64,000 bases of DNA, from contig NC_086108.1 in the NCBI RefSeq assembly GCF_963921235.1, positions 49,664,001 to 49,728,000 of the forward strand, written 5' to 3'. The position numbers were made by a program, and so were the translations under genes. The stretch comes from Mobula hypostoma (lineage: Eukaryota). How positions within the stretch are numbered: position 1 is the stretch's first letter; each line of letters opens with the position of its first letter. Below the pieces are notes generated by a model, which was given only the letters and a program-made list of their open reading frames with translations, did not search any database and had not been told where the DNA came from. Of this stretch, positions 1 to 64,000 are shown piece by piece.

Positions 1-415
1 GAGCACAAGTTGCACAGTAAAAGGCAGGACCCTGAAGTGTATTGTAGATTAGGAAGACCTAGGTGTAAAGGGGTGTATAGGTAGAAAGTTCCCTGTAAGT
101 GGTGACACAGATTAGATTGGGTAGTGTGGAAGGTGTTGGGGCATTTGTCTTGCTCCGTCTGTTAGGGCATTGAATAGAAGGGCTGGGATGTCATGTTACA
201 GTTGTACAAAGCACAGGGGAGAATGCACTTGTGCAGTTCCCATCACCTAACTATTTGAAGGACGCCATGAAGCTAGAAAAGGAGCAGAGAACTTCACAAG
301 GATGTTACTAGGACTGGAGGGCTAGAGTTATCAGTAGAAACGGCACAGCCTAGGGCTTTTTTCCTGGAGTGTAGGAAGTGTAACCTTACAGATATATATA
401 AAACATTCAGGGGCT
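1..415 (+). mobile_element. Decayed CR1 LINE fragment (RT C-terminal region)
   Basis: Similar to better-preserved CR1 copies in this window (agggcattgaatagaagggctgggatgtcatgttacagttgtac...acaaggatgttactaggactggagggc). No intact ORF. Confidence 0.75.
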
Positions 416-799
416 ATCAAAAACAGAATAAACCTTGGAATTCCACAGTGCATGTGACACAGAACTGTGTGGGGCACAAATTAATCTTCAGATAGTGAAA
501 CAAAACTGATTGTTCTTTTGGCACTCTGAGAAATAAAATCAAGTGGTTTAATGAGCTGCTGACTGACCACTAGCTGGTACACACAACCACTTAAATTGAA
601 TTTATATCCCAGTATTTGATTGGACCACAGAGGAAAGTTTCGTTATATGCATGATGAGTCTTTAGCTTGTGAGTTGAGTTTCTAACCTTTAGACTGGTTT
701 TGGCTCTCAATCATCTTTCCGTGTATGTGGTTCACTTTGTCCTAACAGCTATATACAGCCATTGTTCAGTAGCAGAATACAATTACACCCGAAAGGGGG

Positions 800-1270
800 T
801 AAAGAGGTGAATTGCCAGGATGCTCCTTGGATTAGAGAATATGTCTTATAGGGAAAGTTGTGAAAGCTAGTTTCCTTTGGAGTGGAGGAGGATGAGAGGC
901 AACTTGATAGAGGTGTACAAATTTATGAGAGGCAGAGATAGGGTAGATAGCCAGCGCCTTTTTTTAATGCCAGGGCAGCACTGGCTAATACCAGAAGACA
1001 TTTGTTTTAGGTGAGTGGAGGAAAATTTAGGGGAAGTGTCATAGGTAGGTTTTTTTGTTACACAGAGTGGTGGGTGCCTGGTACACACTGCCGGAGCTGG
1101 GATGTGATGGAGGTTGATACAATAGGACTCTTCAGCAGGCACATGGATGTACAAAATACGGAAGGTTATGGACGCGTAGGGGGAAAGGATTAAATTGATC
1201 GGGGAGTAAGTTTATATAGGATGGCACCACATCATGGGCCATAGGGTGTATACTGTTCTGTATTGTTCAG
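800..1270 (+). mobile_element. CR1 LINE 3' end fragment
   Basis: ttgatagaggtgtacaaatttatgagaggcagagatagggtagatagccagcgcc parallels the 'VYKVLRGIDRVDSQRLFP' end of the CR1 at 23619-23960, followed by the tail gtatactgttctgtattgttc. Confidence 0.8.
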
Positions 1271-1404
1271 TGGAGGGAGCCAAAAATAGCACCTGATCAT
1301 TCTACACACAAATGCCTATGTTATCAATAATCCACATACACTTTTCACAAAGTGGAATGTGCTCCAGTGACAGGAATACAAATTCAGTATTAGTTAAAAT
1401 TATG

Positions 1405-1714
1405 GAATAGAATCAGAATCAGATTTAATATCACCAGTCTACTTCATGTTCTGCAGCAGCAGGACATAATAATTAAAACTACAAATTACTGTGAGAAGTG
1501 TATATTTTAAAAGAAATTAAATTACATAAGTAATGCAAAAAGACAGCAATAAAAAAAATAGTGAGGTAGTGTTCTTGGGTTTATTGTCCATCCAGAAATC
1601 TGATGGCAGAGGGGAAGAGCTGTTCCTGAAACACTGAATGTCTGTCTTCAGGCTCCTGTGACTCCACCTTGATGGTAGCAATGTCCTGGGTAACTGGGTC
1701 CTGAATGATGGATG
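1405..1714 (-). mobile_element. Rex1/Babar-type LINE 3' end fragment
   Basis: (agaatc)n tail and ctgatggcagaggggaagagctgttcctgaa...tcctgaatgatggatg, similar to the other Rex1-type 3' ends here (e.g. 19240-19700, 53452-53700). Confidence 0.65.
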
Positions 1715-2334
1715 AAGAGTACTTACCGTAGAATTTTACTGTGATTTGGCTTGCTGAAGCCACATCATTGTTATCCTTGCTGACAAATCCTTGCCAAAGT
1801 ATCACTTCTCAAAGATTAACTGATTACTGTTATATATATTAGGAATAGGAAGCAGGAAGTTGTCTTGGGCTCTGTCTTTGCAGTGTTACAGCCCAGTTAT
1901 CAGTGGGCATTGTGAGTAAATGTGCAGCGTTGTTACCCTCAGCGGTTTAAATCCCACTACCTAAGGTTGCAGCCCTACCCAAATTCAGCAGTTAGAGCAT
2001 TTTCTCCAGTGGGTGACCATATCTTTTATGTTAGGCCTTAATATGGCTGAACAACTTCACCAATCTTTGTATTAGAATTTGTTCCTGCCACCATCCCCAG
2101 AACCACACCACCCACTAAACAGTGTGGATACTCTCTCTAAAGAAACACCTCGGGCCAAGAATGCAAGGTTATGAACGGTTTGCCTGGAGCTGCAGAATTG
2201 ACTGTAAATGATTAACCATGTGTCTTCTGCAGTTTCCTACCCAGGAGCTATTGGCTTCTACTCAACATTATACACAATAATTTAGCTCTAAGGATGGGTA
2301 TGGCATTAATAACACTAATTGTGGGCTTCTTATG

Positions 2335-2675
2335 TAAACATAGAACAGTACAGCACAGTACAGGCCCTTCAGCACCTGTTACGCCGACTTTTTAATGTAC
2401 TCTAAGATCTGTCCAATACCCCCCTCCCATATACTGTAGCATTCCACTTTCCCATCATCCATGTGCCTATCTAAGAGCTTCTTAAATGTCCTTAATGTAT
2501 CTCCTCTACCACTACTCCTGGCAGGCTGTTTCATGTGCCCACCACTCAGTGTAAAATTCCTAGCTCTAACACCCCCCCCATACTTTCCTCAAATCACCTT
2601 CAGATAATGCCTCCTCGTGTTAGCCACTTCAACCCTGGGAACAAGTCTCTGTTTGTCCACTTGATCTATGCCTCT
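2335..2675 (-). mobile_element. CR1 LINE 3' end fragment
   Basis: aacatagaacagtacagcacagtacaggcccttc tail, nearly identical to 23625-23665. Confidence 0.85.
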
Positions 2676-4351
2676 TTAAATATTTAACATACTCTTACTA
2701 GGAGCCCATATGCGGTATTTTTCAGTTACTATAAATCCTTTTAAAGTTATTGAATTAATCTGTATCAAAATAGGACAGCAGGAATATCATTAGAGCATTT
2801 TAAACATTCCTGCTTGAAGGTCACAGTGGTGATTTATAACCTCAAGTGAATTAGCCTTGGGCAATTTGGACGTTGTACAAACCTTTACTTTGGCACAGGA
2901 CTGAACTTGCAGAAATAGAATAAAGTTCAGGTCAATGCAGAAAACAACTAAGAATAAAAGATGAACGTATCTAACAATAACACATCACAAATGAGGTACT
3001 GATTTTATTTAGTTTTCACTGAACAATACAAAATTGCCTCTGATGTTGGAACTAATTTGGTTGTGAAAGGTGTTTGGAGAAGGTTAGAGCGCCACCTAGG
3101 GTACGTCACCAGCTTGCACATGAATAAATATTTGCTGCTCCGCACTATGAATATGCAAGCAGGACATAATTATGGTAAAACAGAGGGACTGCAGAGTCAA
3201 TCATAAACAAGGACACATTTTCACTGATGGAATGAAATGTCTGTGTCCGGCCCCAGAATTCTGTGACTGGGAGCCACTGACTGATTATTCGGGGAGAGGG
3301 AATCCTCCAGCACAGAAATGGGCCATTCAGCCCTTCACATTTATGCTGGTGTCATCCTTCACATCAACAACCTGGTCTAATCCCATTCGCTTATTGGACT
3401 CCCTCTCTTTACAACGTTCTGCTCTGAAGCAAAGATCTAAGGCATTATCTGAAGATTTCAATGGCCTCTGATTCACCTCCATTTCATGACTAATAATACC
3501 ATATTGAACCGCTGACGCAAAACCATTTCTTTTTTCAGTATTCCCCTTGACTCTTTTTATAAGCACCCAAAGATTGTGCCCTCTCACCAATCATCACAAC
3601 AGACCACCACCAGCTCATCAAAGTTCTTCAGAGTGGGATCTGCTGCCACATATTTATTGTAATTAACTCTTGCTCCATGTAGGCAGTGTCAGAGCCAAAC
3701 GATGAGACTGACTACCAACAAAGTTCCTGGCATAAAAACTATCTGGAGGCCTTTGGCAGAATACTGTGGTCCATCTAGACTGCTGGATCAGCTGTTAATA
3801 TATGTTACAAAGTCTCTTCAGAATACTTAAATAATTAAAGTGATAACAGAAAAAAATTAAACAATTTAAAACATTTCAAACATTAAAATATAAACAATTA
3901 AGACAAACTACTTAGTTATTTTTTGCAGATCTCAATACCCATTCAGATCAATGAATACACAGCAATTGTTAGGATCCCCAATATACACACTGGAGATTCC
4001 TACAGAAATCCTGCTGGGTTATTGATTCCATAGAGATTCAAGTATCAGCAAGCAGATCGAAATGGTCAATGCAAAGCCATTTCTCATTGAAATGATCAAT
4101 AAGTTTGGAACATTTTTGTTCACACAGGAGTCACAGAACTTGTAACTACTTGTGCTGTGAAATGACTTGTAAACTCCAAACCTGTAAATTAGGTCAGGCA
4201 TAACCAGAGCTTTGGAAGCCCATGTTAATTAATCTCACCAAGTGCTTAGAAATCCTGTTACAGAGGAGAGGAGTTGAAGATCTACTTGTTTGGCTAATTT
4301 TGCCTTGGACAACTATAGTGTCTTAAAACTGGGCCCTGTACACTGTTGGCT

Positions 4352-4590
4352 TTCATAGAACATAAAGCTCGGGAATAGATCCTTTGGCCTACGATGATTG
4401 TGCTGACCACGATGCTGATTTAAACTAATCCCATCTGCCTGCACATGGTCCATACCCTTCGATCGCATCTGCTCATGTGCCTGCCTAACCGCCTCTTAAA
4501 TGTTCCTGTTGAATCTGCTTCCACCTCCTCCCCTGCATTGTATTCCCCTGCATCGTATTCCCAGCACCTCTGTGTAAAAAACTGATCTTC
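4352..4590 (-). mobile_element. CR1 LINE 3' end fragment (decayed)
   Basis: catagaacata tail and taatcccatctgcctgcacatggtccatacc...ctcttaaatg...tctgcttccacc. Confidence 0.7.
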
Positions 4591-4599
4591 TCTCCACTG

Positions 4600-5737
4600 C
4601 AGTCAGAGTGGTGAGTTTACTAGAATACTCACCTGCATGTGATAAGTACCTCACTCTGAAAACTCGCCTATTTCAGACTTTTCAGACTGTCTGAGTCTGA
4701 GCGCGCCAAACCATTACTGTCCTTGCCTGGCTTGGGTGATGCTAGGCCTTCAGAACTAATGGACCACATGCTCGGTTCAGCATCCTATCTAATATTCTTC
4801 TGACTGCGGTCCCCAAATCACATCAGACTGCTGGGCCATAATGATCTAGAACCCTGGTGTTAAATTCTTCTCACCTGCAGTCTAATGGCCTGTGCGACCA
4901 GTTTCACCGTTCCTTAAAGTCTGCTCATGATGGATGAGTGTCGGCACAATCGTCTCCCATGGGTCCTGCTGGGGCTCTGAAGAGCTCGAAAAGAGGACCT
5001 GCAGTCCTCCGCAGCTGAGTTGGAGTAGGGTGCAGGGGTGATTTTTTGCTTGGTCGGCACCGCAGCAGCATTGCATGCTCCTCAGTAAACTCTGACATTA
5101 TTCCTACTTCCCGGAATGATGTACAGCACTCTTGGTTCCAGCTGACCTAGGTTCTACCGCATTTGTTTTTGTCCGCCATGATGCACATCAACACCCCCTT
5201 AAGCACCCTTACGATGGCCTGTTCTGCATCTTGGAATGGGGTGAAAAGACTTTTACTGTAGATAGGGAAGGTAAAGCTGAATATATTTCTGTATATCGCT
5301 ATAAACCGGCCCACCAAGACCTGGATGATTCCACTACCAGACTCCTTGCATCACAGCATGACAATGTGTGTGCCAGTACCCCCTGGACGAGACAGAGGCA
5401 CCTGCTGTTGATCCAGTGAAGGGACACAGGATCCAAGCTGAGAGGCTCGAACGAGCTCCAGACAGATTCGGTTTGGGTGAATTCTGGGTGGGGATGGCCT
5501 GTGTAGAGTAGTGTAATGGGTGACAGATGACACATATTGTTCATAATGGAAACTGTTTTACATAATTCACAAACACTGTCATTGAATTACCGGTTCAATT
5601 TAAGAGACGGTGTCTGACATAATGACGTCAGTGTATGGCGACTGCTTTTAGTTTTGTTTGTAATGGAAGTAAAGGGCTGCGGCTTTGGTTAAGCAAATAA
5701 AACAACTTGCATGCTTTATTCACAAAATCCTACAACA
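4600..5737 (+). mobile_element. Internally deleted Ty3/Gypsy LTR retrotransposon remnant (gag piece, integrase C-terminus, PPT, 3' LTR)
   Basis: Frame-broken gag-like KYLTLKTRL..SESERAK..LSLPGLGDARPSELMDHML (about 4645-4775). Integrase motifs SNGLC..FHRSLKSA / LPWVLLGL / KEDLQSSAAEL (4881-5025). ORF 5132-5419 FVFVRHDAHQHPLKHPYDG..KTFTVD..YISVYRYKPAH. G-rich tract near 5485-5497, then a TG-starting LTR-like segment with aataaa ending ...ctacaaca. Confidence 0.8.
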
Positions 5738-5859
5738 ATATGAATACAAACTCAGCCATGTCACAGAAATTATTGGGGGTCTGGGAACCTTTAAGTATGT
5801 TCCAAGTCACTGCAAGTGAAATCTAAAAACAATGCTGATGTATAAAATCAGAATTAAAA

Positions 5860-6620
5860 ACAGAAAATGCTGGAAACACTCATTAGATTAGGCAGCACCT
5901 GTGGAGTGAGAAACAGGATTGGTGTTTCAGGTCAAAGACTCCAGTCAGAACTGGAGAGGAGAGAAGATAAGTTAATTTTACGGTGCAGAGAAGGCAGGGA
6001 AAATATCAGACAAAGTGAATCTCTCTCATAGTGTGAGAGCAGGAATGCTTTGGGGGGATAAGCTGTACAGGGTATGCCAGTCATTGGGTAGAAAGTGACA
6101 AATAAGTGAAAGTTATGAAATTATGGTCATTAGAGAATGTGCATACTAACAAAGGAATATAAAAAATTGTGAAACGCAGGACATACCCAGTCTCTCAGCT
6201 CTGTTAATGGACAGAGGGAAAGCTGAAACAATATCACGAATGACAACTTCCAACAGAAAGAGCCAGTTTTCATACCAACAGAGCAAGTGACCCAAAGTTG
6301 TAGAATTCAATATTTCATTTTGAAGGGACTGTTCTCTTTGCTATCCTCTCCATCTCCACCAACTCCTCTTCTGGTGGCACTTTCCCACATACAGGGAATT
6401 TATCTCTTGCTCTCTTCTTCAAAAACTCCTGTTCTTCAGCCTCAAACATTGAACCTGTAGGCTTCAACATGCCCCAAACAACAAGTTGCTATTCCTCAGG
6501 CTCATGTTGAACCTTGCTAAACAGTGCAGACAGATACTGTAGGTCAGAGTGGAATGGTGTGGAAAATTGAAGAGGCAAGCAACTGGGAACTCTGAGCCAC
6601 CTCTGCAGATTGATTACCAA
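5860..6620 (-). mobile_element. Decayed Penelope-like element 3' region
   Basis: cagaaaatgctggaaacactca...ggcagcacctgtggag...gtgtttcaggtcaaagact matches the PLE terminal segment at 26640-26740 and 59870-60005. GIY-YIG C-terminal remnant at about 6470-6600. Confidence 0.65.
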
Positions 6621-6724
6621 CTAATTGACATTCAATCTAATTTTTTTCTGATCACATTAAGTACAACAAATATAGTCATGTAGGGAACACTTTGCATTTA
6701 GTTATCATAATGCCATCAGTTTCA

Positions 6725-8570
6725 AGGTAATTATGGGAAAGGATGGATCTGGTCCTCAGGTTGAGATACTAAATTGAAAGGCCAATTTTGACGGTATCAG
6801 GAAGGATCTGGCAAATGTGGATTGGGACAGGTTGTTTTCTGGCAAAGGTGTACTTGGTAAATGCGAGGCCTTCAAAAGTGAAATTTTGAGAGTACAGAGT
6901 TCGTACGTTCCTGTCAGAACAAAAAGCAAGGAGAACAGGTTTACAGAACCTTGGTTTTCAAGATATTGAAGCCCTGGTTAAGAAAAAGGAGGAGGTGCAT
7001 AGCAGGTATAGTCAGACAGGAACAAATAAGATACTTGAGGAGCATAAGAAATGCAAGAGAACACTTAAGAAGGAAATCAGGAAGGCTAAAAGAAGACACG
7101 AGGTTGCTCTACCACTCGAGATGAGAGAGAATCCTAAGGGCTCCTGCAGATATTAAGAGCAAAAGGACAGCAAGGGACAAAATTGATCCTCGAGAAGATC
7201 AGAGTGGCAATCTATGTGTGGAGCTGAAAGAGATGGAGAAGATCTTAAATGGAATTTTTGTCTCTGTATTTATTTGGGAGATGGACACAGAGTCTACAGA
7301 TGTGTGGCAAAGCAGCAGTGATGTCATGAAGCCAATGCAATTTAGAGAGGAGCAGGTGCTTTCTGACGAGGCTAATTAGGGTGCACAAATCATCAGGGCC
7401 CGACAATGTGTTCCCTCAGACTCTGTGTGAGGCTCGTGCAGAAATTGCAGGGGCCCTAGCAGAGATATTTAAAATATCCTAAGCCACGGATGAAGTGTTG
7501 GAGGTTTGGAGGAGAGTTAATATTATCCGTTATTTCAGAAAGACTCTAAGAATAAATCAGGAAACTAAAGGCCAGTAAGCCTGACATCAGTTGTGAGAAG
7601 GTTATTGGACAGTATTCTAAGGGATAGATATACAAGTATTTTGATAGAAAGGGACTGATTATGTATAGTCAACATGGCTCTGTGCATGGTAAGTCACATC
7701 TAACAAACCTTATAGAATTTTTCAAGGAGATAACCAGGAAAGGTGATATAGGTAAGGCAGTGGATGGAGTCTACATGGACTTTAGCAAGGCCTTTGACAA
7801 GGTCCCACATGGGAGGTTGGTCAAGAAGGTTCAGTTGCTTGACAATGAAGATGTGGTAGTAGATTAGATTAGACATTAGTTTCACCAAAATAGCCAAAGA
7901 GTGATTGTATATTGGAGACCTGTGACTGGTGCTGCGCTGCAGGGATCTATGTTGGGTCCATCATCATTTGTCATCTATATCAATGATCTGAATAATAATA
8001 TGAAAACTTTATCAGCAAATTTATGAATGGCACGAAGATAGGTGGTGTAATGGACAGCAAGGAAGACTATCAAAGCTTGCAGTGGGATCTGGACCATTTG
8101 GTTAAATGGGCTGAAAAAGTGCAGATAGAAGGAATTTAATGCAGACAAGCCTCAGGTGGACCAACCAGGGTAGGTCTTACACAGTGAACAGTAGGGCACT
8201 GAGGAGTGTGGTAGAGTAGAGGGATCTGGGATATGTTGAAATTGTTTAAGACATTGGTGAGGCCTAATTTGGATTACTGTGTCTGGTTTTGGTCATCTAC
8301 CTACCGGAAAGATATAAATAAGATTGAAAGAATGCACAGAAATTTACAAGGATGTTGCTGGGACTTGAGGACCTGAGTTATAAGGAAAGGTTGAATACTG
8401 AGGGGAAATTTGAATGAGGTTTACAAGATTATGAGGTGTATAGGTAGGGTATGTGCAAACAGGCTTTTCCCACTGAGGTTAGGTGAGACTAGAACTAGAG
8501 GTCATGGGTTAAGGATGAAATTTAAGGGGAACCTGAAGGGGAACTTCTTCACTCAGAGGGTGGTCAGTGC
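6725..8570 (+). mobile_element. CR1 LINE ORF2 fragment (endonuclease-RT linker through RT), many stops and frameshifts
   Basis: ORF 7661-7867 SQHGSVHGKSHLTNLIEFF...VYMDFSKAFDKVPHGRL. ORF 8410+ VYKIMRCIGRV..NRLFP...FFTQRVV. Confidence 0.9.
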
Positions 8571-8579
8571 AAGTGGAGG

Positions 8580-9215
8580 ATGCTCCCGGTGCAGCCTCCT
8601 CTACATCAGTGAAACCCGACGCAGATTGGGGGACCGCTTCATCGAGCACCTCCGCTCCATCCGCCACAACAGACAGGATCTCCCAGTAGCCACCCACTTC
8701 AACTCTGCTTCCCACTCCCATTCAGATATGTCTATACATGGCCTCCTCTACTGCCATGATGAGGCTAAACTCAGGTTGGAGGAGCAACACCTCATATACC
8801 GTCTAGGTAGTCTCCAGCCCCTTGGTATGAACATAGAATTTTCCAACTTCCGGTAATTCCTCCCCCCCGCTCACTTCTCCTATCCCTATGTCACTCTGCC
8901 CCCTCCCCCAGCTGCCTATCACCTCCCTCATGGTTCCGCCTCCTTCTACTACCCATTGTGTTTTCCCCTATTTCTTCTTCACCTTTCCTGCCTATCACCT
9001 CCCTGCCTCCCCTCCCCCACCCCTTTATCTTTCCCTTTACTGGTTTTTCACCTGGAACCTACCAGCCTTCTCCTTCCAACCCTCCCCCACCTTCTTTATA
9101 GGGCCTCTGCCCCTTCCCTCTTCAGTCCTGACGAAGGGTTCCGGCCCAAAACGTTGACTGATCTTTTCCACGGATGCAGCCGACCTGCTGAGTTCCTCCA
9201 GCATGTTGTGAGTGT
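8580..9215 (+). mobile_element. Penelope-like element, 5'-truncated (GIY-YIG endonuclease C-terminus, pyrimidine-rich 3' UTR, terminal repeat with ribozyme motif)
   Basis: CSRCSLLYISETRRRLGDRFIEHLRSI...VATHFN...RLEEQHLIYRLGSLQPLGMNIEFSNFR* (stop ends 8856), closely similar to 27030-27356. Confidence 0.9.
9122..9161 (+). ncRNA. Hammerhead ribozyme motif (PLE-associated, core mutated)
   Basis: tcagtc-CTGACGA-agggttccggccc-aAAA-cgtt-gactga: 6-bp stem I (tcagtc/gactga), but GAAA>AAAA and GUC>GUU. Confidence 0.6.
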
Positions 9216-9229
9216 CACTGTCCCAGTGA

Positions 9230-9790
9230 CTGTGGTGGCTGGGTATTCATTAGCCTCACTGCCTGGGGGAAGAAGCTTTTACTGGCAGTTCTAATCCTAA
9301 TGCTCCTGCACCTCGTTCCTGATGGCAGTGGCTCAAAGAGTTTGTGGGACGGGTGGTAGGGATCCTCAGCAATGAGTGTTGCTTTGATGCTAGCATCTGC
9401 AGATTATTTTGTGTTCACTGGGACAGTGAGCTGTTTAATGTTTACCTGTGCTGTGCACTTCACATGCATTTTGAATTATATTTTATTAACTTACAATACT
9501 AGAAACATAGAACATAGAGAACCTACAGCACAATACAGGCCCCTCGACCCACAGAGTTGTGCCGAACATGTCCCTACCTTAGAAATTACTAGGCTTACTT
9601 ATAGCCCTCTGTTTTTCTAAGCTCCATGTACCTATCCAAAAGTCTCTTAAAGACCCTATCGTATCCGCCTCCACCACCGTTGCTGGCAGTATTTGTGGTA
9701 ATATTTTGTTTTATGTACTGTGTGTGATATATGCATTGTGGGTGCAACATGATCTGGAGGAACGTTGTTTCATTTGGTTGTAGCCATGTA
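9230..9790. mobile_element. Rex1/Babar-type LINE 3' pieces (minus-strand piece 9230-9372 joined to a plus-strand 3' UTR), interrupted by a CR1 tail (about 9500-9690, minus)
   Basis: gggtggtagggatcctcagcaatg is a Rex1-type end. agaaacatagaacatagagaacctacagcacaatacaggccctcg is a CR1 tail. Confidence 0.6.
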
Positions 9791-9919
9791 CAACAAAATT
9801 GACCTGGAAGTGGTTAAAGAGCAAGGGAAGCATCTCCTGAATATGGATACGTGCCACATGAAGATAAGTTGGTGGAGATGGAAAAATCAACCAGGGAATG
9901 GCAAAGAAAATGGTCTTTT

Positions 9920-12900
9920 CAAAATGTGCAATTGTGGGGAGGGCTTTACCTGTGATGACGGACTGGGCTGTATTTTACCCGTGACGACGGACTGGACTGC
10001 ATTTTACCCGTGACGACGGACTGGGCTGTATCCATTACATTTTACCCGTGACGATGGACTAGGCTGCATTTTACCCGTGACGACGGACTGGACTGTATCC
10101 ATTACATTTTACCTGTGACGACGGACTGGGCTGTATCCATTACATTTTACCCGTGACGATGGACTAGGCTGCATTTTACCCATGACAACGGGCTGGACTG
10201 TATCCATTACATTTTACCTGTGACGACGGACTGGGCTGTATTTTACCCGTGACGATGGACTGGGCTGTATTTTACCCATGACGATGGACTGGACTGCATT
10301 TTACCTGTGACGACGGACTGGGCTGTATCCATAACATTTTACCCGTGACGATGGACTGGGCTGTATTTTACCCATGACGACGGACTGGGCTGCATCCATT
10401 ACATTTTACCCGTGACGACGGACTGGGCTGCATTTTACCTGTGACGATGGACTGGGCTGTATTTTACCCATGACGACGGACTGGGCTGTATCCATTACAT
10501 TTTACCCGTGACGATGGACTGGGCTGCATTTTACCCGTGACGACAGACTGGGCTGTATCCATTACGTTTTACCCGTGACGACGGACTGGGCTGTATCCAT
10601 TACGTTTTACCCGTGACGATGGACTGGGCTGTATCCATTACATTTTACCCATGACGATGGACTGGGCTGTATCCATTACATTTTACCCATGACGATGGAC
10701 TGGGCTGCATTTTACCCATGACGACGGACTAGGCTGCATCCATTACATTTTACCTGTGACGACGGACTGGGCTGCATTTTACCCGTGACGATGGACTGGG
10801 CTGTATTTTACCCGTGACGATGGACTGGGCTGTATCCATTACATTTTACCCGTGACGACGGACTGGGCTGTATCCATTACATTTTATCCGTGACGACGGA
10901 CTGGGCTGCATTTTACCCGTGACGATGGACTGGGCTGTATTTTACCCGTGATGATGGACTGGGCTGTATTTTACCCGTGACGATGGACTGGGCTGTATCC
11001 ATTACATTTTACCCGTGACGACGGACTGGGCTGTATCCATTACATTTTATCCGTGACGACGGACTGGGCTGCATTTTACCCGTGACGATGGACTGGGCTG
11101 TATTTTACCCGTTACGATGGACTGGGCTGTATCCATTACATTTTACCCGTGACGATGGACTGGGCTGTATCCATTACATTTTAACCGTGACGACGGACTG
11201 GGCTGTATCCATTACATTTTACCCATGACGACGGACTGGGCTGTATTTTACCCGTGATGACGGACTGGACTGTATCCATTACATTTTATCCGTGATGACG
11301 GACTGGGCTGTATTTTACCCATGACAACGGACTGGGCTGTATTTTACCCATGACGATGGACTGGACTGCATTTTACCCGTGACGACGGACTGGACTGTAT
11401 CCATTACATTTTACCCGTGATGACGGACTGGGCTGTATTTTACCCATGACAACGGGCTGGACTGTATCCATTACATTTTACCTGTGACGACGGACTGGGC
11501 TGTATTTTACCCGTGACGACGGACTGGGCTGTATTTTACCCATGACGATGGACTGGACTGCATTTTACCTGTGACGACGGACTGGGCTGTATCCATTACA
11601 TTTTACCCGTGACGATGGACTGGGCTGCATTTTACCCGTGACGACAGACTGGGCTGTATCCATTACGTTTTACCCGTGACGACGGACTGGGCTGTATCCA
11701 TTACGTTTTACCCGTGACGATGGACTGGGCTGTATCCATTACATTTTACCCATGACGATGGACTGGGCTGTATCCATTACATTTTACCCATGACGATGGA
11801 CTGGGCTGCATTTTACCCATGACGACGGACTAGGCTGCATCCATTACATTTTACCTGTGACGACGGACTGGGCTGCATTTTACATGTGACGATGGACTGG
11901 GCTGTATTTTACCCGTGACGATGGACTGGGCTGTATCCATTACATTTTACCCGTGACGACGGACTGGGCTGTATCCATTACATTTTATCCATGACGACGG
12001 ACTGGGCTGCATTTTACCCGTGACGATGGACTGGGCTGTATTTTACCCGTGATGATGGACTGGGCTGTATTTTACCCGTGACGACGGACTGGGCTGTATC
12101 CATTACATTTTACCCGTGACGACGGACTGGGCTGTATCCATTACATTTTATCCGTGACGACGGACTGGGCTGCATTTTACCCGTGACGATGGACTGGGCT
12201 GTATTTTACCCGTTACGATGGACTGGGCTGTATCCATTACATTTTACCCGTGACGATGGACTGGGCTGTATCCATTACATTTTAACCGTGACGACGGACT
12301 GGGCTGTATCCATTACATTTTACCCATGACGACGGACTGGGCTGTATGTTACCCGTGATGACGGACTGGACTGTATCCATTACATTTTACCCGTGATGAC
12401 GGACTGGGCTGTATTTTACCCATGACAACGGACTGGGCTGTATTTTACCCATGACGATGGACTGGACTGCATTTTACCCGTGACGACGGACTGGACTGTA
12501 TCCATTACATTTTACCCGTGATGACGGACTGGGCTGTATTTTACCCATGACAACGGGCTGGACTGTATCCATTACATTTTACCTGTGACGACGGACTGGG
12601 CTGTATTTTACCCGTGACGACGGACTGGGCTGTATTTTACCCATGACGATGGACTGGACTGCATTTTACCTGTGACGACGGACTGGGCTGTATCCATAAC
12701 ATTTTACCCGTGACGATGGACTGGGCTGTATTTTACCCATGACGACGGACTGGGCTGCATCCATTACATTTTACCCGTGACGACGGACTGGGCTGCATTT
12801 TACCTGTGACGATGGACTGGGCTGTATTTTACCCATGACGACGGACTGGGCTGTATCCATTACATTTTACCCGTGACGATGGACTGGGCTGCATTTTACC

Positions 12901-15310
12901 CGTGACGACAGACTGGGCTGTATCCATTACGTTTTACCCGTGACGACGGACTGGGCTGTATCCATTACGTTTTACCCGTGACGATGGACTGGGCTGTATC
13001 CATTACATTTTACCCATGACGATGGACTGGGCTGTATCCATTACATTTTACCCATGACGATGGACTGGGCTGCATTTTACCCATGACGACGGACTAGGCT
13101 GCATCCATTACATTTTACCTGTGACGACGGACTGGGCTGCATTTTACCCGTGACGATGGACTGGGCTGTATTTTACCCGTGACGATGGACTGGGCTGTAT
13201 CCATTACATTTTACCCGTGACGACGGACTGGGCTGTATCCATTACATTTTACCCGTGACGACGGACTGGGCTGCATTTTACCCGTGACGATGGACTGGGC
13301 TGTATTTTACCCGTGATGATGGACTGGGCTGTATTTTACCCGTGACGATGGACTGGGCTGTATCCATTACATTTTACCCGTGACGACGGACTGGGCTGTA
13401 TCCATTACATTTTATCCGTGACGACGGACTGGGCTGCATTTTACCCGTGACGATGGACTGGGCTGTATTTTACCCGTTACGATGGACTGGGCTGTATCCA
13501 TTACATTTTACCCGTGACGATGGACTGGGCTGTATCCATTACATTTTAACCGTGACGACGGACTGGGCTGTATCCATTACATTTTACCCATGACGATGGA
13601 CTGGGCTGTATCCATTACATTTTACCCGTGACGATGGACTAGGCTGCATTTTACCCGTGACGACGGACTGGGCTGTATCCATTATGTTTTACACGTGACG
13701 ACGGACTGGGCTGCATTTTACCCATGACGACGGACTGGGCTGTATCCATTACATTTTACCCGTGACGATGGACTAGGCTGCATTTTACCCATGACGATGG
13801 ACTGGGCTGTATCCATTACATTTTACCCATGATGACGGACTGGGCTGCATTTTACCCGTGACGACGGACTGGGCTGCATTTTACCCGTGACAACGGACTG
13901 GGCTGCATTTTACCTGTGACGACGGACTGGGCTGCATTTTACCTGTGACGACGGACTGGGCTGTATCCATAACATTTTACCCGTGACGATGGACTGGGCT
14001 GCATTTTACCCATGACGACGGACTGGGCTGTATTCATTACATTTTACCCATGACGACGGACTGGGCTGTATTCTACCCGTGACGACGGACTGGGCTGTAT
14101 CCATTACATTTTACCCGTGACGACGGACTGCGCTGTATTTTACTCGTGATGATGGACTGGGCTGCATTTTACCTGTGATGACGGACTGGGCTGTATCCAT
14201 AACATTTTACCCATGACGATGGACCGGGCTGCATTTTACCCATGACGATGGACTGGGCTGTATCCATTACATTTTACCCGTGACGATGGACTGGGCTGCA
14301 TTTTACCCGTGACGAAGGACTGGGCTGTATTTTACCCGTGACGACGGACTGGGCTGTATCCATTACGTTTTACCCGTGACGACGGACTGGGCTGCATTTT
14401 ACCCGTGACGACGGACTGGGCTGTATCCATTACATTTTACCCCTGACGACGGACTGGGCTGTATTTTACCCGTGATGACGGACTGGGCTGTATCCATTAC
14501 ATTTTACCCGTGACGACAGACTGGGCTGTATTTTACCCGTGACGACGGACTGGGCTGTATACATTACGTTTTACCCGTGACGACGGACTGGGCTGCATTT
14601 TACCCGTGACGACGGACTGGGCTGTATCCATTACGTTTTGCCCGTGACGACGGACTGGGCTGTATTTTACCCATGACGATGGACTGGACTGCATTTTACC
14701 TGTGACGACGGACTGGGCTGTATCCAAAACATTTTACCCGTGACGATGGACTGGGCTGTATTTTACCCGTGATGACGGACTGGGCTGTATCCATAACATT
14801 TTACCCATGACGATGGACCGGGCTGCATTTTACCCATGACGATGGACTGGGCTGTATCCATTACATTTTACCCGTGACGATGGACTGGGCTGCATTTTAC
14901 CCGTGACGAAGGACTGGGCTGTATTTTACCCGTGACGACGGACTGGGCTGCATCCATTACGTTTTACCCGTGACGACGGACTGGGCTGTATCCATTACAT
15001 TTTACCCATGACGACGGACTGGGCTGTATACATTACGTTTTACCCGTGACGACGGACTGGGCTGCATTTTACCCATGACGACGGACTGGGCTGCATTTTA
15101 CCCGTGACGACGGACTGGGCTGCATTTTACCCATGACGACGGACTGGGCTGTATCCATTACATTTTACCCGTGACGACGGACTGGGCTGTATTTTACCTG
15201 TGACGACGGACTGGGACTGGGCTGTATCCATTACGTTTTACCCGTGACGATGGACTGGGCTGTATCCATTACATTTTGTAGGCTTTTCCATTCAAAGACA
15301 TTGGTGTTTC
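9920..15310 (-). mobile_element. Short Rex1/Babar LINE ORF fragment hosting the minisatellite
   Basis: Minus-strand flanks read NTNVFEWKSLQNVMDTAQSIVTGK (right flank into the array) and TGKALPTIAHI (left flank), matching the post-RT 'LQ.V..TAQ.I.G..LP.I' motif of Rex1-type ORFs. Confidence 0.75.
9945..15277. repeat. 5.3-kb minisatellite of interspersed 29-bp (ttttacccgtgacgacggactgggctgYa) and 38-bp (with extra tccattaca) units, with higher-order structure
   Basis: Directly visible tandem array. Variant markers recur at 1101- and 1264-bp spacing. Confidence 0.98.
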
Positions 15311-16454
15311 AGAGAGACGGGGAGAGAGACTTGGACCATATGGAAGTGTTGGCTGTGTGGAAGTGATAAAATTGGAGCTCTATATGAGTGCTGGAAGCAA
15401 TAAAGATGTTTATATACCACTCAAAGAGTTGAGGATTGGGCCCTAAGTAGGACTGAAACAGACTGCTCTAAGTATTTCGCAAAAAGGCAATTGAGGATTG
15501 GGCCCATCGAGTTCCCATAGTTCTACCTTTGATCTGGAGAAACTGACTGGATGCTGTTCTGTTTCCTGTCATCCGAAAAGGTCCACCATTCTGAAGGTGA
15601 AATGGACCTGCACCTAACAGGAGATTACGGTGTGAACGGTCTATTGGTCAATCAGCTGCTCTCATTTCCAGGGAGGTTATTACTGTTCTCGGCCCTCTTC
15701 ATTTCCCACTGATGGGCATTTGTTATCACTGTGCAATTAAAGCCATCATATGTTTGTAATGAGAAACTCCAAATGAGTCTACTTTCAAAGAAATGGATTT
15801 TTTTTTAGTTTGCCAGAGATTTCAGCTAGATAAAGTTGCTCAATAAACATTCTTCACTATCAAATTAATGGGCTGCTAACATTTCACATTACATCTAAAC
15901 CAGAGTTTACACACAGAAACAAATTTCATCACCGCAGTAATTAATAGTTACTTAATTGCACCGCTGTCACCTTACTACCAGTTATAGAAGAAGTCAAGCT
16001 CAAGTGGACCCAGGGGGAAAAGATTTAGTGGACCATGTACGATGATCTCTTCCAGAGAAAAAAATTAAAAAGGAGTTTAGTAAAGTAGAGGGCTATGCAG
16101 TAGGGCAATTCTAGGCAGTTTCTAGTGTAGGTTACATGGTCAGCACAACATTGTGGGTCGAAGGGCTTGTAATGTGCTGTCGATGTCTATGGTCTATGTC
16201 CTAAATCAGGAGCAGGGATGGACAGAGCTAAGGTATCAGAGTAAAGGGCCTGAGGGTGCAGCAGGGAGAGTAGGCTGATTTGGAAGTGGACTGGAAGCAA
16301 TGAGAAGAGACACAAGGTGATGAGCCTGCACACCAAGTAACGTGAAGCCTGAACAGGCTAAAAGGCAGAGCGAAGCAAGACAAAGCCACACATGGCAAAG
16401 AGGTAGCAGATGGTCAGGAGAAGCACAGGGACAGCAGGGTGACCCTGAGAGCAT

Positions 16455-16885
16455 GGAGCAAACTAGTCCTCCCTCCACTGACTCTGTCCATATTTCCTGC
16501 TGCCTTGAGAAAGCAGTCAACATTCGACCTCTTCACCCAGGCAATTCTCTCTTCCTTCGCTTACTAACAGGCAAAAAATGCTAAAGCTGGAGAATGTGTA
16601 CCATCAGTTTCAGGGACAGTTTCTGTCCCACTATTATAAGACTTCCAAATAGACCTCTGTGATGATAAGGATGAATTCTTGATCTCTCAGTCTACCACAT
16701 CAAGGTCATTGCACCCTTGTAGTCTGCGTGCATTGCAGTTTCTTTGTAACTGTAACGTGTACTCTGCATTCTGCTTTTCTTTCTCCATTTGTATTGCCTT
16801 ATACTTATACATGAAATGATCTGTCTGGGTAGCATGCAAACAAAAGCTTTTCACTGTATCTCAGTACATGTGACAACAAGAACGC
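16455..16885 (+). mobile_element. Rex1/Babar-type LINE 3' end
   Basis: ...PPSTDSVHISCCLEKAVNI..HPGNSLF..L.TGK (ORF 16342-16584 C-terminus), then ttcagggacagtttctgtccc and a 3' UTR ending ttttcactgtatctcagtacatgtgacaac. Confidence 0.7.
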
Positions 16886-17300
16886 AATTACCAAAGTGGG
16901 TATGGACCTGGTGGAGTGAAGCTTAGGACAATACAAAAGGGATGAGAGACCAACTAACGTGCAGCAGAAAAGGAGGTGGCTTAGAGGACTGCACACAGTG
17001 AACCCAGAAGCAGGAATGAACGGTGCAAAGAGCCAACCAAGGGCTTCTGGGTAAAGCAAGTATTTGTAAGTGGACCAGGCAGCAGAATGATAGAGTACAG
17101 CACATAAACAAATCTTTCCACCCAGTTCATTGTGTAGACTAAATTGCCTACCTGACTTGCTTGCTCCCATTTGCCTATTTTCTAAACTTTCCTATTCACA
17201 CTTTTAAATGTTGGAATAGCACCTGCCTCAACCAGGTGTATAACCAGCCTTGCTGCAGACTCACTGTCTGAAGAAGTTTCTCTTTGGGTATCTTTTAAAC

Positions 17301-19240
17301 CAATGGTTTCTAAAGTGGGTGATATTGTCTTCTTGGGGCAGTGGGAATTTCTAAAGCAGCGATAAAGATGAAATTGTCGACTGGAAGGGGAGTGCTCAGT
17401 AGCGCGGTGGGAGGGAGCAACAGTGGAATTACAGGCTTAATTTAAGAAATGAATTACTTATCATAAGCATTTGACCCTCAGTGCTTCATAATTGATTATA
17501 ATAATCATGTAATCACCTCATCTCTTGTTAATGTACCATTCTCTTAGACTTTGCTCAAAGCACATTATATTGTTGAAAAGCAATGTGACTCTTCTGTATT
17601 CGCCATATCTCGAGAAATCTGGACTGAAGAAATCCGAGCCCTGCCCATCTATTATTGCCATTCACAACTGTAATACCCTATTAGCTGGTATGATTCTCAT
17701 ACTCTAATCAAACAGTGACAAAATTCCTGTGAATTAGGGTGTGGCATTCAATGGGGTAAAGTTCAGCATCTGCCCTTTTGAATGGTCTTGACTGCATTTC
17801 TCTGGCCCAACCGATATATCACTGCACCATTTTATGTACCTTAGACAGACAGTAGGGTTTGGCCTGAGCTATGATGATGTTATAACTTTCCCCTTTATTG
17901 ATCGCAATGATTGAGGTTGGACTTCAACAAAAGGCGATTGACCATGATCATTAATCCATAATGAAAACGGTAGAAGCAGAACTAATGAAAATGAAGTACA
18001 GACGATATAGTCTGGAGCATCAGAAATAGGATTTATACCAGCATCAAGCAACCAGCAGTAGCCAATGTGTCTGTTGTGTGAAAAAGCTTTTTTTTTCAAA
18101 TGAGGCAATAAAACCATCCAGGCTCCTTGAACACTTGGAGAACACACTCTGATAAAGCAAACAAGAAATTAACTTACTTTCAGTCACTTCATGAAAACTT
18201 TCAGAAATGGAAAACACTTCAAAGCATGTTGTCTAGCACTTCACAGCATCAGTAGTAGTTTGTATGTTTCATACAACATTTCATTGCTCATTGCTAAAAC
18301 TGGAGAGCCCTATACAATTGGAGAAGAACTGATTCTTCCAGCAGTAAGGGAGGTTCTGAGTATCATTTTACATGTCACCAGACTAAATAAATAAAGCAAT
18401 TCTGCTCAGCGACAACTCTGTTCAAAGATGACTAGATGAAATATCTGAGAACGTGGAAGACACAACAGAATTTGCTTTGCAATTGGATGCGTCAACTGTG
18501 CTAGAAAACAAATCTTTATTTCTTGGTTACGTTTGCTTCATAAAAGATGAAAGCATAATTCAAGAGTTATTTGCAAGGGGACTAGAAACAGACATGAAGG
18601 GGGAGTCAATTTCAGGACATTGTGCAATTTTTCAAAGAGAAAGATGTTCCTCTCACCAACATTCTTGCTTGTACAACAGATGGGGAAACCACAATGACAG
18701 AATGCCACCATTGGGTTATTACTTTCTTGAAAAGAGGTGTACTGAACATATTTACCATTCTCTGTATAATTCACAGACAACATATTGTCACAAAAAACCC
18801 AAGTGATCAGCTGCACAAATCATTAAATATTGTTATCCCAGTGGTAAATAAAATCAAGTCACATGCTCTCAATTCTGAAACATCTTGAGAGCTCTGTATT
18901 GAGAATAATGAACAGTTTGAACACTTGCTGTTGCACAGAGATCAGATGGCTCTCAAAAGGAAACTGCCTGAAAAACTATGTACTTTCTAAAACTACAATA
19001 AAATTCTTTGAAGACACAAATGCTTCATTCAGTAATCAACTCAAGAATATTAGATATGACGTTGCTTATTTGTCAGAATTATTCACTAAGTTTAATGTAA
19101 TCTATCTTCAATTGCAAGGAAATGATGTGAATCAATCGTCTCCACATTTCTATCCAAGTTAACCTTATTTAAGTACAACATCATCCATCGCGACCTTTGC
19201 TAATTTCTGAGCCTCTTTGAGTTGCAAGAGAAAGAAAGAA
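17301..19240 (+). mobile_element. hAT (Charlie/Buster, ZBED8/SCAND3/FAM200-like) DNA transposon remnant, 3'-truncated
   Basis: Degenerate left TIR caatggtttctaaagtggg. BED-finger remnant GFIP.S.NQQ.PMCLLCEK..SNEA.KPSRLLEHL (about 18025-18140). SYNISLLIAKTGEPYTIGEELILPA; FALQLDAST; ILACTTDG; CIIHRQH; TEIRWLSKGNCL. Confidence 0.88.
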
Positions 19241-20265
19241 TTCAAAATTCAATATTGTTTAATGTCATTTCCTGTACACAAGTGTAAAGGAGAACAAAAT
19301 AATCGTTACTCCAGATCTGACAAAAACATAAAAGATAAAGAACACAATAATAAAAAGCACAATAAATATAAATACACAAGATAGTTGACATACATATAAT
19401 GAATGAATGACTATAAAGTGACACTAGAGTGTACATAATGTGAATGACAGGAAGTGATAAAGGTGTGATGGAATTAATGGGTGGAGGTGTTGATCAGCCT
19501 TACTGCTGGCAGAAAGTAACTGCTTTTCAGTTTGATGGTCTTGGTGTGGGTGCTAGGGAGTGAACAATCCATGAGCAGGGTAGGTGGATCCTTCAAGATG
19601 TTACTAGCCATTTCTAGCACCTTTCTGTATATATGCCCTCAATGGCGGGTAGACTGGTGCCCATGATGCATTGGGCAGTTCTGACTACCCATTGTAGAGC
19701 TTTCCCATCTGCCGCAGGTGCAGTTTCTGTACCAAGCCGTGACCTAGCTTATCAGGATATTCGCTATGGCGCAGTTGTAGAATGAAGCGAGAATGGATGT
19801 GCAAAGGCCAGCTCTCTTCAGAAAGCAGAGGTGTTGGTGGGCTTTCTTGACTGTGTAGGATATGTTCTGCCATCATGAGGGGTTGTGTGTGATCTGCGCT
19901 CCCAGATGTTAATGAGGGTGTGAGTGGACGGAGTTCTCCTGAAGTTGATAGCCAACTCCTTTGAATTGCTGACATTAAGGAAGAAGTTAGTTGCTTAGCA
20001 CCAGTCCTTGAGCTCTTCCACCTCCCGTAGGCTGTCTCATCATTGTTGGTGATGAGCCCCACCACTGTCGTGTCATCAGTGGACTTGACAAAATGATTGC
20101 TCAGGTGCTTTGGCCGTACAGTCATGTGTGGGCAGAGTATACAGCAATGGGCTCAGCACACAGCCTGGGGGGTGGGGGTGGGGAAAGGGGTACCCATATT
20201 GAGGATGATGATGAGGGAGCAGTAGTTGTGCATCCTGACTATCTGAGGTCTGTTGGTTAGGATAC
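19240..20265 (-). mobile_element. Rex1/Babar LINE (RT core to 3' tail), decayed
   Basis: PGCVLSPLLYTLPTHDC and SNHFVKSTDDTTVVGLITNNDETAY (degenerate FADD). Tail ttcaaaattcaatattgtttaatg. Confidence 0.85.
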
Positions 20266-20319
20266 CAGGTGATGATCTTCAAGTATACTGTACCCACCTG
20301 GGCGAGGTTTGCTGCATTC

Positions 20320-20510
20320 AAATGTGTTCAAAGCTCAAAGTAAATGTTATTATCAGAGTACATAAATGTCACCACATACAGTCCTGAGATTCTTTATCCA
20401 ATGGGCATACTCAGCGAATCCATAGAATGAACAGGATCAATGAAATATCAAGTCGAGCAAATATAAATAATGAGAGCATGAAATAACAGGATAAAGAGGT
20501 AAACAGAAAG
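20320..20510 (-). mobile_element. Rex1-type LINE 3' tail fragment
   Basis: caaagtaaatgttattatcagagtacataaatgtcaccacatacagtcctgagattc matches 53455-53515. Confidence 0.65.
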
Positions 20511-21679
20511 AGATAAAGATTAACATGTCAGAGAGATTACAGGATCTTCTCTCAATCCAAGTTCAAGATTGGGTAACAAATCCATTCCTGCACATTTGTA
20601 CTGAGGAGTTAACAGGAAGGATGGAGGAAGGACTAAACTCACCACAAAGTGAATTTGAGGATATGGTCTGAGAGTCAAGGAGGAGCTAACCCAAAAAAGT
20701 CTGGGAACGCTCAGCTCGAACCTAACCCTCTGGGAGAGGTCCAGAAGTAATAGGCACCATCTCACTGTCTCAAAATAGAGACACCAAGGATGCATACAGG
20801 ATAGGATAAAGCAAGAAGAGGAAACTTACGATGGACAGCATTATACCTTAGAGAGCCGAAAGGATTATAGAAAATGCAGATACGAAATTAAAAATGGAAA
20901 ATCAGATGACAAGCCAGTCTGTGGAAAATTACTGACATATAAAACTCAAGAAAATGGTCAGATGTTTTATAAATAGTTTGCCTGAACTACAATTGTGCAT
21001 AAACTAAGATTGCCTGTTATGAGGTCTATACTGCCATTTTGTTTGGTCTGTCTTATCAGTGTTGATGCCCCACGGCCTCCTACATTAACCATGTATATTC
21101 TGGATGCCAGTTCAAAAAAGGAGATAGAAAGACATGGTAGAGATAGCAACAACAATGCAAAGGGAACAGGGGAGGGGAGTGTGCAAATGAATGGGTGTGC
21201 GTAGATCTGTATCTGTCAGAGTGCTAGAAAATGGTGGATGTGACAAGAATCACTGTAGAGCTTTGGAGAAGTCTGTCAGTGAGAAGCAGTTGGTGAGTGA
21301 GTGGGACCCGAGACTGATGGTGGGAGGAGTGAGCTGCCTTCATTAGTTAGGGTGTGAGTGGGAGGGGAGCAGTCCCACCCTCTGAGCCATCTGTGTTCAA
21401 TGTCATTCTGTTCACTCCCTCGTTCTTGCCGAAGGATAATGTCTAATGGAGAGGGAGCACTGCAGCTGGTTCTCAGCAGGAACCAACAGATAGCAAGAGA
21501 AAATGATAAATTATTTCACATTTATATAATCTGAGCTGATTTTCCTCCGTGAAACAAATCTAGTTCCTGGTATTTACAAATTACTGCTGTTAAACTTAAA
21601 ATAAACCAATATTTCTGACAATTTTCCCCAGCTTTGTCCAGAACTCAGCTCAAGGTTTTAAAAAAAAATTTCTTACAAA

Positions 21680-22865
21680 TTAGAGCCTTATTTAAGGACA
21701 CATAAAGGGAAAAGGATGACAAAGGAAAAAGCTGTGGGTTATTTAATATTAAAAGGCAAGCCAAGCCTTAATGCAAAGCATGCAACTGAAGCCTGAGAGT
21801 GAGCTGTACATTAATCTTCTGCATTATCTTCACAAAAGAGGGACAATACTGACAAAGTGGTTAAAGTGAAACAGTATGAAAGAAAGGATATACTGAACAG
21901 TGAGGTACAACATATTGATGGATAAGTCAGCAGGGTCAGATAAAGCGTAACAATTTTTTTTTAAATGAAAAGACACAGAAGTCGCAAAAGCTATGACTTT
22001 TCTTTTCCAACTCTCTTTACCCCAGATGTTTTGCTGGAGGTTTGAAGGCCACTAATGTGCTTTAATTGTTTTAAAAGGTATGGACAGGATAATTACAGAT
22101 GAATCGACCTACAGAATAAATTATTGAAAAAGGTTCTGGGGAACTGTATAAATTATCACTGATAAATCTACAGGTTAACCAAGGATGACTAACATGCATT
22201 TCTTAAGGTCACATATGACCAACCTGATTGACCAGCTTGCAGGGTAAAGAAACATTATCAGTGAGGGTAGCACACTTGATGTTTACACATGAATTTTAGC
22301 AAAGAGCTCATCAAGGTAGACAGCTAAGAAAATCTTCAGTCCATTGAATCCAGAGGAAATGGTTTGGGATCTAAAACTGGAAAGTGGCAGAAAGTTAAGT
22401 GCAATGGTTACCACAAGGTTTTGTTTTGACTGTATCAATGAGATTCTGCATGGCTCAGTGCTAAGTTCTCCATTTTTCAAGCTCAGTGTTAATAATCAGA
22501 AATTCACTTTAATTAAGCTACCAAATGGGAATCTTTGGAGATAACAAATTGTCCATGTGAGGAGGAAGGTTGCAGTACGTCGATGAACAGATGCAATGGG
22601 CAAAGTGTTGCAAATCAAACCCAGTCTGGAGAAGTGCACAGTTTACATTTGCGGAGAGCAAAAAGACAACAAGTGGATAAACAGTGGGATACAAAGGAAA
22701 GCAAAGGAATGAAAGAAACTCTTGATGTTCAACTACAGAATGCATACAGCATACTTGCCTAGTGGCATGGAATATAGAAGAACAAGAAGATCATGCTAGA
22801 ATTGTAAATCCTAATTAAGTCACAATTACAGAATTCCACCCTGGTCTAATCACCACATTACAGGC
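21680..22865 (+). mobile_element. Old, heavily decayed CR1 ORF2
   Basis: Residual motifs gataagtcagcagggtcagat, gatgtttacacatgaattttagcaaag, catggctcagtgctaag, tcaccacattacagg. Confidence 0.6.
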
Positions 22866-23407
22866 AGTGGTAGAACAAATTTCAACTAAGCTTTAAATCT
22901 AAAACCATAACAAAATATAAGTAGCTGCCAATACCAGTAGGTTAGTTACTTGTAGGAATATTTGAATTGCTGGTATAGTTTTCTGAAAATAAAATCGCAG
23001 ATGTCTATTCCTATAACTTAGCTCACAAGTGTTCCTTTGATTCCTTTGATCCATGGCAGTCTGATTTCTGATACAGACACGCAGGTGCTCTTATCTTCCA
23101 GATTATATACAATAACTTTGTATTGAGTCATTTATTCTTTGGCTAAATTGTATATACACATGAAGTTATGGGGTTGTCTGAGAATCTCCACGTGGCATAA
23201 ACATTAAAGACTGATGTTAATTCTGAGTAAATTTACAGGACTTTGGACAGCCTCTGAAATCTAATACTTAGTAAAATTTAAAAACGAAAGCTCAGTATCA
23301 TTTCCTGTTTGGTACAGAAGGTTTGTGAACACATGGTTATGGTCCTCAATTGGAACCTTGCTAATCATCGGAGGATCCTAATGTGGAATTTAGTTGTTTG
23401 TATAAAG

Positions 23408-23620
23408 CGGGTAGCACAGTAGCATGGCGCTTAACATAACCCGCTTTCAATTCCCGCTGCTGTCTGTAAGGAATGTGTACATTCTCCCCGTGACCACATG
23501 AGTTTTCTCCAGGAGCTCTGCTTCTCTCCATATTCTCCAGGTGCCGAAGGTTTGTAGGTTAATTGGTCACATGGTGTAATTCGGTGGCGCAGGCTCCTTG
23601 GGCCAGAAGGGCCCATTATT
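23408..23620 (+). mobile_element. V-SINE (HE1-like, tRNA-derived), 5' part
   Basis: Head ggtagcacagtagcatgg...ttcaattccc, V-domain-like gtacattctccccgtgaccacatgagttttctccaggagctctg, tail ggccagaagggccc. Continues at 28691. Confidence 0.8.
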
Positions 23621-23689
23621 AAAAAACATAGAACATAGAATAGTACAGCACAGTACAGGCCCTCCGGCCCACAATGTTGTGCCGACCCT

Positions 23690-26610
23690 CAAACCCTGCC
23701 TCCATATAACCCCCCACCTTAAATTCCTCCATATACCTGTCTCCATATAGTCTCTTAAACTTCACTAGTGTATCTGCCTCCACCACTGATTCAGGCAGTG
23801 CATTCCACGCACCAACCACTCTGGATAAAAATCCTCTAATATCTCCCTTGAACTTCCAACCCCTTATCTTAAAGCCATGTTCTCTTGTATTGAGCAGTGG
23901 TGCCCTGGGGAAGAGGCGCTGGCTATCCACTCTATCTATTCCTCTTAATACCTTGTACATCTCTCCAAAGAGTAAAACATTAGCTCCCTTAATCTCTGAT
24001 CATAATGCATACTCCCTAAACCACGCAGCATCCTGGTAAATCTCCTCTGTACCTTTTCCAATGCTTCTACAACCTTCCTACAGTGAGGCAACCAGAACTG
24101 GACTCAGCACTCCAAGTGTGACCTAACCAGAGTTTTATAGAGCTGCATCATTACATCGCGAGTCTTAAACTCTATTCCTCGACTTATGAAAGCTAACACC
24201 CCATAAGCTTTCTTAACTACCCTATCTACCTGTGAGGCAACTTTCAGTGATCTGTAGACATGTACTCCCAGATCCCTCTGCTCCTCCACTCTACCAAGTA
24301 TCCTGCCATTTACTTTGTACTCTGCCTTGGAGTTTGTCCTTCCAAAGTGTACCACCTCACACTTCTCTAGGTTGAACTCCATCTGCCACTTCTCAGCCCA
24401 CTTCTGCATCCTATCAATGTCTCTCTGCAATCTTTGACAACCCTCTACACTGTCTACAACACCACCAACCTTTGTGTCCTCTGCAAACTTGCCAACCCAC
24501 CCTTCAACCCCCACATCCAGGTTGTTAATAAAAATCACGAAAAGTAGAGGTCCCAGAACAGATCCTTGTGGGAGACCACTAGTCACATCCCTCCAATCTG
24601 AACGTACTCCCTCCACCACGACCCTCTGCCTTCTGCAGGCAAGCCAATTCTGAAACCACCTGGCCAAACTTCCCTGGATCCCATGCCTTCTGACTTTCTG
24701 AATAAGCCTACCACGTGGAACCTTGTCAAATGCCTTACTAAAATCCATGTAGATCACATACACTGCACTACCCTCATCTATATGCCTGGTCACCTCCTCA
24801 AAGAACTCTATCAGGCTTGTTAGACACGATCTGCCCTTCAACAAAGCCATGCTGACTGTACCTGATCAGACCATGATTCTCTAAATGCCCATAGATCCTA
24901 TCTCTAAGAATCTTTTCCAACAGCTTTCCCACCACAGACGTAAGGCTCACTGGTCTATAATTACCCAGACTATCCCTACTACCTTTTTTGAACAAGGGGA
25001 CAACATTCGTCGCTCTCCAATCTTCCGGGACAACGAGGACATAAAGATCCTAGCCATTCCCGTGGACAACGAGGACATAAAGATCCTAGCCAGAGGCTCA
25101 GCAATCTCTTTCCTCGCCTTGTGGAGCAGCCTGGGGAATATTCTGTCACACCCCGGGGACTTATCCGTCCTAATGTATTTTAACAACTCCAACACCTCCT
25201 CTCCCTTAATATCTACATGCTCCAGAACATCAACCTCACTCATATTGTCCTCACCGTCATCAAATTCCCTCTCATTGGTGAATACTGAAGAAAAGTATTC
25301 ATTGAGGACCTCACTAACTTCCACAGCCTGCAGGCATTATCTTCCCACCTTTATCTCTAATCGGTCCTACCTTCACTCCTGTCGTCCTTTTGTTCTTCAC
25401 ATAATTGAAGAATGCCTTGGGATTTTACTTTACCCTACTCACCAAGGCCTTCTCATGCCCCCTTCTTGCTCTTCTCAGCCCCTTCTTAAGCTCCTTTCTT
25501 GCTACCCTATATTCTTCAATAGACCTATCTGATCTTTGCTTCCTAAACCTCATGTATGCTGCCTTCTTCCACCTGACTAGATTTTCCACCTCACTTGTCA
25601 CCCATGGTTCCTTCACCCTACCATTCTTTATCTTCCTCACCGGGACAAATTTATCCCTAAACATCGACCACATGTCCATAGTACATTTCCCTGCAAAAGC
25701 ATCATCCCAGTTCACACCCGCAAGTTCTAGCTTTATAGCCTCATAATTTGCCCTTCTCCAATTAAAAATTTTCCTGTCCTCTCTGATTCTATCCTTTTCC
25801 ATGATAATGCTAAAGGCCAGGGAGCGGTGGTCACTGTCCCCCAGATGCTCACCCACTGAGAGATCTGTGACCTGACCCGGTTCATTACCTAGTACTAGAT
25901 CTAGTATGGTATTCCTCCTAGTCGGTCTGTCAACATACTGTGACAGGAATCCGTCCTGGACACACTTAACAAATTCTGCCCCATCTAAATCCTTGGAACT
26001 AATCAGGTGCCAATCAATATTAGGGAAGTTAAAGTCACCCATGATAACAACCCTGTTATTTTTGCACCTTTCCAAAATCTGCCTCCCAATCTGCTCCTCT
26101 GTATCTCTGCTGCTACCAGGGGGCCTATAGAATACTCCCAATAGAGTATCTGCTCCCCTCCTGTTCCTGACTTCCACCCATACTGACTCAAAGGAGGATA
26201 CTGCTACATTACCCACCCTTTCTGTAGCTGTAATAGTATCCCTGACCAGTAATGCCACCCACCCACCTCCCCCTTTTCCCCCCCTCTCTATCCCTTTTAA
26301 AGTACTGAAATCCAGGAATATTGAGAATCCATTCCTGCCCTGGTGCCAGCCAAGTCTCTGTAATGGCCACTACATCATAATTCCATGTATGTATCCAAGC
26401 TCTCAGTTCATCACCTTTGTTCCTGATGCTTCTTGCATTGAAGTACACGCACTTTAGCCCTTCTACCTTACTACCTTTACACCCTTTATTCTGCTTCTCT
26501 TTCCTCAAAGCCTCTCTATATGTTACATCAGGCTTTACTCTACGCACTTCTTTCACTGCTCTATCGCTCCGGGTCCCATCCCCCTTGCAAATTAGTTTAA
26601 ACCCTCCCAA
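23690..26610 (-). pseudogene. CR1 ORF2 (APE endonuclease plus reverse transcriptase), frameshifted
   Basis: YFNARSIRNK..VAITETWL; GVFYRPP..MGDFNFPNIDW..ILDLVL..SDH; KSPGCDRIFPRLL; NYRPVSLTSVVGKLLE; YMDFSKAFDKV; GLPQGSVLGPLLF..KFAEDTK. Split over at least six ORFs. Confidence 0.95.
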
Positions 26611-26638
26611 ACCATGCTAGCAAACCTACCTGCAAGGA

Positions 26639-28365
26639 ACACACATCAAAGTTGCTGGTGAACACAGCAGGCCAAGCAGCATCTATAGGAAGAGGCGCAG
26701 TCGACGTTTCAGGCTGAGACCCTTCGTCAGGACTAACTGAAGGAAGAGTGAGTAAGGGATTTGAAAGCTGGAGGGGGAGGGGGAGATGCAAAATGATAGG
26801 AGAAGACAGGAGGGGGAGGGATAGAGCCGAGAGCTGGACAGGTGATAGGCAAAAGGGGATACGAGAGGATCATGGGACAGGAGGTCCGGGAAGAAAGACG
26901 GGGGGGGGGGGTGACCCAGAGGATGGGCAAGAGGTATATTCAGAGGGACAGAGGGAGAAAAAGGAGAGTGAGAGAAAGAATGTGTGTATTAAAATAAATA
27001 ACGGATGGGGTACGAGGGGGAGGTGGGGCCTAGCGGAAGTTAGAGAAGTCGATGTTCATGCCATCAGGTTGGAGGCTACCCAGACGGAATATAAGGTGTT
27101 GTTCCTCCAACCTGAGTGTGGCTTTATCTTTACAGTAGAGGAGGCCGTGGATAGACATGTCAGAATGGGAATGGGATGTGGAATTAAAATGTGTGGCCAC
27201 TGGGAGATCCTGCTTTCTCTGGCGGACAGAGCGTAGATGTTCAGCAAAGCGGTCTCCCAGTCTGCGTCGGGTCTCACCAATATATAAAAGGCCACATCGG
27301 GAGCACCGGACGCAGTATATCACCCCAGTCGACTCACAGGTGAAGTGATGCCTCACCTGGAAGGACTGTTTGGGGCCCTGAATGGTGGTAAGGGAGGAAG
27401 TGTAAGGGCATGTGTAGCACTTGTTCCGCTTACACGGATAAGTGCCAGGAGGGAGATCAGTGGGGAGGAATGGGGGGGACGAATGGACAAGGGAGTTGTG
27501 TAGGGAGCGATCCCTGCGGAATGCAGAGAGGGGGGGGAGGGAAAGATGTGCTTAGTGGTGGGATCCCGTTGGAGGTGGCGGAAGTTACGGAGAATAATAT
27601 GTTGGACCCGGAGGCTGGTGGGGTGGTAGGTGAGGACCAGGGGAACCCTATTCCTAGTGGGGTGGTGGGAGGATGGAGTGAGAGCAGATGTACGTGAAAT
27701 GGGGGAGATGCGCTTAAGAGCAGAGTTGATAGTGGAGGAAGGGAAGCCCCTTTCTTTAAAAAATGAAGACATCTCCCTCGTCCTAGAATGAAAAGCCTCA
27801 TTCTGAGAGCAGATGCGGCGGAGACGGAGGAATTGCGAGAAGGGGATGGCGTTTTTGCAAGAGACAGGGTGAGAAGAGGAATAGTCCAGATAGCTGTGAG
27901 AGTCAGTAGGCTTATAGTAGACATCAGTGGATAAGCTGTCTCCAGAGACAGAGACAGAAAGATCTAGAAAGGGGAGGGAGGTGTCGGAAATGGACCAGGT
28001 AAACTTGAGGGCAGGGTGAAAGTTGGAGGCAAAGTTAATAAAGTCAACGAGTTCTGCATGCGTGCAGGAAGCAGCGCCAATGCAGTCGTCGATGTAGCGA
28101 AGGAAAAGTGGGGGACAGATACCAGAATAGGCACGGAACATAGATTGTTCCACAAATCCAACAAAAAGGCAGGCATAGCTAGGACCCATACGGGTGCCCA
28201 TAGCTACACCTTTAGTTTGGAGGAAATGGGAGGAGCAAAAGGAGAAATTATTAAGAGTGAGGACTAATTCCGCTAGACGGAGCAGAGTGGTGGTATAGGG
28301 GAACTGATTAGGTCTGGAATCCAAAAAGAAGCGTAGAGCTTTGAGACCTTCCTGATGGGGGATGG
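26639..28365 (-). mobile_element. Penelope-like retroelement (RT C-terminal half plus GIY-YIG), 5'-truncated, TSD aagga
   Basis: SIPHQEGL..LAELVLTLNNFSF..QTKGVAMGTRMGPSYACLFVG..LRYIDDC..LPFLDL..YYKPTDSHSYLDYSSSHP. GVIYCVRCSRCGLLYIGETRRRL (27030-27356). One frameshift at the G-run near 27530. aagga at 26634-26638 and 28366-28370. Confidence 0.95.
26699..26734 (-). ncRNA. Minimal type-I hammerhead ribozyme, intact core
   Basis: Minus strand: agtc-CTGACGA-agg(gtctcag)cct-GAAA-c-GTC-gact. Stem I agtc/gact, stem II agg/cct, palindromic ACGT stem III. Confidence 0.8.
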
Positions 28366-28690
28366 AAGGATATTGCTCCCCCTCGAGTTCAGGTGCAACC
28401 CATCCAATCTGTACAGGTCCCATCTTCCCCAGAGGAGATCCCAATGATCCAAAAACCTAAAACCCTGCTCCCTACACCAACTCCTCAGCCACGCATTCAA
28501 CTGCCATCTCCTCCAATTCTTACCATCACTATCACGTAGCAATCCTGAGAACGCCACCCTTGAAGTCCTGATCATCAGCCTTTTGCCTAGTTCCCGAAAC
28601 TCACACTTTAGGACCTCATCCCTCTTCCTGCCTATGTCGTTGGTACCAACATGTATCACAACTTCTGGTTGCTTTCCCTCTCGTACCAAG

Positions 28691-28726
28691 ATTATTGTGC
28701 TGCATCTCTGAATAAATAAATAAAAT
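28691..28726 (+). mobile_element. V-SINE 3' tail (continuation of 23408-23620)
   Basis: attattgtgctgcatctctgaataaataaataaaat completes the SINE tail gggccagaagggccc-attatt-gtgctg. Confidence 0.8.
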
Positions 28727-30204
28727 TGTACTTTTTCTACTTGCTGATCTCTTCAAAAGCTTTGCAATTGAGTTCTAAAATTCCACTACAATGCAGTAAA
28801 GTGACATTACCTCTCGTCAGTGTCAAGTACCTACATCCTACTTCTTCTTCACACTTACCATGTATTCTTAGATTTTAGGGATACGAGTTAAATATACTCA
28901 CTGATCTTCCACAAAATTACATGAATTGTCCAGTAGAAGAGCACGATTCAGGTCAAGTGAGCACAATGCTGTAATTGAACCAGGATAGGGGTAGGGATAG
29001 GGATATGGTGGAGGAAGGAAGATGGGGGCTTGAGGAGGAAGGAACAGTATAGAGAGGTTCATAGTTTGGGATAGTAGTGTTAGTTTATGAGGGCCCAAGG
29101 AATTGGCACTGTTTCACTGTGAAGCACATTAGAGAGTCCAACAAAGGACTGCATATAAAGAAATCATGATCTAAGATCCTGCCCATGGAAGCTGTTTTCT
29201 GGACTGGTCACAGTAAAAATGGCTCGGGCCGAAGCCAGTGCATAAATGTTAAGGCATGATACAACGCTTAGACAGTGTTATATAGTGTGATTACTGACAG
29301 CAAGATTAGATAAATTTCCAAGGCAATAAAAGTCATAATACCCAGTCCTTGAAACTGCAGTGTGGCATATTGGATAGAGTACTAGGTTGTCAGGGGTCAT
29401 GAAGACTTGACTTGGTCAGGATCTGCTGCTACCACCACCAGTAACACTGCATTGACAGCAACTGGAGCTCAACAAAACTCTGCCTAGACCCTCAGTTGGT
29501 TTTAGCCCCAAATCCTGACCTCCCTGATTAGCTCAGGCCTGACATCTGCCCCCCACTCCCTGACCCTGCACTGAGAGCTTCAGATACTCCAAGACACATG
29601 TCACCAGAAAGCCAACCCCCCAAGGCCTGTTGGGACTCCAATGGCAAAATAGCTCATTTAATCCCATGGAAATAAAACCACCTTCATTCTGGGTGGCATA
29701 CTTATTAAGGAAGATGGATGTTGGTATTGTATCTACAAATGATTCCTTTGCAAATGTAAACCCACTTCTCTCGCACTGTCACCTGTGGTGGAAGGGGTTC
29801 ATTATTCAACGACTGCTTGACAAAAACTATTTTCATTACAAATGTAGGCACAGGAATTTGTAATAGAATATAATTAAGGATGGAATGTACATTAAAATGG
29901 GAACAGCATTACATTTGTGAGCCTTGCCACAATTGACAATGATCCCAACCACTGGACCACACAAATTGAAAAAAAAATACATTTGAACTTGACTGCCCCA
30001 TTACATTTCCAAGAGATGATACTAGTGTGTTTAAAGGGGCCACTCAGTTATAATATTCACAAAAATCTGAAACTGGAGTTAATAAAGCAGGAAAAATACC
30101 AAAGTATCATTTCAGAAAAAGTGTTTTTTACCATCATTCAGTCAATAGTTTAGATATTCTCTCCCATGTGATTTTGTAATGTCTGTTAGTCTAGTAACTT
30201 AATT

Positions 30205-30390
30205 GGAGTCGCTGCCCTACAGATCCAGAGTCATAGGTTTGAATCCTACCATGATAGCTGGGGGATTTAAATTCAAGTCATGAAATTGATCTGGAATAAA
30301 AACTCATCTCTCAATAATGGAAGCTACGAAACGATCAGATTGCTGTAAAAACCTAGTTGATTCATGTTTATCCTCGGGGATGGAAAAATT
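30205..30390 (+). mobile_element. Old tRNA-like SINE fragment
   Basis: B-box-like ggtttgaatcctacc, followed by atttaaattcaag...atctggaat...gattgctgtaaaaacc. Resembles a common shark SINE body (recalled, not searched). Confidence 0.5.
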
Positions 30391-30409
30391 ACGGAATAAT
30401 GGAGATACA

Positions 30410-30720
30410 GAGCATGAACACAGACCTCCAAGTTTTCTCCCCCAGGCAGTTAATCGAGTTAGCCACCCCCTCTATCTATTACCTCAGTCACTTCACTGTG
30501 CTGCAAACACTAAACCACTTCTTACAGTGCTGTTTACATTGTAAATACAGACTGATATTTATTTATCACATTATTACATAGCCGTACTTTAACCTCTAAC
30601 TTTATTTTTATATAATTCTTTATTGTTTATATTAGTTGAATGTTGTTTTTTTTGTTGCATGCCACACCTAACCAACATACCACAGCAAATTCCTAATACA
30701 TGTAAATATATATGGTGAAT
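30410..30720 (+). mobile_element. Rex1-type LINE 3' UTR fragment
   Basis: agacctccaagttttctcccccaggcagtta...cacagcaaattcctaatacatgtaaatatatatggtgaata. Confidence 0.55.
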
Positions 30721-32285
30721 AGAAGGAAAATTTTCAGAGTACTGAGTTTTGATGTTCCTGTGAGAATAAAAGGCAAGGATGACAGATTTAGAGAACCATG
30801 GTTTCCAAGAAATATTGCGGCCTTCGTTAAGAAAATCAAGGAGGTGCATAACTGGTACAGGTAGGCAGGAATAAATGAGGTACTTGAGGAGTGTAAGAAA
30901 TGCAAGAGAACACTTAAGAAGGCATTAATTTGCTCTAGCAGACAAGGTGAAGCCTAAGGGCTTTGATAAATATAATAAGAACAAAAGGATAGCAAGCAAT
31001 AAAATTGATCCTCCAGAAGATAAGAATGGCATTTTATGCAAGGAGCTAAAAGAGATGGGGGAGGTCTTAAATGTGTTTTTACATATAGATGAGGCAAAGT
31101 AGCAGCAAGGCCATGTACCCTATGCAGGTTACAGAAGAGGACAAAGTCTATAGATGTGAGACAATAAAGCAATGAGGTCATGGGCCCTATACAGATTGCC
31201 GAGATATTTACTGCCTTCAGGCAAACCAGAGTGGATAAATCCACAGAGCCCAACGATATGTTTCCTTGGACCCTGTGGGAGGCTAGTGCAGAAATTGTGG
31301 GGGCCCTAGCAGAGATATTTAAAATATCCTTAGCCACAGGTGAGGTGCCAGAAGATTGGAGGACAGCTAATGTTGTTCCGTTGATTAAGAAAGGCTCTAA
31401 GGATAAGCCAGGAAATTACAGGCTGGTAAGCCTGATATCAGTAGTGGGAAAGCTATTGGAAGATATCCCAAGGAACTGGCGGAGCAGACTCAACGGGCCG
31501 AATGGCTGACTTCTGCTCCTTTGTCTTATGGTCTTATGTCTTATGGAACTGGAAATATAAGTGTTTGGATAGACAGGGACTGATTAGGGGTAGTCAACAT
31601 GGCTTTGTGTGTGACAAGTTGTGTCTAACCAATCTCATTGAGCTTTTTGAGGAAGTTCCCAGGAAAGTTGGTGAAGGCAAGACAATGGATATTGTCTACT
31701 GGTCCCACATGGAAGGCTGTTCAAGAATGGTCAGTCGTTTGGCATTTAAGATAAAGTAGTAAACTGGATTAGACATTAGTTTTGCAGAAGAAGCCAAAGG
31801 TTAGCTGCAGATAGTTGCCTCCCTGACTGGAGGTTTGTGATTAGTGGTGTGCCATAGCGATTAGTGTTGGGTCTCTTGTTGTTTGTCATCTGTATCAATA
31901 ATCTGGATGATAATGTGGTAAATGGGATCAGCAAATTTGCAGATGGCACTAAGACGGAGGTCTAGTAGACAGCAAGGAAGACTAGCAAAACTTGCAGTAG
32001 GATCTGGACCAGCTGGCGAAATGGGCTATAAAATGGCAGATGGAACTTAATGGATGCAAATGTGAGGTGTTGCACTTTGGGAGGACCTACCAGGGTAGAT
32101 TTAAAACATGGCGAATGGTAAGGCACTGAAGAAGTGTGGTAGAACAAAGGGATTTGGGAATACTTATCCATAATTCCTTGAAAGTGGTGTCACAGTTAGG
32201 TAGGGACACAAAGAGAGCTTTTGGAACATTGACCTTCATAAATCAATATATTGAGTACAGTAGCTGAGATGTTATGTTGAAATTG

Positions 32286-32459
32286 CAGATATCCCACCCT
32301 GCAAAAACTCATTTCACGGAGATAGCACCACCATTTCAGGGAGGTAGCACACAACCCCCCCCGCCCCCCGTCGGCCTCCAAGGGCGCATGTATACGGGAC
32401 ATATGATTATGAAAGAACACAACAATTTGTTTGACACATATTGAAACTATTTACGTACA

Positions 32460-32539
<80 letters not shown>

Positions 32540-32540
32540 T

Positions 32541-32585
<45 letters not shown>

Positions 32586-33505
32586 TATACATATATATAT
32601 TCCTTGTTGAGTATGTTGTTGGCAATCTCAATGCTAATGCAAATAGCTTTTCTATTTCTTTTGCATACTTTCCTTGTACTGTGATATGGCTCTGCTGAAA
32701 TGAACTGTGAAATACTTGAGTAGCCTTCCCTGCGATAGCCTCACTAATATGTTCTGGTCCCTAAAAGAAATAAAAGCATGAATAAGGTGTATCCTTATTA
32801 TATTGTCTTATGTAATAGTTTGTTTAGTGATTTTGTCTAATCTGTAATCTGGGTATATGCAGAAAATGTGACATTAAAATACAGTATGTACTTATATATT
32901 ATCATGGAGTCGTTTTTTAATTCTATTACAACTTTAAGCACACCTACAGGGAGTTTAGCCTCATCACGTAGGATGTCAATAGAATAGCTCCTTAGCAGCT
33001 GGCCAGCTAGTTTAAATAACGTTAGCTATGCTAATGAATGAATGACACCTGTTAAACTCACCTCAACATGTCTTTTACAGTCTTAACCCACCATGGGCAA
33101 TAGAAAAGTCACTGTTGCAAACAGTGCAGCGAGCAACACTGTCATTATTTTTGACCCCTATTAGGCAGGGGTACACTTTAGTGTAGTCTGCGCTGGAGTG
33201 CGTTTTATATTTTCTTTTTTTGAAACACTTTGCCATGGCGGTGCAGGACATGAAACTGAACTGATGGAGACACAGAGGTCGACTGTAAAGCCCGCCCACA
33301 GAGAAAACTGATAGGTCTACTTAGCACAAAGAGGGACCAATCAGGATGTTCGCTCTTGCTCCCACTCTCGAACTCACTCCCACTCCCGCTCTCCCACTCC
33401 CTCTCCCTCTCATTTCTGGGATATTGTATATAATTTGCGGGCATCAGGGAGCTGCTATTAATACGCGGGAGACTCCCGGAACTTCTGGGAGAGCTGGGAT
33501 GTCTG
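32286..33505 (-). mobile_element. Non-autonomous TIR DNA transposon (hAT-like zinc-finger exon), 6-bp TSD aaattg
   Basis: TIRs cagatatccca / tgggatgtctg. aaattg at 32280-32285 and 33506-33511. MAKCFKKRKYKT..YPCLIGVKNNDSVARCTVCNSDFSIAHGG..DCKRHVE followed by gtgagt. Confidence 0.85.
32461..32600. repeat. Compound (TA)n/(CA)n microsatellite
   Basis: Directly visible. Confidence 0.97.
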
Positions 33506-35764
33506 AAATTGTATGAGATGTTGGTGGGGCCTAATTTGAAGTATTGTGTCCAGTTTTGTTCACGTACCTACAAGAAAGATGTAAATAAGATTGAAAGAGT
33601 ACAGAGAAAATTTACAAGGATGTTGCCAGGAATTGAATATCTGAATATTCGGGAAAGTTTGAACAGGTTAGGACTTTATAACCGAGAATGTAGAAGATTG
33701 AGGGGAGGTTTGATAGAGGTATACAAATTTATGAGGGTATAGATTGAGTAAAAGCAAGCAGGGTTTTCCTCTGAGGTTGGGTGAGATTACAACAGTAGGT
33801 TATGGGTTAAGGGTGAAGGGTGAAATGTTTAACGAGAACATAAGGGGGAACTTCTTCACTCAGATGTGGAAGGTCAAGGACAAACAGCTCAGAGTATAAA
33901 TGAAGAATGCATTTGATCTGAATGCCCAAGGAATTAGACCAATATAACTTAACAAAGAATTACTCGTGCTTCGTTCTTCCAGATTTCCAGCTCTTGCAGT
34001 TTTCTGACTTTTCTTTTAAAAAAACACCACTTTCAAATACCATCCAAGTCACACACTGTCCTGAATTAGAAATGTATCATCACGTCCTCATCATTGCTGC
34101 ATAAATCCTGGAGTGTGATCCCCAGCAATAAAGAGCAGTATGCTTCAGGAAAACAGCTCACTACAAATTACTGGAGGGGAACTAGGGACAAGCCGAAAAT
34201 GTGCCTTTGGTCAATGACACCCTTATCCAACAAACAAATAGCATGCTTAGTATTTTTTCCTACTGGTTCCCTCTCTGGCGATGCTCCCTCATGCCTGGAA
34301 TGTTCCAGGAGATACCAGCATTCAAGCAAGGGGTCATACATCAATTTATATGTAAATGTTGAATGGGGAAAAGAAATGGCCATTGTGGCCAAATGTTGTC
34401 ATTCCTCCATCTCTTAGCCAAGAACAGCTAACTTTAAACAAACTGGGACCTTGAGCTTTTTTCCGATTGCCTGGAAGGACACAGGCATCTTCTGTCAGCA
34501 TTAAGAGTCCATTCCAAATTTTCCTTTCTGGGTCGTTTCAGAAGAAAATTGAAAGTCAACTACTTCGTTCTGGCTCTGGAGCCTTATATTAGCCAGAACA
34601 GGTAAAGAATGAGTCACCCTGCTGGAATTTTATGAGAATCTAGCCTCTGTTATTTATAATGATAATATTTAAATTTCATCTTTATTTACCAGGCTGAAGT
34701 TAAGTTCTCCAGCTGTAACAGGAAGAATTTGAAATCATATTTCTACAATGGTTAATGAATATACAAGATGTTGTATTCAGGCAACCAACCAGTAATGAGG
34801 TTTAAAATGCAAATCCTTGGGTTTGGTTTCGTTACACAAAAATAGCTCTTTGGTGTACTAAAACACAGACCCTGAATCAAGATTCGATACGCCTCCCTCT
34901 GTTTTTTCCACCCTCGCCCATGACGCATCCACCAGGTCACAGATGAGACTTGCCTGCAGTGGGTTTGTTGCTTGTGATTGTGGTGTTCTGGTAGATGGTG
35001 CGCCTTCCATTCTGTGGCTGTCCAATGATAGGTGTAGCCGGAGAGTTTACATTGGACAGAATGCAGCCAGTCACTCTCTAGGAGAAAATTTAGAAAAGCA
35101 CAGTTAAAGCCTCACTGCTTCCGTCAGCCATGAACATCTGGCAAATTCACAGTGGCACTGAATAGCTTCTTAGCACAGAGCAATTAGTAACAGCTCTCAC
35201 CCAGTGAGCAGAGGGGCTTGTCTTTATTATTACCAATTAGCACCTTACTTAAAAGTGAAATCCCTTTATTTCATGCCTATTGTTAATTGGTGTTTAATTA
35301 CTAAAGAGCAGAATTTCTCAGGAAAGGCTGCAGAAGATCAACTCATGGTCTTAAATATGGCATTTACTTGACACCTTGTAAAACCACTGGTACAGGCTTA
35401 GCACGTTGTGTTGGCACCAAGTATCTATTGTTACATTAATAAACGTTGCACCATTTTTCACCAGCAACATCTCACAACTGGTAAAGAAATTATTAGCTTG
35501 ATCAGTTACCTCGCTCACTGAAGAAGCAGATTGAGTTTGGAAAGTTTAAAAGCAGGTAGACAAGCCATTTGCATTGCTCTGCCCTCAATCCCAATACATC
35601 ACTTCCTGCTTCTGCAGTCATCCCAGGGATCTGACCATGTCCACTCTTGGACTCTGTGGAATGCCAGAAGGAATTGGTGGAGACCCTCGCTTCACGGTTT
35701 TCCTGATGGTCACTTCATGGTTAGCCACCGATGAAATGACCAAATACTGGAACGTAACTAATAA

Positions 35765-36430
35765 GAGTTACAGAGTCATAGCGTCCTCGAGCACAGAAAC
35801 AGGCCCTTTTACCCACTTGGTCCATGCCAACCTGATCTCCTGCCTAGTTCCATTTACCTGCACCTGGACAATATCCCTCAAAACCCTCTCATCCATGTAC
35901 CTATTCAAACTTCTCTTAAATGTCACAACTGAACCTGCATATATGACTTCCACTGCCAGCTTATTCCATGTTTGCATGACCCTCAGAGTGAAGAGGTTTC
36001 CCTTCAGATTCTGCTTAAATATTTCACCTTTCACCCTGTTCTTATGACCTCTAGTTCTAGTCTTGCACAACATGAGGGAAAAATACCTGCATGCATTTAC
36101 CCTATCTATTCCCCTCATAATTTTGTACACCTCTATCAAGTTCCCCTCATTTCTTACACTCTAGGCAATAAAGTCCTATCCTATTTAGCCTTTCCTTTTA
36201 ACTTGGGTCCTCAAGTTCTGGCAACATCCTTGTAAATTTTCTCCTATTGATATCTTTCCTGTAGGAAGGTAACCAGAACTGTACACAACATTCTAAATTT
36301 GGTCTCACAAAAGTCTTGTACAATTTCAACTCCTGTACTCAGTGGCCAGTTTCAAGGAATTATGGATCTGTATAGCCAGGTCCCTCTCCTCTATGGCACT
36401 CCTCAAAGCCCTACCATTCATAGTATAAAT
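35765..36430 (-). mobile_element. CR1 LINE 3' fragment
   Basis: ORF 35768-36139 IEVYKIMRGIDRVNA..TRTRGH..FTLRVMQTWNKL. Confidence 0.88.
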
Positions 36431-36492
36431 CCTACCTCCTTTATGTTGTTCTCCTCTTTCAGAAGGGTAGCAAGGACAAATCAGGAAACTAT

Positions 36493-37261
36493 TCTGCAGC
36501 TTAATGTGAAAAAGACTAAGGAGCTGGTGGTGGACCTGAGGAGGGCTAAGGTACCGGTGACCCCTGTTTCCATCCAGGGGGTCAGGGTGGACATGGTGGA
36601 GGATTACAAATACCTGGGGATACGAATTGACAATAAACTGGACAGGTCAAAGAACACTGAGGCTGTCTACAAGAAGGGTCAGAGCCATCTCTATTTCCTG
36701 AGGAGACTGAGGTCCTTTAACATCTGCTGGACGACGCTGAGGATGTTCTACGAGTCTGTGGTGGCCAGTGCTATCATGTTTGCTGTTGTGTGCTGGGGCG
36801 GCAGGCTGAGGGTAGTAGACACCAACAGAATCAACAAACTCATTCGTAAGACCAGTGATGTTGTGGGGATGGAACTAGACTCTCTGACGGTGGTGTCTGA
36901 AAAGAGGATGCTGTCCAAGTTGCATGCCATCTTGGACAATGTCTCCCATCCACTACATAATGTACTGGGTGGGCACAGGAGTACATTCAGCCAGAGACTC
37001 ATTCCACTGAGATGCAACACTGAGCATCATAGGAAGTTATTCCTGTCTGTGGCCATCAAACTTTACAACTCCTCCCTTGGAGGGTCAGACACCCTGAGCC
37101 AAAAGGCTGGTCCTGGACTTATTTCCTGGCATAATTTACATATTACTATTTAATTATTTATGGTTTTATATTGCTATATTTATACTCTATTCTTGGTTGG
37201 GGCAACTGTAATGAAAATCAATTTTCCTTGGGATCAATAAAGTATGACTATGACTACTATG
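36493..37261 (+). mobile_element. Young 5'-truncated Rex1/Babar LINE inserted in a CR1
   Basis: Open frame LQLNVKKTKELVVDLRR..YKYLGIRIDNKL..KKGQSHLYFLRRLRSF..MFYESVVASAI..HPLH. aataaa plus (ctatga)n tail. actat at 36488-36492 and 37262-37266. Confidence 0.92.
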
Positions 37262-37324
37262 ACTATAGGCTAGTCAGCCTGATATCAGTATTTTATTATA
37301 TTTTACAGTAATTGTATTTAGAGA

Positions 37325-37603
37325 TACAGTGATAAACAGGCCTTTCCTGTCCAATGAGCCGTGCCACTCAGCAAAACATCTTTTTATTACTAGCCTGATC
37401 ACAGGACAATTTACAACAACCAATTAACCTACTAGCCCATACGTCTTTGGACTGTGGGAGGGAACTGGAGCATCTGGAGGAAGCCCATGCAGTCACGGAG
37501 AGAACGTACAAACTTTTAACAGACGGTGCCAGAACTGAACTCTGAACTCTGACACCATGAGCTGTGATAGCCTTGCATGAACCACTACACTACCATGGTG
37601 CCC
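37325..37603 (-). mobile_element. V-SINE (HE1-like)
   Basis: Minus strand: ggcaccatggtagtgtagtggtt...gagttcagttctgg..gtacgttctctccgtgactgcatgggcttcctccagatgctccagttccctcccacagtccaaagacg. Confidence 0.85.
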
Positions 37604-37604
37604 T

Positions 37605-38240
37605 CAAGTAGTGGGGATGTAACTGGAGGGAATTCTAAGGGACAGGATCTACTGCCAGCATTTTGATAGACATGGTCAGATGATGAGAAGTCAGCATAGC
37701 TTTGAGCACTGGAAGTCATGCTTGACAAACCTTTTAAAGTTTTCTGAGGATTAACCAAACAGATAGATGAGGGTAAGGCAGAGGATGTTGTCTATTTGGA
37801 TTTTAGCAAGGCCATCAACAAGGTCCAGCATGGTAGGCTGATCTGAAAGGTTAGTTCCATGGAATCCAGGAAGAGTTGTTAGATGCTTTCAAAACTGGCC
37901 CAGATGAAGTAAGCAGAGGGGGATGATTGAAGGTTGTTGGAGGCCAGTGAAGAGTGGAGTGCCACAAAGGTTGGTGCCAGGATCTTAGTTATTCATTATT
38001 TGTAAAATTGCTCTAAACTACCCACTTATCCAGGCAGCATCCTGGTAAACCTCTTCTGTACCCTCTCCAAAGTCCTGACATTCTTCCTGTAATGGGGTGA
38101 CAAGAATTGAATGCAATACTCCAGAAACAGCTAACTGAAGTTTTATAAAACTGCAACTTAACTTCCCAGCTCTTGAACTCAATTCCTTGACTAATACAGG
38201 AAAGCATGTTGTTTGTCTTCCTTACCACCCCATCAACCTG
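37605..38240. mobile_element. CR1 RT fragments (plus strand 37605-38010, minus strand 38010-38240)
   Basis: cagcatagctttg..tcatgcttgacaaacc..ggattttagcaaggcc on plus. ORF 38013-38228 ISQGIEFKSWEVKLQFYK on minus. Confidence 0.75.
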
Positions 38241-39297
38241 TGGTGGTGTTCTGGACCAGAGTTGTTTAGACTAGGTTTCTCACTTCAAATAAATATACAA
38301 CAAACATGAAGAACCGACAAGAGAGTAATTAAGAAAAAACTTTTTGCTTTCTGAAGCATGGACTCCTACGATTCTATTCTGAGAATTAAATATTACCAAT
38401 GGATTTGATGCAATGTTATGCATTAAAACAATTCAAATTAATTTAGCTCATAATCCAGAGAAGAATGGCTGCTTATTCTGCAGACAATTTCAAAACAGCA
38501 ACCCATTTCTCCATGGCATATATCATAACCTCAATCTAGAGATGACTGTAAAAGTTTTAAGGAAAAAAATAAACAGAAATCAATAACTGGTGTCTCTTCA
38601 TAAACAAGGTAAAAAATTCATTCAAGTGCTTTCATATGGCAAATAAGATCAGCTAATAAAGCTTTTCTGAGACCTTGTCTGCCTATGAGTACAATAACAT
38701 TAGTGAGAGCAACTGGTAGATTTCAAACTGTTTCCCTTTTACAACAGCAAACTGATGGCCTACTCCTGGGCCTCAAAGACGTTTCATCATAACTGAAACA
38801 CCTTATTATGAGTGAAAATGACCAGAGTTGACTGGATAATGGTAGACTTCCTGAGACAGATTACATTTTCCATATTCTGCTAAATTTAGCTGAAGTGACT
38901 GAACTCCCTAAGACCTGCTATTTATTTGCAGGCTAGATTCAGATTGGCCCATTTGGCAAACGGACTAGATAACACTGTAAACAATGTCTGGTTGATGGCT
39001 CAAAAGCTGCCCTTTGACAACAGCATCACAAAAAGACCCTGGTTTGAGCATTAAGTCAGGGTTTCAAATTAAGATTAAGGACAGTGCTAGACTGGGATAG
39101 GAGGAAGGTGCGGTGATGAGTTCTTGTACGGGGCTTGGAAATCTGAAGGATCACGGATCAAGGATCAACTTTATTCACCATATACTGAACATTTATAGAC
39201 ATTACCAATTTGCTATGATGTGTTGGTCAGGGTGCAACATGCAACTAAAAACAACAACATTCAATAATTATAAAGAATATAGGATTACATTAAAAAA

Positions 39298-40230
39298 GAC
39301 CATTAGATATAGGAGCAGAATAAGGCCATTCAGCCCATTGAGTCTGCTCTGCCATTTATCATGGCTGATTTATTAACCCTCTCAACCCTATTCTCCAGCT
39401 TTGTCCTATATTCTTTGACGCCTAACTAATCGAGAACCTATCAAGCTCCGCTTTAAATATACCCAATTAACTTGACCTCCTCAGCCATCTGTGGCAATAA
39501 AATCCACGGATTCACCACCCACAGTTAAAAAAAAATTCTCCTCACCTCTGTTCTAAATGGGTGTCCCTCTATTCTAAGTCTGGTCCTAGACTTATCCACT
39601 ATAGGAAATACCCTCTCCACATCTACTCTATCTAGGCCATTCAATATAGTATCAGTAAAATACCTCCTCATTTTTCTAAACCATCAACAGCAGCAGCCAA
39701 CCAGAAAAGGCCCCCTTTATTCCCACTCTTTGCTTCCTGGCAGTCAGACAATCTTCTATCCATGGTAGAATCTTTCCTATAATACAAAGGACTCTTATCT
39801 TATTAAGCAGCCCCATGTGCGACACCTTGTGAAAGGACTTCTGAAAATCCAGGTAAACAACATCCACTGACTCTCCTTTGTCTATCTTGCTTGTTACTTC
39901 TTCAATTAATTCCAACAGATTTGTCAGGCAATATTTCCGTTAAAGGAACCATGTAAACTTTGGCCTATTTTATCACATGCTTCCAACTACCCTGAAACTT
40001 CATCCTTAATAATGAACTCCAATATCTTCCCAACCACTGAAGTCTGGCTAAGTGGCCTATAATTTCCTTGCTCCCTTCTTAAAGAGTGGAGTGATAGTTG
40101 CAATCCTCCAGAACCATTACAGATTCTAGTGATTCTTGAAAAATTATTACTAATGCCGCCACAATCTCTTCAGCTACTTCTTTCAGAATGATGTTGTCCA
40201 TCTGGTTCAGCTTACTTCAGACCTTTCAGT
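39298..40230 (-). mobile_element. CR1 fragments (3' tail plus RT N-terminal region, internally deleted)
   Basis: ataggagcagaataaggccattcagccc tail. ORF 39676-39915 EEVTSKIDKGESVDVVYLDFQKSFHKV. Confidence 0.85.
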
Positions 40231-40789
40231 TTCACTTCGACTCATTCCAGTGACTGAAATTTTGCCCTACCATCTGTCTCCTTTTCCACAGTCTCATTAC
40301 ATACTGCATCTACTTGTATATCATCCTCAGCCCTTTCACTCTGGTTCTCCTCACTCTCCCCAACAGATCATGAAGGGATATTGGTTCCTCTCGGGTTCAG
40401 GTTTAAAGTTAGAGGTACGGATATGCAATAAAATGCGCATAAATACCAGCATGAATTTATGAAGTAAATATAAAATATGGCTTGAAGTATTTAGAGTGAT
40501 TATTGTGAAGGGGGTAATAGTTAGAGGTGTTATCATTTTAATACCCTGTTTTTATTTTTTCTGCTGGGTTCCTGACTGCCTGATTGACATGTTGGTGGAC
40601 ATTCAAGTTGGATGCCCAATTCACAAGACTAAATTCTGTCTGAGAAGTGAATGCACTGGAGGGGCTGAGTGAGAATTGTTGCGGAAGAGAGCTGGTGGCC
40701 AGGGGTGGAAAAATCCAAGGGCAGTGGGGTCTCCAATAAGTTCTGTAGTTGGATGGGATAGAAAAGAGGGATTATTGGCCATAGAGTCA

Positions 40790-41460
40790 TACTCATAGAA
40801 AACTACAGCACAGAAACAGGACCTTCAGCTCATCCAGACAATGTCTAACTATTATTCTGCCTAGCTGCATCTACCTGCACTCGACCCTCTCTGTACCTAT
40901 CCAAATTCCTCATATATGTTGAAATTGAACCCACATCCACAACTTCCACTGGCAGTTCATTTCACACTTCAATCACCCTCTAGGTAAAGAAGTACCCCCT
41001 CATGTTCTCTTTAAACATGTCAACATTCACCCTTAAACCATCACTTCTTGTTCCAGTTTCAGCCAACCTCTGTGCAAAAAATTTGCTTGCATTTACCCCA
41101 TCTATACCCTTCATAATTTTATATACCTCTATCAACTCTCCCCTCATTCTCCTATGCTCTAGAAGAGAATAAAGTCCCAATCTATTCAATCTTTCTCTAT
41201 AACTCAGGCCCTCAAGGTCTGGCAACATCCTTGTAAATTTTCTCCGCACTCTTTCAATCTTAGTGATATCTTCCCTGTTGGTGGGTGACCTGAACTGCAC
41301 ACAATACTCCAAATTAGGCCTCACCAACATCTTATACAACATCAATATAACATCCGAACTCCTGTACTCAATACCTTGATTAATGAAGGCCAATGTCCCA
41401 TAAGCTCTCTTTATGACCCTATCTACCTGTGATACCACTTTCAAGGAATTGTGGATATGA
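40790..41460 (-). mobile_element. CR1 LINE 3' fragment
   Basis: ORF 40980-41444 QVDRVIKRAYGTLAFI..LVRPNLEYCVQF..ERVRRKFTRMLP. Confidence 0.9.
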
Positions 41461-41489
41461 ATTATCCATTTTATCCTGGTGCAGGGGAC

Positions 41490-41900
41490 AGAGTTTCATT
41501 GGAATCCTTTCTGGGAAGGTATGTCCTAAACAAGGGGGACAGATTTCACCTGAACCCAAGGGGAACCAATATCCTTGCAGGCAAGTTTGCTAGAACTATT
41601 GGGGAGGGTTTAAACTAATTTGGCAAGTGGATGGGAGCCAGAGTGATAGGGCTGAGGATGGTTCTTGATTAGCCAGAGGGTGGTGAATCTGTGGAATTCA
41701 TTGCCACTGGCAGCTATGGAGGCCCGATCATTGAGTGTATTTAAGATGGAGGTTCATAGATTCTTGGTAAGTCAGGGTGTGAAAGGTTACAGGGAGAAGG
41801 CAGGAAAATGGGGTTGAGAGAGAAATGGATCCGCCAGATCAAATGGCAGAAGAGATTCAATGGGCTGAATGGCCCAACTCTGCTCCTGTGTCTCCTATGC
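41490..41900 (+). mobile_element. CR1 ORF1 end joined directly to a CR1 3' end
   Basis: HLNPRGTNILAGKFARTIGEGLN* (about 41545-41620), then ccagagggtggtgaatctgtggaattc...gggctgaatggcccaactctgctcct. Confidence 0.75.
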
Positions 41901-41909
41901 TCATAACCC

Positions 41910-42165
41910 TTATGGTATTCATAGATCCCTCTGTTACTCTCCACAGTGCCCTACCACTCACCATTAAGTCTTTTCCCGATTTGTCTTCCAAAGTGCAACT
42001 TGTCACACTTGTCTGCATTAAATTCCACCTGCCATTTTCAGCCCCCTTTTCCCAGTTAGTCCAGATTCCACTGCAAGCTTTGATTGTCTTCTTCACTGTT
42101 CACTGTATCCCAAACCTTGGTAGCATCCACAAATGTCCTGATCAAATTTACCACATTATCATCAT
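41910..42165 (-). mobile_element. CR1 RT fragment
   Basis: DDNVVNLIRTFVDATKV..EEDNQSLQWNLD. Confidence 0.75.
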
Positions 42166-42465
42166 GTTGGGAGTAGACTGGGGAGCAGGGGCAGAGAACA
42201 AACAATGGAGGTTGGTGGTAAGCATTAGACAGTTGATGAGCAGACTGATGATAGGGGCAGGGCAGAGTTGGGCTAGGGTGTTCAGATGGAAAAGTGCTCT
42301 TCATTCCACTTATGTATAAGTAGGATAGACATTCATCTGTGGATTCAACACATCACACTCCTCAGTCCTTCCGAAGGGTCTCAGCCTGATGTGTTGACTG
42401 TGCTCTTTTCCACAGTATCTACCTGGCCTGCTTGGTTCCTCCAGCATTTTGTGTGTGTTGCTTAC
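42165..42465. mobile_element. PLE terminal fragments (inverted pair) with a degenerate hammerhead motif at 42362-42400
   Basis: cagtccttccgaagggtctcagcctgatgtgttgactg...cctccagcattttgtgtgtgttgct on plus. Purine-rich inverted 3'-UTR-like piece upstream. Confidence 0.6.
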
Positions 42466-43371
42466 ACTCCCTTGGTTTCCCAAGGCCTGGAAGTATTTAA
42501 AAGCAGAACAGTCCAAGAAGTCTTCAATAGTCAATGCCAAGAGTTAATGACGTTGCGCATAGCAGCACAAATACATCAATGGCAGCGGAATTCCAAAGAT
42601 TGAGGTCCAAAGTTTATGGAGTTGTATGGGGGAAATCAAGCAGGCTGCAGATCATGAGTTGGGGGTGTTTTAAGAAAAACCATAGGAGGAACAAGCCTGG
42701 AGTGAAGGGGAGGTGCATTGGTGTTGGAAGAGGGTCAAGAGGTGGTTGAAATCTGGAATGTACCACCGAAGCGGGTAGTGGAGGAAGGTATTCTCACACT
42801 TAAGGCATATATGGATGAGCTCCTGAAACCTCAGGACATAGCAGATAATGGGACAGGTGCTGTAAAATGGGATCAGTATAGAGAGGTACTTGATAGCTGG
42901 CTCAGCATGATAGGCCAAAGGGCCTGCATTCATGCAATATGATGCTACGATCGATGGCCTAGGGAACAGTGAGCATTGTCTAGACAGAGTTAAGTGGTTG
43001 GTGGAGTGTTTTGCAAATGGATTAGACACATCATCTGTCCAGTCTAGCAGAGGAGAGGAAGTGTTGATGAGAGAGAACACTAAGTAAACTACTTAACTGC
43101 CTTGGATTTCTTGAAAGTGGAGCAGTCAAGCATGACCTGCATTAACCAATGGCCAAACAGGCTTGAGCAAACCATGGATCTATACCTTCAATGAATCTCA
43201 AATGCAAAAAAAGAATTTTGCATGTGACATTCAGGTGTGTGGGCACTCACTGCTCAAGCTATTTTCTCATAAAGGTCTAAAAACATGCTTTGGGATGTGG
43301 ATCAAATATCTTGAAGAAGACAATCTTGAAACAGTCATGATTGCATTTTTTTGCTTTCTCCTGTTCACTCA

Positions 43372-45443
43372 CTACCACCCACTCTTTAAAAAGGGAGGGA
43401 GACAAAAGACAGGAAATTAGAGGTCAGCTAGCCTGACTTAAGTGGTTAGCAAGATATTGGAGGCCATTATTAAGGATGGTGTTTCGAGGCACAGTACTTG
43501 GAGGCATATGATCAAATAGGCAGAAGTCAGCATGATTTCCTTCAGGGGAATCTTGCCTGACAAACCTGTTTAAATTCTTTGAAGAAATAACTGATGGGAT
43601 AGATCAGGGGTCCCCAACCTTTTTTGCACTGTGGACTGGTTTCATATTGACAATATTCTTGTGGACCAGCCGACCCGGGGGGGGGGGGGGGTAGGGTTGC
43701 CAACGGACAAGAGTAGAGCCAAATACGTTGTTTACACCAAGAGACTACAATGACCATGAAGCCTTGCGTGGTGCACAAGCGTGTACGTGCCGATTTTTTC
43801 TACAATTCGTTTTTGGCGATTCTGTTGGGGGGGGTGTTAATCACGACTGGAATATAGGTGATAAGTGGCTAATACACTGAATTTAGTTTCTAAAAGGGTT
43901 TATCTAACGAATTTAATATTAAACACACAGCGCATATTTTCCTCGCATGAATATAGTGATAAGTCAATTATCAGGGAAGGACAGGGCAGCTTTAAGTAAG
44001 TGTTGAATGAACTTCCAGTAGAAGTGGTAGAGGCAGGTTTGATATTATCATTTAAAGAAACATTGGATAAGTATATGGACAGGAAAGGAATGGAGGGGTA
44101 TGGGCTGAGTGCAGGTCGGTGGGACTAGGTGAGAGTAGTTTTCGGCACGGACTAGAAGGGCAGAGATGGCCTGTTTCTGTGTTGTAATTGTTATATGGTT
44201 ATATAAGTAAGTCAATTGCATCATGAGATTTTAAGTAACGTTTGGATATTAAACACACAGCACATATTTTCCCCGTATGAACATATAAAATCATTGCAAC
44301 ACACCAATATCGCTGAATCAGTGGGAGCCCTGGGCTGAATGCTTGTTTCCCTGAAACAAGATGGTCCCATCAAGGGGTGATGGGAGACAGCGATACTCGA
44401 ACCGGGTTCCTTATGTCCAGTCTATTCCGCAATTTGGTTTTCGTTGCATTCATTGCCGAAATATGTTGGAAATGGAAGCAACGTTTTCAGTGCTTTCGTG
44501 GCTATCTCAGGATATTTAGCCTTGTCTTTGAGGTCCAGAATGCCAGCAGAGATGTTATGCCAAACATACTTTTCAGCCTGCCGTTATTTGCAAGCTCGAG
44601 GAGTTGATCTTCTTCCCGCGCTGACATGGAAGATGCGCGGGTAATGACCTCGTATGCGTAATGGCTCAACAGTGGGCATGATAAGGAATGAGGAAAGGTG
44701 CAGTTGACACCTATCACCAAATCATATAGTTTCCTCATGGACCAGTGGCGCATGCTTTGCGGCCCGGTACCGGTCCGCGGCCCGGTGGTTGGGGACCGCT
44801 AAGATAGACAAAGAAGAGTCAGTGGATGTTACTTAACCTGAATTTTCAGAAGGCCTTTGACAAGGTGCCACACATAAGGCTGCTAACCAAGATAGGAACC
44901 CATGGTATTACAGGAAAGGTGGCAGCATGGGCAGAAGATTGGCTGATAGCAGAAGGCAAAGAGTGGTAATAAAGGGAGTCTTTTCTGGTTGGCTGCCAGT
45001 TGTGTTCCACCGGAAAAGCATTGGGTCCACTACTTGTCATATTATTACGTATGTCAATGATCTAGATGATGGAATTGATGGCATTGTGGCCACGTTTATG
45101 AATGATACAAAGATAGATTGAAGGGCAGGTAATGCTGAGGAAGCAGGGAGTTTGGAGAAGGTCTTGGCCAGAGTCGGAAAATGGGCAAAGAAGTGGCTTA
45201 TGCCTGTGCACTTTGGTAGGAGGATTAAAGGCATAGACTACTTTCTGAATGGGGTGTGAATTCAGGAGCTGGAAGTGCAAAATGACTTGGTAGTCATAGT
45301 GTAGGATTCTCTAAAGGCTAACCTGCAGGTTCTGTTGATAGTATGGAAGGCAAATGCAATATTAGTATTCATTTGAGAGGTCTGGAATATAAAAGCAAGT
45401 ATGAAATGCTGAAGCTTTATAAGGCATTCTTCAGACCATATTT
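43372..45443 (+). mobile_element. CR1 ORF2 fragment, interrupted by a Charlie element
   Basis: PLFKKGGRQKTGN..; FFEEITDGID|KEESVDV across the insertion; ttttcagaaggcctttgacaaggtgccacac. Confidence 0.88.
43605..44801 (-). mobile_element. Non-autonomous hAT-Charlie element carrying the transposase C-terminus
   Basis: TIRs caggggtccccaacc / ggttggggaccgct(a). 8-bp TSD ggatagat (43597-43604) / agatagac (44802-44809). Minus strand EEDQLLELAN..LKSMF..SL.AFW..YPEIATKALKTLLPFPT..ATKTKLRNRLDI. Confidence 0.9.
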
Positions 45444-48400
45444 GCATCACAACCACCGACTCTGCCTCAGAGTCAGTGTGCCCTTGCAGGCCGCAGCTGG
45501 AAGACAGCAATCATGCATGTGATAATGCACAGTCCAGCCAATTAGGGTTTCTTCTTAAATGTACAGTATTTAACTCCTTTCCTTTTGTTTCAGACTTGTC
45601 TGGTCTTGACCAAAGCATGGCAACATCACGCTCCCTGCGTCTCAGGAACAAAGACTAGCACTTTAGACAGACACTTTTAAGGAGATGTATAAACTCAGTT
45701 CATGATTACTGTTTTTGAGCAGTGAAGACGATGTGAATTTTTAGTTAATTTGAGAGCTTTTTTTAGTTAGTGGCCTCGTTGGCCTAGTGTTTAGTATTTT
45801 CTTTTGTTCTGTACAATCTTAATTATAACTATGAGTCACTCTGAGTCCACATCTCTCCCTCTGCATTTGGGGTATCACCAAGCTTGCACCAGCAGGACAT
45901 GACCACAAAAATGGACACAAAAAGAACAGTGGAAATTGGCCCTGAATGTTGTTGGTCAGGTACAAAAGAAGCTAAAGTCGGTGGAGGCAGGGTTGACAGA
46001 AGTGGCTCAGGCAGTACGACAACTACTCTCAGAGTGTCAAGCCCAGTCAAAACCAAATTTCATTGGTCATGTGGAGGAGAAGTTAAAATCAGTGGAGCTA
46101 GGTTGGCAGAAATGGCTCCCACACTGCAACATCAACTCTCAGAGCAGCAAGCATTGTCAAAGCAGGAAGAACAGTTGTCAGCACTCATAGTGACACCTGG
46201 CTGTCCAAAGTGAGTTCAGCAACTCACTACAAACAGCCAGACTCAGGTGGCAGCCATTACTACTCTCATTACTGCTGTTCAGCAGCTCTCTGCCCGAACT
46301 GTCTCACTTCCAGCACTGGTACCTCTCACATCCTCCTCTGCGGCAGTCTCATCAACATCAGTCATAAATGCTCCGATTTCCTTAGCTACTTCTGGACCTG
46401 AACCAAGCATTCCTCCACTAGACAGATACTACAATGTCCCCAGTGGCTGCGGGAACTTACTACCCAGTGTAAACTGACTTTCCAAGCCCAGCCAGGTCAG
46501 TTCAATGATAATGCACATTAACTGGCTTACGTGGTGAATCTCATAGACAGACGCCCATTCAGCCTGTTCAAAGCCCTACAAGAACAAGATTTCCCTGCAG
46601 CACAGTCTTTCCAGCAATTTGTAGTTAAATTCAGGAGAGTGTTTGATCTTCCAGTACAGGGTCAGGAGGCTGTCCACCAACTACTAGACTTGTAGCAAGG
46701 GAGAGGGACAGTGAGGGACTATGCAGTAAATTTCCGCACTCTTGTTGCTGAGACGGGGTAGAGTGAGAGATCCATCATCACTGGTTTCTAGCATGGGCTA
46801 AGCAGAGGGGTCCAGCATGTGATCACAGTGCATGATGAACAGGACAGCCTAGATGAACTAATAAATCTGGCCATTCGAACAGACAGTTGGGCAGCTGAGT
46901 GGCACAGAAGGTGAATGCCCAAGCCTCCTACTCTTTAGATCATTGCATTTCTTCACCCTCCCCCTTGTTACCCAGTACACAGACCATGGAGAGCCCATGC
47001 AGGTGGGGGGCCTGCACCTATTTCAGGAGGAATGAGATCTGTGTTAAGGGAACAGGTTTCTGCCACCACTGTGGCTGTCCAGGACACTTCCCAAGTGCCT
47101 AGTAAAAGAGGATATCGATCAGCAAGAAGGGAAATTCTTACAGGTCAATTCTCTCTGCAAGCACCTTCCTCTAATTAAGTAGTGCTCCCAGCTTCCCTGC
47201 CATGGGACACCTAGAGTGATGAGCTTCAGGCATTATTGACTCTGGGGCTGCTGGGAACCTCATGGATATCTGTCAGCCTCAAAGATGGGGAGCTCCCACT
47301 CAACAATTGAGAGAGAATATTTATGTCAAGGCTCTGGATCGTGGGCCTCTGGGCTCTGGCAGGATCTACCTTCCCACAATACTCCTCCAGCTTGTGCTAG
47401 AAGGCAACCATAGGGAACAGCTCTCCTTCTCTCCTTCTATCTTATTGATTGATCTGAACTGCCGCTGGTGCTTGGCCTTCCTCGGATATCTTGACAAACC
47501 CCATGGATCACTTGGTCCCCAAAGGAGCTCCAAGAGTGAGGACTGGCATGCCTGTTTACCTGTACTGGTTCCCTCCAGAGCCAACAGCTAGTGTGGACCT
47601 GTCTGGTGTGCCAGCTCAATATGCTGACCTTCTTGAGGTCTTCAGTAAGGAGAATGGTAGCTCCCTACCTCAACACTGGCATAAGACTGCGTCATTGACC
47701 TCCTGCCAGGTTCTATCATCCTCAAACAGTGGCCATGGAACAATACATCAAGAAGGCATTAGCTTTCTTGTCCAGTTCCCTCACCAGCAGGGGCAGGCTT
47801 CCATTTTGTCAAGAAGAAGCCTCCTTCCCTACATTGATTATCCCTACATCAATTGAACCATTGAACTATTTAACTATTATCAGCCCCTCAGCAACATCAT
47901 GGCAAGAAACCACTGCTCTTTACCCCTGCTTGCCTCTGCACTTGAACATCTCCATGCAGAAACTACAGCATATTCTCTAAGACAGATCTGTGCACCACTT
48001 ACAACATGGTTCGCATCTGAGAAGGGGACAAGTGGAAGACCACATTCAACACCTCCACCGGCTAGTAGGAGTATCTCGTGATGCCATTTGGTCTGGCCAA
48101 CATTCTGCTGTTTTTCAGATCCTGGTCAACAATGTGCTCTGGGACACTTTGAATCAGTTTGTTTTTGTGTATTGGAACTAAACACTTTCTATTCCAACTC
48201 TCGCCAGAAACTCATCCAGCATGTCCGGAGGGTTCTCAGGCAGCTCCTCGAGAACAACCTTTATGCCAAGCCAGAGAAGTTTGGGTTTCACAAAGAGCAG
48301 GTGTCATTCCTCAACCCTTCCAGTCTTCAAATGGACACATATAAAGTTCAGGCAATCACAGAATGGCCCAAACCATCTACGGTCAAACAGGTGAAGGGCT

Positions 48401-48650
48401 TCATTGGGTTTGCAAACCTTTATCACTGCTTCATCTGAAACCTCAGTTCCATCGCAGCTCCCATAAATGCACTCCCCAATAAGACCTCTGCAGGATCTCT
48501 TTGTACAAATGAAACAGACTAAGCATTCTCAGAGCTAAGGTGATGCTTGACTACTGGCCCAGTGCTGCAACATTCAAGATATCCATGACTTAGTCAGTGC
48601 CTGTTCCATTTGTGCACAGATTAAGATGTCACGTCAATGCCAAAATGGCT
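45444..48650 (+). mobile_element. Decayed Ty3/Gypsy (sushi/chromovirus-like) element: 5' LTR, gag, protease, RT
   Basis: LTR-like segment about 45444-45900. Gag FRRVFDLP..QG..TVRDYAVNFRTL; CCHC CHHCGCPGHF; protease attgactctggggctgctgggaac (IDSGAAGN); RT MPFGLAN..FQILVNNVL..FVFVY; LYAKPEKF.FH..; QAITEWPKPSTVKQV.GFIGFANLY. Confidence 0.88.
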
Positions 48651-50834
48651 GCCCTCTGATCAGTGATTCCCATAGCTACTGACCCACATCAGATGATCAG
48701 CCCATAGTTTCGTGCTAGCAAGTCCCAGTATAGAATAGGATTGAATCATCACAGCAGCTGGCAGCCACTCTGCATCTGGTGAAATCTATAATTCCATACG
48801 CAGATAAAGAATAGATGATGGATAAAATTGTAAGACCTTCCAGTGAGTTGCAAATGAATATGGAAGTTGTAGATGGTTCCTTTCAGCTTACTTGACTTGA
48901 TAAGATTACTTAGTTTTATTGTTGTTATGTATGGTGTTGAGGATGGCATGGACTGGCTTGACCACATAAAGGGTCTGAACAGATTTTTTTTTACTCCACA
49001 GAATAATTTATCGCCTACCCATCAGATAGTCTGAAGAGGTAGCTTTCTGCCCTGAAGTGTCCTGAATAGGGTAAATAGAAAGGACCCATTTTATTTAGTA
49101 AAGGGAATGAAAATCTGGAATGCCTAAACTCTAAGAAAAGTGTGGAAGAATTAGGAAGAGAGGTAGGGATCTGGACAAGTGAGAGTGTAGAAACCCTTGT
49201 TACATTTACAAAGTACCCGTGACCTACAAGACTGCAGGCTCAGTACTGCATAGTGAGATGGAACTGGAGAGCTCTTTTACAACATGAATATGATGGACTA
49301 AATGGCCTCCTGCAACAGAAACTTTCCTCAATTCTATGATTCTAAAGCCTTAGATTTTTTAGAGCAATAAATTTTATAGCTGAAGCAGGAACAACAGAGA
49401 TGCTGATTCACTCAGTTGCAATGAACTATAAAACTCTACAGCATGTTATTTGCCTCCTTCCTCTCCTTAAAAGGCAAACATAATTAGTGGGATTTATAAT
49501 ATCTACAGTTTATCCAAATGAGAAAAAGGATACTGGCCCCAGAGATGTTTACAGAGTCATTACTCATTAAGCACGGCAAGCATGAATCATGCAATGTACA
49601 TTTTCCACTTGGGTTTATGCCTAATCAGAAAACTGAGGGTATGTATTCAAAAGTATGATAAAGTCCCAGCTACAGGAAGGTTAACCATTATCTTATGCAA
49701 GTTCGCAATGGGGACATTACAGCATTTCACTGTGCTTCACAATGGTTGTACAGTTCAGCACAGTGCAGATGGTTTCCCTGGAGATGAGATGGTTCATCAG
49801 AACTGAAAGGATCATTGTCAGGCTTTGGAAAGAATTACTGCACAATTTTAGGAAGCAGAAAGCAATGACATTTTAACTCATTCCACCTCAAAGCAGAATG
49901 CCAAAGATCAAGTTTCAAAAGACAGCAGATCCCGGGTCATTTGGTAACTCTGAATCCAAGATAGTTAATCAAAAGTAAAAAGGGCAAAGACAGGTATATG
50001 CAGCCAGCTCACAGGTCACTCAGAACCTCATTAAATGCACATCAGATTCCCAAGGGCTAAATGATCTGCTCAGGACTTCATGATTCAAAGTCAGCTCCCC
50101 TCAGGACACTGAAAGCAGGTTAAGGCTTAAACGTCGTTTGAGTTTTGGAGCATCTTCCAGTCAGAGAGACAAAGATTCAGATAGTAGCATTGCAAAGGTC
50201 ATCCAGCCCAGGGAAGTTCATGGAGTTAGAGAGAGCATCTCAGGGGGAGGAGGAGAAAACAAAGCAGGTTACACATTTGACTAGTGGGACAACAGGATGT
50301 CATTTTTCGAAGGTGGGTGAGCATTAATGCTCCTCCTGGCTCCACTGGATTTGGTTTATTTGTTTTGAGCATCTGCAGCAAAGCCTTTCAGGACTGTTAG
50401 ATTGATCTTTAATAGGAGTCAAATAATATTGTGTTTATTCAGTGGTTATTAAAATTCTCTCAGCTGGAATACCATGTAAAACGTCATTCCAGATGCTTTC
50501 CTATATACTCACTAATGTGACAGACAATAATCCAAATCCCAGAGTTTGATACAGTTAATAGTTTACATGTACGGCATTGTAATATTATAGTCTGATAAAG
50601 GAAACACAATTCAATAGGCAACTCTGTCTGAGTTACACAGTTAAGTATCTCAAAAAAATTACAGTCCTGATCAGAAGGGTGGCCACTTAAGGAGTAACGA
50701 ACCGACAGGTTGCAAGAAGTTGTAGATAAAATATGATTTGGATTTTATGATTTGCACCCATAAAATAAAGAACCAACTAACAGCTTATACTTGTGACTAA
50801 AGCTCTCTGTTCAATAAATAGAAAGCACAGCCAA

Positions 50835-50940
50835 ATAGACATAGGCATAGACATACTTTATTGATCCCGAGGGAAATTGAGTTTCGTTACGGCTGCACCA
50901 ACCAAGAATAGAGCATAAATACAGAAATACAAAACCATCA
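50835..50940 (-). mobile_element. Rex1 3' tail fragment
   Basis: catactttattgatcccgagggaaattg...accaaccaagaatagagcataaat is the reverse complement of the 3' end of 36493-37261. Confidence 0.8.
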
Positions 50941-51089
50941 ACCAAACTGGCACAAAGGATCATGAAGTTTTGAGCAAAAATTACAACCGCTACAAATTAT
51001 GTTTTATGTTGTAATTTAAAATACTGTGTTAGAACCACCAATTAATAAGATCTTATTTCAGCATCACTTCCCTGTATCCTCCACTTTCT

Positions 51090-51315
51090 TCTTGCAGGCT
51101 TGTGGATTTTCTCCAGATGCTCCACTTTCCTCCTGTACCCTTAAGATGTTCTGATTGAGAGGTTAATGGGTCGCTGTAAGTTAACCACGTGCGCTGTAGG
51201 TGGGTAGCAAGTGAATCAGGACACGTGAGAGAAAATTGCTTCCAGGGAGAATGGGGTTGACTAAGTCGATCTGAGACTCTACATGAATTCGATGGGCTGA
51301 ATGGTCTACTTTGGA
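51090..51315 (+). mobile_element. V-SINE fragment (decayed)
   Basis: gtggattttctccagatgctccactttcctcc...gatgggctgaatggtct. Confidence 0.6.
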
Positions 51316-51408
51316 GCAATGCAATGAAAATGGAATTGTTTGATTTCTCAGATGAGGTAGAATTTGTTAGATACATCTAGGAGGGTTTCTTGACATGGTA
51401 TGTAGATA

Positions 51409-51985
51409 CAGACATCCCACTCATTTCAGGGAGGTAGCACCATCAATTTGCAGGAGACTCCCGGAACTTCCAGGATAGGTGGGATGTCTGCAATGGCTCC
51501 TTAGCAGCTAGCCAGCTAGCTTAAATAATGTTAGATATGCTAATGAATGAATGACACCTGTTAAACTCACCTCAACATGTCTTTTACAGTCTTAACCCAC
51601 CATGGGCAATAGAAAAGTCACTGTTACAAACAGTGCAACGAGCAACACTGTCATTATTTTTAACCGCTATTAGGCAGGGGTACACTTCAGTGTAGCCTGG
51701 GGTGATGTATGTTTTATATTTTCTTTTTTTGGACCACTCCGCCATGGCGCTCTTTCTTTCTCTCTCTCTATCGTGCGCACTCTCACGCTCTCTCGCGCTT
51801 TCTCTAGCTTCTCTCTCTCACTCTCGCATACTCTCTCTTGCTCTCTCTCTCTCCTCCCCTCCCCACCGCTTGCTCGCTCTCAAAAAAATTGATTTCCGGG
51901 ATATTGCATATAATTTGCAGGGATCAGGGAGCCGCTATCAATATGCAGGAGACTCCCGGAACTTCTGGGAGAGGTGGGATGTCTG
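51409..51985 (-). mobile_element. Second copy of the cagacatccc-TIR transposon family
   Basis: TIRs cagacatcccac / gtgggatgtctg. TSD tagata (51403-51408) / aagata (51986-51991). 51495-51750 is nearly identical to 32985-33240. Confidence 0.88.
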
Positions 51986-52097
51986 AAGATAATGCAACCA
52001 CAAAAAGGGGTCATTCTGGAACTTATCTTGGCACGTGTACCTTGTCAGATGATCAGAGTTTCAATGGGAGAGCATTTTCAAAACCGTGATAACGGTA

Positions 52098-52630
52098 GAG
52101 TACTGTACAAAAGTCTTAGGCACATATCTTATAGCTAGGGTGCCTAAGACTTTTGCACAGTACTGTAGTAATGTTATGTATTGCTCTGCACTGCTGCTGC
52201 TGCAAAAAATCATAACACATGTGAATGATGATAAACCTGATTCTGATATGGGTCTCTGTTATGGTCTGAGAGTAAGAAGGGGGCAGGGAGAGGGAATAAT
52301 GTTTGGGTATAGGGGAAGGGAGAAGGAAAAGAGTGGGAGGCACCAGAGAGACATTCTGTAATGATCAATAAACCAATTGTTTGGAATCAAATGACTTTGT
52401 CTAGTGTGTCAGGGCCAGGTGTCTCTGCACCCGCACCACCCCCCACCCCTGACAAAGTGTCACCTGTCCCACACTCCTCCCGTGGCGCTCCATCCTCACC
52501 ATTCCCAACATCTTCTGCTCCTGCCAGATTTACAAAGTCGCTCTCTGCTCCAATTGACAAATATAGTACTGTCTAAGGCACACACACATACATATCTATC
52601 TATATATATCTAAGACTTTGCACAATACTG
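52098..52630. mobile_element. Tc1/mariner-type MITE composite (two short TIR palindromes bracketing about 400 bp)
   Basis: ta|gagtactgtacaaaagtcttaggcac...gtgcctaagacttttgcacagtactg|ta (52098-52165). A degenerate second palindrome at about 52565-52630 ends taagactttgcacaatactg|ta. Confidence 0.7.
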
Positions 52631-52639
52631 TAAGTCATT

Positions 52640-54315
52640 GGATATTTATGGATAAAGATAAGACTAGACTTAGGGAGAAAGTGCAAAATTGGAGAAAGGC
52701 TTATTACAACATTAGACAAACACTGGGGAGAATAGATTAGGAGTGGTTATTATTAGGCAAGTCCATATTAACATGTCACTTAAAGGCAGCTGGTTAGAAT
52801 TCAGGACCTGTGTGTTCCTCTGAGAAAGAAAGACAAGATAGCAAGGTTCAAGAACTTTGGATAGCAAGAAATGTAAATTTAGTTTCAAAAGACAAAGAAG
52901 TTTATGTAATGTTTAAGAAACTGAAATTAGACAAGGCTTTTGAGGAAGGCCTTAAAGGAAGCAAGAGAGAATTTAAAAGAATCAGAAGGGCTAAACGTTT
53001 CCATGAAATGCCCTTGGCAAGTGGGATTTAGGGAATCCCAAGGTATTATTTTACACATATTCAAACAAAGGGGCAATTAAGGAGAGGGTAGGACCACTCA
53101 AGGACAAAGGAAGGAATTTATGCCAGGAGCCACAGGAAATAGGCAGGATACTAATTAAGTACTTAATTAGTTTTCACCAAGGAGGATTACATGGAGAATA
53201 TAGAGAGCAGGAAAGGGTATGCTGATATTCTAGGGTACGCTGATATCAAGAAGAAGGAGGTGTTGGGGCTCATTAAAAGCATTAAGGTGGCTCTACAGGG
53301 CTTGAAGGAATCTATCTTGCAGAGCTATTGAGAGAGGCAAGAGAGGATATTGCTAGGGCTTGACAGAGATCTTTGTATCCTCTCTAGCACACTTGAGGTT
53401 CCAGAGGACCAGACAATAGCCAATGTTGTTGGCTACAGAGATGATCTAGTCCAAAGTTCTAAGTAAAATTTATTATCAGAGTACCTACATGTAACCACAT
53501 ATGACCCTGAGATTCTTTTTCTGCAAGCATGCTTAGCAGATCTACAGAGTAGTAACTGTAAACATCAGGAACTGTTAACTGTAAACAAATACAGAGACAA
53601 ATAAATAGCAATAAATAGTGAGCATGAAATAGCAATATAACAGAGCCTCGGTGGTGAGGATCTTTGATGATGGACGCTGCTTTTCGATGACATTCCAAAC
53701 TTCCACCGGCTCCTGAGGACACGGAGACGCTGTTACGCTTTCTTTTCAAAAATATTTATATGATGGGTCCAGAACGGGTCCTCTGAGATAATGACACCCA
53801 GGAATTTAAAGTTACTGACCCTCTCCAGCTCTGATCCTCCGATGATTACTGGCTCATGGACCCCTGGCTTCCCCCTGCTGAAGTCTACAATCAGTTCCTT
53901 GCTTTTGTTCACATTGAGTGAGAGGTTATTGTTATGACATCACTCAATCAAATTTTCAATGTCCCTCTTGTATGCTGCTCCATCACCCCCTTTGAAACAG
54001 CCCGCAACAGTGGAGTCGTCAACGAACTTGAATATGGAGTTGGAGCTGTTCTTAGCCACACAGTCAATGGTGTAAAGTGAGTAGACCAGTAGGGTCAAAT
54101 CAGGGAATTAAAGGTCAGTAAGTCTCATATTAGCGGAAGGAAAGTTATTTCCCAAGATTCTTAAGGATAAGATCTATTTGAGCTTACAAAAGCACAGACT
54201 TATTAGAAAAATAGCTTTGTGTAGGGATTGAGTGCTTCGAAGAGTTGACAAAGATAACTGATTAGGGGAGGGCAATGGATGTTGTACACATGGACTTTTG
54301 TAAACCTTTTGACAG
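52640..54315 (+). mobile_element. Decayed CR1 ORF2 (continuing from about 51330), interrupted by Rex1 at 53452-54090
   Basis: agagggtaggaccactcaaggacaaagg; gaggttccagaggaccagacaatagccaatgttgtt; ggatgttgtacacatggacttttgtaaaccttttgac. Confidence 0.75.
53452..54090 (-). mobile_element. Rex1/Babar LINE fragment (RT core plus 3' tail, internally deleted)
   Basis: Minus strand PLLVYSLYTIDCVAKNSSNSIFKFVDDSTVAG..DGAAYKRDIENL. Confidence 0.8.
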
Positions 54316-56289
54316 CACCAACCTAATTTTCATATACAAATTGTGTAGATTATTCTTTACTTACTAGCTCTTGGCAATAGGAGTTAATTGTTGAATTCAC
54401 CAGAAAAGTAGACCATTACAAAATATGTCTATTACCCCAACATTTCAGTCATGGTGCCAACTTGGTATAAATATAAATCTTCCTTATGTGCCTGTTTTAA
54501 GAATTTTAGGTTTGGACTCTTCCTGTACATGGGACAAGTTAGGTTCTCCTGAGGTACCTGACAATTCCTTGTACAGTGTGGGAGGTATCTTTTCAGAGCT
54601 TTTTTTATTACTTGCCAACAGACTGATTCTGCTGTGCTGGCTGAAGATACTGCAACACGCATTTCATCAGCATCCAGCCACTTCCCATACTCAAAACAAT
54701 CCAAATCAGAGGGCAGACACCCACTACACCCTACCTGAATATTCACAATTCAGGTAAACCTTCCAAGTTCAGCAGGATCCAAATAAATACTTCAAATGCC
54801 AAATTTCTGGAGTGAAATCTCTCATAAAATGAAAATCTAGTCCACTGCCTGCTAATCTCAATCATTAACATTACATAAATAATTACTAACAGTAAACACA
54901 AATAACTTCATGAGTCACATGTTTATTAAAACATCAAAGAAGAACTGATCACAGCAAAAGGAAATAAAGTCTAATTAACCTTTGTTGTTCAATCAATGAA
55001 ATGCATTTTTTGCAATTTCTTTTCCTCAAGGAATTGCATAACAATAAGGAGACTTTACAAGCAAAACAAGCCAGGTGATCTCTTTGAACACAAAGAAATC
55101 AGTTGATAAATCAAATCTAAGATTACTGAGGATATTGCCTTTATCATACACAACGTTTATCTATGCACCACTTAATGGATCACTGAGCTCCACGACCTGT
55201 TTGATCAGTATCTTTTGTATTCAATTTTGAAAACAATGTAATTCAGTTTTGTCAGGATCAAATATTGAATAAGGTGAAATTTGTCATTTTTACACCCATA
55301 TCCTCTTGTTCAAAAATCACATTTAAAACTTTATAGTCTGGTTTTATCCAAGTTATTCAGGTCAACATCTTAGGCACATAGGCTTTGATCCATCTCAGTC
55401 CTCTCTTCTGCAGTAAAAACCCAGATTAGTGGATCATGCAAAATTTAGCTATGATATAGAATCAATGTAATTGTTCTCGTTCAAAGGCTTTACCTTCTGT
55501 TTAATTTCCCACATCTTGAAGGGTGAGGAAATAATCATATCTTTAGTCTTTATCATGCAAGTTGCTTCTTATTCAGCCATGCAACACACTTCCATGAGAA
55601 TGAAACTTGTTTAACATGAAGGCCTTTGTATCTGAGGGCAAAGCATCATGGGGGCCTCAGACTAAAACCAACGAGAACTTAAGGGCAGATTGAAAAGTCA
55701 GATGGCTAGTTCTAAATTTAGCTGCAGCAAGATTATGAGTAAATACTTTATTCACTTTGTTCTCATCTTCACTGATAAAAAAAATCGTGTTGAGATCTCA
55801 ATTTAATCTATACTTCTCATGTTCTATGAGACAAAGGTTCTATGAGACATTTATTTCTCATCCTCCAGTGGTAATAAGTGTGTTTCTGGGACTCTTGTCG
55901 TTAATGATATCTTATTTTGGCACTGGGCTTCTTTAGTATTGTCTTTTCACCCTCTGGGTGAGTAATGAACACTTGTGAATGGTGGACAGAGTCAGCAGGA
56001 GTGTCACACTGTCCCCAGTTCTCATAGCCATGGTATCACGCAGCTCCAATTAGTTTTGCGGTCAATTGCCTGGACGATAATATTGGAGCTCTTGGCAAAG
56101 CCAATAACTAAGGCTAGGAAGAGGTGGTTGGGGTTTAATTGTCACAGACATTACTTGCCATCTCAACCCTACCCAATTATTGCCCAAACCCTGATGTACA
56201 GTAGGTGATTGTAAACTGATTCATTAGCATTGGAATCAGACTCTGCAGCAGTTAATGAACAACTTGAAAGGAGCAGCTTATAAAGGAGC

Positions 56290-56510
56290 ATCCCTCCCAT
56301 CTTCTTAGTTTGACCCTCCCCTCACCTGATCTCACCCCACCAACTTTTACTCCATCCCATCCCCACCCACACCTTCTTGTTTCTGCCCCATCCTTTGGCC
56401 TGAAACATTGACTGATTAGTCCTGCCCGTACTGCTTACCTTGCTGAATTCCTCTGGAATTGTGTGTGTTGCTCTGGATTTGCAGCATTTGCGAAATCTCT
56501 TGTGTTTGCA
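56290..56510 (+). mobile_element. PLE terminal fragment
   Basis: Pyrimidine tract followed by ggcctgaaacattgactg...gtgtgtgttgctctggatttgcagcatttgcgaaatctcttgtgttt. Confidence 0.7.
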
Positions 56511-56689
56511 GCTGGGTTGGAAACACAGCGTTGAGAAACTCTTACAGCAATACATGGGGGCTGTGCTGACAAAAACCAACTTCCTATGACACCAGCCACT
56601 GGAAGGTTGCTCTTTGGACTCCCATGTAGAATAGACTTCTTCCAGTCTGCAATGTGGTTCTGAACTAACTAAAAAGATAATCAAATGCC

Positions 56690-57400
56690 CAACTAAACTA
56701 TTCCCTTCTGCCTGTACAATATCCCATATCCTTCCATTCCTGCACATTCACATGCCTTAGAGAGTCTTGAACCTCATTTGCCTCCACCACCACCCCAGGC
56801 ACCCAGCACTCACTGTGTAAAAAAAAACTTGACCACGGTACATTTCTTTTGAACATACTTTAAATAAAGGGAAAAAGATACTCCCTGTCTAATCTAACTA
56901 TACCTCTCATCATCTTAAAAACCTCTATCAGATCTCCCCTCTGTCTCCACTGCTCCAGAGAAAACAACCTAAGCTTGTCCAACCTCTTATCATGGCACAT
57001 ACCCTCTAATCCAAGCAGCATTCTGGGAAGTCTCTTCTGCAACCCCCCCCCCCCAAGTCTCAACCTCCTCCCTATAAAGGGACAACTTGTAGTGAATACA
57101 ATATTCCATCTGCAGCCTAGCTAAGCTTTATATAGCTGCAATCTTGGCCCAAAACATTGACTGTTTACTCTTTTCCACAGATGTTGCCTGGCCTGCTGAG
57201 TTCCTCCAGCATTTTGTGTGTGTTCCTGACTCTTATACTCAGCTCCTCCAGTACTGAAGCCAAACATGCCTTATGCCTTCTCTACCACTCTATACCATGT
57301 GTAGCCACTTTCAGAGAGCTATGGACCCCAAGATCCCTCTGTACATCAACACTGTTAAGGGTCTTACTATTGATCTACTTCCCACTCTGTCCTTTGCCAG
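56690..57400 (-). mobile_element. CR1 3' fragment with an inserted short PLE piece (57142-57223, plus strand)
   Basis: ORF 56860-57063 RLDKLRLFSLEQWRQRGDLIEVFKMMRG. Insert tcttggcccaaaacattgactg...cattttgtgtgtg. Confidence 0.8.
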
Positions 57401-58545
57401 TCCTTTATGTTACCTAAAACACAACTAATGTTTGTATCATACCATTTATTTCAGTCTTTTTATTTTCCCAGCCTTGTACGGCAAGGCTCTTCACCTTTAA
57501 TCGGAGAACAGTGCTCACTCGGAAGCTCCAAGAATGAATGTATTCCCCAAGCTTTTATTGGCTTAACAGGTGGATGTTTTCACTGCATAGCTTGTCAGAA
57601 GCAATCGATTATCTAAGTAAGTAAGACAGATTTCAAATTTTAGGTGATCATAAATGCCTAGTACAAAAGCAAACGTGTTGAATTTTTTGACTCTGCCAAT
57701 CTCTCAAAATCTCCCTTTGCATTACGTGCACCTTCAGAGCAATCAGACTTGGGTTCAATTCACTCTATTTGAAAGTCTGGCAATGTTCTTGGAAGGTAAT
57801 GTGGTAACTCACAGCACTACACAATGGCAAATTTAAAGGCTACAATTTCACGCGTATTATGTTATTTCTCAGTTTTATTTCCTGAAATATGCCACCTATT
57901 CTTTGATCTATGAACATGACTAGATTTCTGCTCTCTTGATAAGGGTAGAGGCAAAAAAGAGAAATTATAAGCATTTTAAAGCATGTTTCTACTTAGATTA
58001 AATAATTTCCAGAATACCTTAGGGTGCTGGGGAGGGGAAAAAAGGGTTTAGATAGATTGCCAGGATACATTGGCAACATTACTCTGCTGACGTGTTGCCA
58101 GACACTCAAACACTGGATAAGCAACCAGCCAGCAAATGCATTACTTCAAAGGTATGTTCATTCATTATGAAGGGAACATCCCAAAGCAATAACAGCAGTG
58201 GCAAGTTAGCAGAGACAAAACTGTTGATAATACCTAACTCCAACCCCTGTGGTCATCCTGTGAGTATCCAGAGGGACAGGTTAAATTAAAATAATTAATC
58301 AATCTGCCAGTGACGGCAAAAGAAATTTTTAGCCATAGTGTCCCATTTGAGGTGGGTTGGTGTTCACTTGAATAACCATGTGGTTTAGAACTCAGGAGGA
58401 AAGATTGTTGGAACAGATGACATAGTGGATGAAAGCAGAGAGAAAGCACGATCTATTAACTGACAGACCCATGCAGCCAAACAGATGGATCACCATACTG
58501 GAAAATACTTGTATTATCTACCCAACTAGCCTAGCATATATCTTA

Positions 58546-59283
58546 AGGCTGATTTATACTTGTGCATACTAGCTTACGACGTAGCCTATGCAAGTGGGCT
58601 ACGCCATTGTGAGCATTTATACTTGTGTGTTGGTGCGTCGCTCTGCAATTCACCGCCAAAACGCTAGTTGGTGGTGGGGTTTCTATGCCACTATGTTGAG
58701 CTCCTTCATGTTGAGACTCAACACGAAGAAACTCAAACTTCAAACAATGGCGACTGAAACTGAAGGAGGGTGAATTTTCTGTGCTTGTCCGGCCACTGAA
58801 AGACATGGACGAGGAAATGCATTTCAAATATTTTCGGATGTCGGCAGGTAGATTTGACGATTTGGTTCATCGTCTCCAACTATTTATTTTGTATCAGTAT
58901 ACTCAGATACTGGCAATCACCATTCAAGTTTTAGCTTCAGGTGGGAGTCAACAGGCTATAGCAGCTAGCTACAAACTGGCGTCAAGCACAAGGTCCTCCA
59001 TAATTTCGGAGGTCTGTAAAACTTTATGGAAAGCATTGCAGCCAGAGTTCCTTCCCTGCCCTTCAGTCACCCAATGAGAAGCTATTGCAGCATAGGAGGA
59101 AATGTGATACGACCAAGCGAGACCAATCACAGTTGTTTTGGTCTGCGTTGCTGCGATGCACAGTTATGTTTTGGGAGAGGTGCACGTTAGGCTACGGCGT
59201 AGGGTTCAGCGTAGATACGGCGTAGGGTACATGGCTACGCTGTACCTACAGCGTACGTTTGACGTACAAGTATAAATCAGCCT
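58546..59283 (+). mobile_element. PIF/Harbinger deletion derivative (transposase N-terminal HTH region only)
   Basis: TIRs aggctgatttatacttgtgc / gtacaagtataaatcagcct. Flanks tta / tca. ORF 58781-59077 [52 protein letters not shown]. Confidence 0.92.
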
Positions 59284-59867
59284 TCACAGTGTATCATAAA
59301 GGCACAGAGAAATCAAAATAGAGCAATTTTTGTAAATGGGTTACTGAACAATGAGAGAAAGGAGGTGTCATTAGGGACTAATTATTCAACAACATTGAGT
59401 AGGATCTCAACTCAGACAGTTCATCAACCAGAAATGTTTTTATACTCTACGAATTGACTGATTTCCCAGAAGGAGCAACAAGACAGCAATGTATGTGGAG
59501 GGGTAAAAGGGAAAGCTGCGGGTAAGGCAAAAGAAGATTCAAGGATCTCAAAGGTCTTGTTGGATTTTACATCAGCATTCTCATTTCAGCTTTTCCATTC
59601 CCATCTCCTGCCGGACAACAAGTCCTGTCAGGTTGTGGCGCCGCTATGCCAGTGGCAGAAGAATGCAGCTGGAGACTGTTATCTGCACATGTAGTTTGAG
59701 GAGGGTAAAGGAGGCATTTGTCTTACTAGCAATTGGGACTGAGGGGCTTTTGGAGAGGTGGAGACAGTGGAGCAGAGAATGGAAAGGTTATCGTCTTTGA
59801 AGGACAGAAAACAGGTTTTCCTTTTCCATGAACATTTCCAGGAACCAAACCAGCTATTGATATTTCC

Positions 59868-61391
59868 TCACAAACAAGAGAAAATCTGCAGGTGCTGGAA
59901 ATCCAAGCAACTCACACAAAATGCTGGAGGAACTCAGCAGGCCAGGCAGCACCTACGGAAAAAAGTGCAGCCGATATTTCAGTCCGAGACCCTTCATCAA
60001 GACTGGAGGAAAAAATATGAGTCGGAGTTAGAAGCTGGGGGAGGAGAGGAAGAAACACAAGGCGATAGGTGAAAGTGGGAGGGGGTTGCAGTAAAGAGCT
60101 TGGAAGTTGATTGGTGAAAGAGAAACAGGGCTGGAGAAGGGGGAATCTAATAGGAGAGGACAGAAGGCCATGGAAGAAAGAAAAGGGGGAAGGAGCAGCA
60201 GAGGGAGTTGATGGGCAGACAAAGAGATAAGAAGAGAGAGGGAAATAGGAATGGGGAACGGTGAAGGGGGAGTGGGGGGATTACCAGAAGTTCGAGAGAT
60301 TGATGTTCATGCCATCAGGTTGGAGGCTGCCCAGATGGAATATAAGGTGTTGCTCCTCCAACCTGAGTGTGGCCTCATCGCGGCAGTAGAGGAGGTCATG
60401 GACTGACATATTGGAATGGAAATGGGAAGTGAAATTTAAATGGTTGGCCACAGGGAGATCACACTTTTTCTAGCAGATGGAGCATAGGTGCCTGACAAAG
60501 TGGTCTCCCAATCTACGTTGAGTCTCACTGATATACAGGAGGCCACACTGGGAGCACCAGACACAGTATATGAGCCCAAAAGACTCACAGGTGAAATGTC
60601 ATCTCAGCTGGAAGGAGTGTTTAGGGCCCTGAATTATAGTGAGGGAGGAGGTGTAGGGGCAGATGTAGCATTTGCTCCGCTTGCAAGGATAAGTGCCAGG
60701 AGGGAGATCAGTGGGGAGGGATGAATGGACAAGTGTAGAGAGCAATCCCTGTGGGAAGCAGAAAGTCGAGGGGCAGGGAAAGATGTGCTTGATGGTGGGA
60801 TCCCATTGGAAATGCTCTGTCTCTATCTCTAGAGACAGCTTATCTACTGATGTCTATTATAAACCCACTGACTCTCACAACTTCTGGATTATATCTCTTC
60901 CCACCCAGTCACCTGAAAAAACACCACCCCCTTCTCTCAATTCCTCTGTCTCCACTGCTTCTGCTCTCCATATGATGCTTTTCAGTCCAAACGAAGGAGA
61001 TGTCCTCCTTCTTCAAAGGAAGGGCCTTCCCTTCCTCACCTATCAACCGCATCTCTTCCATTTCACACACATCTACCCTCATTCCATCCTCCCGCCACAC
61101 TACCAGGGATAGAGTTCCTCTTGTCCTCACCTACCACCCTACCAGCCTCTGCATCCGGCACATAACTTGCTGTAACTTCCGCCATCTCCAACGGGATCCC
61201 ACCACCAAGCACATCTTTCCCTTCCTCCCACTTCCCGCTTTCTGCTTTCCGCAGGGATCGCTCCCTATACGACTCACTTATCCATTCATCCCTCCCCACT
61301 GATCTCCCTCTTGGCACTTATCCTTGTAAGTAGAACAAGTACTACACCTGCCCTTATACCTCCTCCCTCACTACCATTCAGAGCCCCAAAC
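59868..61391. mobile_element. Penelope-like element with inverted architecture (minus arm 59868-60813, plus arm 60814-61391)
   Basis: Minus arm: terminal repeat, degenerate hammerhead (about 59968-60005), GIY-YIG. Plus arm: RDSLSTDVYYKPTDSH..MSSFFK.R.FPSS..RVPLVLTYHPTSL..RHLQRDPTTKHIFP. Confidence 0.9.
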
Positions 61392-63602
61392 TCCCACTTC
61401 CACTCTTACAAACAGACTTGGCAACATTTTGGCATCAGGATCAATGATATCCTGTTGGACTTTTCATCATAAATAACCTTCATACTTGAAGAATGACCAT
61501 TATAGCCAAGTCCAGAGGTGACAAATTTTTGAGAGTGTGTCTAAATTGGAGATAATCTTCTAAAAAAGATCTCTCAGATGCTTGGTAAGTTTGAACAGAG
61601 ATGATCACTGATCAATGAATCAGTAATAATAACAGACCTTAATTATATACAACTCAAGTTTTGCAGAAATAATAGCCAATCGGTATTCCAATATCATCAC
61701 CACACTCAAAGGGTAATGAAGGGTACACCAGGCAAACTGTACATCACTTTTCAATTTAGAAACAAGAATATGCCAATAATTTTGGCAGCACACTATGGTG
61801 TTCGGTCTAACGACACTAAGATGACATTTAGCATCTTGTATTTAGCTACAAGATTATCCTCCAATGAAATCAATGGAAGCAATTCTGGACATTCCTGCAC
61901 CATGAGATTAGCAGATGCAGAGGATGAATTTCTACTGATCTCCTTGTACTGCAGCCTTCCTGACAGCAGTACAAATTTGAAATTGTGGGTGCCTAATATT
62001 TTTAAGCTATGACAAACTGATGTCTAATTACACTGTCACTCACAGTGAACAAAAACATAATCATCCCATGGACATTTAAGCACCTTGGAGATACATTGCT
62101 CTTGCCAGAATGGTCATCAACACAGTTGAAAATTCAGAGACGTTTCTTCTTTTTTAAAAAGATATGTCACACTTTTGACAGCTATTATTAGTTTCTAATG
62201 TTTGTATAAGACACAAACTGAATGAATCCCTTCTGGCAACACGACTGTAGCATTTACACGAGGTCTCTGATTTACACTTTCATTAAATTGCCTTTTTTCT
62301 CTACTTGCTGCACTAAGAAAATAGATAATGTCAAGAAGGTCTTTTAATTCATGACTCCAATTCTTTAACCAAAGCCTAGAAATTAGATTGTGTAATGATT
62401 TTATTTCATCATTATGCAATGAAGGCTCTTTTAGTTCAAAGATGAGATGTAATAATCATCGTTCAATCTGCAACTGCTGGCCATGTCTTTGCATTGGGCA
62501 CCCATGGATACCTCTGTTCCTCTTGCATTCCATTTATGATATCAGATGGCCCTCTTCCAGAACTGACTACCATTGGACAGTCTTACACAGTACTCGTTTG
62601 GGCTTGTGTCCCTATTTACTCTGAAGCTCTGCTGTCACCTTTCTGACAACCACATGACACAACTCTATTGCTCTTCCCACAAAGGGCCAAGCCTCTACCT
62701 AGCCTCAGTGGAAAACCTGAATTCCATATCTCTCCTTTGGCCACATTCCACCACTCCACCTCAACCTTGCCCATCTAGCTGATTGCTATCTCATTTACAA
62801 GGACTGATCTTGCTTTGCTTATCTTGCATTGTTCCTCATTCCCAACGTTGCCCTTTGGCTTAGAGTTGTTGTCCTCTCACCCTTGCCCCAGACTTGGATA
62901 CAGGGAATACATTTTGGACAATGGAAATGTGCAATGTTCTTTCAGTAAGAGGCCAGACCTTGAGTACCACTGAAATCTGTAGACGGGGTCCATGACAGAA
63001 TCCTTCATGAGTGCTTTGTATAATGACTGTCCAGCCCTCCTAGAATTTCTAGGCATATTATTTCCAGCAGTTGTCATTGGATGATCAGGTGGGGAGCTTG
63101 GACAGTTCCCGTTCTGCAGCACAGGGGTGTGAAAGGAAATTACAACTCTGTATCACCTATTGGTCGAGCTCAGAGCAAAACAGATGTCTGTGGTTTTGTT
63201 TGCACATATTTTTTCCAAAGTACATGGACTTGGACTAGGATGGTAAAACTGGCTTTAAGGGGCCAAATAACTACTTGTGTTGCAATATTCTTCCAGCCCT
63301 CAACAAGTCTCACTCTCACCTTATTGTTCTGCCTCAGCACTTCAGCAGTCCTTGCATTTAGCTCTGAACAAAATACAACATGGATAGGAGGATATGGGAT
63401 AGTCTGCACGCAGTATGTCTCTCTTTAGTGGAGAGAGTGTTGAAAGCCGCTCTCACGGAAGAGGATGAAAGTACAGGCTGAAGCTTCTCTCTCTCTCACG
63501 TAGCAAGTTCACACACAGCATTTTATATCCTGCTCGGCAATGGGGCAGAGTGCCAGGAGGCCCAGAAAGGGAGGAAGCTCAATATGATTCCGAACAAATT
63601 AT

Positions 63603-63707
63603 TCCTGACGAAGGGTCTCGGCCTGAAACGTCTCGACTGCACCTCTTCCTACAGATGCTGCCTGGCCTGCTGCGTTCACCAGCAACTTTGATGTGTGTCG
63701 CTTCAAT
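63603..63707 (+). mobile_element. Solo, roughly 100-bp PLE terminal fragment beginning at the hammerhead core
   Basis: tcCTGACGAagggtctcggcctGAAAcGTCtcgactgcacctcttcctacagatgctgcctggcctgctgcgttcaccagcaactttgatgtgtgt, nearly identical to the reverse complement of 26639-26732. Confidence 0.9.
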
Positions 63708-64000
63708 TAAAAATGGATTGTTTTTAAAAATGGATTTACTTTCTCAGCAGAAATCTGCATTACACAAACTCTTGTTCTCAATGTGCAGTCCAGATGTAAA
63801 ATAGGGAAGCTAGATGTTTTGAGTAAAAGGTTCATGCCGTAAGCTCTGATAACCTCTGACAATTCTCATGACAAGCCACTGGAAGAAAAATAAAAACTAC
63901 ACCACCACCATTTGCACAGCCTACTCTGCCCCGAAGTCTCACTGTGATGAAAATACAACATGACCTACAAAGTTTGTATTTAATTAAAGCCTGGGCACCT

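Follow-up and report, generated by a model that had tools for sequence, protein, structure and literature searches.

A dead, 5′-truncated Penelope-like element of the ray Mobula hypostoma carries a minimal type-I hammerhead motif in its pseudo-LTR

Analysis of a 64,000-nt stretch of the Mobula hypostoma genome (hereafter the window) revealed, on its minus strand, a motif that we consider very probably to be a minimal type-I hammerhead. It is located in the only pseudo-LTR, the 3′ one, of a dead, 5′-truncated and frameshifted Penelope-like element (PLE) of putative Neptune type, 1.73 kb long and inserted in a CR1 LINE. On the same reading, the motif is likely to cleave only when two copies pair through a palindromic ACGU or when a protein of the element refolds it, and the lone copy at this locus likely does not cut. 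The element has defined boundaries and a 5-bp target-site duplication, and its hammerhead is conserved across subfamilies and covaries among relatives.

Comparison with an uninterrupted CR1 copy (~41496-41652) placed the PLE near the end of the ORF1 esterase of the host LINE (Table 1). The focal element retains the order of RT followed by a C-terminal GIY-YIG endonuclease (EN). The two parts have no internal stops and occupy two frames, with one frameshift between them in a C-run at ~27530-27540 that may be a homopolymer sequencing error. Missing from it are the 5′ portion of the ORF and any pseudo-LTR upstream; only the 3′ copy of the pseudo-LTR, in which the hammerhead is located, is present at the locus. 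From the EN stop (27032-27030) to stem I we counted 295 nt, in agreement with the ~300 nt given by the first-pass annotation of this DNA.

Table 1. Features of the PLE insertion, its hammerhead motif and the surrounding CR1 LINE (window coordinates).
Feature	Position	Strand	Basis or remark
PLE insertion as a whole	~28365-26639	minus	1.73 kb; comparison with uninterrupted CR1 copy
C-terminal part of RT and thumb of PLE, contains YIDD	27530..28365	minus	homology; 5′-truncated at ~28365
Cys-rich linker (CKRNKCYTC, CX2-5CxxC type) and GIY-YIG endonuclease, TAG stop	27030..27536	minus	PF01541, E 9.4e-5
Pyrimidine-rich 3′ UTR, remainder of pseudo-LTR region	26736..27029	minus	80% C+T
Minimal type-I hammerhead motif	26698..26735	minus	sequence, descriptor, folding, alignment with relatives
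Stem I	26735-26731 paired with 26702-26698	minus	
Core CUGACGA	26730-26724	minus	
Unpaired A	26723	minus	
Stem II	26722-26719 paired with 26714-26711	minus	
GAAA	26710-26707	minus	
Palindromic ACGU	26707-26704	minus	
C17	26703	minus	predicted cut 26703^26702
3′ end of element beyond hammerhead	26639..26697	minus	64 nt counted from cut site
5-bp target-site duplication, 5′ copy	28366..28370	minus	empty CR1 site ~41572-41576
5-bp target-site duplication, 3′ copy	26634..26638	minus	empty CR1 site ~41572-41576
Host CR1-type LINE, GDSL esterase part of ORF1	28371..28712	minus	PF13472, E 9.8e-11; left boundary approximate
Host CR1-type LINE, last part of ORF1 and ORF2 with frameshift (APE endonuclease, RT)	24104..26633	minus	domain matches; right-hand end provisional

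The best named homologues of the RT and EN come from Chiloscyllium and Stegostoma (66-70% identity), and in a comparison of the RT with a protein of Mobula hypostoma 188/205 residues (92%) are identical. These matches bear out the earlier attribution to an elasmobranch PLE family. A cysteine-rich CX2-5CxxC linker between RT and EN marks Neptune-like PLEs (PMC3846280, PMC8557442). Judged by its linker motif, CKRNKCYTC, the focal element would be an EN+ Neptune-type PLE.

The minus strand at 26734-26699 reads AGUC CUGACGA A GGGU CUCA GCCU GAAA CGUC GACU and thus contains the type-I hammerhead core (CUGANGA ... GAAA ... UH), with C3 at 26730, G8 at 26725, A9 at 26724, G12 at 26710, A15.1 at 26707, U16.1 at 26704 and C17 at 26703. 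These letters agree with the complete core and GUC triplet described by the first-pass annotation, and the predicted cut coincides with the one it had put between 26703 and 26702. Stem I AGUC/GACU is likewise present and can be extended by a U.G pair (26735/26698), and helix III consists, as had been said, of the ACGU palindrome without loop 3 (positions 15.2-16.2), the arrangement required of PLE minimal hammerheads. Three CpGs are retained in the motif. Stem II, earlier drawn as AGG/CCU, proved to be off by one base: in the 38-nt monomer folded with RNAfold, U26711 pairs with G26722 (P=0.96) rather than with A26723 (P=0.02), so that GGGU pairs with GCCU. The shifted pair is found in 16/16 aligned motifs (13 GC, 3 GU; see below for the alignment), the earlier A:U pair in 3/16. 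The unpaired A26723, an extra nucleotide after A9, has counterparts in the relatives and is one listed mark of PLE minimal hammerheads (PMC4209133). The closing pair G10.1-C11.1 is G.U in the focal copy and two other window copies and G-C in 13 of the 16 aligned motifs; pairing at 10.1/11.1 is therefore kept in the focal subfamily and its usual identity is not. Loop II of the focal copy carries a minority A, G accounting for 72-91% of summed contig depth.

We next asked how often such a motif occurs by chance. The bare core pattern was matched four times in the window; the mean over shuffles was 1.17, and 2/100 shuffles reached four. A descriptor combining the core, stems I and II, C.G/UH and the minimal helix III, composed after the motif had been seen, matched the window once, at the focal motif, and had no match in 300 dinucleotide shuffles. 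Folding energy of the motif is unremarkable (z -0.97). Of the structural searches, proposed as a check in the first-pass annotation, our own descriptor gave this unique match; the Rfam models gave no match at gathering score and no hammerhead family at E up to 10. The Rfam hammerhead models expect helix III. The exact ray-motif pattern was absent from the viral contigs and the metagenome contigs scanned, and a protein scan of viral contigs found no relative among 74 candidates.

A scan of metagenome contigs confirmed 480 relatives, from which 80 loci (40-62% protein identity) were kept. The descriptor identified 13 sense and 4 antisense motifs in these loci, and a motif lay within 700 nt after the endonuclease in 9 of the 32 loci with room there. 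We aligned 16 motifs, comprising 12 of these 17 (five were dropped, their families being already represented) and four of the six window copies (the two most decayed were dropped). In stems I and II, 44 of 144 cells were changed on both sides, a level reached by 0/500 shuffles in a set that was itself selected for pairing, since 12 of its members were picked by the core-and-stem descriptor. In a core-only control with 23 sense matches in the 80 loci, stem II was fully paired (3/3) in the bulged register in 16/23 and in the unbulged register in 1/23, and stem I (3/3) in 15/23. Covariation of core and stems across family copies, the lack of which the first-pass annotation had counted among its refuting outcomes, exists as compensatory changes among distant relatives; two-sided stem changes were absent among five window copies. 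A model built from the 16 motifs gave 37 matches at E<0.01 in 32/80 loci, its own 12 training motifs included, and four in the window (all training copies), with a fifth at 0.054.

The catalytic core is near-invariant among the aligned motifs, 12 of them descriptor-picked, and the stems change freely. This pattern argues against the possibility that the motif is kept for a non-catalytic reason, such as an RNA fold bound by protein or a constraint from a promoter or the ORF start, or is a mere passenger of the PLE. The same can be said of PAc, a Poseidon element of Anolis carolinensis (Frangieh et al. 2024, PMC11167929), whose motif cleaves with protein and for which C3G/G8C rescue was demonstrated. 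Metazoan minimal hammerheads are only weakly active in vitro (PMC4209133) and Naiad elements proliferate without canonical hammerheads (PMC8557442), which would fit a non-catalytic role; we nevertheless regard it as unlikely.

Within the ray family, the hammerhead block is identical to the focal copy at 30-31 of 38 positions in three copies of other subfamilies (the figure is alignment-dependent); in the same copies, identity is 4-7/13 over the next 13 nt downstream and 13-19/35 over the 35 nt upstream. A fourth such copy, which starts inside the motif, is identical at 23/38. The last 47 nt of the element are also common to subfamilies (30-35/47 identical in the same three copies, 30-36/47 when a fourth is included); for a conserved fold of the 64 nt beyond the cut there was no support (z-scores 1.06, 0.10, 0.48 and -1.74). 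Comparison with public runs used contigs from 4 of 23 listed runs, none of the 23 being recorded as RNA, and summed depth was not taken as copy number. Among the loose ends listed (24 of 2325), contig alignments break off at the stem I edges 26698 and 26734 (299 and 261 in run X22, 75 and 55 in run X5). One variant place falls in the motif among the 40 listed of 214, and it is in loop II. One contig of run X1 starts at 26703; it was set aside, as contig ends fall at branch points.

The first-pass annotation had put the hammerhead at the 3′ terminus of the element. We found instead that the boundary of the element lies at 26639/26638, with 64 nt between it and the cut site; a loose contig end at 26638 in run X5 agrees with this position. 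Five other copies of the PLE 3′ end are present in the window (at 63599, 59904, 42364, 9080 and 57170), and all six reach about the same end, some 64 nt past the cut site and in every case at least 60 nt; family-level statistics rest on these six window copies, public contigs and distant relatives. Because of these 64 nt beyond the cut, the inserted 3′ end of the focal element was not produced by cleavage, and since the window copies extend past the site, the RNA that was copied was continuous across it. It is thus improbable that the hammerhead serves as a working 3′-end processing module whose cut defines the end of the retrotransposed RNA, even though the core is intact, the CpGs of the motif are retained and such a role was tentatively proposed in PMC4209133. 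The idea that the cut is the source of the inserted 3′ end is contradicted by the shared ends downstream of the site, found in relatives as well; moreover, insertion of PAc was normal when its hammerhead was mutated, and its main substrate was RNA that had not been processed (PMC11167929).

One related family (L008, L009, L010, L020, L025, L036, L037, L038, L061 and L080) shows by eye two end positions, one ~60-70 nt past the cut site and the other at the end of a further shared extension, often in an inverted 5′ copy. In the window, an older PLE copy at 59870-61391, with its 5′ part inverted (60816-61391 on the plus strand), continues ~38 nt beyond the usual end; this stretch occurs once in the window and may be an optional PLE tail. 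A truncated copy of another subfamily (EN, UTR and a hammerhead with G12->A and C17->U) lies at 8467-9210 on the plus strand. At 9945-15277 lies a 5.3-kb satellite in which 29- and 38-nt units are intermixed; its higher-order periods are 67 and 163 nt, and there are several CpGs within its units.

Three short window copies begin, by eye, at or inside the hammerhead, and none at the cut site. One of them, 63599-63698 (plus strand), is a solo 100-nt copy of hammerhead and tail, 92% identical to the focal element, that starts at the 5′ edge of the motif and has 2 nt inserted precisely where the cut is predicted. The other two, at 42360-42460 and ~57145-57225 (both plus strand), are decayed and begin at or inside the hammerhead, which suggests frequent 5′ truncation there. 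The 2-nt insertion could be read as a ligation scar if retrotransposition used hammerhead-cut, re-ligated circular RNA, on which reverse transcription would start 64 nt past the ligated junction and cross it first. Circular templates were proposed in PMC4209133 and are compatible with copies that are continuous across the site. Against them, such an insertion occurs in one of the six window copies, none was seen by eye at the cut site in the 37 model matches of related loci, and the contigs show no indel at 26702/26703 among the nine listed at a share of at least 5%. The added TC, a duplication, may also be simple slippage, and we consider the circular template highly improbable for this family.

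Folding calculations bear on the conditions under which the motif could cleave. In the computed ensemble of the 38-nt monomer, an off-path hairpin that pairs core G5-G8 with the CGUC around the cut site dominates (P=0.98), and the fold with stems I and II and a free core has P ~1e-3 (-7.0 vs -11.0 kcal/mol for the hairpin). The ACGU self-duplex contributes a computed -1.7 kcal/mol only, and in a nearest-neighbour model, which ignores tertiary contacts, a dimer fold built by hand reaches -11.5, far short of the -25.2 of the cofold minimum. Given this weak duplex and unfavourable dimer fold, protein or tertiary contacts would have to assist the dimer. Published work describes single minimal motifs as inactive and dimers as weakly active (PMC4209133), and a tandem layout may favour dimers (review PMC6765202). 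With PAc, the one PLE protein assayed in vitro, cleavage depended on the protein, and insertion did not need cleavage (PMC11167929). A mechanism along these lines, in which the lone monomer would prefer the off-path hairpin and cleavage would probably require either pairing of two copies through ACGU or refolding by the element protein, is the one we favour.

In active tandem units, the motif would stand at the start of the downstream unit, where a cut would free unit-length RNA; it would presumably cut rarely, leaving uncut RNA as the template. Reverse transcription would then start ~64 nt downstream of the cut site and copy through it, and the RNA behind the focal insertion would have been continuous across the site and, most simply, never cut. 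In PAc, reverse transcription begins internally, downstream of the hammerhead (PMC11167929), and by this analogy the last part of the ray element (26639..26697) is likely where it starts. The 5′ placement and role are drawn from relatives at 40-62% protein identity, namely three loci (L035, L040 and L024) whose motif is placed at the ORF start or immediately before it; in L040 the core contains the first ATG. No full-length or tandem copy of the focal ray family was seen. Two of the relatives, L035 (310-3726) and L040 (260-3406), are full-length related PLE ORFs; counted from stop to stop they have 1139 and 1049 codons, their N-terminal extensions are long, and a hammerhead stands at the ORF start. 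The ends of their contigs are repeated, as would be expected of tandem or collapsed units.

Following the example of the D. virilis intron (PMC2377424), we also considered whether the region acts as a splice acceptor, through the pyrimidine tract and a YAG at 26684-26683 or through the AG in stem I, and rejected this as unsupported. The UTR is 80% pyrimidine and six of its eight AGs are acceptor-like; the AG is absent in one of six window copies and in most L008-type copies, there is no donor-like site in the focal UTR, and no matching joint was present among the 15 listed of 449. Nor was there a sign of a host transcript: in a comparison of 18 long frames with Pfam for host exons, one match was obtained, to ALKBH8_N, which we take to be a common mark of LINE-derived sequence.

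The focal subfamily is fairly young, because CpG observed/expected is 0.55 in the PLE coding part (0.28 in the host CR1, 0.25 in the background), internal stops are absent and the 5-bp duplication is intact. In two older PLE copies the ratio is 0.24 and 0.33. In run X1, whose species may differ, 1932 of 15173 compared contigs are at least 99% alike to the focal copy, and the majority depth differs from it at 18 of the 40 variant places listed of 214. The focal copy itself is dead, being 5′-truncated and frameshifted. Of the young and recently active family claimed earlier, youth thus holds for the subfamily and activity does not extend to this copy. The window contains no intact same-strand partner, as the sole other same-strand copy is 33 kb away and has C3 changed; the focal copy therefore likely never cuts.

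Cervera and De la Pena (2014, PMC4209133) described hammerheads in PLE pseudo-LTRs, among them those of Neptune elements of fishes. The focal subfamily differs from the minimal hammerhead given there in having U at position 11.1 (a G.U closing pair), and from the Schistosoma motifs in a helix II of 4 bp instead of 7-8 bp. Shark or ray terms do not occur in two supplementary files of that paper. PAc and the ray PLE are alike in carrying the hammerhead near the unit boundary and in having genomic ends downstream of the cut. They differ in clade, PAc belonging to Poseidon and the ray element having a Neptune-type linker, and in that the PAc ORF starts in stem II (PMC11167929), whereas the focal ray core reads CUGACGA and the same frame stops 14 codons later. 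The PAc study found no RNA-seq ends at the cut site. Non-LTR retrozymes of vertebrates (bioRxiv 10.64898/2026.07.22.740005) have type-I hammerheads related to PLE pseudo-LTRs, like the ray motif; they are non-coding tandem arrays, whereas the ray motif stands alone and is joined to RT-EN coding sequence. In the window the focal motif forms no tandem array, the feature by which a non-LTR retrozyme would be recognised. Among the 31 vertebrates of the same preprint is one chondrichthyan, for which retrozymes are reported; Neptune and Poseidon PLEs are reported there from five classes of vertebrates. In the literature on shark and ray hammerheads and PLEs outside subscription journals, we found no paper devoted to the focal ray family.

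The ray motif thus belongs to a class already described in 2014 and is a correct but ordinary catch. It has little importance by itself, since some vertebrates have minimal hammerheads by the thousand, with ~4,000 in the genome of the coelacanth and ~9,000 in that of Xenopus tropicalis (PMC4209133). The wider question is the in vivo role of PLE hammerheads, to which a dead copy gives no answer; the abundant ray family, whose ends are well defined and lie 64 nt beyond the cut, lends itself to counts of scars at the cut site or of RNA ends. If retrotransposition did proceed through circular templates, a tally of scars across thousands of copies in the genome would document cleavage by a PLE hammerhead in vivo for the first time.
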